Positions 1 to 64,000 of a stretch of 64,000 bases of DNA are shown here, piece by piece. Source of the DNA: Macrostomum lignano (Eukaryota); assembly GCA_002269645.1 (NCBI GenBank), contig NIVC01001100.1, forward strand, positions 1 to 64,000, in the 5' to 3' direction. Position 1 is the stretch's first letter. Every line of letters starts with the position of its first letter. A program made the position numbers and the translations under genes. The notes under the pieces were generated by a model. The model worked only from the letters and a program-made list of their open reading frames with translations, was not told where the DNA came from and made no database searches.

Positions 1-559
1 CAACAGCGCGCTCATCTGGCCGGCGCCGGCGCCAGCGAGTCCCGACCGACCTCGGCCGCCTCGTCCACCCTGACCGCTCGTCGGAGCCGCAGTCGCGGCC
101 GCGCAGCGCGGGCAGTCGGCGCGGCTCAAGTCGCAGCCGCAGTCGAAGCCGCGCCTCCTATGAAGCCGACGGCGACAGCGACTTCAACGATGTCGACGAC
201 GAAAATGACGATAGCGATGATGATGACGTCATCAACTGTCTGGATGACGACGTGTGAGCGGTAGCGCCCTTCGCTGAGAGCCGCTCATCTTCGGCTAAGG
301 AATTTTCGGCGCAATCGCGCCTCGAGCTCGGGACGAGCCGCCGTGCCGCATCCGCCGCTGCTCAATCGTTTGAACTGCCTGCCGTCGCAGATCGCGTCTC
401 TGTTCCCGGCGTGCCGCCAGTGTTGAACTTTGCCGGCGAAGGCGAGTACTTGGAATCGCTGCCTTCTGAACTGCGTCGACTGTTGAAATGGCGGCTGAGC
501 TCCATCACGCGCTGGTTGTCAAGCGCGTCATCGGCGGAGCGGCTTCAAGATATCGCAGA
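1..559 (+). CDS. TTLL4: TTLL4-like tubulin polyglutamylase, 5'-partial exon (frameshifted)
   Basis: Frames combine to SLFPGVPPVLNF...LPSELRRLLKWRLSSITPLVVKRVIGRSGFKISQ, matching the recalled TTLL4 pre-catalytic region. Needs single-base restorations at ~406, ~510, ~535. Donor GTGAG at 560. Confidence 0.75.
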
Positions 560-614
560 GTGAGGAGTGAATTGCTTTTGTTTTTTGTGCTATTTATGAT
601 CTCTGGGTGGGGTC

Positions 615-1045
615 TGTGTACAGTAGGTGTGCTCTGTGTACAGTAGGTGTGTTCTGTGTACAGTAGGTGTGCTCTGTGTACAGTAGGTGTGCTCTGTGTA
701 CAGTAGGTGTGCTCTGTGTACAGTAGGTGTGCTCTGTGTACAGTAGGTGTGTTCTGTGTACAGTAGGTGTGCTCTGTGTACAGTAGGTGTGCTCTGTGTA
801 CAGTAGGTGTGCTCTGTGTACAGTAGGTGTGTTCTGTGTACAGTAGGTGTGCTCTGTGTACAGTAGGTGTGCTCTGTGTACAGTAGGTGTGCTCTGTGTA
901 CAGTAGGTGTGCTCTGTGTACAGTACGCGAGTTCTGTGTACAGTAGGGGTGTTCTGTGTATAGTAGGTGTGTTCTGTGTACAGTAGGTGTGTTCTGTGCA
1001 GAGTAGGTGTGCACTGTGTACAGTAGGTGTGCTCTGTGTATAGTA
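615..1045. repeat. 20-bp minisatellite
   Basis: (GTACAGTAGGTGTGCTCTGT)n in a TTLL4 intron. Confidence 0.95.
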
Positions 1046-1108
1046 GTTTTCTCTCTGTAGCTACTTTAAAAAGCTGTAAAACTCTTGTCAACGTGTTTGC
1101 TGTTGCAG

Positions 1109-1141
1109 AGACTGAACCTGGCGATGATCTGGAATCAGTTG
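1109..1141 (+). CDS. TTLL4: TTLL4-like candidate 33-nt cassette microexon
   Basis: TTGCAG acceptor, GTAAGC donor, phase 1-1, encodes KTEPGDDLESV in frame with both neighbours. Confidence 0.55.
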
Positions 1142-1319
1142 GTAAGCTGTCTGCGATCTGTAATGTCCAATGCTCGTAAATGTCAACATGACCCACTCAT
1201 TGCTTTATTGGTAGATCTTTCTAATTCAATTCTCAAAAATGAGAAAAGATTGTCTATATTTCTAGACACTTTAGTTTCACCATCTTGATATCTGCTCATT
1301 ATCTACCGGTAGATGTCTA

Positions 1320-2200
1320 TTAAGTCTCCATCTAGATGTCTACTCCCACAATCTAAATGTCTAATCTTTATCTAGGTGTCTGCTCTCACTGTCTAGATGT
1401 CTGCTCTTACTATCTAGATACAACTCTCACTATTTAGATGTACACTCTCACTAGCTAGATGTCTACTCTCACTGTCTAGATGTCTGCTCTCACTATCTAG
1501 ATGTCAACTCTCACTATTTAGATGTACACTCTCACTAACTAGATGTCTACTCTCACTGTCTAGATGTCTGCTCTCACAATCTAGATGTCTACTCTCACTA
1601 TTTAGATGGATACTCTCACTCGCTAGATGTCTACTCTCACTGTCTAGATGTCTGCTCTCACTTTCTAGATGTCAACTCTCACTATTTAGATGTACACTCT
1701 CACTAGCTAGATGTCTACTTTCACTGTCTAGACCTCTGCTCTCACTATCTAGATGTCAACTCTCACTATTTAGATGTACACTCTCACTAGCTAGATGTCT
1801 ACTTTCACTGTCTAGACCTCTGCTCTCACTATCTAGATGTCAACTCTCACTATTTAGATGTATACTCTCACTAGCTAGATGTCTACTCTCACTGTCTAGA
1901 TGTCGACATCTACTCACTGTCTAGATGTCTACTCACTATCTTCATGTCTTCTCTCACTATCTACGAGCTAGATATCTACTATCACCATCTAGATGTCTAC
2001 TCACTATCTAGACGTCTACTCTCACTATCTAGATGTCTACTCTCACTATCTAGATATCTACTCTCACTATCTAGATATCTACTCTCTCTTTATAGATATC
2101 TACTATCGCCATCTAGATGTCTACTCACTATCTAGACGTCTACTCTCACTATCTAGATGTCTACTCTCACCAACTAGATGCCTAATCTCACCAAATAGAT
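1320..2200. repeat. Degenerate ~21-22-bp minisatellite
   Basis: (CTAGATGTCTACTCTCACTAT)n. Confidence 0.9.
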
Positions 2201-2835
2201 TTCTACCCTCACCAACTCGAGGTAACAATTATCCTATCTTGAGATCTACTCTAATTGTCTAGATGTCGAACCTCTGACTAATACCATATCTCAACCAGTG
2301 TCCTTGCATCGTTCCCTCTAATCAGAGTTACCCAGCTTCAAATTTAGACACGGGTGGAAAGATTTATCACGGAATTTGCCTTTCCCGTGTGTCAGGTCCG
2401 CACCTCCATCCCCAGCAACTGCCGCTAAGTCCCGGCCTCGAAGCACGCACCAGGCGACTCAATCCGCCCACGAGTTCCACAATTCTAGCTCATCCTCTAA
2501 TCCGCTTAATCCCTAACCAGCATTGCCTTACCTTCCCGAGGCTGTAAATGAAAAAGAAATCCCCGCCTTGAGCTGCCCAGAGCTTTGGGGCATCAGGCCT
2601 GCTCTGCTAACAATATCTGTCTCACTAATTAATGCGATCGACTGCCCGCTTATTTCGGCAGGTTAAAGAGGAAGGAAGTGGAAGAGAGGAAGAGGGAGAG
2701 AGTGGAGAGGCACAGTCTGACTAGGAGAGGCGGCTGGAAAAGTGCAATAACACAAATTATTTTGTTAGTATTTGCTTAGTTCTGCACTTTTAAATTATGC
2801 ATAAAATATATATTTATATCATCTCTGCGATTCAG

Positions 2836-2912
2836 AATCTGATGATTGGCTCGGCTACTTTGGCAAGCACATGAAGCCGAACGGATTTCGCACTATTCGA
2901 GAATACCAAAAG
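2836..2912 (+). CDS. TTLL4: TTLL4-like exon
   Basis: SDDWLGYFGKHMKPNGFRTIREYQK resembles TTLL4 NDDWLGCWGHHMKSPSFRSIREHQK; TTCAG acceptor, GTAAAG donor. Confidence 0.85.
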
Positions 2913-3027
2913 GTAAAGAGAACATGAGTTGACGCTTTTTTATAAATTTGCTTTTTATTTTGTGAGAAGTCATGACTGCCTGCGGACACGCGCTATTGGT
3001 CGCCTAAAATTGCTCTGTTTAAAAAGA

Positions 3028-3495
3028 GGAATCGCCCCTCTCTGAGAATCGCCCCTCCCTAAGAATCGCCCTATCATAGAATCGCCTTTCCCTAAGAATC
3101 GCCCTTCCCTAAGAATCGCCCCTCCTTGAGAATCGCCCCTCCCTAAGAATAGCCCCCCTAAGAATCGCCCCTCCCTAAGAATCGCCCCTCCCTGAGAATC
3201 GCCCCTCCCTAAGAATCGCCCCTCCCTAAGAATCGCCCCTCCCTGAGAATCGCCCTCGCCCCTCCCTAAGAATCGCCCTCCCATAGAATCGCCCCTCCCT
3301 AAGAATCGCCCCTCCCTGAGAATCGCCCCTCCCTGAGAATCGCCCTTCCCTGAGAATCGCCCCTCCCTGAGAATCGCCCCTCCCTGAGAATCGCCCTTCC
3401 CTGAGAATCGCCCCTCCCTGAGAATCGCTTATGCCTTAGAACGGCCCCTCCCTAATTAATCGTCCTCTCTTTGAGAATCTCCCCTCTAAGAATCG
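3028..3495. repeat. 17-bp minisatellite
   Basis: (GAATCGCCCCTCCCTAA/GA)n. Confidence 0.95.
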
Positions 3496-4061
3496 CCGGT
3501 CTGTCTGATAGCGCCAACCGTAGAATTGAAGCTAAAAGGACACACGCATAAATGATTGAATTGGGGGTGGGGGGAACTGACTGGACTCTGGGAATCCGGA
3601 TATTTTCGAGTGGAATTCTAGATGCGGGTAGCTTTAGGTTGTCCAAATTGTCACAGGCCTTTTTTTCTCTTCATCACTTGCACTCTCGGCCCGAGTCGGC
3701 ATCAGAAGGACGCTCGATCTTATCTTTAACTACTCTCCTGGCAATTCTGCCGCTCCCTAACTGCCCCGCTATTTATCTATCGATTTTTTTAGTCCCATCG
3801 CTATGTTAGGCTTTCTCTCTCCTAAAGTCAATGTTTGAGCAAAATGATTTGCAAACTTTCCTATCAGCTCTATTATTTCTACCGTACTCTTACTTAGAAA
3901 GTGCATTACTATTGTTACAGTAATTTCTGAAGAATATTTAAACACCGGGATTGACTTTCTTCTATGGTAAAGTATTCATTCTCTGAAATATAATAAAATG
4001 AGATTACTGGGTAATGGACTGTTGAATTATTGACTGTAGTTGGGTAATAATATAATTCTTG

Positions 4062-5190
4062 ATTCTGTAACACAGCAACTGGATTCTGTAATATTACAGC
4101 AACTGGGATTCTGTAATATTACAGCAACTGGATTCTGTAATATTGCAGCAACTGGGATTCTGTAATATTACAGCAACTGGGATTCTGTAATATTGCAGCA
4201 ACTGGGATTCTGTAATATTACAGCAACTTGGATTCTGTAATATTGCAGCAACTGGGATTCTGTAATATTGCAGCAACTGGGATTCTGTAATATTGCAACT
4301 GGATTCTGTATTATTACTGTAACTGGGATTCTGTAATACAGCAACTGGATTCTGTATTATTACTGTAACTGGGATTCTGTAATATAGCAACTGGAATATG
4401 TAATATTACAGTAACTGGGATTCTGTAATACAGCAACTGGATTCTGTAATACTACAGTAACTGGGATTCTGTAATACAGCAACTGGAATCTGTAATATTA
4501 CAGTAACTGGAATTCTGTAATACAGCAACTGGAATCTGTAATATTACAGTAACTGGGATTCTGTAATACAGCAACTGGAATCTGTAATATTACAGTAACT
4601 AAGATTCTGTAATACAGCAACTGGAATCTGTAATATTACAGTAACTGGGATTCTGTAATATTACAGTAACTGGGATTCTGTAATACAGCAACTGGAATCT
4701 GTAATATTACAGTAACTAAGATTCTGTAATACAGCAACTGGAATCTGTAATATTACAGTAACTGGGATTCTGTAATACAGCAACTGGAATCTGTAATATT
4801 ACGGTAACTAAGATTCTGTAATACAGCAACTGGAATCTGTAATATTACAGTAACTGGGATTCTGTAATACAGCAACTGGAATATGTAATATTACAGTAAC
4901 TGGGATTCTGTAATATTACAGTAACTGGGATTCTGTAATACAGCAACTGGAATATGTAATATTACAGTAACTGGGATTCTGTAATACAGCAACTGGAATC
5001 TGTAATATTACGGTAACTAAGATTCTGTAATACAGCAACTGGAATCTGTAATATTACAGTAACTGGGATTCTGTAGTACAGCAACTGGAATCTGTAATAT
5101 TACAGTAACTGGGATTCTGTAGTACAGCAACTGGATTCTGTAATATTACAGTAACTGGCATTCTGTGACATTACGGCTACTGGATTCTGT
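4062..5190. repeat. ~21-25-bp minisatellite with a 14-bp palindrome
   Basis: CTGTAATATTACAG(C/T)AACTGGGATT units. Confidence 0.95.
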
Positions 5191-5547
5191 ATATGTCTTC
5201 TATATTACGCATATTTAATTACAAGTTCGCGCGGGCTTGTGCAATTAATAAAGCAATCCCTCACAGCCCGAGCTTCTTAGCTTACATATCGCTGCAGATT
5301 CATCTTTTGATTAAGCCATAATTTAATAATAGTATGCTTTACATGCATTGTATATCAATTTGCAGCTGATTGGTTATTATTGTAAATCTCAGTAAAGGCA
5401 TTTAGACCGAATGATAATGTCTTACTCTTATTAAAGAGGAGTAGCGTTAGTAAAAGTGTACCGCAAGTGTACATGTATGCATTTCCAGATGTAAAAACTG
5501 TGTACATTTTCTGTTGTTTACAGGGTGTGCATTCCAGGGTGTACATA

Positions 5548-5940
5548 GTGCGTACGTTGCCAGTGTACATAGTCGGGTATACATATTATGTACATAGTTG
5601 GTTTACATAGTGTGTACGTTGCCAGTGTACATAGTCGGATATACATATTATGTACATAGTTGGTTTACATAGTGTGTACGTTGCCAGTGTACATAGTCGG
5701 GTATACATTATGTACATGTTGGTTTACATAGTGTGTACATCATCAGGTGTGGATATCTTGTACAGTGCCAGATGTACATATCGTGTACAGTGCCATATGT
5801 ACATAGTGTGTACATTACCGGGTGTACATAGTGCGTACATTTCCAGGTGTACATAGTGTGTACATTTCCAGGTGTACATAGTGCGTACATTACCGGGTAA
5901 ACATAGTGTGTACATTACCAGGTGTACATAATGCGTACAT
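5548..5940. repeat. TGTACA-rich degenerate minisatellite
   Basis: GTGTACATAGTG(T/C)GTAC units ending about 20 nt before the acceptor at 5959. Confidence 0.88.
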
Positions 5941-5959
5941 TGCCGCGCCTCTCCCACAG

Positions 5960-6415
5960 GTGAACCACTTTCCCGGCAGCTTCATCCTGGCCGAAAGGAC
6001 CGCCTATGGAAGGGTCTGCAGCGAATGCAGCGATTGCACGGTCGCAAAGCGTTCGGCTTCGCCCCCACCACCTACTGCCTGCCGGGCGACCTGAAGGAGT
6101 TCAAAGCCGCGTGGACGCCGCCTCAGTCGGCACGGCGCAGCAACAGCAGCAGCGCTGGATTATCAAACCGCCCGCCAGCGCCAGGGGCATCGGCATCCGG
6201 GTGGTGAACAAGTGGCAGCAGATACCCAAGAAGCGGCCTGTAATAGTGCAGACTTACCTGTCTCGGCCCTACCTGATCAACGGCAGCAAGTTCGATTTAA
6301 GAATCTACGTCTATGTTACTTCGTTCGAGCCGTTGAAGGTCTACGTGCACGAGCAGGGTCTGGTCCGCTTTGCCAGCGTGCAGTACAGCCAGTCCAGCAA
6401 GACCCTTGGCAATAG
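5960..6415 (+). CDS. TTLL4: TTLL4-like exon, TTL catalytic domain (two -1 frameshifts)
   Basis: VNHFPGSF-GRKDRLW...WIIKPPASARGIGI...VQTYLSRPYLINGSKFDLRIYVYVTS; missing G at ~5989 and ~6113. Exon length 456+2 restores splice phase. Confidence 0.9.
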
Positions 6416-6517
6416 GTGAGGATTCACCTAATAAGATATTTGCAACTGCTCTCTCAACTTCCTAAATAAGTGACTCTTGCGCCACCAAAGTTCACGCGAT
6501 TCACGCCGATGATGGTC

Positions 6518-7615
6518 CATGAGAATCGGCCTCTAATCTCCATGAGAATCGGCCTCTAATCTCCATGAGAATCGGCCTCTAATCTCCATGAGAATTGGCC
6601 TCTTAACTCCATGAGAATCGGCCTCTTAACTCCATGAGAATCAGCCTCTAATCTCCATGAGAATCGGCCTCTAATCTCCATGAGAATCGGCCTCTAATCT
6701 CCATGAGAATTGGCCTCTTAACTCCATGAGAATCGGCCTCTTAACTCCATGAGAATCAGCCTCTAATCTCCATGAGAATCGGCCTCTAATCTCCGTGAGA
6801 ATCGGCCTCTAATCTCCATGAGAATTGGCCTCTTAACTCCATGAGAATCGGCCTCTTAACTCCATGAGAATCAGCCTCTAATCTCCATGAGAATCGGCCT
6901 CTAATCTCCATGAGAATCGGCCTCTAATCTCCATGAGAATTGGCCTCTTAACTCCATGAGAATCGGCCTCTAATCTCAATGAGAATCGGCCTCTAACCTC
7001 CATGAGAATCGGCCTCTAATCTCCATGAGAATCGCCCTCTAACCTCCATTAAAATCGCCCTCTAGTCTCCATGAGAATCGCCCTCTAACCTCCATTAAAA
7101 TCGCCCTCTAGTCTCCATGAGAATCGGCCTCTAACCTTCATGAGAATCGGCCTCTAACCTCCATGAGAATCGGCCTCTAACCTCCATGAGAGTCGGCCGC
7201 TAATCTCCATGAGAATCGGCCTCTAACCTCCATTAAAATCGCCTTCTAATCTCCATGAGAATCGGCCTCTAGCCTCCATTAAAATCGCCCTCTAGTCTCC
7301 ATGAGAATCGCCCTCTAGTCTCCATGAGAATCGGCCTCTAACCTCCATGAGAATCGGCCTCTAAACTCCATGAGAATCGGCCTCTAAACTCCATGAGAAT
7401 CGGTCTCTAACCTCCATGAGAATCTCTTTTTAAACTCCACGAGAATCACCTTCTCAACTCCATGAGAATCGCCTTCTCAACTCCACGAGAATCACCTTCT
7501 CAACTCCACGAGAATCACCTTCTCAACTCCATGAGAATCGCCTTCTCAACTCCATGAGAATCGCCTTCTCAACTCCACGAGAATCACCTTCTCAACTCCA
7601 TGAGAATCGCCCTCC
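6518..7615. repeat. 23-bp minisatellite
   Basis: (CCATGAGAATCGGCCTCTAATCT)n. Confidence 0.95.
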
Positions 7616-7641
7616 AAACTGCCACCCCATTCTCCGCCCAG

Positions 7642-8181
7642 GTTCATGCACCTGACCAACTACAGCGTGAACAAGCACAGCGCCTCCTACACAAACGGAA
7701 ACCCAACCGGCTCAGCTAACTCTGGCAGCAAAGGCGGCGGCGGCAGTGCTGATGGCGAAGGCCACAAGTGGAGCCTGCAATCTCTGTGGGCTTACCTGCG
7801 CCGTTGCGGCCAGAGTCCCGAACGAGTGTGGGACTCGATCAAGGACCTGGTGGCTAAAACTATGATTAGCGGCGAGTCGCATATAGCCGCTCAAGTTCGG
7901 TTGCTATGCCGCAGGCAGTACTGCGTGCACGAACTATTCGGTCTGGATGTACTTTTAGATGACCAACTGCAGCCCTGGCTGCTCGAGGTTAATATTTCTC
8001 CGTCTCTGCACAGCAACTCACCGTTGGACGTTCGAGTCAAAGGTGCCATGGTGACCGACTTGATGAGGCTGGCCGGGTTCCAGCTGCCAACTGGGCCGCC
8101 CTGGCCAGATGACTACAGCCCGACTGAGGAGGAGAGAGCGAAGCGAGTCTATCATACGGAGCAGAAGGCCTGGCAGGATAG
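7642..8181 (+). CDS. TTLL4: TTLL4-like exon, TTL catalytic domain
   Basis: FMHLTNYSVNK...ELFGLDVLLDDQLQPWLLEVNISPSLH hallmark TTL motifs; phases match both neighbours. Confidence 0.92.
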
Positions 8182-8449
8182 GTTCGTTGTCACGGAGTGT
8201 TGTGATCCCTGATTGAGGATTTGGGATGTGTTGCGATGTGTTGGGATCCCTGAATGAGTATTTAGAATGTGTTGGGATCCTCAATGAGGTGTTGGGATGT
8301 GTTGGGATCCCTCATTAAGGAATTGGGATGTGTTGGGATCCCTAATTGAGGATTTGGGATCTGGGAGGCTGGCCCAGCAACTGAGGATCTGGGACGTGAG
8401 AAAACTCACGCCATCGCGCCACCAGCTCTGCACCCTTCGATTCCCGCAG

Positions 8450-8726
8450 ACTGGGCAGCCTGCTGGACTGCCTGACGCCGTCCGACATTCGCTGTCTGGC
8501 GCACTCGCTGGACGAGTTCGGCCGGGCCGGTGGCTTCCAGCGAATCCTGCCGGTTGGCGGGGACCGGGGCCTGCAGTACCTGCGCTACATGGACCAGCCC
8601 AGGTACTCCAACCTGCTGCTGCACTGCTTTCTCACCTGTCACGGCCGGCGCGAAGGAATCGAACTCGTATCGGCTTTATGGCGCCGAGGCGCGCACCTGC
8701 CAGGCGGCGCCAGCAGGTCGTCTTGA
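8450..8726 (+). CDS. TTLL4: TTLL4-like terminal exon
   Basis: LLDCLTPSDIRCLAHSLDEFGRAGGFQRILP...YLRYMDQPRYSNLL resembles the TTLL4 C-terminal part; CCCGCAG acceptor; TGA at 8724-8726. Confidence 0.85.
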
Positions 8727-8827
8727 AGCGCGCCGAGAAATGGCGCCATTGGATGAAAAAGAATCTCAACGAGTTGGCTTCAACTGCGTGAATCCTCAGT
8801 GCCGAATTTTCAGATTAAGTGCGACTT

Positions 8828-9275
8828 GGGATCAGAGCGTGAATGAGGATCAGGTGTGAATGGGGATCAGTGGTGTGAATGGGGGATCAGTGGTGTGAAT
8901 AGGGGATCAGTGGTGTGAATGGGGGATCAGTGGTGTGAATGGGGGATCAGTGGTGTGAATAGGGGATCAGGGTGTGAATGGGGGATCAGTGGTGTGAATG
9001 GAGGATCAGTGGTGTGAATGGAGGATCAGTGGTGTGAATAGGGGATCAGTGGTGTGAATGGAGGATCAGTAGTGTGAATAGGGGATCAGTGGTGTGAATG
9101 GGGGATCAGGGTGTGAATGGAGGATCAGGGTGTGAATGGGGGATCAGGGTGTGAATGGAGGATCAGGGTGTGAATGGGGGATCAGGGTGTGAATGGGGGA
9201 TCAGGGTGTGAATGGGGGATCAGGGTGTGAATAGGGGATCAGGGTGTGAATAGGGGATCAGGGTGTGAATGGGGG
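8828..9275. repeat. 18/20-bp minisatellite
   Basis: (GGATCAG(TG)GTGTGAATGG)n downstream of TTLL4. Confidence 0.93.
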
Positions 9276-9894
9276 GTCAAACCAGATTTCGAAACGACCT
9301 TTTGCAGTTAGTATATTTTGACACAGAATTCAACTATGATTTGCGATGATTTCCTGTCTTTCGAAGGATCCAGTTATCTCGTGAATCTCAGCTTTCCCCT
9401 CGGCACTGTGAACAGATCCTAGCCGAGTTATGTGTGATGACCTTCTCTTGTATCTAAAGGGCTTTCAACCTCTTGTTATTTAAGAAAAGTATGCATTGCA
9501 GATTCCAAGTGAATTTTGCTGGTACACGTACGCTCAGATTTTATTGAATATTTATAACTGTTCTTGCATCGAATTATGTGATTGATATTTTCTCTTCTTG
9601 TTTTCCACTTGAGATAGCTTTTACTATATATGAAAGGTATGAGATAATGCTTTAAACTTTTTTTGGAAAATAAATTGACGAACTTATAAAAAAGAAGTGC
9701 ACAATTTACTTACTCAATTAAGAGATAATTAATAATTGTAATAAAAAACAACCCAGGATTTGACATGAACATTTGATTATATTTGAAGTAAACGCCATGG
9801 GTAACTATGCCTCTATTTTAGTAAGTATTCGGCTCGTCACCTAATTGGCGCTTTGCTTATATAAGCTATAGGTTGCGAGAGGCTTCAGAATAAT

Positions 9895-10735
9895 TTGGAT
9901 CCTTGTCTGAGGATTTGGGATATTTTGGATCGGTAACCGAGGATTTAAGATATTTGGAATCACTATATCTGAGGATTTGAGATATTTGGAATCGCTATCT
10001 GAGGATTTGGGATATTTGGGACCGCTGACTCAGGATTCGGGACATCTAGGATCGCTATCTGAGGATTTGGAATATTTGGGATTGCTACGAGTTAACTGAG
10101 GATTTGGGATATTTGGGATCGCTATCTGAGGATTCGGGATATTTGGGATCGCTATCTGAGGATTCGGGATATTTGGGATCGCTATCTGAGGATTCGGGAT
10201 ATTTGGGATCGCTATCTGAGGATTTGGGATATTTGGGATCGCTATCTGAGGATTTGGGATCGCTATCTGAGGATTTGGGATATTTGGGATCGCTATCTGA
10301 GGATTCGGGATATTTGGAATCGCTATCTGAGGATTTGGGATATTTGGGATCGCTATCTGAGGATTTGGGATCGCTATCTGAGGATTCGGGATATTTGGGA
10401 TCGCTATCTGAGGATTCGGGATATTTGGGATCGCTATCTGAGGATTTGGGATATTTGGGATCGCTATCTGAGGATTTGGGATCGCTATCTGAGGATTAGG
10501 GATATTTGGGATCGCTATCTGAGGATTCGGGATATTTGGAATCGTTATCTGAGGATTTGGGATATTTGGGATCGCTATCTGAGGATTTGGGATCGCTATC
10601 TGAGGATTCGGGATATTTGGGATCGCTATCTGAGGATTTGGGATATTTGGGATCGCTATCTGAGGATTTGGGATCGCTATCTGAGGATTAGGGATATTTG
10701 GGATCGCTATTTGAGGATTCGGGATTGCTAACCGA
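9895..10735 (+). repeat. 30/21-bp satellite, family A
   Basis: GAGGATTTGGGATATTTGGGATCGCTATCT with a 21-bp deletion variant. Confidence 0.95.
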
Positions 10736-11010
10736 GAAGTTAGGATATTTGGCAGAAAAGCAGGTAGCCAACCTACATTTCAAACCTACAGCTCAATAAC
10801 TCACCACCCGAAAAAATGTAAAAGGCGCAGAGATAACTGTTTAATTACAAGGCGCGAGGGGGAACTGAGCACTCACAGTTTGAGCACAACTGACACACCT
10901 ATTATTAATCAACTACGCACCTACAAGCCTGAGCACCCGAGACAAGAAAATGCATTAGAAAAATTGCGAGGTACAACAATGCGCATGGATTGGCCAAGGT
11001 CACCACAAGG

Positions 11011-11529
11011 TCACAGATCCAGGACGCCCGAATCGGCAGAGCTGGCCTTCAAGCCGGCATTTGGAGGCGGCGGCGAGATCAAACGGACAGCCAGCCGGCC
11101 GCTGTTCCACGGAGCCTGTAGCAGCAGCGGCCGGAAGTCCTGCGGCAGCGGCCTCTCGACGCCTTCGTCGGTGGCCACCACGAGCTCGTAGGCGGAGGCC
11201 GGCGGCGAGTCCAGGCCGGCGGTTTCCACTGCCAGCCGGCAGACGTCGCGAGCTCGAGTCGTCTGGCTAAGCGACAGAGCCAGTTCGAGGTTGTCGAATT
11301 GGACTCGGAAACTGCGAGACTGTGGCTCGGCAGCTGGAGGCGGGGGAGGCGGTTGCGCGGGTTTCAATGTGGCTACTTGCAGTAGCGAGCTGAGCGAAAT
11401 GCAGCACCGACTGCCGGCCCGCCTGGAGTCGGCGATGGCGTCGGCGGTCCAGCCAGCTGCCCGGGTCATGGCCTCGGCCTGGGCCTGCAGCGCCTGGATG
11501 AGCAGGTTTAGAGTGTACAATTGTCTGCG
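11011..11529 (-). CDS. ANKFN1: ANKFN1/wide-awake-like gene, last exon (Ras-association domain)
   Basis: WTADAIADSR resembles ANKFN1 WIMDALQYAR; ERPLPQDFRPLLLQAPWNSGRLAVR resembles the Wake/Banderuola RA tail; CTCTAG acceptor, phase 0. Confidence 0.75.
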   Translation of the reverse strand, partial: RRQLYTLNLLIQALQAQAEAMTRAAGWTADAIADSRRAGSRCCISLSSLLQVATLKPAQPPPPPPAAEPQSRSFRVQFDNLELALSLSQTTRARDVCRLAVETAGLDSPPASAYELVVATDEGVERPLPQDFRPLLLQAPWNSGRLAVRLISPPPPNAGLKASSADSGVLDL

Positions 11530-11568
11530 CTAGAGTCTACTAATAAACAGTAGTAACTGAGGAATTCC

Positions 11569-11607
11569 CTAACTAACTAACTAACTAACTAACTGACTAA
11601 CTAACTG

Positions 11608-11670
<63 letters not shown>

Positions 11671-11691
11671 GACTAACTAACTAACTAACTG

Positions 11692-11750
<59 letters not shown>

Positions 11751-11751
11751 G

Positions 11752-11787
<36 letters not shown>

Positions 11788-11788
11788 G

Positions 11789-11870
<82 letters not shown>

Positions 11871-11875
11871 GACTG

Positions 11876-11914
<39 letters not shown>

Positions 11915-11947
11915 GACTGACTAACTAACTAACTAACTAACTAACTG

Positions 11948-11978
<31 letters not shown>

Positions 11979-12015
11979 GACTAACTGACTAACTGACTGA
12001 CTAACTGACTAACTG

Positions 12016-12050
<35 letters not shown>

Positions 12051-12051
12051 G

Positions 12052-12115
<64 letters not shown>

Positions 12116-12175
12116 GCTAACTAACTAACTGACTAACTAACTAACTAACTGACTAACTAACTAACTAACTAACTG

Positions 12176-12214
<39 letters not shown>

Positions 12215-12241
12215 GACTAACTAACTAACTAACTAGCTAAA

Positions 12242-12326
<85 letters not shown>

Positions 12327-12351
12327 GACTGACTAACTAACTAACTAACTG

Positions 12352-12410
<59 letters not shown>

Positions 12411-12475
12411 GACTAACTGACTAACTGACTGACTAACTGACTAACTGACTAACTAACTAACTAACTAACTAACTG

Positions 12476-12515
<40 letters not shown>

Positions 12516-12575
12516 GCTAACTAACTAGCTAACTAACTAACTGACTAACTAACTAACTAACTAACTAACTGACTG

Positions 12576-12627
<52 letters not shown>

Positions 12628-12655
12628 GCTAACTAACTAGCTAACTAACTAACTG

Positions 12656-12694
<39 letters not shown>

Positions 12695-12695
12695 G

Positions 12696-12731
<36 letters not shown>

Positions 12732-12804
12732 GCTAACTAACTAACTGACTAACTAACTAACTAGCTAACTAACTAACTAGCTAACTAACTAGCTAACTAA
12801 CTAG

Positions 12805-12855
<51 letters not shown>

Positions 12856-12880
12856 GCTAACTAACTAGCTAACTAACTAG

Positions 12881-12930
<50 letters not shown>

Positions 12931-13027
12931 TAACTTAACTAACTAACTGACTAACTAACTAACTAACTAACTAACTAACCTAACTAACTAACTAACTGAC
13001 TAACTAACTAACTAGCTAACTAACTAG

Positions 13028-13074
<47 letters not shown>

Positions 13075-13126
13075 GCTAACTAACTAGCTAACTAACTAGC
13101 TAACTAACTAACTAACTAACTGACTG

Positions 13127-13182
<56 letters not shown>

Positions 13183-13207
13183 GCTAACTAACTAGCTAAC
13201 TAACTAG

Positions 13208-13258
<51 letters not shown>

Positions 13259-13283
13259 GCTAACTAACTAGCTAACTAACTAG

Positions 13284-13345
<62 letters not shown>

Positions 13346-13375
13346 GACTAACTAACTAACTAGCTAACTAACTAG

Positions 13376-13474
<99 letters not shown>

Positions 13475-13494
13475 GCTAACTAACTAGCTAACTT

Positions 13495-13537
<43 letters not shown>

Positions 13538-13552
13538 GACTAACTAACTAAC
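11569..13552. repeat. ~2-kb (CTAA)n/(TTAG)n microsatellite
   Basis: About 500 units with CTGA/CTAG variants, filling ANKFN1 intron 3. Confidence 0.98.
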
Positions 13553-14158
13553 CTGCAGCCTTGCAAGCCGCTCTTTAGCCGCCGCCGTCTCCCGCTGGGC
13601 CAGCGCTCTTCGCACGCTGAGCTGAGCCGCTCCGACCAGCAGATCGAGATTGGCGGAGGTGGCGCAGGCGTCGGAGAACCAGCGGCAGCTGTAGGTGAGG
13701 CCCTGCAGCTGGTCAAAGGCGGCCACCGGCAGCATCACAGTGTCAGCAGCTGCTTCCTTGCGCAGCTCAACTGCTGAAGCCGCGAACACAGCCGTGTCCT
13801 CCGCGCCGGCAGCAGCAGCAGGTGCGCCACACTGCCGCAGGGCTGGATCACCCGGCCGGTGAACAATCTAAGGCCCGCACGCTGACTCGCCGAGAGCTTC
13901 AGCCGGTCAGACAGTGTGTCTGCAGCTTCCGTCAGTTGGCTAATCAGCTTCATCAGTGCCGGGCACAGCGGACAAGCAACATCGTGAATTCCTCGCAGCA
14001 GCCGCATCTCCTCAGCGGTGACGTGCGCGTTCCGGCGGAGTCGAACGCTCGGCAGGCAGTTCGGCGCCCTAGCGTCGACCTCCAGGCTGAGTCGTTCGGA
14101 GGTGCCGCGGAGTCGCAAACTGCTCAAGTACAGTCCCGGCTCCTGGGGCGCTTGAGAT
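13553..14158 (-). CDS. ANKFN1: ANKFN1-like exon 3 (one -1 frameshift ~13807)
   Basis: GLYLSSLRL...CLPSVRLRRNAHVTAEE and ETAAAKERL match the conserved ANKFN1 C-terminal region; AATCAG acceptor, GTTAGT donor; length 606+1 restores phase. Confidence 0.75.
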
Positions 14159-14249
14159 CTGATTATTGGTGTTGAAAAAAATTAACTTGTTTCTTGTTTT
14201 TAATGTACACCGACTCAAGTTCTGGATTCTTTTTCCACCTAACTTCAGC

Positions 14250-14525
14250 CACCCGCCCGTTTTCCTTCCCTCTCCGTACACTGACAGCCACCACCCAGTT
14301 TTCCTTCCCTCTCCGTACACTGACAGCCACCACCCCAGTTTTCCTTCCCTCTCCGTAAACTGACAGCCACCCCAGTTTTGCTTCCCTCTCCGTACACTGA
14401 CGGTCACCCCAGTTTTGCTTCCCTCTCCGTACACTGACAGCCACCCCAGTTTTGCTTCCCTCTCCGTACACTGACAGCCACCCCAGTTTTCCTTCACCTC
14501 TCCGTACACTGACGGTCACCCCAAC
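14250..14525. repeat. ~37-bp minisatellite
   Basis: CCCCAGTTTTGCTTCCCTCTCCGTACACTGACAGCCA units. Confidence 0.9.
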
Positions 14526-14548
14526 CATGATCACACCTCGGAACCTAC

Positions 14549-15197
14549 CTGGCCGAAAACGCCACAACCTCCGCCAACAGGCGGCCTGTCAAAAGTTCGC
14601 CGCCTGACGCTACGGACGCCCATCGACAGCCGGTGGCGGTCAGCGCCGCAGCAGCTTCTTGGTCGTCGGCGGCGACCCAGCCGACCAGCAGGAGGTGCCG
14701 GCTGGTTGCAGTCAGCGGACGAGGAAACGCCAGCAGCTGCAGCTGCGCAGTTCCCGGACAGCGCGAGCCACTCAGAGCCGTCTGCAACGCCCGACCGGCC
14801 TTGAGAATGGCGGCCCTAGCCAGCAGCTGCGGCGGCAAAGCTGTTTGATCTGCATCCTTGTCGTCGCAGACAAGCCGCTCTAGCCTATCCAACACGGCAC
14901 CGAAGCAGGGCGAGTCAGTGAGCAGCCGGGACAGCCACGGAAGCTCGCCCTGAGCACTCGCCAGATCGCAACCGACAGCCGAGTGGGGCAGGACTTCGTC
15001 TTTAGTCAGCAGCACTTTCTCAGCGGCTTCGAACCCGTGGCGCGGCTCAAGGAAGACTGCGGCGGTCAGGTAGAGCCTGTCAGGCTTGGGCCGGCGTGTC
15101 AGCTTGGAGTCGCCAAGGCCCGCGAACGAGGCGAACAGGCGGCGAAGACCGCCGGCTCTGTGATGCAAACTCGAGTGGTGCTCCACGCCGTTGGGTT
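14549..15197 (-). CDS. ANKFN1: ANKFN1-like exon 2
   Basis: RLYLTAAVF...KVLLTKDEVLP resembles the ANKFN1 post-FN3 region; CCCAG acceptor, GTAGGT donor, phase 1-2. Confidence 0.75.
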
Positions 15198-15239
15198 CTG
15201 GGCGGGTTGGGAGCGGGTTGTTTGTTTTCTAATTGGGGC

Positions 15240-15835
15240 TTGTGACCTCAGAATCTAACACGTCGTGACCTCAGAATCTAACAGGTCGTGACCTCAATCA
15301 CTAACAGGGCGTGACCTCAGAATCTAACACGTCGTGACCTCAGAATCTAACACGTCGTGACCTCAGAATCTAACAGGGCGTGACCTCAGAATCTAACAGG
15401 CTGTGACCTCAGAATCTAACAGGTCGTGACCTCAGAAGCTAACAGGTCGTTACCTCAGAATCTAACACGTGACCTCAGAATCTAACACGTCGTGACCTCA
15501 GAATCTAACACGTCGTGACCTCAGAATCTAACACGTCGTGACCTCAGAATCTAACACGTCGTGACCTCAGAATCTAACAGGGCGTGACCTCAGAATCTAA
15601 CAGGCTGTGACCTCAGAATCTAACAGGCTGTGACCTCAGAATCTAACAGGTCGTGACCTCAGAATCTAACAGGGCGTGACCTCAGAATCTAACAGGGCGT
15701 GACCTCAAAATCTAACACGTCGTGACCTCAGAATCTAACAGTCGTGACTTGAGAATGACCTCATGACCTCAGGATGTGAACTCAGGTTGTGACCTCAGGA
15801 TGTGACCTCAGAATGTGACACGATGTGACCTTGTA
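15240..15835. repeat. 23-bp minisatellite
   Basis: (GTGACCTCAGAATCTAACAGGTC)n. Confidence 0.95.
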
Positions 15836-15876
15836 ATGTGAAACGATGTGACCTCACATCGCACATGTCAACTCAC

Positions 15877-17317
15877 CGTCGCCATCCTGAACGCCGCGGT
15901 CTTTCAGCCAGGCGGCCAGCTCAGAGTTCAACGACACTCTCAACTGGGACACTGCGGCCAGCGGCGGAGGCGCCATCGGTCTGTCGCTGGCAGCAGCCTC
16001 GGCCGCATCCGCCTGCCACCAGGCCGACGGAACAACGTCGCCCTCGTCAGCGTAGGCGAAGCGACTCCAGCCGGCCAACCCGAAGGCGGACACCCGTACG
16101 GACACGGGCAGACCGGACGCGAGGCCGCTGATCAAGCAGCTGACCGACGGCTGCCTGATGGCCACTTCCCGGCTGCTCCAGTCGGCGCCGACGTCCGGCT
16201 GGCGCCAGTCGACTCGAAAAAGCGCCGCCGTTGGGGCCAACATAGCGACGTCTGTCAGCAGAGTGACTTGAACGGCGTCGGCCGAGACGGCCTCCACGCT
16301 GACGCTTGACGGCGGATTCGGCGGCTGCAGGAGGCGAAGGCAGGACAGGAGGGTTGCGGCGGCCTCGCTGCCGGTCTGGTCAGCCAGGCGGGAGAGATGC
16401 CGCTCCATGCCGTCCAGCGGCCGAGGGTTGTTGGCCCCCGCGGCCGACGCCTCCTGGTTGTTGGCGGACTGCAGAGCCGCTGCTGACGCCCGATGGTCGA
16501 GCAGCATGGCCAGCTCCAGCGGGCACAGCTGCAGCTCGTTGGTGCACCCAGCCAGGTGAGGCCGGCGGGACAGAATCTCGCCAACCGCACTGGCGTCGTT
16601 GGATTCCACGGCCTCGAATAGCCTGCGAGCGTCCTCCTGCAGAGTGGTGGTGACGGCTGGAGCTTCCGTCCTGCCCGGAACTGGTCGGCGAGAATGCTGC
16701 CTGGTGCTGCTGCTGCCGCTTCCGGCTACGCTTCCGGTCGCGCTTCCGGTGGAACTTCCTGATGGAGCTACTGCTACGGAGCGAAGATTTAGTTCTACAT
16801 CATGATTGACACTTCCGGTTGCGCTTCCGGTGGCACTTCCGAAATTTCAAACGCAGTTGCTACGGAGCGAGGATTGTAGCTTCATTCTGGCGAGCACTTC
16901 CGGCTGCGCTTCCGGTGATATCTGATGGCGCGACTACTACGGAGCGAAGATTAAAGTCTACGGCCTGGTTGGCACTTCCGGTGGCATGTCCAGAGCGAAG
17001 ATCGTAGCTCCCATTCTCGCGAGCACTTCCGGTGGTGTTTATCGATGCGGCTCCTGCCTGACGGGCACTTCCGGTGGTGTTTATCGATGCGGCTCCTTCC
17101 TGACGGGCACTTCCGGTCCAAGCGGCTGCATTGGCGGTCATCCCGTTCAGCTGCATCAACTCCCAGCTGCTTGGAAACCAGGGTGGCTGGCGCTGCTGCT
17201 GTTGCTGAGTCGCCGTCGTCAACTTCGACGTCGGGTCGACGTTGCAACTACGGCGAGTCAACGATGACGATCTTTGATGATGCCGAAGTGGCCGGTGCTG
17301 ATGCTGACGAGGTCTTG

Positions 17318-17348
<31 letters not shown>

Positions 17349-17390
17349 TAGTCTTTGTTGCGGAGCGCCAGAGGCTGGCGGCTGCTGCAT
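15877..17390 (-). CDS. ANKFN1: ANKFN1-like exon 1: polyQ and TGSA repeats, ankyrin repeats, FN3 domain (two -1 frameshifts ~16840, ~16881)
   Basis: LFEAVESND...CPLELAMLLDH (ankyrin-like); PNPPSSVSV...FRVDW...LISGLASGLPVSVRVSAFGLAGWS (FN3); GTGAGT donor at 15876. Start codon uncertain. Confidence 0.75.
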
Positions 17391-17571
17391 GGCGCTACAG
17401 TGCCGCTACATTGGTGGACAGTCAGCTGGGAGTGCCTGCTAGACCTGGCGCGGCGAAGGTTTGAGGAAGAATGCGAGGAAAGCTATAGAAAAGAGCGACT
17501 GCCAGATTAAATGCTCTGATTATTTGGGGTACATGTCAATTAGGGGTTGTGCTCACTAATAGCTAATCATG

Positions 17572-18380
17572 GGGATTTCTCATGGGTAGCTGATCAGGGG
17601 GATTTCTCATTGGTAGCTGATCAGGGGATTTCTCATGGGTAGCTGATCAGGTGGATTTCTCATGGATACCTGATCAGGGGGATTTCTCATTGGTAGCTGA
17701 TCAGGGGATTTCTCATGGGTAGCTGATCAGGGGATTTCTCATTGGTAGCTGATCAGGGGGATTTCTCATTGGTAGCTGATCAGGGGATTTCTCATGGGTA
17801 GCTGATCAGGTGGATTTCTCATGGATACCTGATCAGGGGAATTTCTCATTGGTAGCCGATCAGGGGGAATTTCATGGGAGCTGATCAGGGTGGAATTCTC
17901 ATTGGTAGCTAATCAGGGGGAATTCTCATTGGTAGCTAATCAGGGGGAATTCTCATTGGTAGTTGATCAGGGGAATTCTCAATGGTAGCTGATCAGGGGG
18001 AACTCTCATTGGTAGCTGATCAGGGGGAATTCTCACTGGTAGCTGATCAGGGGGAACTCTCATTGGTAGCTGATCAGGGGGAATTCTCATTGGAAGCTGA
18101 TCAGGGGGAATTCTCATTGGTAGCTGATCAGGGGGAATTCTCATTGGAAGCTGATCAGGGGGAATTCTCATTGGTAGCTGATCAGGGGGAATTCTCAATT
18201 GTAGCTGATCAGGGGGAATTCTCATTGGTAGCTGATCAGGGGGAATTCTCATTGGAAGCTGATCAGGGGGAATTCTCATTGGTAGCTGATCAGGGGGAAT
18301 TCTCAATTGTAGCTGATCAGGGGAATTCTCATTGGTAGCTGATCAGGGGAATTCTCATTGGAAGCTGATCAGGGGGAATG
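17572..18380. repeat. 27-bp minisatellite
   Basis: (CTGATCAGGGGGAATTCTCATTGGTAG)n. Confidence 0.95.
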
Positions 18381-19449
18381 CTCACAAGGACTACTCAAAA
18401 TACATTACGGAGATAAAGTTTTCATTTTTTCAGCAAAAAAAATTTTTCGCTTTTGATAGTTACGAGTAAGCAGACCCAATGTTCATCTTTTGATATGTCT
18501 TACCCTTCTTATAGCTCTATTGATATTCATAAAATTAGTATTCATAAATTCTATATCCTACGTACAACCGTACGTTGTTGCCGAAAAGAATCATAAAAAT
18601 GGCACATCTCGACCCATTTTTGGTTTTATGAATCTATTTGATCATTTTTAGCTTGATGATGATTGTTAAGCTCAAAAATAGAACCTCTTACCTGGTTCCA
18701 GATTGCAGAGCGAGTGAAACAGAAGAATCCAATGGTATCAGTTAGCAGCTGAATGGTATTTCACAGCATTCGGGTGTCACAATATTTTATATAAAGAGGA
18801 CCGATGAGACTCAACACGAACTCAAGAAGATCTGATGAGAGACAAGAGACGAACATGACAGCGGGTCAAAACTACCCCACCTTTTAGCCCGCAGGAGTTT
18901 AATGAGAACCGCGACAAACCCCTGCTGCTGTTTCTCTATTCATCTCACAGCTCGCATGCAGCGAGTTTGGCTCGGCAAACTCCGCCATCTCAAAGTGTAC
19001 ACAGCAACACAACCCCTGCCCCCCCCCCCTAGGACTATACAGAGCCACTGCTTGAGCATGGCGTGCTTTCAATTGTTTTCCTGTCTAGCAAATCTCTTTG
19101 CTATTAGTTTTGCAGTTGGGTCTGTTTGATAGACAGAAACACATAGCCAGCCTCTCTAAGAATTAAGTACGCTCTGATGATGCATATAATATGCTGTGCG
19201 TTGAACAGTGAGAATCAGATTTCAATGTTTTTTCAAGTCCATTGCTTTTAAGATGTTTCAAACAGTTATTAATGTTTGCTGCAGCAATTGAGCACGATAA
19301 AAATGCATCGATAGCAAAGGCTTTCATTATATTTGTTGCATAAAAAACTAGACATCGAATGTATTCACAAATTTTCTGTTAAGCCTGATAAAATAGATGA
19401 TTAGTTACAAAAGCAAACACCCGCAATTATAAAGTAACATTTGAATTAC

Positions 19450-20010
19450 TCATATGACCCAATTCGGTAGGTCAATGACCCTTTTGAATCACACAAGTAG
19501 GTTAATGACCTTTATGACTCACACAAGTAAGTCAATGACCCTTATGACTCACACAAGTAGATCAATGACCTTTATGACTCACACAAGTAGATCAATGACC
19601 TTTATGACTCACACAAGTAGGCCAATGACCTGACTCACACAAGTAGGTTAATGACCTTTATGACTCACACAAGTAAGTCAATGACCCTAATGACTCACAC
19701 AAATAAGCTATCAATGACCTTTATGACTCACACAAGTAGGTCAATGACCTTTATCACTCACACAAGTAGGTCAATGACCTTTATGACTCACACAAGTAGG
19801 TCAATGACCTTTATGACTCACACAAGTAAGTCAATGACCCTTATGACTCACACAAGTAGATCAATGACCTTTATGACTCACACAAGTAGGCCAATGACCT
19901 GACTCACACAAGTAGGTTAATGACCCTTATGACTCACACAAGTAGGCCAATGACCTGACTCACACAAGTAGGTTAATGACCCTTATGACTCACACAAGTA
20001 GGTCAATGGC
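19450..20010. repeat. 30-bp minisatellite
   Basis: (ATGACTCACACAAGTAGGTCAATGACCTTT)n. Confidence 0.95.
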
Positions 20011-20072
20011 CCCCGAATGATACGCATAGATAAATGACCGTATGACCAAGCATGGATAACAGACAGAAATAG

Positions 20073-20366
20073 TCATTTGGCAGAGTCCCCAGTTCCGTCC
20101 ACTTCCCACAGGTGAATATTCTTAGCCTTAACCGCTCGCATTACGCACTCCTTGTAGGATGAGAACAACGAGTCGCAGTCGTTAGTTCGCTGGCCCTGAA
20201 GAAATCTGGGAAAGAAATCTTTAAAGCAGGCATCGTACTGCTCTTTGAGCTGGTTGCACTCGGGGCTGAGGCTGGGAACGCTGGGCAGAGTGGCTGGCAG
20301 CGAGGGCTCCGTCTGCTGCTTCTGCTTATCTGCTGTGGCCTCGCTTGTTGGCTGATTGGTTGCCAT
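20073..20366 (-). CDS. TRIAP1: TRIAP1/Mdm35 mitochondrial intermembrane-space lipid-transfer chaperone
   Basis: Twin CX9C (CNQLKEQYDAC, CDSLFSSYKEC) with the FLQG and KAKNI pattern of Mdm35/TRIAP1; intronless. Confidence 0.88.
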   Translation of the reverse strand: MATNQPTSEATADKQKQQTEPSLPATLPSVPSLSPECNQLKEQYDACFKDFFPRFLQGQRTNDCDSLFSSYKECVMRAVKAKNIHLWEVDGTGDSAK

Positions 20367-20574
20367 GCAAGATTAGAGCATACCGTCCTTTCTTTGGCTA
20401 TGGACTTTCTAATTAGCTGAGCATTCAGCTGAAATCAAGATTGATAAGTTCACCCGGTTAATACAGGTAGTACGAGTCTGCTTGAGAAACAGGTGCATGA
20501 CTCTAAATGGCCTGTACATAACTCGTATGACCCATGTCAGCGACAGGTCTATGACTGAATGACCTCTGTGTCTA

Positions 20575-21240
20575 ACGTGATTATGACTCAAAAACTCTCT
20601 GTTTCTGAGATTATGACTCAATCATCCCTCGTGTCTAACGTGATTATGACTCAATCACCTCCTGTGTCTTTGATTATGACTGAATCACCTCCTGTGTCTT
20701 TGATTATGACTGAATCACCTCCTGTGTCTTTGATTATGACTAAATAACCCCCACGTCTTTGATTATGACTCATCATCCCTGTATCTTTGATTATGACTCA
20801 AGCATCCCTGTATCTTTGATTATGACTCAATCATCCCTGTATCTTTGATTATGACTCAATAACCCCCATGTGTCTTTGATTATGACTCATCATCCCCTGT
20901 GTCTTTGATTATGACTCAAGCATCCCTGTATCTTTGATTATGACTCAAGCATCCCTGTATCTTTGATTATGACTCAAGCATCCCTGTATCTTTGATTATG
21001 ACTCAATCATCCCTGTATCTTTGATTATGACTCAATAACCCTGTGTCTTTGATTATGACTCAATCATCCCCTGTATCTTTGATTATGACTCAATCATCCC
21101 CTGTATCTTTGATTATGACTCAATAACCCCGTGTCGTTGATTATGACTCAATAACCCCATGCGTCTTTGATAATGACTCAATCGCCCCTGTGACTTTGAT
21201 AATGACTCAATCGCCCCTGTGTGGCAAGTATATGACTCTA
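20575..21240. repeat. ~29-bp minisatellite
   Basis: (TTGATTATGACTCAATCATCCCTGTATCT)n. Confidence 0.95.
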
Positions 21241-21506
21241 CGAAACCTTTATAGAGAGGCTTCCCAAATTGCTTGACTTTCTGAAGCGTGTGTTAAAGAT
21301 CCATGACTCAACGCACTACCAACCATAAGCAGGTGAGTAGAGATAAAAGATAGCGCCGTAAATAATAAATTTCGGTAATTACATAACTGTTTACTAACAG
21401 CATTAAGTCTAACTTAGTTTAATACACAATAGAATAAAAGAGATTTACAAAAGCAGTAAAGTTATTATTAGTACATATTGCAATTAACTGTAATTAGTTA
21501 AAAGCT

Positions 21507-22029
21507 TCAAAGAACGCCAACAAACTGTTGCTCCCCGACTGGCATATTAATTTCATCATCAGCTTCCAGCTGTCCAGCATCTGCCTCATCCTCCTGGCGA
21601 ACCGGAACCCGACAGCTAAGCAGAGGCTCAACATCGGCAGATGCAGCCTCCTTATGCCGAGTCTCCAGGTGCTTGCGCAGGTGACTCTTCTGCTTGAAGC
21701 AGAGCCGATTCGGGCACAGCGGGCACAACAGCAGGTATTTTGGATGGACATTCTTCCTGTGCTGCAGGTACTGATACCGGCTGCTAAACACTTTGTCGCA
21801 ATGGACACAAGTCAGCCGATCAATGCTAGTTGAAGTGTTATTGTGCTTAGTGGACAGGTGCTGGGACAGGCCGGAGCGGCTGCTGAAGGACTTCTCGCAC
21901 AGGTGGCACACAGTGGCCGCTGGGCCGCCAGCCCGGCTGCCGGGTGTGGAGACGGGCAGGATTGGCGGCTCGCAGTCCTCCAGAGCGGGGTGGGCGCTCA
22001 GCAGATGGCTGTGCAGGAGGCGGGAAGAT
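21507..22029 (-). CDS. C2H2 zinc-finger protein, exon 2
   Basis: CCGCAG acceptor completes a finger split by the intron (CEHCGRAYA/SSRLLHSHLLSAH); three more C2H2 fingers; TGA. Confidence 0.85.
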
Positions 22030-22049
22030 CTGCGGTGGAGGGAAAATGA

Positions 22050-23340
22050 GTTATCCTCGGTTAGCGATCTCAAATATCCCAAATCCTCGGTTAGCGATCC
22101 CAAATATCCCAAATCCTCGGTTAGCGATCCCAAATATCCTAAATCCTCGGGTTAGCGATCCCAAATATCCCAAATCCTCGGTTAGCGATCCCAAATATCC
22201 TAAATCCTCGGTTAGCGATCCCAAATATCCTAAATCCTCGGTTAGCGATCCCAAATATCCCAAATCCTCGGTTAGCGATCCCAAATATCCTAAATCCTCG
22301 GTTAGCGATCCCAAATATCCCAAATCCTCGGTTAGCGATCCCAAATATCCTAAATCCTCGGGTTAGCGATCCCAAATATCCCAAATCCTCGGTTAGCGAT
22401 CCCAAATATCCCAAATCCTCGGTTAGCGATCCCAAATATCCCAAATCCTCGGTTAGCGATCCCAAATATCCTAAATCCTCGGTTAGCGATCCCAAATATC
22501 CTAAATCCTCGGTTAGCGATCCCAAATATCCCAAATCTTCGGTTAGCGATCCCAAATATCCTAAATCCTCGGTTAGCGATCCCAAATATCCTAAATCCTC
22601 GGGTTAGCGATCCCAAATATCCCAAATCCACAGATAGCGATCCCAAATCCTCAGAAAACGATCCCAAATCCTCAGATAGCAATCCTAAATCCTCATAAAG
22701 CAATCCCAAATCCTCATATAGCAACCCCAATTCCTCAGAAAGCAATTTCAAATCCTCAGAAAGCGATCCCAAATCCTCATATAGCGATCCCAAATCCTCA
22801 GATAGCGATCCCAAATCCTCAGAAAGCGATCCCAAATCCTCAGATAGCGATCCCAAATCCTCAGATAGCGATCCCAAATCCTTAGATAGCGATCCCAAAT
22901 CCTCAGATAGCAATTCCAAATCCTCAGATAGCAATCCCAAATCCTCAGATAACAATCCCAAATCCCCAGATAGCAATCCCAAATCCTCAGATAGCGATCC
23001 CAAATCCTCAGATAGTGATCCCAAATCCTCAGATAGCGATCCCAAATCCTCAGATAGCGATCCCAAATCCTCAGATAGCGATCCCAAATCCTCAGAAAGC
23101 GATCCCAAATCCTCAGATAGCGATCCCAAATCCTCAGATAGCAATTCCAAATCCTCAGATAGCAATCCCAAATCCTCAGATAACAATCCCAAATCCTCAG
23201 ATAGCAATCCCAAATCCTCAGATAGCGATCCCAAATCCTCAGATAGCGATCCCAAATATCCCAAGAACCCAAGGCTAGCGATCCCAAATCCTCAGATAGC
23301 GATCCCAAATATCCCAAGAACCCAAGGCTAGCGATCCCAA
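22050..23340 (-). repeat. 30/21-bp satellite, family A (inverted relative to 9895-10735)
   Basis: Plus strand reads GGTTAGCGATCCCAAATATCCCAAATCCTC then CCCAAATCCTCAGATAGCGAT; fills the ZnF intron. Confidence 0.95.
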
Positions 23341-23360
23341 ATGCTCAGTTTAGCGCTCAC

Positions 23361-23980
23361 GCATAGGCCCGTCCGCAGTGCTCGCACACGTGAATGGCTC
23401 TCAGCTTGGATGAAGCCACGGCCACAGCCGCGGACGCGGAGACGGGCTGCGAGGCTGGCGCGGCACTGGCTGAGGCCACAGCGACCAGGGCGCCAGCGGA
23501 ATCGTCATGTTGAACCAGCTGATGCTGCAGCAGCTGCCACTTGCGCTGAGCAGAGTGACCGCAGAGTCCGCAGACCAGCAGCTCGAGATGAGTAGCCATA
23601 TGAGCCGCCAGAGTAGAACCAGTAGAATCTTCATCAGAAACCACGGTCTGCTTGCACAGAGGGCAGGTGCCTCGCAGTTGATGAGGCTCAGCAGGAAGCT
23701 GGGACACGCTAACTGTAGAGTCAGCATATCGAATCTCTGTGCCATCAAGTCTGATCTGCTCCTCCAGACGCGGCTCGGCGGTCAGCACAGCTCTGCGCCA
23801 TTTCGGTCGGTGCCGAATTCGAAGCAGCACAATGCAGGGCAGGCTGCGGCTGGAGAGGCCCCGGGTAATGCCCTCAGTGACCGCCGGTTCGAGACTGTCC
23901 AGCGATATTTTCGGTATGTCGTCATAGAAATAGACAAATTTGTTTAACTGACGGCCAATGAAAACTCTGCCTACAGCCAT
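23361..23980 (-). CDS. C2H2 zinc-finger protein, exon 1 (about 380 aa total, six fingers)
   Basis: ATG at 23980; fingers CPLC...H...H and CGLCGHSAQRKWQLLQHQLVQH; GTGAGC donor, phase 2. Confidence 0.82.
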
Positions 23981-26101
23981 GAATGCGAGTTGAGGTGGTT
24001 CGGATCAGATTTAAGATCTGAAATGCTCCCATTTTATAAGCTCAAAATGTTTCAAATAGATTTCCACTGCAACCAAAATCTTCCTGTATCCATATCTGTA
24101 CTTTAACCTATCACTTATTAACATTAAGTGTCTCATTAATGTATTGTATAAGAAGAATAACTGGGCCTTCCTCTTAACTTAAGCCTTGGCCATCCTATCC
24201 ACAAAATGTACATATGGAATTAGATTTAGAATTGCTCTTATAAAAGCTTTGAAACTAGCAAAGTTCAATTTTTATTAAGTCTGAAGCTGCAAACTGGTCT
24301 AAGTATTTTAGGTTTTTAGTTTAGTGGCTAATATTACTAGATACATAATGACCTGGCCTAGATATGGAAAATTTGTTTTCATAACAATGTTTATATTAAT
24401 ATATTCTACCTAGACCTTTAGATCAGAAACTTCCTATAGCTATGTACATAGCTATGGTAAAATACTAGTTTAAGACTAAAAATTCTAGCTGCTAGCTAAT
24501 AAGATTTTCAACAATGTGGTCTCCTATTTATAGAATTAACAATATGAAAAGGCCAAAGCTTGAGCCTTGAGCCTAACTAATACAAACTTATTATATAAAC
24601 TTTAACTAATAACACAAGATTAGTATATTAATTAGAGATATAGTATATTGTGATGCTGTTGTTGTAGAGGTCCATCACTACAGAGATAAGAGCCGGGGGG
24701 ATGCCAGAGTGCTCGAGCAGCTACGCGATCGCGCGCCGGCACACTGAGTGAAAAGCTTTGCAGAAGTCCACAAAGACAATTGACAGCTCTTTGGTGAGTT
24801 TTACAGGCCTCGACGACTGCTTGAAGGGCTGCAATCTGCTCTGTTGTTGAGCGGCCGGGCCTGAAGCCACTTTGGAGGCTCAGGATCATTTGGTTGAGGC
24901 CAGGCAGCAGCCGATTATGCAGCATAGCATTGAGCAGCTTAGCCAGAGTGCATTCCAGAGCGATGCTGCGTTGGTTGTCCAGACTGGTGGATGCGCCCTT
25001 CTTGGGGATGGAGACGATCTTAGAGGTGCGCCAGTTGTCAGCAACAGTAGCATCTGGGTTGCCTCCAAGCAGACAGTGCTTGTTGAGCACAGTTGTGATG
25101 TCCTGTGTCAGCTCCGGCAGCTTGAGCACCCTGGGTGGAATGCCATCTACTCCGGCGGCAGCGTTGAGGCGCATGGTCTTAAGCACTTGGCTCACCTCGT
25201 AGGCAGTCAGCGGGCCAGAGTTGAAAGTCGAGGGCTCAGCCAGGGTAAAGTTTTCGATCGGCAGCAAATCAGCAGAGGGTGGTGGAGCGTTGAGCACATT
25301 GTGGTAGTGAGTGGCCAGCAGGGCTTTGCGATGGTGTATGGACTCAGCACCTACAGCGGCATTGGCCCTCTGCTTCCTGCCAGTCAGGCGGTTGATGGCA
25401 TGCCAGGCCGCTGTGTGCCGGCAGTTGTCTGTTGCTAGTTGAATTTCAGCAACAGCCTCCTGGACAAAGGCTTCAGTCCTCTGGGCATGTGTGTCGCATA
25501 GTTGGGCTCAAGCTGTTTCAGCATGCTCACTGTCTTGGCCAAAGACTGTGGTTGTTCTTTGCACGTCGCGCCTAGCGATGGAGATCTCCTCGTCAGAGTC
25601 CCAGAGGGCTTTTGGCTGGTGCGGTTTTCGTTTTGGGAGGATCAAGGATCAAGGCAGCTTTCTCAACAGCTCTGGTGAAGGCGTCTGCCAATTCATTCAA
25701 GGCCGGAGTAGCATTTTGCAGCTTTTCAATGAACGCACTGCGCGTTCAACAGCAAAGCCTTTGTCCAAACCAGCGATGGCCCAACTGAGGACTTCTGCAC
25801 CAGCTCCGGAGTCCTCCAAGGTGACACGTTGGCCCCTCTGCTCTTCATCCTTGTTGTCGACTACGTGCTGCGCCGAAGCCTCACAGAGAAGACAGTTACC
25901 TGCTGGCGTCACGCCGGAGCTCCTGCCGCGGTGCTGCCCCTTTGCTCGCCCTTGCATATGCCAACGACATCGCCCTGCTGTGCTGCAGTCTGACTGCCAC
26001 CCAGAGAACACTCTCGAGACTCTATGAGGAGAGTGCCCAAGTCGGACTGCAAATCAACGCATGCAAGACGGAGGTGCTGCACATGGACACCGATGCAGCA
26101 C

Positions 26102-26509
26102 TAGAGGTCGGACGGGATGAAATCTTCGGGCGGGATCGGGATCGGGAATAATTTTTTTCTTGGGATCGGGATCGGGATCAGGATTCGGGAATCGGGATCA
26201 AGTCTTTTAGTGTATTGTAGCTTGTAGGTCCATATAAAGTTAAACAAAATTGAGCTTAAAGTGTCAAGATCAAAAAGTAGAATACAATAAAATTGATGCA
26301 AAGTTTTGTAACCAACAAATTAATAATGTAATGAGTACAAGGTAAAACAAAATACATTCAAGTAATCACTAATTCTATAAATTTTTAAACAAAATACCTG
26401 TTCCCCTTTCTCGTGTTTTTTAGGGTCGGGATTCTAGTCCCGCGGGAATCCAATTTTCCTTGGGATCCCGAGATTTCGGGATCAGGATCGGGATCCTGTC
26501 CAACCTCTA
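26102..26509. mobile_element. hAT-type MITE nested in the RT fragment
   Basis: 17-bp TIRs TAGAGGTCGGACGGGAT / ATCCTGTCCAACCTCTA (15/17); 8-bp TSD TGCAGCAC (26094-26101, 26510-26517). Removal restores the RT frame (DTDAAPILTLPDG). Confidence 0.88.
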
Positions 26510-26960
26510 TGCAGCACCAATCTTGACCCTACCAGATGGGCAAGTCATTTCAGTCTGCAGAGACTTCTGATACCTGGGCTCCCTTGTGATGAGCCCTGAC
26601 TCCATCATTGCTGACCAGAGGTCACAGGCCTGGCACGCGGCTCATCTCCTCAGGGAGGTCTTTAGGTCAGCTGCCATTAATGACCTGAAGATGCACCTGT
26701 TTTACGTTGCTATAGAGCCAATCTTCCTATATAGACTGGAGGTAGTGCCAGTGACCAACTCGAGGTCTCGAGCCCTAGATGCTGCCTACCAATCACTGCT
26801 ATAGTTCGCCCTTGGCATCCATTACCCAGAGTGGCTGCCAATTGATCTGCTGATAGTGAAAGCCTATATGTCTCAGCTCAGTGCCATCCTCCAATGGCAC
26901 TGGCTAATACTTATTGGCTATTGCCTCTATAGCTATGGCAGAGGAGAGCAAAAACCTACT

Positions 26961-27746
26961 GGCTCATTCCATATAAGATGGACATATTTGGAAAATAGAA
27001 AAAAGTCAATATTTTTGCTTGCCATTGCCTAATTAGCCTATTTTTTTACTAAATGTTTATATTGTGCAATATATACAATCTAAGAATAAAGGAATGGTAA
27101 AATGTTGGATTAGTATGTTATCAATTGGCAAAAAGTCATTTTTGTAAAAATTTGGACATTTTTTGAAGCAAAAGACATCATTAAGATTTTGTACCTTTTA
27201 AAAACAAATAGAAAGCTTTTGAAGGTTGAAACAAACTATAGATAAAAGTATAGTACTTGCATCATCAGATAAAAGCATTGGTGACCAAATAATCTATTAT
27301 ATTTTTAATGTATTAGTACCTCAAAGTTACTGAATTGACAGAAAAAAATATGTTACGACCATAATGTTACGACCATAAGGCTGCCTTTTCTTTTGTATCT
27401 TTGTTGCCTTTTGAGTTTATATATTCTAATAAAAGAGTATGATTTCTAAAGATGTTCTTAGTCAAATTTTAAAAATGCATTGCAAAATATCAAAAATGAA
27501 AAATGTTATAAGACTTTTACCTTTTAGTTTCTATATGTCAAAAATCCTGTCGTTACGACCATAAGTGTCATTTAAGGTTTAATAGCATCTATACTAATGA
27601 TGATATCTATATGAAACTCTATAAATATATTCTAGACAAAATAATCTTTCATTTAAAATATTGGTTTAGTATATTCTATTATTAGATTTCATTTTATAAG
27701 TAAAAATAACCTGTCATGTTACGACCATGCTTATATGGAATGAGCC
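26961..27746. mobile_element. Non-autonomous TIR element (MITE), superfamily unclear
   Basis: Perfect 17-bp TIR GGCTCATTCCATATAAG / CTTATATGGAATGAGCC; TSD TACT (alternatively CTACTG or CCTACTGG); AT-rich interior with repeated GTTACGACCAT. Confidence 0.85.
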
Positions 27747-29319
27747 TACTGGCGATCACCTTGCTGCATTAGCCAACTGAGTGTCTTTGATGGGGCCAAG
27801 GCCAGACTGTCACAATGACTGCCATGTTAGAGTCTAACCTACTAGCTATTAACCTAACCCCACAATCTGTCACAAACTGTCTTTTTTATCTTTTTTGTGA
27901 GTTTGTGCGCGCAAGATGCCTACTATAATCTTTGGGTCCTTATATATATATATATATAGATATATATATACATATTGTGATAGTGTTAAAAGTATATTAA
28001 TAATAGACCTTGAGATATAGGAGCTACTTGTAGATAAGAAAAATACCATCCTATAACCATGTCCAAATTGGCATATTTATATCCCTATTGCAGTACATGG
28101 CTTAGATGTACCAGATGTCTACCCTAATTGTGCCATGGTAGCACCCAAGGAAGATTGATACTGATAGGCAGACTAGAGAGGGGGAGCTTTGCTTTGCCAT
28201 ACTACACTGTGCCTCCTATTGCCTCCCACCACTTTGCCACACCATGCCATTTCTCCTGCTGCTCTCTTATTTGTAGTTTGTAGCAAATTTTTCTTTGTAA
28301 GGCCAATTTATTAATATTAACAATCACTGTTTGCTTATTTAGTTATTATTAAAATTATACAAGTAGACGGTAGTAAATAGTAAAATTTAAAAACAAAATA
28401 CAAATAGGTCTATAGCTAGGCTACTATCTAATAAGCCATACCAGTAAGTAAGAGTAGGCCTAAGTGAACCTAAAAATATTGTTTCATGTAAGAATAAATT
28501 TTAAGATTAATAAGAATATCTAACTCATACAGTCATGGACATTGAAATGAAAGCTTTTAGTCACATATTAAAACTGGAGATGCAGTCTATCATAAAAACT
28601 TTAGAGTCTTGCATATTAGACTTAGACAGTGTGTGTTTGTCAAGGACTTAAGTCGTCCTTGGTCTTGGAGTTATGCACCATATCGCCCATATGCCATATA
28701 TGCAATGCGTCATCATAGTGCTCAATGCGACAAAGAGAGCCATCAGGGACCGATTTTTTTATAATTTTGGATAATTTCATTCAAAATGGACATAAAAATC
28801 GACATGAATTACTTGGTTATTTATTACAATCGGACTTCAGCTGTAATAAAATTTGCAAATACAAGAAAAACACAACGTGCGTGTGACGTCCGTATCAATT
28901 GCTTGATATGATGTTTTGACTTAATTCCGAGTTTTCTTAAAAAATCTGTAACAACAAAAACAAAAGCCTTCAATAAAACTTACTTAAAGAAGTGATTTGA
29001 CAGTAAAAATAGCATATATGACTTCAAATATCTTAACTAAAATATATTACTATTTATTATGTTCTTTATTTATTGTGTGAAGACTCGAAAAGTTTTTGTA
29101 TTTTTTTTAATTCAAAGAATAAACTAAGAATTCTTAGTTCGATTGCATGCATGTGTTCGGTCCCGAAATGGACAAATGAGACAAAATGTGACTGTGTTGG
29201 TGATTAAAGATCAAATTATTTATTTGAAATCACTTCTAAAATAATTTTAGGCCTTTTGGTGTGCCTTCTACTGACGTCATGCCAATAGATAGTGTTGCCT
29301 TGGTGGATTTCAGTATAGA

Positions 29320-29341
29320 ATGTCATTAATTTGCGTCTGTG
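29320..29341 (+). CDS. unc-13: unc-13 first coding exon (MSLICVC)
   Basis: ATG TCA TTA ATT TGC GTC TGT G|GTAAGT resembles the Munc13 start MSLLCV with its phase-1 intron. Confidence 0.85.
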
Positions 29342-29854
29342 GTAAGTCAGTTTTATTTTATTTAAGTAATTTTGGTGGATCCGATCCACCAAAATCCAGC
29401 AAAATCCTGATTACTGCTTTCATATTTTCTAGCTAGTTTTGTCGTTTAAGAGTATATACTTCGTTTTATTAGCAATTCAATAATCACCGAGACGTCAATA
29501 AAAATTATTTGTATAGTAAAATGAGACTGTAATGGCTAAACCTAAGGCCCTGTAAAAGTTTTAGGAGTGGAATGTATTCACTCCATAGCTTCAGACTATA
29601 AAAGAAGAGTTGAACCACATTATCATATTCTGAATGCCTTTCTAATTAGCTATTGTTAAATTTATGAATATCTTTTATTGTAATTCTCAAGCTGGATTTC
29701 TGAGCTATTAACAAGATAACTCTTTTAATTAAAAAAAGCGAGTTAGGTTTAGAGAATTTGCTGTTAATATTAAAACTAACGGTCCTGTCTTGTTTAATAT
29801 TTTAATTGAAAGAGAATACACATACTTCAAATGAGAACTTGTATGTTATTTTAG

Positions 29855-29984
29855 TGAAAAAGGCCAGCATCGCTGGTGACGGGTCACAGCTCAACACTTA
29901 CGTCTGTCTAAAGCTGCAAAATGTAAAGTCCACAACAATCGCAGTGAAAGGATGCGTGCCTTCGTGGGAGCAGGACTTTATGTT
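29855..29984 (+). CDS. unc-13: unc-13 exon, C2A domain
   Basis: [43 protein letters not shown] matches Munc13 C2A. Confidence 0.93.
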
Positions 29985-30501
29985 GTAAGTATTGGAAATT
30001 TATTGCTCTAAAAGTGATGAATTTGGCTGCTCGATGCTATTAAAAGAATAAAAGTAAGCAAAGTAAGGATCTTGACGTTCAAATCTCAAACCCCAGAGCT
30101 GATCATTTCTGGCAGACTGCCCAGAATGGATACTCGTACATTCGCAGTTAAAATGCGCAGTTAAAAAACTGTTTGCCCAACAATTTTTACCGAGATCTTG
30201 ACTTTGCTATTCATGACTTCGAAGTGGGCCTTCCGTTCTGGTTTAGTTTAATAATACCAGCGTAAGTTTCATTTGGCTGCAAAGCCAGCAGTCTGGGAAT
30301 GATTGATAAGTTCGATTTCGTAACTTTACTAGAGTTCCCGAAATCCACATCACTGCTTCTCTCGCATTTTAATAAATGTGAATACATCAATAACGTAATA
30401 TCTGAGATAGCAGGCACTTGGCAATACAAAGTAGCACAAGCAGCTGTACACCCTGTCTACCCGCCTGTCTGCTTGCTATATGTCATCTTAGTGTCTGTGT
30501 A

Positions 30502-30502
<1 letters not shown>

Positions 30503-30558
<56 letters not shown>

Positions 30559-30561
30559 GCC

Positions 30562-30650
<89 letters not shown>

Positions 30651-30691
30651 GCCTGTCTGCCTGTCTGTCTGTCTGTCTGTCTATCTGTCTG

Positions 30692-30723
<32 letters not shown>

Positions 30724-30785
30724 CGTTTTAGTGTCTATCTATCTGTCTGTCTGTCTGTCTGTCTTAGTGTCTATATATCTGTCTC
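30503..30785. repeat. (CTGT)n microsatellite
   Basis: Direct inspection. Confidence 0.97.
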
Positions 30786-31394
30786 TGTGACTGTCTCACA
30801 ACCCCAACCTGCACCGCTCACTCCCTTCAGAGCACCCAACACAAGGCTGATTTCAGTGGTGTGACGACCTGTTCACTTAAAGCTACACGACTCAGAAGTC
30901 GCCCCCACACTCCTATTCTCCCACTCTCCCGCCCCTTCCATTCCCCCACCCACAGAAGCGGCAGTCTATCAATAGTCGCCTGAGTTCCTTTCATTCCCCA
31001 GCGCGCCCTGCTAAAGCCTGGCTGAGCTGTTTTGCGTGACGAAGCACTTTCCCAAATATATTGCCAGTCAGCTTGTAGCCAACCAAACTGGGACGCCTTG
31101 GAGGCTTGGCGCTCCTTATCCCTTTTCTGTTCCTCTCCTCCCTCTTCCCCTCAGCCTTCTCTCGCCACTCTGTCCCCGGACCTGGCAGTGCACAGGTTTG
31201 GCACATCTTCGCTCCCATTTTATTCCTTAACTCTCCCATCGGTGTAATTCCCAGTGTGTTATGAAAGTCCTTCAATACTCTTATTTTTCTCCATGCAGTG
31301 CTGTTTTTTTGGTAATTTCTGCCGGCTATTTACTCTGAGATGGTATTTTAGTTGCTAATTGAGCATTGTAATGATCTTTGAAATCCAATTCTTG

Positions 31395-32010
31395 ACACAC
31401 GATTCCATTGACCCACTTTTCTATCTGACACACGATTCCATTGACCCACGATTCTACTGACCCACGATTCAATTGACCCACGATTCAATTGACCCAGGAT
31501 TCCATTGACCCACGATTCAATTGACCCAGGATTCCATTGACCCACGATTCAATTGACCCAAAATTCCATTGACCCACGATTTGACCCACGATTCAATTGA
31601 CCCAGGATTCAATTGACCCAAAATTCCATTGACCCACGATTCCATTGACCCACGATTTGACCCACGATTCCATTGACCCACTTTTCTATCTGACACACTA
31701 TTTCATTGACCCACGATTCTATTGACCCACGATTCAATTGACCCACGATTCCATTGACCCACGATTCAATTGACCCACGATTTGACCGACGATTACATTG
31801 ACCCACGATTTGACCCACGATTCCATTGACCCACGATTCCATTGACCCACGATTCAATTGACCCACGATTTGACCGACGATTCCATTGACCCACTTTTCC
31901 ATCTGACCCACGATTCCATCTGACCCACGATTCCATCTGACCCACTATTCCATCTGACCCACTATTCCATCTGACCCACTATTCCATCTGACCCACTACA
32001 TGTATACCAT
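31395..32010. repeat. ~16-bp minisatellite
   Basis: (GACCCACGATTCCATT)n. Confidence 0.93.
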
Positions 32011-32085
32011 CTGACCCAAAATTCGACAAACCTCCACTTAGACCCAGCTATAAGAAACACTTTAAACCATTGAAAATGCTTACAG

Positions 32086-32203
32086 CGAGGCCCACACTCT
32101 CAACACTGGGCTGACAGCGGAACTGTGGAACAAAGGCGTGTTCTGGGACAGGATGCTGGGCTGCGCGTGGATACCGCTTGGCGAAGTGAGCGAGTCTGCC
32201 AAG
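32086..32203 (+). CDS. unc-13: unc-13 exon, C2A domain
   Basis: FEAHTLNTGLTAELWNKGVFWDRMLGCAWIPL matches Munc13 VEVWNKGLIWDTMVG; phases fit. Confidence 0.92.
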
Positions 32204-32275
32204 GTAACAAAAAGCTTTATTATAATTTACCAAATTTACCAAGTTTATAAATTTTTTGTTTCAAATAATTCCCAG

Positions 32276-32399
32276 GAGGGTCTCGGCCGATGGGTGAACA
32301 TGGACAGCGAATATGTGATTCACAGAGGTGCCATTGTGGGAACCGCGCGCCCCACAGACCACCGACTGTTGTTGGACATCCGCATGGAGCATGGATACG
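32276..32399 (+). CDS. unc-13: unc-13 exon, end of C2A
   Basis: EGLGRWVNMDSE...IVGTARPTDHRLLLDIRME matches EGPGEW...GTKNPTPHKILLDTRFE. Confidence 0.9.
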
Positions 32400-32793
32400 G
32401 TGAGTTGTTATTAATTTTTAAGTCATACAACTTTACTGAAGCCATACTTGAATGGTCAAGCCGATCTGTCACACTCTCCATCAGCCAAGCGCTCATTTTG
32501 ATGCAAAAAAAATTGATCCGAAAGAATTCGAAGTTAAAAATCGTCTGGGCTCGTCGAGGACCGCGGCTTCAACTTATTTCCGGGAACTGACCTATCAATA
32601 ATCCAGCACTCTGTTTGATTTGCTCACTGAGTTCAAGTCCAGATCATTGAGCTGGATAGATCCTGGACAACCCCAGCTCTAACCCCATCAACGTTCACCC
32701 ACTGACAGGAGCTTATGAAGTAAAAAATTGAGACTGTCTGACTGTCTGTCCGGCTGTCTGGACTCCAGGAGTACTTTAGGTTCTGGGAGAAGT

Positions 32794-32832
<39 letters not shown>

Positions 32833-32904
32833 CTGGTGCACTTTTTATACTGATAATTCATGCACTAATAAAGTTTATTTGAAACTCTGATTTGTAGTGT
32901 CCCA

Positions 32905-33500
32905 ATCCTTTAGCGAGCCCCTCCACCCCTCCAAATCCTTCAGCAAGCTCCGCCACCCCTCCCGATCCTTCAGCAAGCTCCGCCACCCCCTCCCGATCCT
33001 TCAGCGACCCCCTCCACCCCTCCCGATCCTACAGCGACCCCCTCCACCCCTCCCGATCCTACAGCGAGGCCCTCCACCCCTCCCGATCCTACAGCGAGCC
33101 CCTCCACCCCTCCCGATCCTTCAGCGAGGCCCTCCACCCCTCCCGATCCTTCAGCGAGGCCCTCCACCCCTCCCGATCCTTCAGCGAGGCCCTCCACCCC
33201 TCCCGATCCTTCAGCGAGGCCCTCCACCCCTCCCGATCCTTCAGCGAGGCCCTCCACCCCTCCCGATCCTCCAGCGAGGCCCTCCACCCCTCCCGATCCT
33301 CCAGCGAGGCCCTCCACCCCTCCCGATCCTCCAGCGAGGCCCTCCACCCCCTCCAGATCCTTCAGCGAGCCCCTCCACACCCTCCCGATCCTCCAGCGAG
33401 CCCCTCCACCCCCTCCAGATCCTTCAGCGAGCCCCTCCACCCCTCCCGATCCTTCAGCGAGCCCCTCCACACCCTCCCGATCCTCCAGCGAGCCCCGCCT
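32905..33500. repeat. 30-bp minisatellite
   Basis: (CCTCCACCCCTCCCGATCCTTCAGCGAGGC)n. Confidence 0.95.
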
Positions 33501-34084
33501 CCTCTGAGCAGTCTTTAAAAGTACTATTAACTCAATTGAATAATTTGACACGAATATTAAATATGATTTATCACGACAGCAGTAATGCTAACGATATGAA
33601 AAATTGAATTCCCCTCTGCCAGAATTCTATTAATCCCCTGTTGCATTGGTGATCCCTTTCTCCCGTCTCGCTCCTCTTGCCTTCGAAGAGCAGGGCGATA
33701 ATTATTCGAGGCACGAAATTCTCAAAGTCAGCAGCTTAGAGTCTCAGTGTCCCCCTCCTCAAGTCAGGGAGAGGTCCTTCGGCTCTTGACTCGGCTTTGA
33801 AATCAATTCTCTCGCACTGCTTTGCCATCGCTGCTCCCCCTATTTTGCCCAGTCTGGCTTATGAGAGGCATTTATTATTATTCCCTTTCTCTCGGGCTCG
33901 CTGCCCTGCCCTGCCCTGGGCCTGGGAACCGGCTTAGGGGCCGTGCCGCACTGCGAGAAATTGCTCGTATAGCCGCCCTCTCTTGCCCTCTCTTGTCTCC
34001 GTTGTCCGTTGCCCTGCCCTCTCTGCTTTGCTCCCTTTGCATCTTTTTATCTTGTAGGGTACAGCGAATCTTGCGTGACCTGAC

Positions 34085-34426
34085 CGCTCTCTCTTCACCC
34101 TTTTTCTCTCTCTTTACCCTCTCGCTTTACCCTCTCTCTCTTTACCCTCTCTCTCTTTACCCTCTCTCTCTTCACCCTCTCTCTCTCTCTTTACCCTCTC
34201 TCTCTTTACCCTCTCTCTCTTCACCCTCTCTCTCTCTCTTTACCCTCTCTTTTCACCCTCTCTCTTTACCCTCTCTATCTTCACCCTCTCTCTCTCTTTA
34301 CCCTCTCTCTCTTTAGCCTCTCTCTTTACCCTCTCTCTTCACCCCCTCTCTCTCTCTCTTCACCCCCTCTCTCTTCAGTCTTCACCCCTCTCTCTCTATT
34401 CAACCTCTCTCTTTCTTTACCCTCTC

Positions 34427-34461
<35 letters not shown>

Positions 34462-34700
34462 ACCCTCGCTATCTTCATCCTCTCTCTCCACCTCTCTCTC
34501 TTCACCCCCTCTCTCTCTCTATTCAACCTCTCTCTTTCTTTACCCTCTCTCTTCACCCTCTCTCTCTTTACCCTCTTTCTCTCTCTCTCTTCACCCTCTC
34601 TCTCTTCACCCCCTTTCTCTTCACCCTCTCTCTCTCTCTTCACCCTCTCTCTTCACCCCCTCTCTTTTCACCCTCTCTCTATTCACCCTCTTTTCTCCTG
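34085..34700. repeat. CT-rich low-complexity tract
   Basis: TTTACCCTCTCTCTC / TTCACCCTCTCTC units. Confidence 0.92.
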
Positions 34701-35779
34701 TGTCTCAATCTCTGCGTCAAATTCGTGTCCAATTTCCCTATACTCTCCAGCTTGCTAATTTCCTCCAGAGGACTCAATAAGCAGCGTGCTTTCCCAGGCA
34801 GAAGAAAAAGTTTTATACGGAGAGTTCGTGGGCAGGATTTCGCTGTGTGCTCTCTCTGTGTTGCATAGAGATGCGTATAAACAGGCCGCGGCAACACCGC
34901 CATGGAACAAGATCGGCGCTCCTCGCCCTTTTCTCGTCGTTGGACCGGGGCCAAAGTCACGAATTATTCATCAAGGCGCTGCTCTCACCGCATTCATCCC
35001 CTGCATACACTCTACGTCTCTCCCCTCCCTCATCAGCATCTTATAAGCGTCATCTATTTTAGCAGTAACGCGCGCCCGGTTTTGAAAGTCGATCGTTTCT
35101 CGGCCGGCTGTCTTAGAAACTAAGAAAAAAACTTTTCGGAGGAGGCCTTGAGACTTCGCCATCTCCTCAGCTTCCTGTGTTTCTCTCCGCGCCAAGCCTC
35201 CCCATCCAGTGCTCTCCCTTCCCCTCTCTGCACCCTCCACACACACACAGTTCCGTCCCCCTGCGCCCCCCCCATCGCAGCTCTGCCTCGCTCCTTTTTG
35301 TGGCTAAATCGATTTTCCCAAGATGGCCCGGCCAGCTCAGGCCCCTCAGCCTATGGCACACAGCGAGAGTGCCTGGGCACACACAGGGGGATGGCGAACT
35401 TGCACTCTTGTATGTGTCTCTTTCCCTCCGTGTGTGAGCGCGGCCCGAACTCTCACAGTCACATAACTTTCATTTCCCTTTCTCCTTTGTCGACCTCTGA
35501 GCCACTGTTGGTTCATCGCGAGCCGCTTGTCACTGGTGTTTTGAGTATTTTTAGCGTCTTTCTGTAGTGCAAATAAATCAATCAGGGCGAAGGCTCACTG
35601 CTCTCACCTTCAGCTGAAACAATCTTAGGGGTGCTCCACTGCCTTTGCCCAATTCGTCACGGTTTCTTTATTCTCTTCAAAGAACTGTTGCTTCTTCTGC
35701 TCGGCTCTGCGCAACTGACGCATTCAAGCTTTAATAATATTGTCTTTTCTGGCCAGAATCCATTCGATTTTCTCGTGTC

Positions 35780-36135
35780 TCCTCTCCCCTCCTCTTCTCT
35801 CCTCTCCTCTACTTTCCTCTCCTCTCCTCTTCTCTCCTCTCCTCTCTCTCCTCTCCTCTCCTCTCCTCTCCTCTCCTCTCCTCTCCTCTCCTCTTCTCTC
35901 CTCTCCTCTCCTCTCCTCTACTTTCCTCTCCTCTCCTCTCCTCTCCCCTCCTCTCCTCTCCTCTCCTCTCCTCTCCTCTCCTCTCCTCTCCTCTCCTCTC
36001 CTCTCCTCTCCTCTCCTCTCCTCTCCTCTCCTCTCCTCTCCTCTCCTCTCCTCTCGTCCCCTCTTCTCTCCTCTCCTCTCCTCTCCTCCCCTCTCTTCTC
36101 TCCCCCCCTCTCTTCTCTTCTCCTCTCCTCTCATC
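35780..36135. repeat. (CTCCT)n microsatellite
   Basis: Direct inspection. Confidence 0.95.
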
Positions 36136-36646
36136 TCAGCCAGATGTGCTCAGCCAGACAGCTCAAGGATTCCTCAAGGATATGGATTCCGACGCAATAC
36201 AAATATTATTATTGCCCTGAGACAAGTATCGAAGAGCTAAAACAGCTCCTCAGTTATCAGCCACTGTCTGCTTCCGCTCTGCAGAAGAAAATTTCATTCA
36301 ATGGCTCTATTACCGTGCGTCCTCTCCCCGATCGTGTGCTGGCTATAAATTAGAACAGCACCGCCAGCCTACCCTGCCAGCAGTGCCACAGTGGCCTCCG
36401 TGTCATTTATTTAGATTTTCTACACATCCTATTCACACACACAGAATTGTAAAATTCTGCAGAGACTGAGCTGCTGCGCCACACTCACCTCCACTTCCTC
36501 GGGATGAAGCCAATTCTCGCTACCCGTGGCATTAAAATTCAGCTCTGTGATTAATTTCCCACTGCACAAATATGAGTTCCATATTTGGGAATGCTGGAGT
36601 TTTGTTACCTCTTGGACTGCTAATGAATGCATTGTGTGGCCTGAAC

Positions 36647-37530
<884 letters not shown>

Positions 37531-37546
37531 AACTCTCCCATTGCAG

Positions 37547-37608
37547 GGGCAGACCAGCATCAGATGCAGCTGCGCCTATCCCGGCTCAAAGCCTCGCGCG
37601 ATGAAGAG
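37547..37608 (+). CDS. unc-13: unc-13 exon (post-C2A helix)
   Basis: TTGCAG acceptor, GTAAGT donor, phase 1-0; ADQHQMQLRLSRLKASRDEE. Confidence 0.7.
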
Positions 37609-37882
37609 GTAAGTGAGTCTGCTTTCAGTGAAGCAGGGCAGCTCGCAAGTTCCTTTGTTGCTGCAAACAAGCGTACTTTTGTATTGAATTAGCATTAGCG
37701 AGCATTTCCAATATGTATCAACGCTCAGAACCCCGCCAGAGACTGTACTAAATAGCATAAGCTAATTACCATATTTCCTCATTACAGCGGAATCATAGTT
37801 AGGGGGGATATTCTAGACTTGAGACTCCGCCATCTCCCTCCCACGCCAACTTTCATCCCAACTAAACCGCTCCCAACTGCAG

Positions 37883-38112
37883 TGCATGAGCGAAGACTCG
37901 GACTACACAAGCGACTACAATCTGCCAATGCATCATCAGCATAATTTGCCAGCATTCCAGTATCGGTCTGAGCTGATGCTGCGGCAGCAGGGGCTCCCCC
38001 CGGCAGCGGCTCCGCCTTCCTCTCTGTGGGCAGTGGAAGATCCGGAGCCGATGTCTTATAATAGTCGGCCCCCTGGCTTGCCTGGCATCTACTCCACTCG
38101 AGGCCAGGGTGC

Positions 38113-38143
<31 letters not shown>

Positions 38144-38223
38144 CATCATCATCAGCAGCAGCAGCAGCAGCAGTACTCTATGTACAGAGGCGGAGCTGCC
38201 ATGGAGCCTGGGCGGTATGGAGA
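37883..38223 (+). CDS. unc-13: unc-13 exon with SEDSDYTSD motif and polyQ/H
   Basis: SEDSDYTSD is conserved in invertebrate UNC-13 long isoforms; CTGCAG acceptor, GTAAGT donor, phase 0-2. Confidence 0.82.
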
Positions 38224-38289
38224 GTAAGTTTGCGACCTATGTTTCTGACTGCTTTTTGTTGCTGTATTAGCGCTCTTGATTTGGGTTGA

Positions 38290-40600
38290 GGTTGGCTTTG
38301 ATTCTGTGGCTTCAGTGGGTTTAGATTCTGTGGCTTCAGTGGATTTAGATTCTATGGCTTCAGTGGGTTTAGATTCTGTGGCTTCAGTGGATTTAGATTC
38401 TATGGCTTCAGTGGGTTTAGATTCTGTGGCTTCAGTGGGTTTAGATTCTATGGCTTCAGAGGGTTTAGATTCTGTGTCTTCAGTGGGATAAGATTCTGTG
38501 TCTTCAGTGGGTTTAGATTCTGTAGCTTCAGTGGGTTTAGATTCTGTGGCTTCAGTGGGTTTAGATTCTGTGGCTTCAGTGGGTTTAGATTCTGTGTCTT
38601 CAGTGGGTTTAGATTCTGTGGCTTCAGTGGGTTTAGATTCTATGGCTTCAGAGGGTTTAGATTCTGTGTCTTCAGTGGGATAAGATTCTGTGTCTTCAGT
38701 GGGTTTAGATTCTGTGGCTTCAGTGGGTTTAGATTCTGTGGCTTCAGTGGGTTTAGATTCTGTGGCTTCAGTGGGTTTAGATTCTGTGGCTTCAGTGGGT
38801 TTAGATTCTATGGCTTCAATGGGTTTAGATTCTATGGCTTCAGTGGGTTTAGATTCTGTGTCTTCAGTGGGATTAGATTCTGTGGCTTCAGTGAGTTTAG
38901 ATTCTGTGTCTTCAGTGGGTTTAGACTCTGTGGCTTCAATGGGTTAAGATTATGTGGCTTCAGTGGGTTTAGATTCTGTGGCTTCAGTGGGTTTAGATTC
39001 TATGGCTTCAATGGGTTAAGATTATGTGGCTTCAGTGGGTTTAGATTATGTGGCTTCAGTGGGTTTAGATTCTGTGGCTTCATTGGGTTTAGATTCTGTG
39101 GCTTCAGTGGGTTTAGATTCAATGGCTTCAGTGGGTTTAGATTCTGTGGCTTCAGTGGGTTTAGATTCAATGGCTTCAGTGTGTTTAGATTCTGTGGCTT
39201 CAGTGGGTTTGGATTCTGTGGCTTCAGTGGGTTTAGATTCTGTGGCTTCAGTGGGTTTAGATTCTGTAGCTTCAGTGGGTTTAGATTATATGGCTTCAGT
39301 GTGTTTAGACTCTGTGGCTTCAGTGGGTTTAGATTCTATGGCTTCAGTGGATTTAGATTCTGTGGCTTCAGTGGGCTTAGATTCTGTGGCTTCAGTGGGT
39401 TTAGATCCTATGGCTTCAGTGGGTTTAGATTCAATGGCTTCAGTGGGTTTAGATTCTGTGGCTTCAGTGGGCTTAGATTCTGTGGCTTCAGTGGGTTTAG
39501 ATCCTATGGCTTCAGTGGGTTTAGATTCAATGGCTTCAGTGGGTTTAGATTCTGTGGCTTCAGTGGGTTTAGATTCAATGGCTTCAGTGGGTTTAGATTC
39601 AATGGCTTCAGTGGGTTTAGATTCAATGGCTTCAGTGGGTTTAGATTCTGTGGCTTCAGTGGGTTTAGATTCTGTGGCTTCAGTGGGTTTAGATTCAATG
39701 GCTTCAGTGGGTTTAGATTCAATGACTTCAGTGGGTTTAGATTCAATGGCTTCAGTGGGTTTAGATTTTGTGGCTTGAGTGGGATTAGATTCTGTGGCTT
39801 CAATGGGTTTAGGTTCTGTGGCTTCAGTGGGTTTAGATTCAATGGCTTCAGTGGGCTTAGATTCTGTGGCTTCAGTGGGTTTAGATCCTATGGCTTCAGT
39901 GGCTTTAGATTTTGTGGCTTGAGTGGGATTAGATTCTGTGGCTTCAATGAGTTTAGATTCAATGGCTTCAGTGGGTTTAGATCCTATGGCTTCAGTGGGT
40001 TTAGATTTTGTGGCTTAAGTGGGATTAGATTCTGTGGCTTTAATGGGTTTAGGTTCTGTGGCTTCAGTGGGTTTAGATTCAATGGCTTCAGTGGTTTAGA
40101 TTCTGTGGCTTCAGTGGATGTAGATTATGTAGCTTCAGTGGGTTTAGATTTAATGGCTTTAGTGGGTTTAGATTCAATGGCTTCAGTGGGTTTAGATTTT
40201 GTGGCTTGAGTGGGATTAGATTCTGTGGCTTCAATGGGTTTAGGTTCTGTGGCTTCAGTGGGTTTAGATTCAATGGCTTCAGTGGGCTTAGATTCTGTGG
40301 CTTCAGTGGGTTTAGATCCTATGGCTTCAGTGGCTTTAGATTTTGTGGCTTGAGTGGGATTAGATTCTGTGGCTTCAATGAGTTTAGATTCAATGGCTTC
40401 AGTGGGTTTAGATCCTATGGCTTCAGTGGGTTTAGATTTTGTGGCTTAAGTGGGATTAGATTCTGTGGCTTTAATGGGTTTAGGTTCTGTGGCTTCAGTG
40501 GGTTTAGATTCAATGGCTTCAGTGGTTTAGATTCTGTGGCTTTAGTGGATGTAGATTATGTAGCTTCAGTGGGTTTAGATTTAATGGCTTTAGTGGGTTT
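38290..40600. repeat. 24-bp minisatellite, 2.3 kb
   Basis: (GGCTTCAGTGGGTTTAGATTCTGT)n. Confidence 0.97.
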
Positions 40601-41129
40601 AAACTACATTTTTATACAAGCCAAATAATGCCTTTTTGAAGAGCCCTTTTAAATTATCCCAGTAACTAAGGATCCCCTAACTTTGGGGATCCCCTTGGCA
40701 ACAGCCGTAGGTGATTTATTTTGAAGAGTAACTCTCTGTGGAAACTGCATGACTGAAAGGAATCAACTGGTGAATAGTTAATGAGAATGAGGTAGTCCTG
40801 AGCTAACGGTTTCTTGGTAAATTATTGATTTAACGGTGAGTAGAAGATAATTCCGCAAGGACGGGGGTTTGTTAATTACTCGCAGTTCTGTTCCTAAGAT
40901 ATGACTAAGCCTGAGCTCATATGCTCATCCATATTATCGCGTGCGGATTAACCCGGCATGAGAGCATGAGCTTCTGAAGATCAGGATATTAATCGATTTT
41001 AGCGACCGCGGCGGACCCCGGGTCTCCCAAAGTTGAAAGTTTTTTTCGCTCAAGTTTGTTTGAATAGATCGATAGATTATCATGCGGCGAAGACTTTGCT
41101 CACAATGTGTTTCTTCTGCATTTTTTCAG

Positions 41130-41156
41130 CGTTCCAACCGACGCGTATTCGAGACG
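41130..41156 (+). CDS. unc-13: unc-13 candidate 27-nt microexon
   Basis: TTTTTTCAG acceptor, GTGAGT donor, phase 2-2, open (DVPTDAYSR). Confidence 0.55.
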
Positions 41157-41199
41157 GTGAGTGGCCTGCTGTGTGATTGGTGTTGTTGTTTGGAATGGT

Positions 41200-42035
41200 G
41201 GAGAAGAGGGTGTGAGAGGTAGAGAACAGGGTGAGAGAGGTAGAGAAGAGGGTGTGAGAGGTAGAGAAGAGGGTGAGAGAGGTAGAGAAGAGGGTGAGAG
41301 AGGTAGAGAAGAGGGTGAGAGAGGTAGAGAAGATGGTGTGAGAGGTAGAGAAGAGGGTGTGAGAGGTAGAGAAGAGGGTGTGAGAGGTAGAGAAGAGGGT
41401 GTGAGAGGTAAAGAAGAGGGTGTGAGAGGTAGAGAAGAGGGTGTGAGATGTAGAGAACAGGGTGTGAGAGGTAGAGAAGAGGGTGTGAGAGGTAGAGAAG
41501 AGGGTGTGAGAGGTAGAGAAGAGGGTGAGAGAGGTAGAGAAGAGGGTGTGAGAGGTAGAGAAGAGGGTGAGAGAGGTAGAGAAGAGGGTGAGAGAGGTAG
41601 AGAATATGGTGTGAGAGGTAGAGAAGAGGGTGTGAGAGGTAGAGAAGAGGGTGAGAGAGGTAGAGAAGAGGGTGTGAGAGGTAGGAGAAGTGGGTGTGAG
41701 AGGTAGAGAAGAGGGTGTGAGATGTAGAGAACAGGGTGTGAGAGGTAGAGAAGATGGTGTGAGAGGTAGAGAAGAGGGTGTGAGAGGTAGAGAAGAGGGT
41801 GAGAGAGGTAGAGAATATGGTGTGAGAGGTAGAGAAGAGGGTGAGAGAGGTAGAGAAGAGGGTGAGAGAGGTAGAGAAGAGGGTGTGAGAGGTAGAGAAG
41901 ATGGTGTGAGAGGTAGAGAACAGGGTGAGAGAGGTAGAGAAGAGGGTGTGAGAGGTAGGAGAAGTGGGTGTGAGAGGTAGAGAACAGGGTGAGAGAGGTA
42001 GAGAAGAGGGTGTGAGAGGTAGGAGAAGTGGGTGT
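41200..42035. repeat. 21-bp purine-rich minisatellite
   Basis: (GAGAGGTAGAGAAGAGGGTGT)n. Confidence 0.96.
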
Positions 42036-42315
42036 AATATGTGGGAGATGACGTATCAAAAGTACATACCGGAATTGAGAGCTCTCTTCATGAATATAAA
42101 GTGACTCTCCAAGATCCTCATATTGCTCAAAAGCAGAATTCTCTTTGAACTCTGAACTCGTAAAATTCGATTTCTATATTCCTAGTGTGTTTGTTTCCTG
42201 GAGAGCATTTGCTCAAACTTGAGCATCAATGATTAAATTAAGCTGATGTAGCTCTGGATTCGATCCTTAAAAATGATGTCAATAAACTTCTCAATTCTTA
42301 ACTCTGAAATTTCAG

Positions 42316-42447
42316 GCAGCAGTTTATGTCCTACTACTACTCAAGCTCGGAGGATGAGCAGTACAGACCGTATCCGTCCTTTCCTCCACCTCCGCCTTCC
42401 CTGACCAACACAGCCACCACGAGTGCAGAAGACCGCGAGAGGCTAGA
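42316..42447 (+). CDS. unc-13: unc-13 candidate exon
   Basis: TTTCAG acceptor, GTGAGT donor, phase 2-2, open frame (QQFMSYYYSSSEDEQYRPYP...). Confidence 0.62.
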
Positions 42448-42514
42448 GTGAGTTGCTGGCGTCTGATTTCACTTCAAAATATTTGCTGCTTTTCGTTTTT
42501 GTTCAGGAGCAATT

Positions 42515-43220
42515 TCCTGACAGCATTCCCCTACCTGACAGCATTCCCCACCTCCTGACAGCATTCCCCCTCCTGACAGCATTCCCCACCTCCTGACAGC
42601 ATTCCCTCACCTCCTGACAGTATTCCCCACCTCCTGACAGCATTCCCCCACCTCCTGACAGCATTCCCCAACCTCCTGACAGCATTCCCCCACCTCCTGA
42701 CAGCATTCCCCAACCTCCTGACAGCATTCCCCAACCTCCTAACAGCATTCCCCCAACCTCCTAACAGCATTCCCCCACCTCCTGACAGCATTCCCCAACC
42801 TCCTGACAGCATTCCCCCAACCTCCTGACAGCATTCCCCAACCTCCTGACAGCATTCCCCAACCTCCTGACAGCATTCCCCCAACCTCCTAACAGCATTC
42901 CCCCACCTCCTGACAGCATTCCCCAACCTCCTGACGGCATTCCCCCAACCTCCTAACAGCATTCCCCCACCTCCTGACAGCATTCCCCAACCTCCTGACA
43001 GCATTCCCCAACCTCCTAACAGCATTCCCCCAACCTCCTAACAGCATTCCCCCAACCTCCTGACAGAATTCCCCAACCTCCTGACAGCATTCCCCAACCT
43101 CCTAACAGCATTCCCCCAACCTCCTAACAGCATTCCCCCAACCTTCTGACAGCATTCCCCAACCTCCTGACAGCATTCCCCAACCTCCTGACAACATTCC
43201 CCACCTCCTGACAGCATTCC
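42515..43220. repeat. 20-22-bp minisatellite
   Basis: (CCTCCTGACAGCATTCCCCA(A))n. Confidence 0.95.
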
Positions 43221-44361
43221 TTAGCCCTGGGTTCGATGGATTGCCAAGAGATTCACACCCATTGGGGGGGGATTCAAGGCACAGACAGTGTACATGCCAG
43301 ACGATTGGAAAGTCAGAACCGCTGTACACCCTGTCTGATCGTGTGTGTGTGTGTGTGCTCAGTGGAGTCAGCGGAATGGGCAGAATTGCCTCAGCGCAGT
43401 TTATGAGACCATGTCACCGAAAGGCGTTGCGCCAGGGTGGCTTCAGACTTCCTGAAATTCTTATTATTATGAGCTCATATTATTACAGGACAAAATTAAA
43501 TCCAAAATGTTTCAATTTATTTCAAAAAAACCATAACATCCCGACAGGGCTCAGTAGAGTTTCTGGCAGCCCGAATGCATTTGGGAATTGCCAGAATTGG
43601 AAATTTATCTTTGACATGCACAGCTCTAAAATTACCTTCCACTCTTCGGTAATTAATCATGGATTTCTTTTGCGCTTGAATAAAATCTTGTTCCCTATTT
43701 GGGAATCTGAAGGGTCCTTGCTAAAAGAAGATTATTTTTTTAATAAGATTCGTGCTATTTGTTTTAACTGTTGATTTTCGCGTCAGTTCAAATTGACAAT
43801 CACAACAAGATCGCTCTGTCTGGCCGCGTGGGCGCACTAAAGTACATCGGGTCTCGAATCCGATGGGAGATCAGCTTTAATGCCCATATTTTTCCTTTCT
43901 TATCGCTGCATCTCCTTGATGCTATCCCGCTGGGAGACTGGGGATAATCTTCCCTATTTTTCCGTCTCCTACTGTAGCGAGTTCTCATTAGCAGCAGCCT
44001 CAAGATAGGCCGGTGTTCGACTGATCGGGAAACTTTTTATCCCAATCCCTTATTCCCCTACACACTCGCGCATCCCTCATATCCCGTGTACGGATGAGCC
44101 TTCTCCCTGTGAGCCTAGTGAAATATATTTTAGAAAACTATCTGTTTTTGTAGCAAAGCAAAATTGAAAAACAAATACAAAAAATTGATCTATACAGCGC
44201 CTCTACTCTAAGCAGATTGGGATTTAGTGGCAAAAACACAGAATGATTGAGATTAGCCTTTGGACGCACTGTCAATAATTTATGAGCACTGCGAATTCTC
44301 TGGGAAAGTGGCAATTGGCGTTAGAAGCTACGAGCATTAGGTAGTGTCAAATTGGTAAATG

Positions 44362-44805
44362 GGTTTAGATGGCGCCGCATGGGTTTAGATGACGCCAAAT
44401 GGGTTTAGATGGCGCCAAATGAGTTTAAATGGCGCCAAATGAGTTTAAATGGTGCCAAATGGGTTTAGATGACGCCAAAAAGGTTTAGATGACGCTAAAT
44501 GGGTTTAGATAGCGCCAAATGGGTTTAGATGACGCCAAGTGGGTTTAGATGACGCCAAATGGGTTTAGATAGCGCCAAATAGGTTTAGATGACGCTAAAT
44601 GGGTTTAGATAGCGCCAAATGGGTTTAGATGACGCCAAGTGGGTTTAGATGACGCCAAATGGGTTTAGATAGCGCCAAATGGGTTTAGATGACGCCAAAT
44701 GGGTTTAGATAGCGCCAAATGGGTTTAGATGACGCCAAATGGGTTTAGATAGCGCCAAATGGGTTTAGATGACGCCAAATGGGTTTAGATGACGCTAAAT
44801 GGGTT
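44362..44805. repeat. 20-bp minisatellite
   Basis: (AAATGGGTTTAGATGACGCC)n. Confidence 0.95.
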
Positions 44806-45219
44806 CACTAAAGATGGCACTCAATTAGAGCAGTGCAAAGCTCTAAAGTGCTCACAACTCAAGCTGTGGTTTGAGCAATTAAGACTGGGAACGCTGAGGC
44901 CAAGAGAAACTGCCCATCGGAAGCGCTTTTTTCATGTACTTTTACAGCTCACCTGCCGTAAAAGCTGGAGTTCCTTTGCATTTTTTAAATCCCCATCCCC
45001 TTAGCCTTCCATTCTCTTTTGTCTACTCCAGAGTTGCTTTGTGCTTGGCGGAGCCTCAAGAAGCTAGTTAATTTTATTGTCTTTCTTTGCCGCTTCCTGC
45101 AACTCTCAAGACCCTTCGCTGTGTCAAGTTTTTGTTTTTAAACTTATCTTTGCGTTCAAAATGGAATTGGTTGTCTTCAATTGATTAGTAATCTTTTAAA
45201 GAGTTCGTTTTGTTCCGAG

Positions 45220-45830
45220 AGAAGAGGAGAGAGAAAGGACTGTAAAGAGAGAGAGAGAGGGAGAGGGAGAAAGGGAGAGAGAGAGGGAGAGAGGGAGAGA
45301 GAGAGAGAGGTGATAGAGGATGCCGAGTTAAGGGAGGTGAGAGAGGGAGAGATGATAGAGAGAGGTAAGAGAGGAGAGAGGCGAGAAAGGAGAGAGAGGT
45401 AAGCAAGGAGAGAGGAGAGAGAGGAGAGGTGAGAGAGAGGTGAGAGGTGAGAGGTGAGAGAGGAGAGAGGTGAGAGAGGAGAGAGAGGAGAGGTGAGAGA
45501 GAGGTGAGAGGTGAGAGGTGAGAGAGGAGAGAGGTGAGAGAGAGAGAGAGGAGAGAGGAGAGAGGAGAGAGGTGAGAGAGATAATAGGTCAGAGAGGAGG
45601 GAGGAGAAATGAGAAAGAGAAGTGAGGAGAGGGGGGAGGAGAAAGGTGAGAGGTGAATGGAGAGAGATGAGAGAACTGAGGTGAGAGAGGAGTGAACTTA
45701 GAGGTGAGAGGAGAGAGGAGAAATGAGAGAGAGAAGTGAGGAGAGGGGGTAGAGAAGAGAGACTAGAGAAGAGAGATGAGGAAGGATGGAGATGTGAGAG
45801 AAGGGAGGTGAGAGCGGTGAGATAAGAGTT
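45220..45830. repeat. GA-rich low-complexity tract
   Basis: GAGAGGT/GAGAG units. Confidence 0.9.
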
Positions 45831-46983
45831 CAGTGGAAGTACAGAGAGGCAGTGAGACGGCCCAGTGGCTCAAACCGACAGAGCGGTCATGAAGTTCGAT
45901 AACTAAGAGTGTAGATTAAGAACATTTTCAAGCTCTTTTCTGGACCAGCGATGGCTTAATTGATTCAACGTGTGTAACTGCATGTATATCCCAGCTGTTG
46001 AAAAGTTTGGTAAAATCTATTACAAAACCGTCACGATTACTTCTAACTCCAAACTCTAATATTAGAACTCCACTACAGAGCCTGTCAGCCTCTCTCAATA
46101 TTTGTTTTGCCAAGTCATTCACCCGCAGCCTCGCAATTTCCCCCATGCATTTGCTATTCACTCCACTCTCTCAGATCCCGCCCACACAGAGCTCCCAGTT
46201 TCAGCTCCTCCGTTACCCGCGGTTTCACCTGCTAACTATCTGTAACTAATTACAATGGGCCGCCCGTGTCCGGCCGGCTGGACAAATTTGTGCTAATTGA
46301 GTGAGTAGAGTAGCCTGAGTGAGTAGCCCGTCAGCAGCTGCGCTCCCTCTGATGGGGCTTCAATGCTGGGAGTCTGATGATAATACCGAAGCAGACTGAC
46401 GACATGAAAAAAAATGAAATACTGCTGTTGTCACGGCAACTGGGGGGGGGGGATAAGTTTTATCGGGATTTTTCTCCTCTCTCCCTCGCGAGTCTCCCTT
46501 TCTGACCCCTCGGCTCTGCTGCATGGGATTTAGAAATGAAAAAATGTATAAAACTGGGAGTCCAGCCCCCCCCCCCGCTGAGATTGGGAGATTGGAGCGC
46601 ATCCGCTGAAAGGCATAAAATAATTTTCAAGTCCTCTAGTCAGGCCAGCCCTCCTCCCCTACCCCAGTTCGATCCCCAGTTCAGTTTTGTGGCACCGGGC
46701 CAGGAACTGAGAATAACCGTTTTCAAGGTCATGAATGATTAATTTTTTCGCGTATTTTTGCAAAAATAACAAAAAATCCTAACCGTTCTACTTGCAGCGG
46801 CAGTACGCTGATAATGCGCTAATTTTTTAACTATTTTTCATTTCAAAATTCCAGTTCTTATGGCAGCTTGTTCGGAAAGGAGCCGAGAAATTTCTATTGC
46901 AACAGGTGGGCGAGAATTAATTGCTTCGCTAATTATGGACTTACAAACAGCCAAATAAATCAATTTGATGTACTCTTATACAG

Positions 46984-47040
46984 GTACGATGAGTATCGCT
47001 ATGGACAGAGCAGTCCTCAGAGCTCCAGCTGCGATAGAAG
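46984..47040 (+). CDS. unc-13: unc-13 candidate 57-nt exon
   Basis: TTATACAG acceptor, GTAAGG donor, phase 2-2 (YDEYRYGQSSPQSSSCDR). Confidence 0.6.
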
Positions 47041-47399
47041 GTAAGGATCTCGATCCACTCGGAACAATTTGTGTCCTTGAGCAAGAGACACTGAACTCTG
47101 CATTGCTTCAGTTCATCCAGCTGTAAAATGGGGTAATTGAGGGTGTGTGTGGCGGCCCCCCAGTCCTTGGACTGAACAGCCGTACGCAGCCTTCAGATGC
47201 GCCGCGCAATAGCTGCGGCTGAGCTGTCGGTTGCACCTCTGCCGATTAGGCCAGGTGTAATCAATTATTAATTTAACAAGAAGTGATGCTTACTTCGTAA
47301 TAATTCGGCCTATGGGGATTATTCCAGTTTCAACTCTCATTGCTCATTTTTTCTACCTAAAATTGACAGAGAATTGCTAATCTCTTCCTTCCACTCCAG

Positions 47400-49562
47400 C
47401 CCCGGCTACAGCCGCCGCATTCTCCAGCCGTCTCCTCAAGAGGATTCCGACGCACTCGCCAGTGCTTTGCCGCCGTTCGGCCGCCATCGGCAGCAGCAGC
47501 GGCAGTACATCTACGGCAGCGGTCCTGAGGACGAGCTGGCGGACCTGGTCAGCCCGACCATGTCCCTCCTTGACCCGAACGAAGGCGTCGGCATTGTCGG
47601 CATCGATCCGTACGCCAAGTTCGCCAGCCCGGTGCTGCACCGGCGCGCCGGCTACCCGACGCCCGAGGCGGCCATCGCAGCCGCCGGTGTGATGAGTTCG
47701 CCGGTGTGCTCAGCCGAGGACGAGCCGCTGGACGATTTGGCGTCAAGCAGCCTGGCAGGTTTAAGCCGGAGCGACTCCTTCTACGAGAACCACCGGCCCT
47801 TGGCCGTGATGGCGCCGCGCCGTGGCCACCTGCGCTATCCACCAGCCGACTACGACTACAGCGCCGAGGACTACGAGGAGGCCGCGGTGACTCGGACGGG
47901 GGGTCGAAACGCTGCCTACCAGAGCAGCTTCTCGTCCGAGGACCAGCCGCTAAGCAGCGACTTCTCCAGCGCCGCTGGCGTCCACCAGCAACAGCTGCAG
48001 CAGCCGCAGCCGCAGAGGCAGCGGAGGCAGCAGCGCCACCTGCCAACGCCGCAAACTGCCGAGCAGCGGCAGCGCCGATTCGAAGCGACCTCGGCCGGGG
48101 TCAGCCAGGAGACGGACACCACCGTCAGCGACGCGAGCGGCGCCAACCTGGTTGGAGGAGGTCGCCCCAACAACCGACGGCTTCCTGGCGGCATCCGGGA
48201 GGAGGAGGAGGAGCTGAGCGCGGCGTCCTCGCTGCAGCAGCTGCACCAGCGGGGCTCTGACGAGGCCAGCGGAAGCTACGAGCGAAACCTGATCGCCCCG
48301 CCAATCGTTGATCGGCGATTCGCTAGCAGTGCTCGGCCGCCGTCCATCAGCAACCTGCGCGGCCAGAGTGCCATCACGGACGAAGACGACATCCCGCTTA
48401 GAGCAGAAGAAGCGATAGCGGCAGCCGGGGAAGAGTTTGAAGCAGAGGAGGCCGGCTTCGCCCCGCTGCAGACGGATTCGTTCGACAACAACTTCAATCG
48501 GAGCTTCGAGGACGAGGCCGGTCTGGACTTCGACGACCAGGAGCCGCCGGAACGAGAGCTGCTAACGCCGGTCGGTCAGCGAGGCGGCGTCGACCTGGAC
48601 ATCGACTATGACGGTCGGTTGACGCCCAGAGCAGGTGGCCAGTTCAGTGACGAAGAGCTACGGCCAGAGATGGGACGTGACGAAGCGGCGCCAATTCCGC
48701 AACCGATTCGACACGAACGCTTGACAGACGACGGCTTCAACGGACGACAGTCTGCTATTGAAGAGCTCGAGCCCGACCTTGACGATGGGAACTACTTTGA
48801 GCAATCGAGTCGAGAGGTTTCATTTGACCGCGGGCCGCCACCTCCGCCGCCGCTGCAGCGCTCGGAGGAGGACGAACTGGTGCTCGATGGGGACGCCGAT
48901 TTTCAGTCAGGCGCAGCTGAGGAGGCGCCGTACGACCGCTCGGCGGGCTACCGGCAGCGGGCTCGGACACTGTCTCGAGTGTCCGGTTTCGAAGAGGAAG
49001 TGGAAGAGGAGGAGGACGAGGCGCTGATGGTAAACAATCGAGACAGTCAAGACGCAGACGATGGCGAGCTGCTGTACGAGGAGACGGAAAGGCGGAGAGA
49101 CGACAGCCGCGACTTTGACGAGCCTCAAGACGGAGCAGAGCAGGACTTTGACGAAGAAGAGGAGGAGGACGATGAGGGCGGCAGCGGGATGTTCCGGCGA
49201 CGAACTTCGCTGCCAGATCGACGCTTGCTGTCGCCGACGGAAGGCGGCGGCGAGGACGCCGAGCTGGACGACGAGGCGGTCGAGGGCGAGGGCGAGTTGG
49301 ATCCGTTCTCGGATTACCGCGATTTCGAGCGCGAATTCGATGACGAGGCGGCTGCTGCTGAGGCCGCGGCTGCCGACGCCGAAGACGCCGCGGCGCAGGC
49401 GGCCGAGGAAGGCGACGAGCAGCCGGTAATCGAGGAGGAGGCTCTGTCACCCTCGACGCCGCCTCCTCGGCCCGAGTCACCGGTTGCTCGGCCGAAACTG
49501 TCCGACGAGGACGAGCGAGAAGCGGAGGATGAGTTTGACGAGAATCGGTTCGGGCGGCCGGG
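47400..49562 (+). CDS. unc-13: unc-13 giant acidic low-complexity exon (721 codons)
   Basis: 730-codon open frame with coding-like GC composition; CACTCCAG acceptor, GTGAGC donor, phase 2-2; lies between C2A and the CaM-site exon. Confidence 0.75.
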
Positions 49563-50131
49563 GTGAGCTGGGGCTCTTTGGTGAGGTCATTTGGGATGGA
49601 TGGGGTTATTAAGGTGGATGGGGTCATTTGGGGTCGGATGGGGTCATTTGGGGTCGGATGGGGTCATTTGGGGCTATATAGAGTTTTAAGGTTACAGTTA
49701 CGAGCGTATATTGACGTCACCAGATGAGACGTATTATCATTAACAAGAATTTTTACTTTGTGAATTTTACAGCAATGGAAAGAATATTGAGGTATAAAAA
49801 TATTTTGGCTTTACTACAGTGTAAAGCTTTTTAATCTATGCTGAAACCAATTATAATTAATAAGATAATGGCTTTCTACTCTCTTTTCTCAGGTTTTACT
49901 TGCTCTGGTGGCGGAATTATAAAAAAATTTCCCTTTTTGTTTACATTCTCTCTCAGTCCATGAGAATCTGCCTCTCCGCTCTCTGAGTCCACGAGAATCT
50001 GCTTTTTTGGATTGAGCTTACTCACTGCCTTGGCTATTTAAGCTACTCGCACAGTCAGTAGTCACAGTGGAGCACAATCACTATTAAATTTCCAAATGCA
50101 GCGCAAGCAACGGGGCCTACTATCCGTCCAG

Positions 50132-50324
50132 AGAAGACAAAGCGGCATCGCCAGGCGAGGGCACCGGCGGGTCAGGCGCCGCGTCGGTGGACACCCCGAC
50201 CACGTCGACATCTCGACAGCGGCCGGGCAGCGGCGCCGGTTTCAGCGGCTCTATCGGTGGTGTCAGCTGCGCTAGAAAACGCTGGATTGAGGCGTTCAAC
50301 AGGGTTTGCGCTCAGCTCAGCGAG
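50132..50324 (+). CDS. unc-13: unc-13 exon with calmodulin-binding site
   Basis: ARKRWIEAFNRVCAQLSE matches Munc13-1 AKANWLRAFNKVRMQLQE (W-F-V 1-5-8 anchors); GTCCAG acceptor, GTGAGT donor, phase 2-0. Confidence 0.88.
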
Positions 50325-50764
50325 GTGAGTGAGGTGCCCGCGATGGCTTGCCGTAGCCCAGTGGTCTCGCATGGCGCTCTGATGTGCCAGCGGCCCAGGT
50401 TCGATTCCAAGTTGCAGTCGCATTAATTTGGGGCTAAATTGGAATATCGGCTTGGCTCTGCTCGTGCAATTATCTCCTCTGAGGGCCAACCCCCAAGGCA
50501 CAGTGAAGCGTACATGCCTAACGATAAATAAAGTTAGGGCCGCTGTACACTCCTGTGTGAGTGTGTGCCTGTGCGTATGACTCGGGGGCTCAGGGGAGTC
50601 GGTGGAATGGGCAGTAATGCCTCTCGCCGGTTGTGTAACAATGTCGCTTGAAGTGCGCAAGAGTCCACACAGCCCTCCTTCTTCTACTAAATTAATGGTG
50701 GTCGCTTGACTGGTTCAATTGGGTCAGAATTCCACTGGCCAATCAAAAAGCACGGAGGGGGTAG

Positions 50765-51035
50765 AGTTTTTATTAGGGGAGTCTCGGCCGTCCAATAAGA
50801 ATGCGCGGATAGTGAAGGCCTTTTTATGGGGGGTTTCGGCTGTCCAATAAAAATGCGCCAATAGGAAAGGGCGATTTTTATGGGGGTTTCGGCGGTCCAA
50901 TAGAAATGCGCCAATAGGAAAGGGCGATTTTTATGGGGGTTTCGGCGGTCCAATAAAAATGCGCCAATAGGAAAGGGCGATTTTTATGGGGGTTTCGGCT
51001 GTCTAATAAAAATGCGCGGATTGGAAAGGGCCTTT
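50765..51035 (+). repeat. ~53-bp tandem array rich in CCAAT
   Basis: Unit CCAATAAAAATGCGCCAATAGGAAAGGGCGATTTTTATGGGGGTTTCGGCGGT, about 5 copies. Confidence 0.8.
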
Positions 51036-52051
51036 TTGAGACCTTCAAGTGTCTAGCTTACGTTAGCTTTTTTAGATTTTTTTCTAATTTAGCACAGAAA
51101 AACTTTTAACAATGTCCAACTTCCAGCTGTCAAGAGGGCTATTTCGAGTTGACTTACTCGTAGATTTATTTATAGGGCGAGTTGTAAAATTCTGATTTTT
51201 TTGCATATCAGCTTTGCCGGCACCTTTTCAACTGTAATCGCTGAGTGACTCAACATTCTGTCCCGCTCTTCTGCTATTCGTTCCGCCCCAACTCTGTCAA
51301 TGTAAATCTTCCCTATTGCCGGGAATTTTATCTGAAACTTTTTGTGAGCTATTTCCTGCAATCGGACGCGTTAAAAATGGCGACAGGCCCGCCAGAACCC
51401 CGCCTTGTTGGTGGGAACTCAACATATGAGTGCGGCAAATGACGGGCCTGAAGACCTGAGAGACCAGTCAGCCAATGCGAGTGCAGCTCGGCTAGGCAAA
51501 GTCTTTAAACTACAATGCGGAGAACGAGGCCGAGCTTGAGAGTGGATTAGCAACTCAGTATAGTGGATAAACACAGCCCTCCATACTATCCATAGTCTAT
51601 CCCAGCAATAATTTTCCCCACGCCGAATAATAGCAGCCAACGATTTTCGAGTCCGGGGGCGCACCCATCCGGTGTGGAGGGAGTCGCGGTCTGAACTGTT
51701 GAGCAGTTTTGGCTGATTCACGAGAAAAAATTATCTATATAGAGAGCAAAAGTTGGAGTTTAAAAATTTGCTTTAACCCAGTAAGGGGTATATTGTAGGT
51801 CAATAGAACAGTAAACCTGCTCAGCCAGGAGTCTGGCTCAGTTTCTGCTTTGCTAAAGAAACCCTGAAAGACAAAGAATGTCGACTGTAAACAAGAAGGC
51901 GGACAACTCCGATCCAGTCTCTGCGCCTCATCTAGGAGCTCTGGTCAAGCGCTACTCTGAGCACATTCTGGCTGCCGAGTCCGGAGCGACAGCAACATCT
52001 CGCGGGCATCGGGGCAGTCTGGACAGCAGCAGCAGCAGCAGCAGTGGCGTC

Positions 52052-52106
52052 GGGGGCCTACGGCCGACCTTCAAGAGGTGCCCCTGTTCTTAACTAACGG
52101 ACCGTA
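52052..52106 (+). ncRNA. HDV/CPEB3-like self-cleaving ribozyme (minimal, almost no P4)
   Basis: P1 GGGGGC/GCCCCU (G1-U wobble), P2 UACGGCCG/CGG(A)CCGUA, P3 ACC/GGU, L3 UUCAAGA, P1.1 C52072-G52086, J4/2 CUAA with candidate catalytic C52094; G1 coincides exactly with the TSD boundary. Confidence 0.82.
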
Positions 52107-55100
52107 CCACCACCGAGCCTGCGAAGAAGACCAAGAGAACGCGTCGAACTCCGAAAACCTTCTATCCGTCATGCGACTCCGCGGCGGCAACAGTGATATC
52201 TCAGTCCACCGCCGCCGGCCGCGTAGGAGACACAGGAGAGCAGCGTCGCGCAAAGCCGAGCCGGTCCAAGAGCTCCTCGTGCAGTTTAACTGCAATGGCA
52301 TCAAAAGCCGTAATACGGAGCTGGCCCACAGGCTGGCCTCCCTGCGCCCCGCCGCTATACTCCTTCAGGAAACCAAGCTTAAGAAAGAAGAAGATTATAA
52401 CCCGCCGCGGGGTTACGTGGTGGCCTCCAGGGAAGACGGAGTGCATAACGCCGGCCCCGATGACCGCGCTGTCGTGACACCTGCTCACCCAAATCGGCCA
52501 CCCGACACTGACGGTACAGGCACCGCCGGGACACGACGCCGTACCAACCCGCGCTGCCGGCTGAGATTCCCAGGACTCCGCGAAAACTGGTGCGCCGGAT
52601 GTCGCAGCGGCCGTACCGCCTGCAGCGTCCGTTTCACACCATGGCATGGCGCAGACAACCAATCTGTTCAAACCAGTGCATCCGGACGAGAAACCACCAG
52701 CACGCCACCGCCAGCCCAGTCCACTATCCCAAAAACCAACAAAAAAATTACAGGACGGGGAGGTACTATGGTGCTCGTCCGCGATGACGTCCAGTACGAC
52801 AGACTCAAAGTCGATAGAGAACACGACCTCCTGGACGTTGCCACCTGCCGCATCCGCCTCAAAGGACAGCAGCCGATCGTGATAGCATCTATCTATGCAC
52901 CACCATCCAGCTGCCAACGTCCCGATAACACCTGGCAACCCAGCTTCACCAATCTCCCGACTACCGGTAGAGTCATCCTCGGAGGCGACTACAACGCACA
53001 CGGAAGCTGGGACCGCCACATTGATGAAGATCTCAGAGGCCAGACCGTCGACGAGTGGGTCGCCCGCAATGGGCTCGTCATCTGCAATACCACCTGCCAC
53101 ACACGCACCTGCCCCAGTACTGGCCGCCTCAGTAGCCCAGACGTGACCATCTGTAGTAGCACCATTGCCGGATCCATCACGGACTCCTGGAAGACGCTAC
53201 CAGACTGGGGAAGCGATCACCTGCCGATCGTTTTCGGCCTCCCAGCCTCTAACACCGGAAAGACCCGTCACTGCGGGCAAAAACGCTGGATCTACAAGAA
53301 GGCAGACTGGGGAGCCTTCAGGGAGTCGCTAAATACCTGGGCAGAATCCGAAAGCAACGACACCACCTTAAACACAGAGGCCACACGCCTTGCCGAAGCC
53401 ATCCTGAACGCAGCAAGACTTGCCATCCCGCGCAGCTCCGGGAAAGAGACGAGACGCCTGCCGTTCTGGAACGACGCCTGCGAAGAGGCCTCCAAAGCTA
53501 CACGTTCCGCGAGACAATCCGCAGAAAAAGAACCGACACCAGAAAATATTATTGCCGCAAACAGAGCCCGCCACAACGCCTCAGGCTGTCTCCGGAGGGA
53601 GAAAAAAGCCTTCCTGTTCGACAAAGCGGCAAATTTCAGCCAGGACTCGGACATTTTTGGCTTACTCCGCGCACTGAGAGGCGATGGTTTTAAAACTCCG
53701 GACCCGGCTGCCATCGTCAGGGCCGCCTCCCCAGACTCGCCGGAGCGCACCGCCCGCACTAACAAAGAGAAGGCCGAACTCTTTTGCCAACTCTACGCCG
53801 AAGTTAGCCGAGTCCCCAGACGGAAAAATGACTCGGCCATCAGATACGAAGCGAACGAGGCCACCACGCCTATGGGTGACCCCCAAACAGACGGCCCGGA
53901 CGCCCCTTTCGAGATCGACGAGCTCCGCGCCGCTATCCGATGTCTCAAATCAGGGAAGGCTGTGGGAACCGACGGTGTCTCCAACGAGATGCTTAAACGC
54001 CTCCCGCCGGCCGCTGACAAAGCCTTACTCAGCCTCATCAACCGCACCTGGCGGGAGGGCAAAACACCGACCAGCTGGCGAATTGGCACTATTATACCGA
54101 TCCAGAAAAAAGGGAAAGACGCCGCATCACCGGATAACTACCGCCCCGTCGCACTTACCAGCTGCATCGCCAAGTGCGCGGAGCGCATGGTTCTGGCTCG
54201 TCTTAATTATGATCTGGAGAGCCGTGGCGGCCTCACGCCCACTCAAGCTGGTTTTCGTCGCGGTCGTAGCACCGAGGAACAGCTCGCGCGAGTCTGCCAA
54301 GCCATCTTTGACGGCCTCGAGAGTCTACCGGCGCTACGCAGCATCCTCTGCCTCCTCGACTTCTGCCGAGCGTATGACAGAGTCTGGCGCCTGGCCCTGT
54401 ATGCCAAAATGCACCGCATGGGCATCCCCAAGCGCATCATCCGCTGGATCCGCGGCTTCCTGTCGGACCGTCACAACGCAGTCCGCTGGGTTAACGCCAC
54501 GAGCCGCAACAGAGTCTTCCGCGAAGGTCTGCCACAGGGCAGTGTGCTAGCGCCCACGCTGTGGAATATCTATGTCAACGATTTAGCCCAAGCAGTCGCC
54601 GAGGCGAACCCTTTGGTTAGCCTCAGTCTCTACGCCGATGACTCGGCCTTACTGGCGACCGCTCGCACACTCGACATCTGTGCCAGAGAACTCCAACCAG
54701 CCCTGGATGCAGTGGCCGACTGGTGCCGAGATTGGAAAGTCTCCATTAGCACTGGGAAATGCTGCTACTCCACCTTCACTCTAGCGGCAAATGAAAACAA
54801 CGGCAAACGGAGAGTGAACCTCCAGATCAACGGCGACAAGCTTGCCTTCGATCCAACACCGACCTTCCTGGGACTCACTCTTGACGACAGCCTAAGTTTC
54901 AGCCACCATGCATCAAAGATCCGTAAAAAGATGGCCGCCCGCAGAAGACCTCTCACTGCCCTCGCTACCAGATCGGCCGGTGCGGACAGTCAGATCCTCC
55001 GCATGGCTTACATCGCCACCGTTCGCTCTGCTGCCGACTACGCGTGCGGGGTCTGGGGGTCTTTCACTGCAGCCAGCTCTAAGCTGCTGATCGACCGCCA

Positions 55101-56337
55101 ACAGCACAGCTGTGCGCGGATCATCACTGGGTGCCTCCAACTTACTCACATCCGGGACCTGCTTGCGGTGGCGAACCTGTCGCCCTTCAGCCACCTGGTG
55201 CTACAACGTAGTGCGACGCTCAGAGAAAGAATCCTACGTCTCCCGCAGGACACTCCAGCACTTCAGGTCGCCAAAATGGACACCCGACCACGACTGAAGA
55301 ATCGAGCCTTTGAGAGCCACCAGAGAACACCGAGAGACCCAAAGGACATCGTCACCGTCCTCCACGACTACCAGCGAGAACACCGTGGTTGCTGGCGCCG
55401 CGTTAGCCAAGAGCTCGACAGACAGGGGCTGCTCAACGGCCCCACCAGGGAGCCCGCTCCGCAGCTCCAGCCGCCGTGGACGGCCCACGAAGCGATCACC
55501 TTCGACCTCAGTTTGGCTACGCAGTGCAGCCGCAGCCAGCCCCAGAGCCTCCGCAGCGATACTGCACTGAGGTACCTCGAGGAGCGCGGCTCCCACCCGG
55601 TCAGCGTTTGGACTGACGGCTCGGCCGCCGGCGGCACATCGGACGGCACCAGCGCAGCGGTGATCATCACCCCATGCTGGGGTCGGGTCGTCACCAGCGC
55701 TGCAGGGAACATCTGCAGCAGCACCCAGGCGGAACTTCAAGCCATACTGCTTGCCATCCAGAATACCAGAGAGCATCAATGTATCGACATCTTCACTGAC
55801 TCCCAGGCGGCCATTTACAACATCATGGCGAGCCAGCGCAGCAACAGCAGAATCGTCTCCGAAATTTGGAACCAGAGTAGCGATCACTCCATCCGCATCA
55901 CCTGGATACCGGCTCACTGCGGCATCCCCATGAACGAACGCGCAGATAGGGCGGCAAGACTGGCGACCGCAGATCAGAGCGACCATGGTGTCCCCATCAT
56001 GGCAGCCAGCGCTTACCTCTGCCGGGAAAGACGTGATCTAGACCTCGAGCTTTGGGGCCGTAAGGCGCCATGGCCAAGACTCCCAACCTTGCCGAGGAAA
56101 TTTGAGGTCCTGGTCAACCAGCTCCGCGCCGGCTGCAGCAACCTTGCCGCCGCCACTAGACTCCGACTCGGCCTGTCCGACTCCGACGTGTGCCCGGACT
56201 GCGGAGCTCGCGACACCGAGCAGCACATTCTTTTCGACTGCCCACGTGGGTTCGCGGCCCGCCCCGGCGAACAAGACGCACTCCTGGTTGACGCGAGCCT
56301 CACCATCAACCTTCTTCGCAGGCTGGGGCGCATCTAG
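52078..56337 (+). CDS. LINE polyprotein: AP endonuclease, reverse transcriptase, RNase H, CCHC knuckle (first ATG 52171)
   Basis: APE: QFNCNG, QETK, GDYNAH, SSPDVT, SDHLPI. RT: NYRPVALTS, QAGFRRGRST, GLPQGSVLAP, YADD, FLGLTLD. RNase H: WTDGS, AELQAI, TDSQAA, WIPAHCGIPMNERAD. Knuckle: CPDCGARDTEQHILFDC. Confidence 0.96.
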   Translation: MPLFLTNGPYHHRACEEDQENASNSENLLSVMRLRGGNSDISVHRRRPRRRHRRAASRKAEPVQELLVQFNCNGIKSRNTELAHRLASLRPAAILLQETKLKKEEDYNPPRGYVVASREDGVHNAGPDDRAVVTPAHPNRPPDTDGTGTAGTRRRTNPRCRLRFPGLRENWCAGCRSGRTACSVRFTPWHGADNQSVQTSASGRETTSTPPPAQSTIPKTNKKITGRGGTMVLVRDDVQYDRLKVDREHDLLDVATCRIRLKGQQPIVIASIYAPPSSCQRPDNTWQPSFTNLPTTGRVILGGDYNAHGSWDRHIDEDLRGQTVDEWVARNGLVICNTTCHTRTCPSTGRLSSPDVTICSSTIAGSITDSWKTLPDWGSDHLPIVFGLPASNTGKTRHCGQKRWIYKKADWGAFRESLNTWAESESNDTTLNTEATRLAEAILNAARLAIPRSSGKETRRLPFWNDACEEASKATRSARQSAEKEPTPENIIAANRARHNASGCLRREKKAFLFDKAANFSQDSDIFGLLRALRGDGFKTPDPAAIVRAASPDSPERTARTNKEKAELFCQLYAEVSRVPRRKNDSAIRYEANEATTPMGDPQTDGPDAPFEIDELRAAIRCLKSGKAVGTDGVSNEMLKRLPPAADKALLSLINRTWREGKTPTSWRIGTIIPIQKKGKDAASPDNYRPVALTSCIAKCAERMVLARLNYDLESRGGLTPTQAGFRRGRSTEEQLARVCQAIFDGLESLPALRSILCLLDFCRAYDRVWRLALYAKMHRMGIPKRIIRWIRGFLSDRHNAVRWVNATSRNRVFREGLPQGSVLAPTLWNIYVNDLAQAVAEANPLVSLSLYADDSALLATARTLDICARELQPALDAVADWCRDWKVSISTGKCCYSTFTLAANENNGKRRVNLQINGDKLAFDPTPTFLGLTLDDSLSFSHHASKIRKKMAARRRPLTALATRSAGADSQILRMAYIATVRSAADYACGVWGSFTAASSKLLIDRQQHSCARIITGCLQLTHIRDLLAVANLSPFSHLVLQRSATLRERILRLPQDTPALQVAKMDTRPRLKNRAFESHQRTPRDPKDIVTVLHDYQREHRGCWRRVSQELDRQGLLNGPTREPAPQLQPPWTAHEAITFDLSLATQCSRSQPQSLRSDTALRYLEERGSHPVSVWTDGSAAGGTSDGTSAAVIITPCWGRVVTSAAGNICSSTQAELQAILLAIQNTREHQCIDIFTDSQAAIYNIMASQRSNSRIVSEIWNQSSDHSIRITWIPAHCGIPMNERADRAARLATADQSDHGVPIMAASAYLCRERRDLDLELWGRKAPWPRLPTLPRKFEVLVNQLRAGCSNLAAATRLRLGLSDSDVCPDCGARDTEQHILFDCPRGFAARPGEQDALLVDASLTINLLRRLGRI

Positions 56338-57906
56338 CGCCCCCGTCTCTTGCAGCTCAGCTGACATCGAGACGTGCGGTGCAGAGAGAGAGAGAGAGAG
56401 AGAGAGAGCAGTGGCGTCACTCTTCTTGAAATGGCTAACAGAGCGGCTGCCGCAGCAGCAGCTTCGAAGCAGAAAACTCGACAGAAAGTTGAGCAGAAAA
56501 CTGTAAGAAATCTGAGCTCTGCAACTACAGGAAAATTAGGATTGAAAAGTGCTGTTTATGCGTGCATCTGACAGGTCTGGCCCTGGATACTGGAATAACT
56601 AGATGGGCCACTCAGCACATTTGCGTGTAAGCTACTTTCAGTTCAGTAGTAAATTAAACAGAAGCATTTAAATGCATGTTTAAAGCCAAGGCTCATTTAT
56701 TGGCTCTTTACCCCCAGCTTAAACCCTCCAGCCGCGCCTTTCCACACTCCCCCGCCTCAGTTTTTATTGCCTTCTCGGAATTCCAGCCTAAAGCTGCCAT
56801 GTACATTTCAGAGGACTGGCTAATGTACATTATGGCTGAACCAATTAGCAAGTTGTTTACGCCTGCAAGCCCGGGCTTCTAAGCTTATCAAAGTCATTTC
56901 AGCCGCCTTTATTTTTATAAAATAGCTTATGTATTCTTTTTTGCTACTGAACTGAAGGTAGAAAGCTGTTTTACTAAGCATACTGCCTGAGTTATTTTAG
57001 TATCTGTGGCTCTGACTAACGAGGACTTCTTGCAGTGGAAGTGTGTGCGGCAACTTAAAATTACTTTAAACCTACATTTCCACTTTAGTAGTCCTTGACT
57101 GACGCTTCCGAACCATTGTACCCATTCGATAGGTAGCGTACAGATCGCCCCAGATCAGCCCAGAACCAGCCAGCATCAGATATCGCAAATGAAAGATAAA
57201 ATCCCAAGAAAATTTAGCCAAAAAGCAATTACGCGATTATACGAGTATCCTGAGGGCTAGCCACGGTTGCCTCACAAGTATTACTTAGACTAGTAAAACA
57301 TATAAAAGTGCTTCCATTTCCGTTGCAACTAAAAATGTCAATTACGTTATTAAAAACAACAAAAGGCCGAAGCCAGTCGCAGTCGTTGGACTCAGTCGAT
57401 CAGGCAAAGAGTCGTTGCCGCCTCGCTGTTTGTAAGTTTCTTCTTCCGCTTCGCTTGCTCCAAATTTACCAAAGTCACTCAGCGACTACACACTGTACTG
57501 TATTTTTGTGCGAAAAAAAAGCATCTGCATTTTTGTCCACCTTCTCTACTAACAGTAGAGTGAAATGCGGTCGGAAATTATTTTTGCTTTAAATTAATTT
57601 AAAGTTAATTCAGGATATGAGTAGAAGAGAAAAGTGAGTCTGTTGCCTTCACGCGGAGAATTGCCTCCCCCCTCCCCACCTAAATCATCCCACAGCTCTT
57701 ACTCGCTCTCTACCCAGTGCCGTATCTCTTCCCCTTCTCATTTCCTTCCTCTCTCTATTATGAAACCGAAATCTTTAAGCTGATAAAAAGTGCACCGCAC
57801 TCCCTGGTGATTGGGGAGAATATTTGTGAAGAACGGCTCGTCAGGGGTTGCGCTTGAATAGATATTAACCGCTGTGGTAGAGGCTGGCACAGCTGCCTAC
57901 CTGCCC

Positions 57907-59020
<1,114 letters not shown>

Positions 59021-59474
59021 TTTTTGTGAATCACTCCTATAGCCTCTGAGCCCCCACTTGTCATTGTCATCCATCAGCAGTTCAGCAGGCAGTTTTTTTC
59101 AGCAAACATTCATTTCCCCCTCTCAACATCGTGGCCTGTCTATTGGCAGGGCGGGTTTGCTAGCTAGTTCTAACTACATGTGGTACAGAATACCTGGCAT
59201 TTATTCCCCGGGATCCTGCTGAGTAGTTTTGTATCCAAATTCCTAGTCTGCCATCGCCCACTCACTCTGCCTCCCTCTCTGCTCCTCTTAGTCTCAACCC
59301 AACTCACTCAAACGTGAAAACAGCAGCTCTGCGCTCTCCAGCTGTGAGTCGTGCAGGTCGCCCAGTCTCTGCTGACAGAATTGAATTGTTCTCAACTAAG
59401 CTTAACTGTAATTTTGAGTGATAGCTGTTACTTTAACCTGTTTTAATCGAGGGGTAGTTTTTAAGCTTTATAAG

Positions 59475-60329
59475 ATCAGAGACCAGAGACCACAGAGAGA
59501 CCAGAGAGATCAGGGATAGACCACAGAGAGACCACATAGAGAGACCACATAGTGAGATCAAAAAGACCAGAGAGAGACCATAAAGAGAGACCACAAACAG
59601 AGATCACAGAGAGACCACATAGACCAGAGAGAGACCACAGAGACCAGAGAGACCACAGAGACCAGAGAGAGAGACCACAGAGACCAGAGAGAGAGACCAC
59701 AGAGACCAGAGAGAGAGACCACAGAGACCAGAGAGAGAGACCACAGAGACCAGAGAGACCAGAGAGACAGACCACAGAGACCAGAGAGAGAGACCACAGA
59801 GACCAGAGAGAGAGACCACAGAGACCAGAGAGAGAGACCACAGAGACCAGAGAGACCAGAGAGAGAGACCACAGAGACCAGAGAGAGAGACCACAGAGAC
59901 CAGAGAGAGAGACCACAGAGACCAGAGAGAGAGACCACAGAGACCAGAGAGACCAGAGAGACAGACCACAGAGACCAGAGAGAGAGACCACAGAGACCAG
60001 AGAGAGAGACCACAGAGACCAGAGAGACCAGAGAGAGAGACCACAGAGACCAGAGAGAGAGACCACAGAGACCAGAGAGAGAGACCACAGAGGCCAGAGA
60101 GAGAGACCACAGAGACCAGAGAGAGAGACCACAGAGACCAGAGAGAGAGACCACAGAGACCAGAGAGAGAGACCACAGAGACCAGAGAGAGAGACCACAG
60201 AGACCAGAGAGAGAGACCACAGAGACCAGAGAGACCAGAGAGAGAGAGAGAGACCACAGAGACCAGAGAGAGAGACCACAGAGACCAGAGAGAGAGAGAG
60301 ACCACAGAGACCAGAGAGAGAGACCACAG

Positions 60330-60361
<32 letters not shown>

Positions 60362-60560
60362 ACACAGAGACCAGAGAGACCACAGAGACCAGAGAGACCA
60401 CAGAGCTCAGAGAGACCACCGCAGAGCTTAGAGAGACCACAGAGCTTAGAGAGACCACTACAGAGCTCAGAGAGACCAGAGACGAGAGAGCTCAGAGAGA
60501 CCAGAGACCGGAGACCACAGAGACCAGAGAGACCAGAGAGACCAGAGAGAACAGAGAGAC
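59475..60560. repeat. AGAGACC-based purine-rich satellite
   Basis: AGAGACCACAGAGACCAGAGAG units. Confidence 0.94.
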
Positions 60561-60944
60561 CAGTCAGAGATGCCAGTCTCCCAGTTAATTGCAACAGAAT
60601 ATTCCGCCATTTGCTGACTTAATTGCTTCGTTTCCATAAAATATAATTTTCTGCTTTATTCGCCTTCCGTAGCGATTCAGAAATCCAGCTGCCTCACAGG
60701 GTCTGTCTCTCACCCTGTGGCTCCCATTTTTTGTGCAGCGGAGTAATTTGATAGCGAGGTGAGCAAACAGCCATGGAACTTTTTTATCTTTCAGCTGAAA
60801 CCCCCAGCACTCCCGCGTTCTCCAGTTGCAGCTGGTGGCTTCTCTATTCGTAATCGATTAGAGCTGCACGGCTGGGCAAAACAGACTGATATGGTTGGGC
60901 TGAGGAGATACAGACTGCTGTTTGCGCTTGCCTGTACTGCTGAC

Positions 60945-61201
<257 letters not shown>

Positions 61202-63097
61202 GTTACAGCAGCCGCCAGTACCAGCCAGCAAGCATCGCAGTGCTTATCTGATTGAGTTACCGCTTCATCTCACCCAAATGCCTGCAGACTTTTCTGATCT
61301 CTCCAATGCACAGACCGCCGTTTGGGTAGCCGAGCTGAGCTGGTGGAGAGGCTGGGAGAGCTGTGAGCAGTTTGTGCTCAATTTGCCGGGCCTGTTCCTG
61401 GCACTCATCCCTGGCCATATATTTGCGGTCGTGCCCTCCCCCTGTGTCTCTCGCCCTCTTCCTGCTTGTTCTCTTAAGGGCTTTGGGGACCCCACGCTGT
61501 TTATGAATATTAATTACCGTGGGGAGGGGGCCGCATCTCTTATAGTCTTCTATTTTTCTCGTCCATCCCCGCTCCCGTGAATCGGGATTCACCGTACGTA
61601 CTGTAATTTCCGCACATATCGGCTTTGTACTTTTTTCTCTGTTTAAAAACAAAGCAATATTTACCTGCTGGCTTGTTTTTATTAAATGTAGCTTGTAATT
61701 AAAAATCGCGTCAATTTAAATTTCTATAGTATTACAGTACAACAGTGAGGTCCCAGCCTGCAGACCAGTTACTGTTTGGTCTGTCACTGGATTAGGGTAA
61801 TAGATTAATATCCGGGAGAGCTTCCGGTCCGCGGTACTCTTATCTAGCTGGTACCTTGAGCCTGGTGAAAACTTCACCTGTAGTTTCCACTGCTTATTGC
61901 TGCGCTACCTTGACCTTATTTCTATTAAAGAATGCTGTTAGGAAAAAAATTGCCAGACTGAAAGTTGATTCTCCCCACTGGATTACCTTTGGGATTAGAG
62001 TTGCACTCTGGCTTCCCAGCTCATTGATATATTCCCCAGAGACGATGGGGCTGATAGTACAAACAGGAGGCTGTTTGCCTCATAAAAAAAACTAAACTAG
62101 AGCGGAGGCAGACAGGGAGATGGGAAGAGCGAATGGCAAAGCAGTTGGGATCCCTTGGAGTTCTTCGATATCCTTGGGCGATTTCTGCTATTGGAGCAAA
62201 ATTCTAAGAGAAATATGCAAAACAGGCGGTAGACAGACAGGCAGCTGGGACAGAGAGGGATCAGTCTAAGTGGGGAGAAAAGAGTTGGGGAATTCTGTGG
62301 CAGCAGGGGCCAAGACAGCATCAAGTTCCCGCAGTCTGCCGAATCTCGAAATTAAGATTCGAGTTGGATGTCAACGCGCGCATCTGGAGTTCGATGCCAC
62401 GGGCCTACAAGACATTATTTCATGCCCGCCTGAGATGGCTGCTCAGGGGTCGGCGAGGGAGCGCAGTTTGCGCTTTGGAGAATTAGAATGAAATGAACGA
62501 TGGAGAGATAGATAGAGAAGTTGAGGCTTTAAGGCCGGGTTAGGGAGGTCGGGAATTGCCCGAGAGGGAGAACTGAGACGGTTCGGGAGGGGGTCCCCGC
62601 GCGCTCGGGGTGATTGGCTTGGGCGACACGCTGCTTTCAGAATGGGACTTTGGGATTTCGCAGGAGGGTTGGGGGCAGGCCTCCAGAGCTCCTCGCAGCC
62701 TGCACTTCTCACCGCTGGATGCAGCCACGCGATTGGGCGCCCCCGACTGTCTGTGGACTGGGCGGATTTGGCTCCAGGTCTCCTCGGTGCTCTCGCTCCC
62801 TCGGCCACCCCAAGCCTCCTGCCCTTTCTTTCTCCTCTCTCCGTCCGCAGCCTGCATTTGCTAGCAGGGGCTGCTCGTCCGCAACCCTCCGCTGTACTTA
62901 ACTTTGCCCCTCCCGGGGTCTCCCGCCACGCGATGAACAACCAGAAAGAATTTTCTCTCGACACTGTCGCGAGACCCAACTAGAGGGACAAGCGGCACAG
63001 AATATCTCGACACCAGGTCACTGGGATCGGCTGAAATGACGGCTGCGGGCAAGGCGGCGAGGCTGCCACCAGCTTGAACTCCTCCGCTAGCAGAAGC

Positions 63098-64000
63098 ATG
63101 GGCGCAGGTGCCAGCTCGCTGTGCCCTCCGCTGCAGTCGATGTCTTCCGGCATTGTGGCGAGCGGCGTCGGCAGCTCCGGTGGCTTCTCCTTCGCTGTCA
63201 GGCCGAGGGCGAGGTCGCACGCCCGTCGCGGCAGCAGCAGCAGCGGCGGCAGTAGCGATGTCGGCAGTGTCAGCAGCGACTGTGCAGCGCGGAGACGAGT
63301 CAACTCGACTGTCGCCCCTGCCGCGGCCCAGCAAAACTCGCCTTCGCCCGGGAAAAGCCGGCAGTCGCGAACGCAGCAAAGAACAACGGCGACTCGGCGG
63401 CCGCAGCCGCAGTCGCCGTCTCAGCAGCAGCCGCCACCGACACCTGTCGCTGAGGAGATTCGCCGGGCCAGCACAAAGTCAATCCACCTGCAGAACCATC
63501 CACTCAGCCCGCGGCCCTCCCGATCGCCGAGTCCTTGCCGCCAGCAGCCGCAGCAGCAACCCGCGCTTCCGCCGCCCACTTTCATATTTTCCGACGAATC
63601 AGACGATCAAAATTTTAGTCAAAAACAGCAGCGACAGGAGCGGCAGAAGCAGGGGGACTCCATGCTGCCGAAGCCGTACACCGGTGGCAACCCATACCTC
63701 ATGCGGCATAGTCGATACCTCCTCGACCAGCAGGTTCTGCAGCAGCGAACGTCACCGCGGCCGCCTCCTTCGCTGCCTTTGCCTTCGTCAGCTCAGCAGC
63801 AGCGGCAGCAGCAGCAGCAGCAGCAGTCGTTGCACTTGTCTCTACACGGCGGCCGGAGCTCGAACCCCTATATCGCTAGAGCCAATCTTCATCGCCATCT
63901 TGACGACGATGTCAGCGACTTCAATGGCGTTGATGAGGCGGCGGCGCTTGTCCAGGTGGCCTCTCCCACAAATGCAGTCTTCCGCGCTCTCCTACCTTCG
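63098..64000 (+). CDS. Long open low-complexity frame starting MGAGAS; candidate unc-13 alternative first exon (3'-partial)
   Basis: 301 codons open to the window end by manual translation; in-frame TGA upstream at ~63032; S/P/Q-rich with CAG tracts like the other unc-13 exons. Link to unc-13 is inferred. Confidence 0.55.
   Translation, partial: MGAGASSLCPPLQSMSSGIVASGVGSSGGFSFAVRPRARSHARRGSSSSGGSSDVGSVSSDCAARRRVNSTVAPAAAQQNSPSPGKSRQSRTQQRTTATRRPQPQSPSQQQPPPTPVAEEIRRASTKSIHLQNHPLSPRPSRSPSPCRQQPQQQPALPPPTFIFSDESDDQNFSQKQQRQERQKQGDSMLPKPYTGGNPYLMRHSRYLLDQQVLQQRTSPRPPPSLPLPSSAQQQRQQQQQQQSLHLSLHGGRSSNPYIARANLHRHLDDDVSDFNGVDEAAALVQVASPTNAVFRALLPS

What the first reader, a model, noticed from the sequence alone, without database searches (positions are those of the whole stretch)
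52052..52106. Minimal CPEB3/HDV-like ribozyme starting exactly at the LINE 5' end
Seen: the first base after the TSD starts GGGGGC, pairing with GCCCCU (52080-85; G1-U wobble). P2 UACGGCCG (52059-66) pairs with CGG[A]CCGUA (52098-106). P3 is ACC/GGU around L3 UUCAAGA. C52072-G52086 next to U52071/U52087, and a U..G at L3 positions 1 and 6, mirror the human CPEB3 ribozyme (GGGGGCC...UUCACGU...GCCCCUGU). J4/2 is CUAA. P4 is reduced to ~6 nt and P1 has 6 bp rather than the usual 7. Known: HDV-like ribozymes define the 5' ends of R2, RTE and L1Tc/ingi RNAs. Inference: a ~55-nt, nearly P4-less ribozyme releases the element RNA from host transcripts.
Basis: partly seen in the sequence, partly recalled or inferred. 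Interest (0 to 1): 0.85.

Follow-up and report, generated by a model that had tools for sequence, protein, structure and literature searches.

The report
Compact HDV-like ribozyme at LINE start
The first 55 bases of a recently inserted flatworm LINE retrotransposon can fold into the HDV/CPEB3-type self-cleaving ribozyme in a very compact form without helix P4, which would cut the element's RNA free of host transcripts; this is a known trick of LINEs, here in a new family and untested at the bench.

Summary
G52052 is the first base after a 12-bp target-site duplication, AGCAGTGGCGTC. The element is a 4.36-kb single-ORF LINE (APE, RT, RNase H, Cys/His knuckle) with a (GA)n tail, inserted in a host ORF, most likely in Macrostomum lignano.

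The fold is a nested double pseudoknot with a 6-bp P1, 8-bp P2, 3-bp P3, 7-nt L3 (U1, C3, G6), a one-pair P1.1, no P4, and J4/2 CUAA. Segment by segment this matches the validated P4-less "minimal" HDV-like ribozymes such as drz-Mtgn-1.

A permissive descriptor matches once in the window. In composition-matched shuffles it matches about 3 times per million positions.

Two related LINEs (34-36% protein identity, from other organisms) carry the same fold upstream of their ORFs. Their P1 and P2 sequences are unrelated, and their P3-L3 core is shared.

Caveats:
- Rfam finds nothing, and theta-derived covariance models score it weakly.
- L3 position 5 is A, where HDV, CPEB3 and theta have C.
- Only one further copy could be examined, at protein level.
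- Catalysis is untested.

Verdict: probably a real 5'-processing ribozyme, and a new member of a known kind.

The parts
52040..52051 (.). 5' copy of the target-site duplication, AGCAGTGGCGTC. Host sequence, at the end of a CAG repeat inside a host ORF.
   Evidence: Identical 12-mer at 56407-56418. Removing 52052-56418 restores a continuous ORF.
52052..52106 (+). Candidate minimal (P4-less) HDV-like self-cleaving ribozyme. Predicted cleavage is 5' of G52052.
   Evidence: All helices verified. Sole descriptor hit in the window. Top hit of the theta-derived model R2, though not significant. Same segment architecture as drz-Mtgn-1 and theta ribozymes.
52052..52057 (+). P1 5' strand, GGGGGC. G52052 is the +1 nucleotide of the G.U wobble pair.
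   Evidence: Pairs with 52080-52085; duplex energy -10.8 kcal/mol.
52058..52058 (+). J1/2, a single C. This is U in the second copy, P0001.
   Evidence: Pro-to-Leu change in P0001 implies CCU to CUU.
52059..52066 (+). P2 5' strand, UACGGCCG.
   Evidence: 8 bp with 52098-52106; duplex energy -9.9 kcal/mol.
52067..52069 (+). P3 5' strand, ACC.
   Evidence: Pairs with GGU at 52077-52079. ACC/GGU is also the commonest P3 in theta ribozymes.
52070..52076 (+). L3, UUCAAGA. U52070 and G52075 correspond to the U20.G25 reverse wobble of HDV. C52072 is the P1.1 partner. Position 5 (A52074) deviates from the C seen in HDV, CPEB3, theta, L006 and L007.
   Evidence: The requirement for U and G comes from PMC3386971.
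52077..52079 (+). P3 3' strand, GGU.
52080..52085 (+). P1 3' strand, GCCCCU, directly abutting P3 with no J3/1.
52086..52093 (+). G52086 (P1.1, pairs with C52072), then U52087, then the 6-nt linker UCUUAA that takes the place of P4.
   Evidence: The length from P1' to the catalytic C is 8 nt, the same as in drz-Mtgn-1 (GAUUUAGA).
52094..52097 (+). J4/2, CUAA. C52094 is the predicted catalytic cytosine. A52096 and A52097 are the predicted A-minor adenosines.
   Evidence: CUAA is the commonest J4/2 among theta ribozymes. Conservation of the two adenosines: PMC2175327.
52098..52106 (+). P2 3' strand, CGG[A]CCGUA, with A52101 bulged.
52078..56337 (+). Single LINE ORF of 1419 aa as listed. The frame is open back to 52051, and the first AUG is at 52171. 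Domains: APE 52279-53232, RT 54100-54804, RNase H 55600-55965, C-terminal Cys/His knuckle about 56191-56241.
52171..52188 (+). MRLRGG, a motif like the C-terminal tail of ubiquitin, starting at the first AUG. Related LINEs have a 2A peptide at this place.
56383..56406 (+). (GA)n 3' tail of the element.
56407..56418 (.). 3' copy of the target-site duplication, AGCAGTGGCGTC.

Best explanation
The first 55 nt of this LINE encode a compact, P4-less ribozyme of the HDV-like (delta-like, drz) class.

**Proposed mechanism.**
1. The element is transcribed as part of a longer host transcript. This copy sits inside a host ORF.
2. The RNA folds into a nested double pseudoknot: P1 6 bp, P2 8 bp, P3 3 bp, and a one-pair P1.1.
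3. C52094 in J4/2 acts as the general acid. A Mg2+ ion is held by the G52052.U52085 wobble and the U52070/G52075 pair in L3.
4. The chain is cut immediately 5' of G52052.
5. The result is an element RNA with a 5'-OH whose first base is the first base of the DNA copy. Full-length insertions therefore begin at GGGGGC directly after the TSD.

**Shown here:** the sequence, the pairings, the position at the TSD-defined end, the statistical rarity, the same 5' end in a second copy to within a codon, and the same fold in two related LINEs.

**Inferred:** catalysis, co-transcription with host genes, and any further role of the fold. By analogy with other LINE ribozymes, such roles could be cap-independent translation start or binding of the element's protein.
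For: 1. All helices and core nucleotides are present at the stated coordinates.
2. The fold starts exactly at the TSD-defined 5' end. The empty site reconstructs to an intact host ORF.
3. It is the only hit of an HDV-like descriptor in 128 kb. Shuffles give 0.4 hits per window and 2.9e-6 per position at the LINE's own composition. With U1/C3/G6 in L3 and CNAA in J4/2 also required, there are 0 hits in 1.74 M positions.
4. The segment-by-segment architecture equals the biochemically validated minimal drz drz-Mtgn-1 and the theta ribozymes: P1 6 bp, J1/2 1-3 nt, P3 ACC/GGU, 7-nt L3 starting U, 5-8-nt linker, J4/2 CUAA.
5. Two LINEs with 34-36% protein identity, from JGI metagenome contigs, carry the same fold upstream of their ORFs (L006 129-190, L007 18-71). 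P1 and P2 differ at most positions yet every pair is kept. The P3-L3 core is shared: CCC-UKCACGU-GGG against ACC-UUCAAGA-GGU here. A general descriptor hits only 1-3% of shuffled upstream regions.
6. A second genomic copy, inside the chimeric gene model P0001, is about 99% identical. Its similarity begins at the first codon of the element. Its only change within the ribozyme is in the unpaired J1/2.
7. The summed helix energies, about -21.6 kcal/mol before any loop or pseudoknot penalty, exceed the -14.2 kcal/mol of the best nested alternative.
8. Precedent: HDV-like ribozymes sit at the 5' ends of R2, R4, Dong, baggins and L1Tc. P1 of 6-7 bp, P4 absent in some, and one-pair P1.1 in L1TcRz are all documented.
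Against: 1. No Rfam family reaches even E = 10 at this site.
2. Covariance models built from 34 theta ribozymes give only 12.7 bits (E 0.55; top hit in the window) and 5.6 bits (correct register, not significant window-wide).
3. L3 position 5 is A. HDV, CPEB3, every listed theta ribozyme, L006 and L007 all have C there. The theta motif was constrained to NCGY on the basis of more than 97% conservation. P0001 also cannot have C at this position, so it is a family trait.
4. P1.1 has a single Watson-Crick pair. C52051 at position -1 could extend P1 by pairing with G52086 and so compete with P1.1. That effect reduced cleavage in L1TcRz.
5. Four other relatives with upstream sequence show no such motif: L005, L008, L009, L010.
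6. No DNA-level copies of the same family could be fetched, so covariation within the family is untested.
7. My descriptors were written after seeing the candidate.
Confidence: 0.65

Rival explanations
1. The HDV-like fold is real and inherited, but in this family it is catalytically weak or dead. The causes would be L3 A52074, a one-pair P1.1 and no P4. It would persist as a structural 5' element, for example for binding the element's protein or for translation initiation. The 5' end would then be set by an internal promoter.
For: L3 position 5 is A where every comparator has C. P1.1 has a single pair, and the -1 C could extend P1. The theta-derived models score it weakly. R2 examples are known in which a correct fold does not cleave in vitro (sow bug, horseshoe crab).
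Against: The insertion is young, with an intact 1419-aa ORF and a perfect 12-bp TSD. A second copy is about 99% identical, so the family was active recently with this very sequence. The catalytic C, the two adenosines, the G.U wobble and the L3 U and G are all kept. In vitro selection found variation at every randomised core position of the HDV ribozyme.
Confidence: 0.2
2. The match is a chance resemblance. The G-rich 5' end is simply the transcription start of an internal promoter, or includes untemplated G residues, and the pairings have no function.
For: Nested MFE folding is no better than shuffles (z = 0.03). There are no Rfam hits. A permissive descriptor gives 0.4 hits per shuffled window. 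Four of six relatives with upstream sequence lack the motif.
Against: The hit lies at the one position that matters, and the per-position chance is about 3e-6. All invariant core nucleotides are present. Two related LINEs have the same architecture with compensatory P1 and P2 changes and a shared P3-L3 core.
Confidence: 0.08

Closest known systems
Minimal (P4-less) HDV-like ribozymes: drz-Mtgn-1 to -4 (Riccitelli et al. 2014, as cited in PMC10879173) and theta ribozymes of gut Caudoviricetes (PMC10879173)
   Same: The segment plan is the same. P1 is 6 bp with G at +1, J1/2 is 1-3 nt, and P2 is 6-8 bp. P3 is 3 bp, and ACC/GGU is the commonest theta P3. L3 is 7 nt starting with U, with C at position 3 and G at position 6, and there is no J3/1. 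P4 is replaced by a 5-8-nt linker, J4/2 is CUAA, and the total length is 51-55 nt.
   Different: The host and context differ: a eukaryotic LINE 5' end rather than a phage tRNA 3' trailer. L3 reads AAGA where theta has NCGY. P1.1 is C-G plus U.U rather than two pairs. P2 has a bulge. Theta-derived covariance models do not score it significantly. The theta authors found almost all minimal drz in phages and reported only 12 theta hits outside them, all bacterial, so none in the eukaryotic genomes they scanned.
HDV-like ribozymes at non-LTR retrotransposon 5' ends: R2, R4, Dong, baggins, RTE, and L1Tc/ingi (L1TcRz in Pr77)
   Same: The position is the very 5' end of the element RNA, and the proposed role is release from a co-transcript. 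P1 of 6-7 bp and a variable or absent P4 occur in R2 (Bombyx R2 has no P4). L1TcRz has a one-pair P1.1. L1Tc pairs the ribozyme with an N-terminal 2A peptide. Relatives of this LINE have 2A, and this one has an LRLRGG motif in the same place.
   Different: This is a different LINE family and host (free-living flatworm). There is no sequence similarity to Pr77. It is much more compact than the R2 ribozymes, whose J1/2 can run to hundreds of nt. Nothing here has been tested biochemically.
Mammalian CPEB3 intronic ribozyme (Rfam RF00622)
   Same: The first 7 nt, GGGGGCC, are the same. One search confirms the mouse start GGGGGCCACA. L3 has U, U, C, A at positions 1-4 and G at position 6. G and U follow P1, giving a C-G plus U.U P1.1. 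The catalytic C is followed by N-A-A. Residue identities U20, U21, C22, A23, G25, G37, U38, C57 and A60 are confirmed in PMC4836649. The full CPEB3 sequence is from memory.
   Different: CPEB3 has a P4 hairpin, a J3/1 nucleotide with a C.A or C-G seventh P1 position, and C at L3 position 5. It lies in a mammalian intron. The Rfam CPEB3 model does not match here. The likeness is of core nucleotides, not evidence of common descent.

Membership tests
HDV-like (delta-like) self-cleaving ribozymes | Nested double-pseudoknot topology: P1 crossing P2, P3 nested in both, P1.1 between L3 and the nucleotides after P1' | tested here: met
   All pairs were enumerated with coordinates. Found by two independent descriptor scripts.
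HDV-like (delta-like) self-cleaving ribozymes | G at +1 forming a G.U wobble at the base of P1 | tested here: met
   G52052.U52085.
HDV-like (delta-like) self-cleaving ribozymes | L3 with the invariant U and G (U20.G25 reverse wobble in HDV numbering) | tested here: met
   U52070 and G52075 at L3 positions 1 and 6. The requirement is described in PMC3386971.
HDV-like (delta-like) self-cleaving ribozymes | Catalytic C opening J4/2, followed by N and two purines, ideally A-A, that dock in P3 | tested here: met
   C52094-U-A-A. A-A conservation is described in PMC2175327. Catalysis itself could not be tested.
HDV-like (delta-like) self-cleaving ribozymes | Canonical dimensions of the original search motif: 7-bp P1 and a P4 helix | tested here: not met
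   P1 is 6 bp and P4 is replaced by 6 nt. Both departures occur in accepted members: R2 has 6-7-bp P1, and P4 is absent in Bombyx R2 and in minimal drz.
HDV-like (delta-like) self-cleaving ribozymes | C at L3 position 5 (C24 in genomic HDV; NCGY in the theta motif) | tested here: not met
   A52074. HDV (from memory) and CPEB3 (A23 and G25 confirmed, the C between them from memory) have C there, as do all listed theta ribozymes, L006 and L007. Whether this is tolerated is unknown.
HDV-like (delta-like) self-cleaving ribozymes | Match to a curated covariance model (Rfam HDV, CPEB3, drz-Agam, F. prausnitzii families) | tested here: not met
   No hit at gathering score in the window, and none at E up to 10 in 51950-52250. 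The L006 motif, which has a P4, is also missed, so these models are narrow.
HDV-like (delta-like) self-cleaving ribozymes | Mg2+-dependent self-scission giving 2',3'-cyclic phosphate and 5'-OH, abolished by C-to-U at the catalytic C | not testable with these tools
   Needs in vitro transcription and cleavage assays.
Theta ribozymes (tRNA-associated minimal drz of Caudoviricetes) | Match to the theta motif and sequence family, with the cleavage site at a phage tRNA 3' end | tested here: not met
   Models R1 and R2, built from 34 theta sequences, score the candidate at 5.6 and 12.7 bits (E 0.55). L3 is AAGA, not NCGY. The context is a eukaryotic LINE, not a phage tRNA.
LINE 5'-terminal processing ribozymes (R2, L1Tc type) | Cleavage site coincides with, or lies a fixed distance upstream of, the element's 5' junction | tested here: met
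   The predicted cleavage site is the TSD/element boundary. The second copy's similarity starts in the same codon.
LINE 5'-terminal processing ribozymes (R2, L1Tc type) | Fold conserved with compensatory changes among copies and related elements | tested here: inconclusive
   Within the family, only one extra copy was available, at protein level, with one change in an unpaired base. Among related LINEs, 2 of 6 with upstream sequence have the fold with fully different P1 and P2. The other four lack it or lack their 5' ends.

The most novel reading that the evidence does not exclude
This flatworm LINE family may use the smallest natural eukaryotic HDV-like ribozyme yet seen: 55 nt, with no P4 and a 1-nt J1/2. 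Its L3 lacks the C conserved in HDV, CPEB3 and theta ribozymes. It may also be coupled to a ubiquitin-tail-like LRLRGG site at the start of the ORF, where relatives have a 2A peptide. If so, the element would free itself from host read-through products at both the RNA level and the protein level. The minimal drz form, so far reported almost only from phages, would then also be a working module of animal retrotransposons.
Probability: 0.25. Interest if true: 0.6.

Novelty: new member of a known kind. Interest (0 to 1): 0.4.

Why it matters
If the ribozyme is active, four things follow:
- It extends 5'-end processing by HDV-like ribozymes to an RNase-H-bearing LINE lineage in a free-living flatworm. 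That lineage appears related to the LINEs that carry 2A peptides.
- It shows that the P4-less minimal form is not confined to phages.
- It widens the L3 sequence tolerated by this ribozyme class.
- It gives a 55-nt natural 5'-processing module of the sort used in engineered R2-type RNA templates.

It also explains how this element can be expressed from insertions inside host genes. None of this overturns current understanding.

Tried and rejected
- **Rfam.** Gathering mode on the whole window and E-value mode on 51950-52250 gave no ribozyme family.
- **Nested MFE folding.** Uninformative, because it cannot represent pseudoknots.
- **Other copies in the window.** None. There is only a weak unrelated RT fragment at 24704-25243 on the minus strand.
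- **CPEB3-like DNA pattern in viral contigs.** 0 hits.
- **Protein-guided scans.** Metagenome contigs gave one distant RT fragment. Genome contigs and viral contigs gave nothing.
- **Exact-protein look-ups.** The window ORF, P0001 and P0011 are not on record.
- **Third homologue search.** The N-terminal 204 aa returned nothing, not even P0001.
- **Theta-derived covariance models.** A first MAFFT alignment with mixed J1/2 lengths was out of register and was discarded. The clean 34-sequence alignment gave models that put the candidate in the correct register without a significant score.
- **Related LINE loci without a motif.** L001-L003 are 5'-truncated, with an ORF1 upstream or cut off. L005 is the 44%-identity M. 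lignano subfamily, and no convincing motif was found. L008-L010 have none.
- **Catalytic-C control, theta-paper style.** Uninformative, because my rule accepted C at either of two positions.
- **Papers not held.** Riccitelli 2014, Webb 2009, Nehdi 2006 and Reymond 2007 could not be read. The tolerance of L3 position 5 could therefore not be settled from the literature.

Full report
**What is in the sequence**

Bases 52052-52106 on the + strand read GGGGGC C UACGGCCG ACC UUCAAGA GGU GCCCCU GU UCUUAA CUAA CGGACCGUA.
- P1: 52052-57 with 52080-85, 6 bp, closing with the G52052.U52085 wobble.
- P2: 52059-66 with 52098-106, 8 bp, with A52101 bulged.
- P3: 52067-69 with 52077-79.
- P1.1: C52072-G52086, with U52071 opposite U52087.
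- J4/2: CUAA, opening with C52094.

P1 crosses P2, P3 is nested in both, and P1.1 crosses P3. This is the nested double pseudoknot of the HDV class.

Duplex energies are -10.8 (P1), -9.9 (P2) and -0.9 (P3) kcal/mol, before any loop or pseudoknot penalty. The best nested fold of the same 55 nt is -14.2 kcal/mol.

**The element and its ends**

The fold sits at the start of a single 1419-aa ORF (52078-56337). The ORF has APE endonuclease, reverse transcriptase and RNase H domains, plus a C-terminal Cys/His knuckle.

The 12-mer AGCAGTGGCGTC occurs at 52040-52051 and again at 56407-56418. The second copy comes right after a (GA)n tail. Removing 52052-56418 joins the flanks into one continuous host ORF, MSTVNKK...SSSSSSGV|TLLEMANRAAA.... 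So the element spans 52052-56406, it is a young insertion into a host ORF, and G52052 is its first base.

**Host organism**

A chimeric gene model (P0001, UniParc UPI0007A11279) holds a second copy that is about 99% identical. Its similarity to this element begins in the codon that spans the 5' junction. The host part of P0001 is 100% identical to a Macrostomum lignano protein. A 44%-identity sister subfamily lies on M. lignano contig NIVC01002647.1. The window is therefore very probably from this flatworm, whose repeat-dense character it shares.

**Is the match more than chance?**

A permissive HDV-like descriptor has these requirements:
- P1 of 6-7 bp starting with G.U, and J1/2 of 0-2 nt.
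- P2 of 5-9 bp, with one bulge allowed.
- A 3-bp P3 and a 7-8-nt L3 with C at position 3.
- G immediately after P1', and a C near the end of J4/2.

It hits the window once on both strands, at 52052. It hits 0.4 times per dinucleotide shuffle of the window.

In 400 shuffles of the LINE itself (60% GC) it hit 5 times in 1.74 million positions. With U1/C3/G6 in L3 and CNAA in J4/2 also required, it hit 0 times.

The descriptor was written after seeing the candidate, so these figures flatter it.

**Tests that did not support it**

- Rfam finds nothing at gathering score in the window, and nothing from the HDV or CPEB3 families at E up to 10 around the site.
- I built two covariance models from 34 published theta ribozymes of uniform geometry. 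The sequences come from the supplement of PMC10879173.
  - The P2+P3 model ranks the candidate first in the window, but at 12.7 bits and E 0.55.
  - The P1+P3 model aligns it end to end from G52052 in the right register, but at only 5.6 bits.
- So it is not a sequence-level member of the theta family. A model that can hold only half of a pseudoknot has little power here.
- Rfam also misses the P4-bearing motif in L006, which shows how narrow the curated models are.

**Comparison with validated minimal ribozymes**

PMC10879173 gives drz-Mtgn-1 as GGUAGC AC ACCUAU GCG UUCCCGU CGC GCUACU GA UUUAGA CUAA AUAGGU. It also lists hundreds of theta ribozymes split by segment. The candidate has the same plan:
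- A 6-bp P1, a short J1/2, and no J3/1.
- A 3-bp P3. ACC/GGU is the commonest theta P3.
- A 7-nt L3 beginning with U.
- A 6-nt linker in place of P4, and J4/2 CUAA. The total is 55 nt, against 51-55 nt.

It differs in three ways:
- L3 reads UUCAAGA where the theta motif requires U-NN-NCGY.
- P1.1 has one Watson-Crick pair plus U.U, as in CPEB3.
- P2 has a bulge.

**Precedent in retrotransposons**

The R2 survey (PMC3774820) makes the relevant points:
- P1 is typically 6 or 7 bp.
- P4 ranges from long stems to too few nucleotides to pair. It is absent in Bombyx R2, and an abalone HDV-like ribozyme has 5 nt in its place.
- Cleavage at the exact 5' end is seen in R4, Dong, baggins and L1Tc.

L1TcRz has a one-pair P1.1 that is sensitive to upstream bases extending P1. 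Here C52051 could pair with G52086 in just that way. This particular insertion may therefore cleave less well than others.

**Related elements**

A search of 1.84 billion representative proteins with the first 400 residues found many LINE relatives. Many of them carry an N-terminal 2A peptide. For six relatives I could read sequence upstream of the ORF. Two have an HDV-like fold there.

| Locus | Protein | Identity | P1 | J1/2 | P2 | P3 | L3 | After P1' | P4 or linker | J4/2 |
|---|---|---|---|---|---|---|---|---|---|---|
| L006 129-190 | P0012 (has 2A) | 36% | GCCACC/GGUGGC | AA | CGGAGCA/UGCUCCG | CCC/GGG | UUCACGU | GU | short P4, GCCUC-GCGA-GAGGU | CAAAU |
| L007 18-71 | P0018 | 34-37% | GGAGAC/GUCUCU | AU | UUGGAACG/UGUUCCAA | CCC/GGG | UGCACGU | GC (P1.1 GC/GC) | 4 nt (AACA); 9 nt in all before P2', so also P4-less | non-canonical, CAAGU |

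Across the three elements most P1 and P2 positions change, yet every pair stays standard. The 13-nt P3-L3-P3' core is clearly related. A general descriptor hits 1-3% of shuffled upstream regions.

The other four loci (L005, L008, L009, L010) show no motif. Some of them may lack their true 5' ends. The trait is therefore present in part of the lineage and was not shown to be universal.

**Within-family evidence is thin**

- No DNA copy of the same family could be retrieved.
- In P0001 the 19 residues encoded by the ribozyme differ from the window at one position, Pro to Leu. That implies C52058U, in the unpaired J1/2.
- P0001 keeps Gln-Glu across L3. L3 position 5 therefore cannot be C in that copy either. 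The A (or G) there is a family trait, not a private mutation.

**Conclusion**

The most likely reading is that this is a working, compact, P4-less HDV-like ribozyme. [quoted passage not shown] I put this at about 0.65.

The main alternative, at about 0.2, is that the fold is inherited but catalytically weak or inactive in this family, and serves a structural role. Pure chance is unlikely, at about 0.08.

The finding is a new member of a known kind. LINE 5' ribozymes of this class, 6-bp P1 and P4-less forms are all on record. What is new is the host lineage, the degree of compaction in a eukaryotic element, and the L3 variant.

Noticed in passing
window 52153-52188 (ORF residues 26-37); P0016 residues about 353-367; P0012 residues 40-55: The LINE ORF begins with ...NLLSVMRLRGG|NSD. 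The 44%-identity M. lignano sister subfamily has ANLHRVLRLRGG|DSN. That matches the ubiquitin C-terminal tail LHLVLRLRGG (recalled from memory) at 9 of 10 positions. Many more distant relatives carry a 2A peptide (D[VI]ExNPGP) at the same place. This may be a protease or deubiquitinase cleavage site that frees the LINE protein from N-terminal fusions. No full ubiquitin fold is evident upstream of it.
   Followed up: partly
window 51880-52051 and 56419-56570: The LINE interrupts a host ORF (MSTVNKKADNSDPVSAPHLGALVKRYSEHILAAESG...SSSSSSGV|TLLEMANRAAAAAAASKQKTRQKVEQKTVRN...) just after a CAG repeat. The frame is continuous once the element is removed. In the host frame, translation runs into the element and stops at UAA, 52091-52093.
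   Followed up: partly
window 56383-56406: The element's 3' tail is (GA)n rather than poly(A).
   Followed up: no
window ORF residues about 160-182 (about 52555-52623); P0012, P0018, P0016: A conserved Cys motif, C-x(10-11)-W-C-x-G-C-x(6)-C (CRLRFPGLRENWCAGCRSGRTAC), is inserted between the two halves of the APE endonuclease domain. It is shared by relatives at 34-44% identity and looks like a zinc knuckle inside the endonuclease.
   Followed up: no
L006 129-190 and L007 18-71: Two metagenome-derived LINEs carry HDV-like folds upstream of their ORFs, with a CPEB3-like L3 (UUCACGU, UGCACGU). L007 is also P4-less with an odd J4/2 (CAAGU). L006 has a G-C rather than a G.U first pair in the 6-bp register. 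Neither is detected by Rfam.
   Followed up: partly
window 1-64000: The window is packed with minisatellites of 15-30 bp units and long tetranucleotide arrays. Examples are (CTAA)n at 11569-13552, (TCTA)n at 36647-37529 and (ATCT)n at 57907-59021. Several units contain TTTGGG or GGGTTTA-like cores.
   Followed up: no
window 24632-25297 (-): A fragment of an unrelated reverse transcriptase (RVT_1, 29% identity to the LINE), presumably a decayed retroelement.
   Followed up: no
window 47374-49566 (+): A 730-aa ORF in a GC-rich stretch with no Pfam match. It may be another repeat or element.
   Followed up: no
The word-indexed homologue search with the N-terminal 204 aa returned nothing, although P0001 contains this stretch almost identically. 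The negative result of that search should not be trusted.
   Followed up: no
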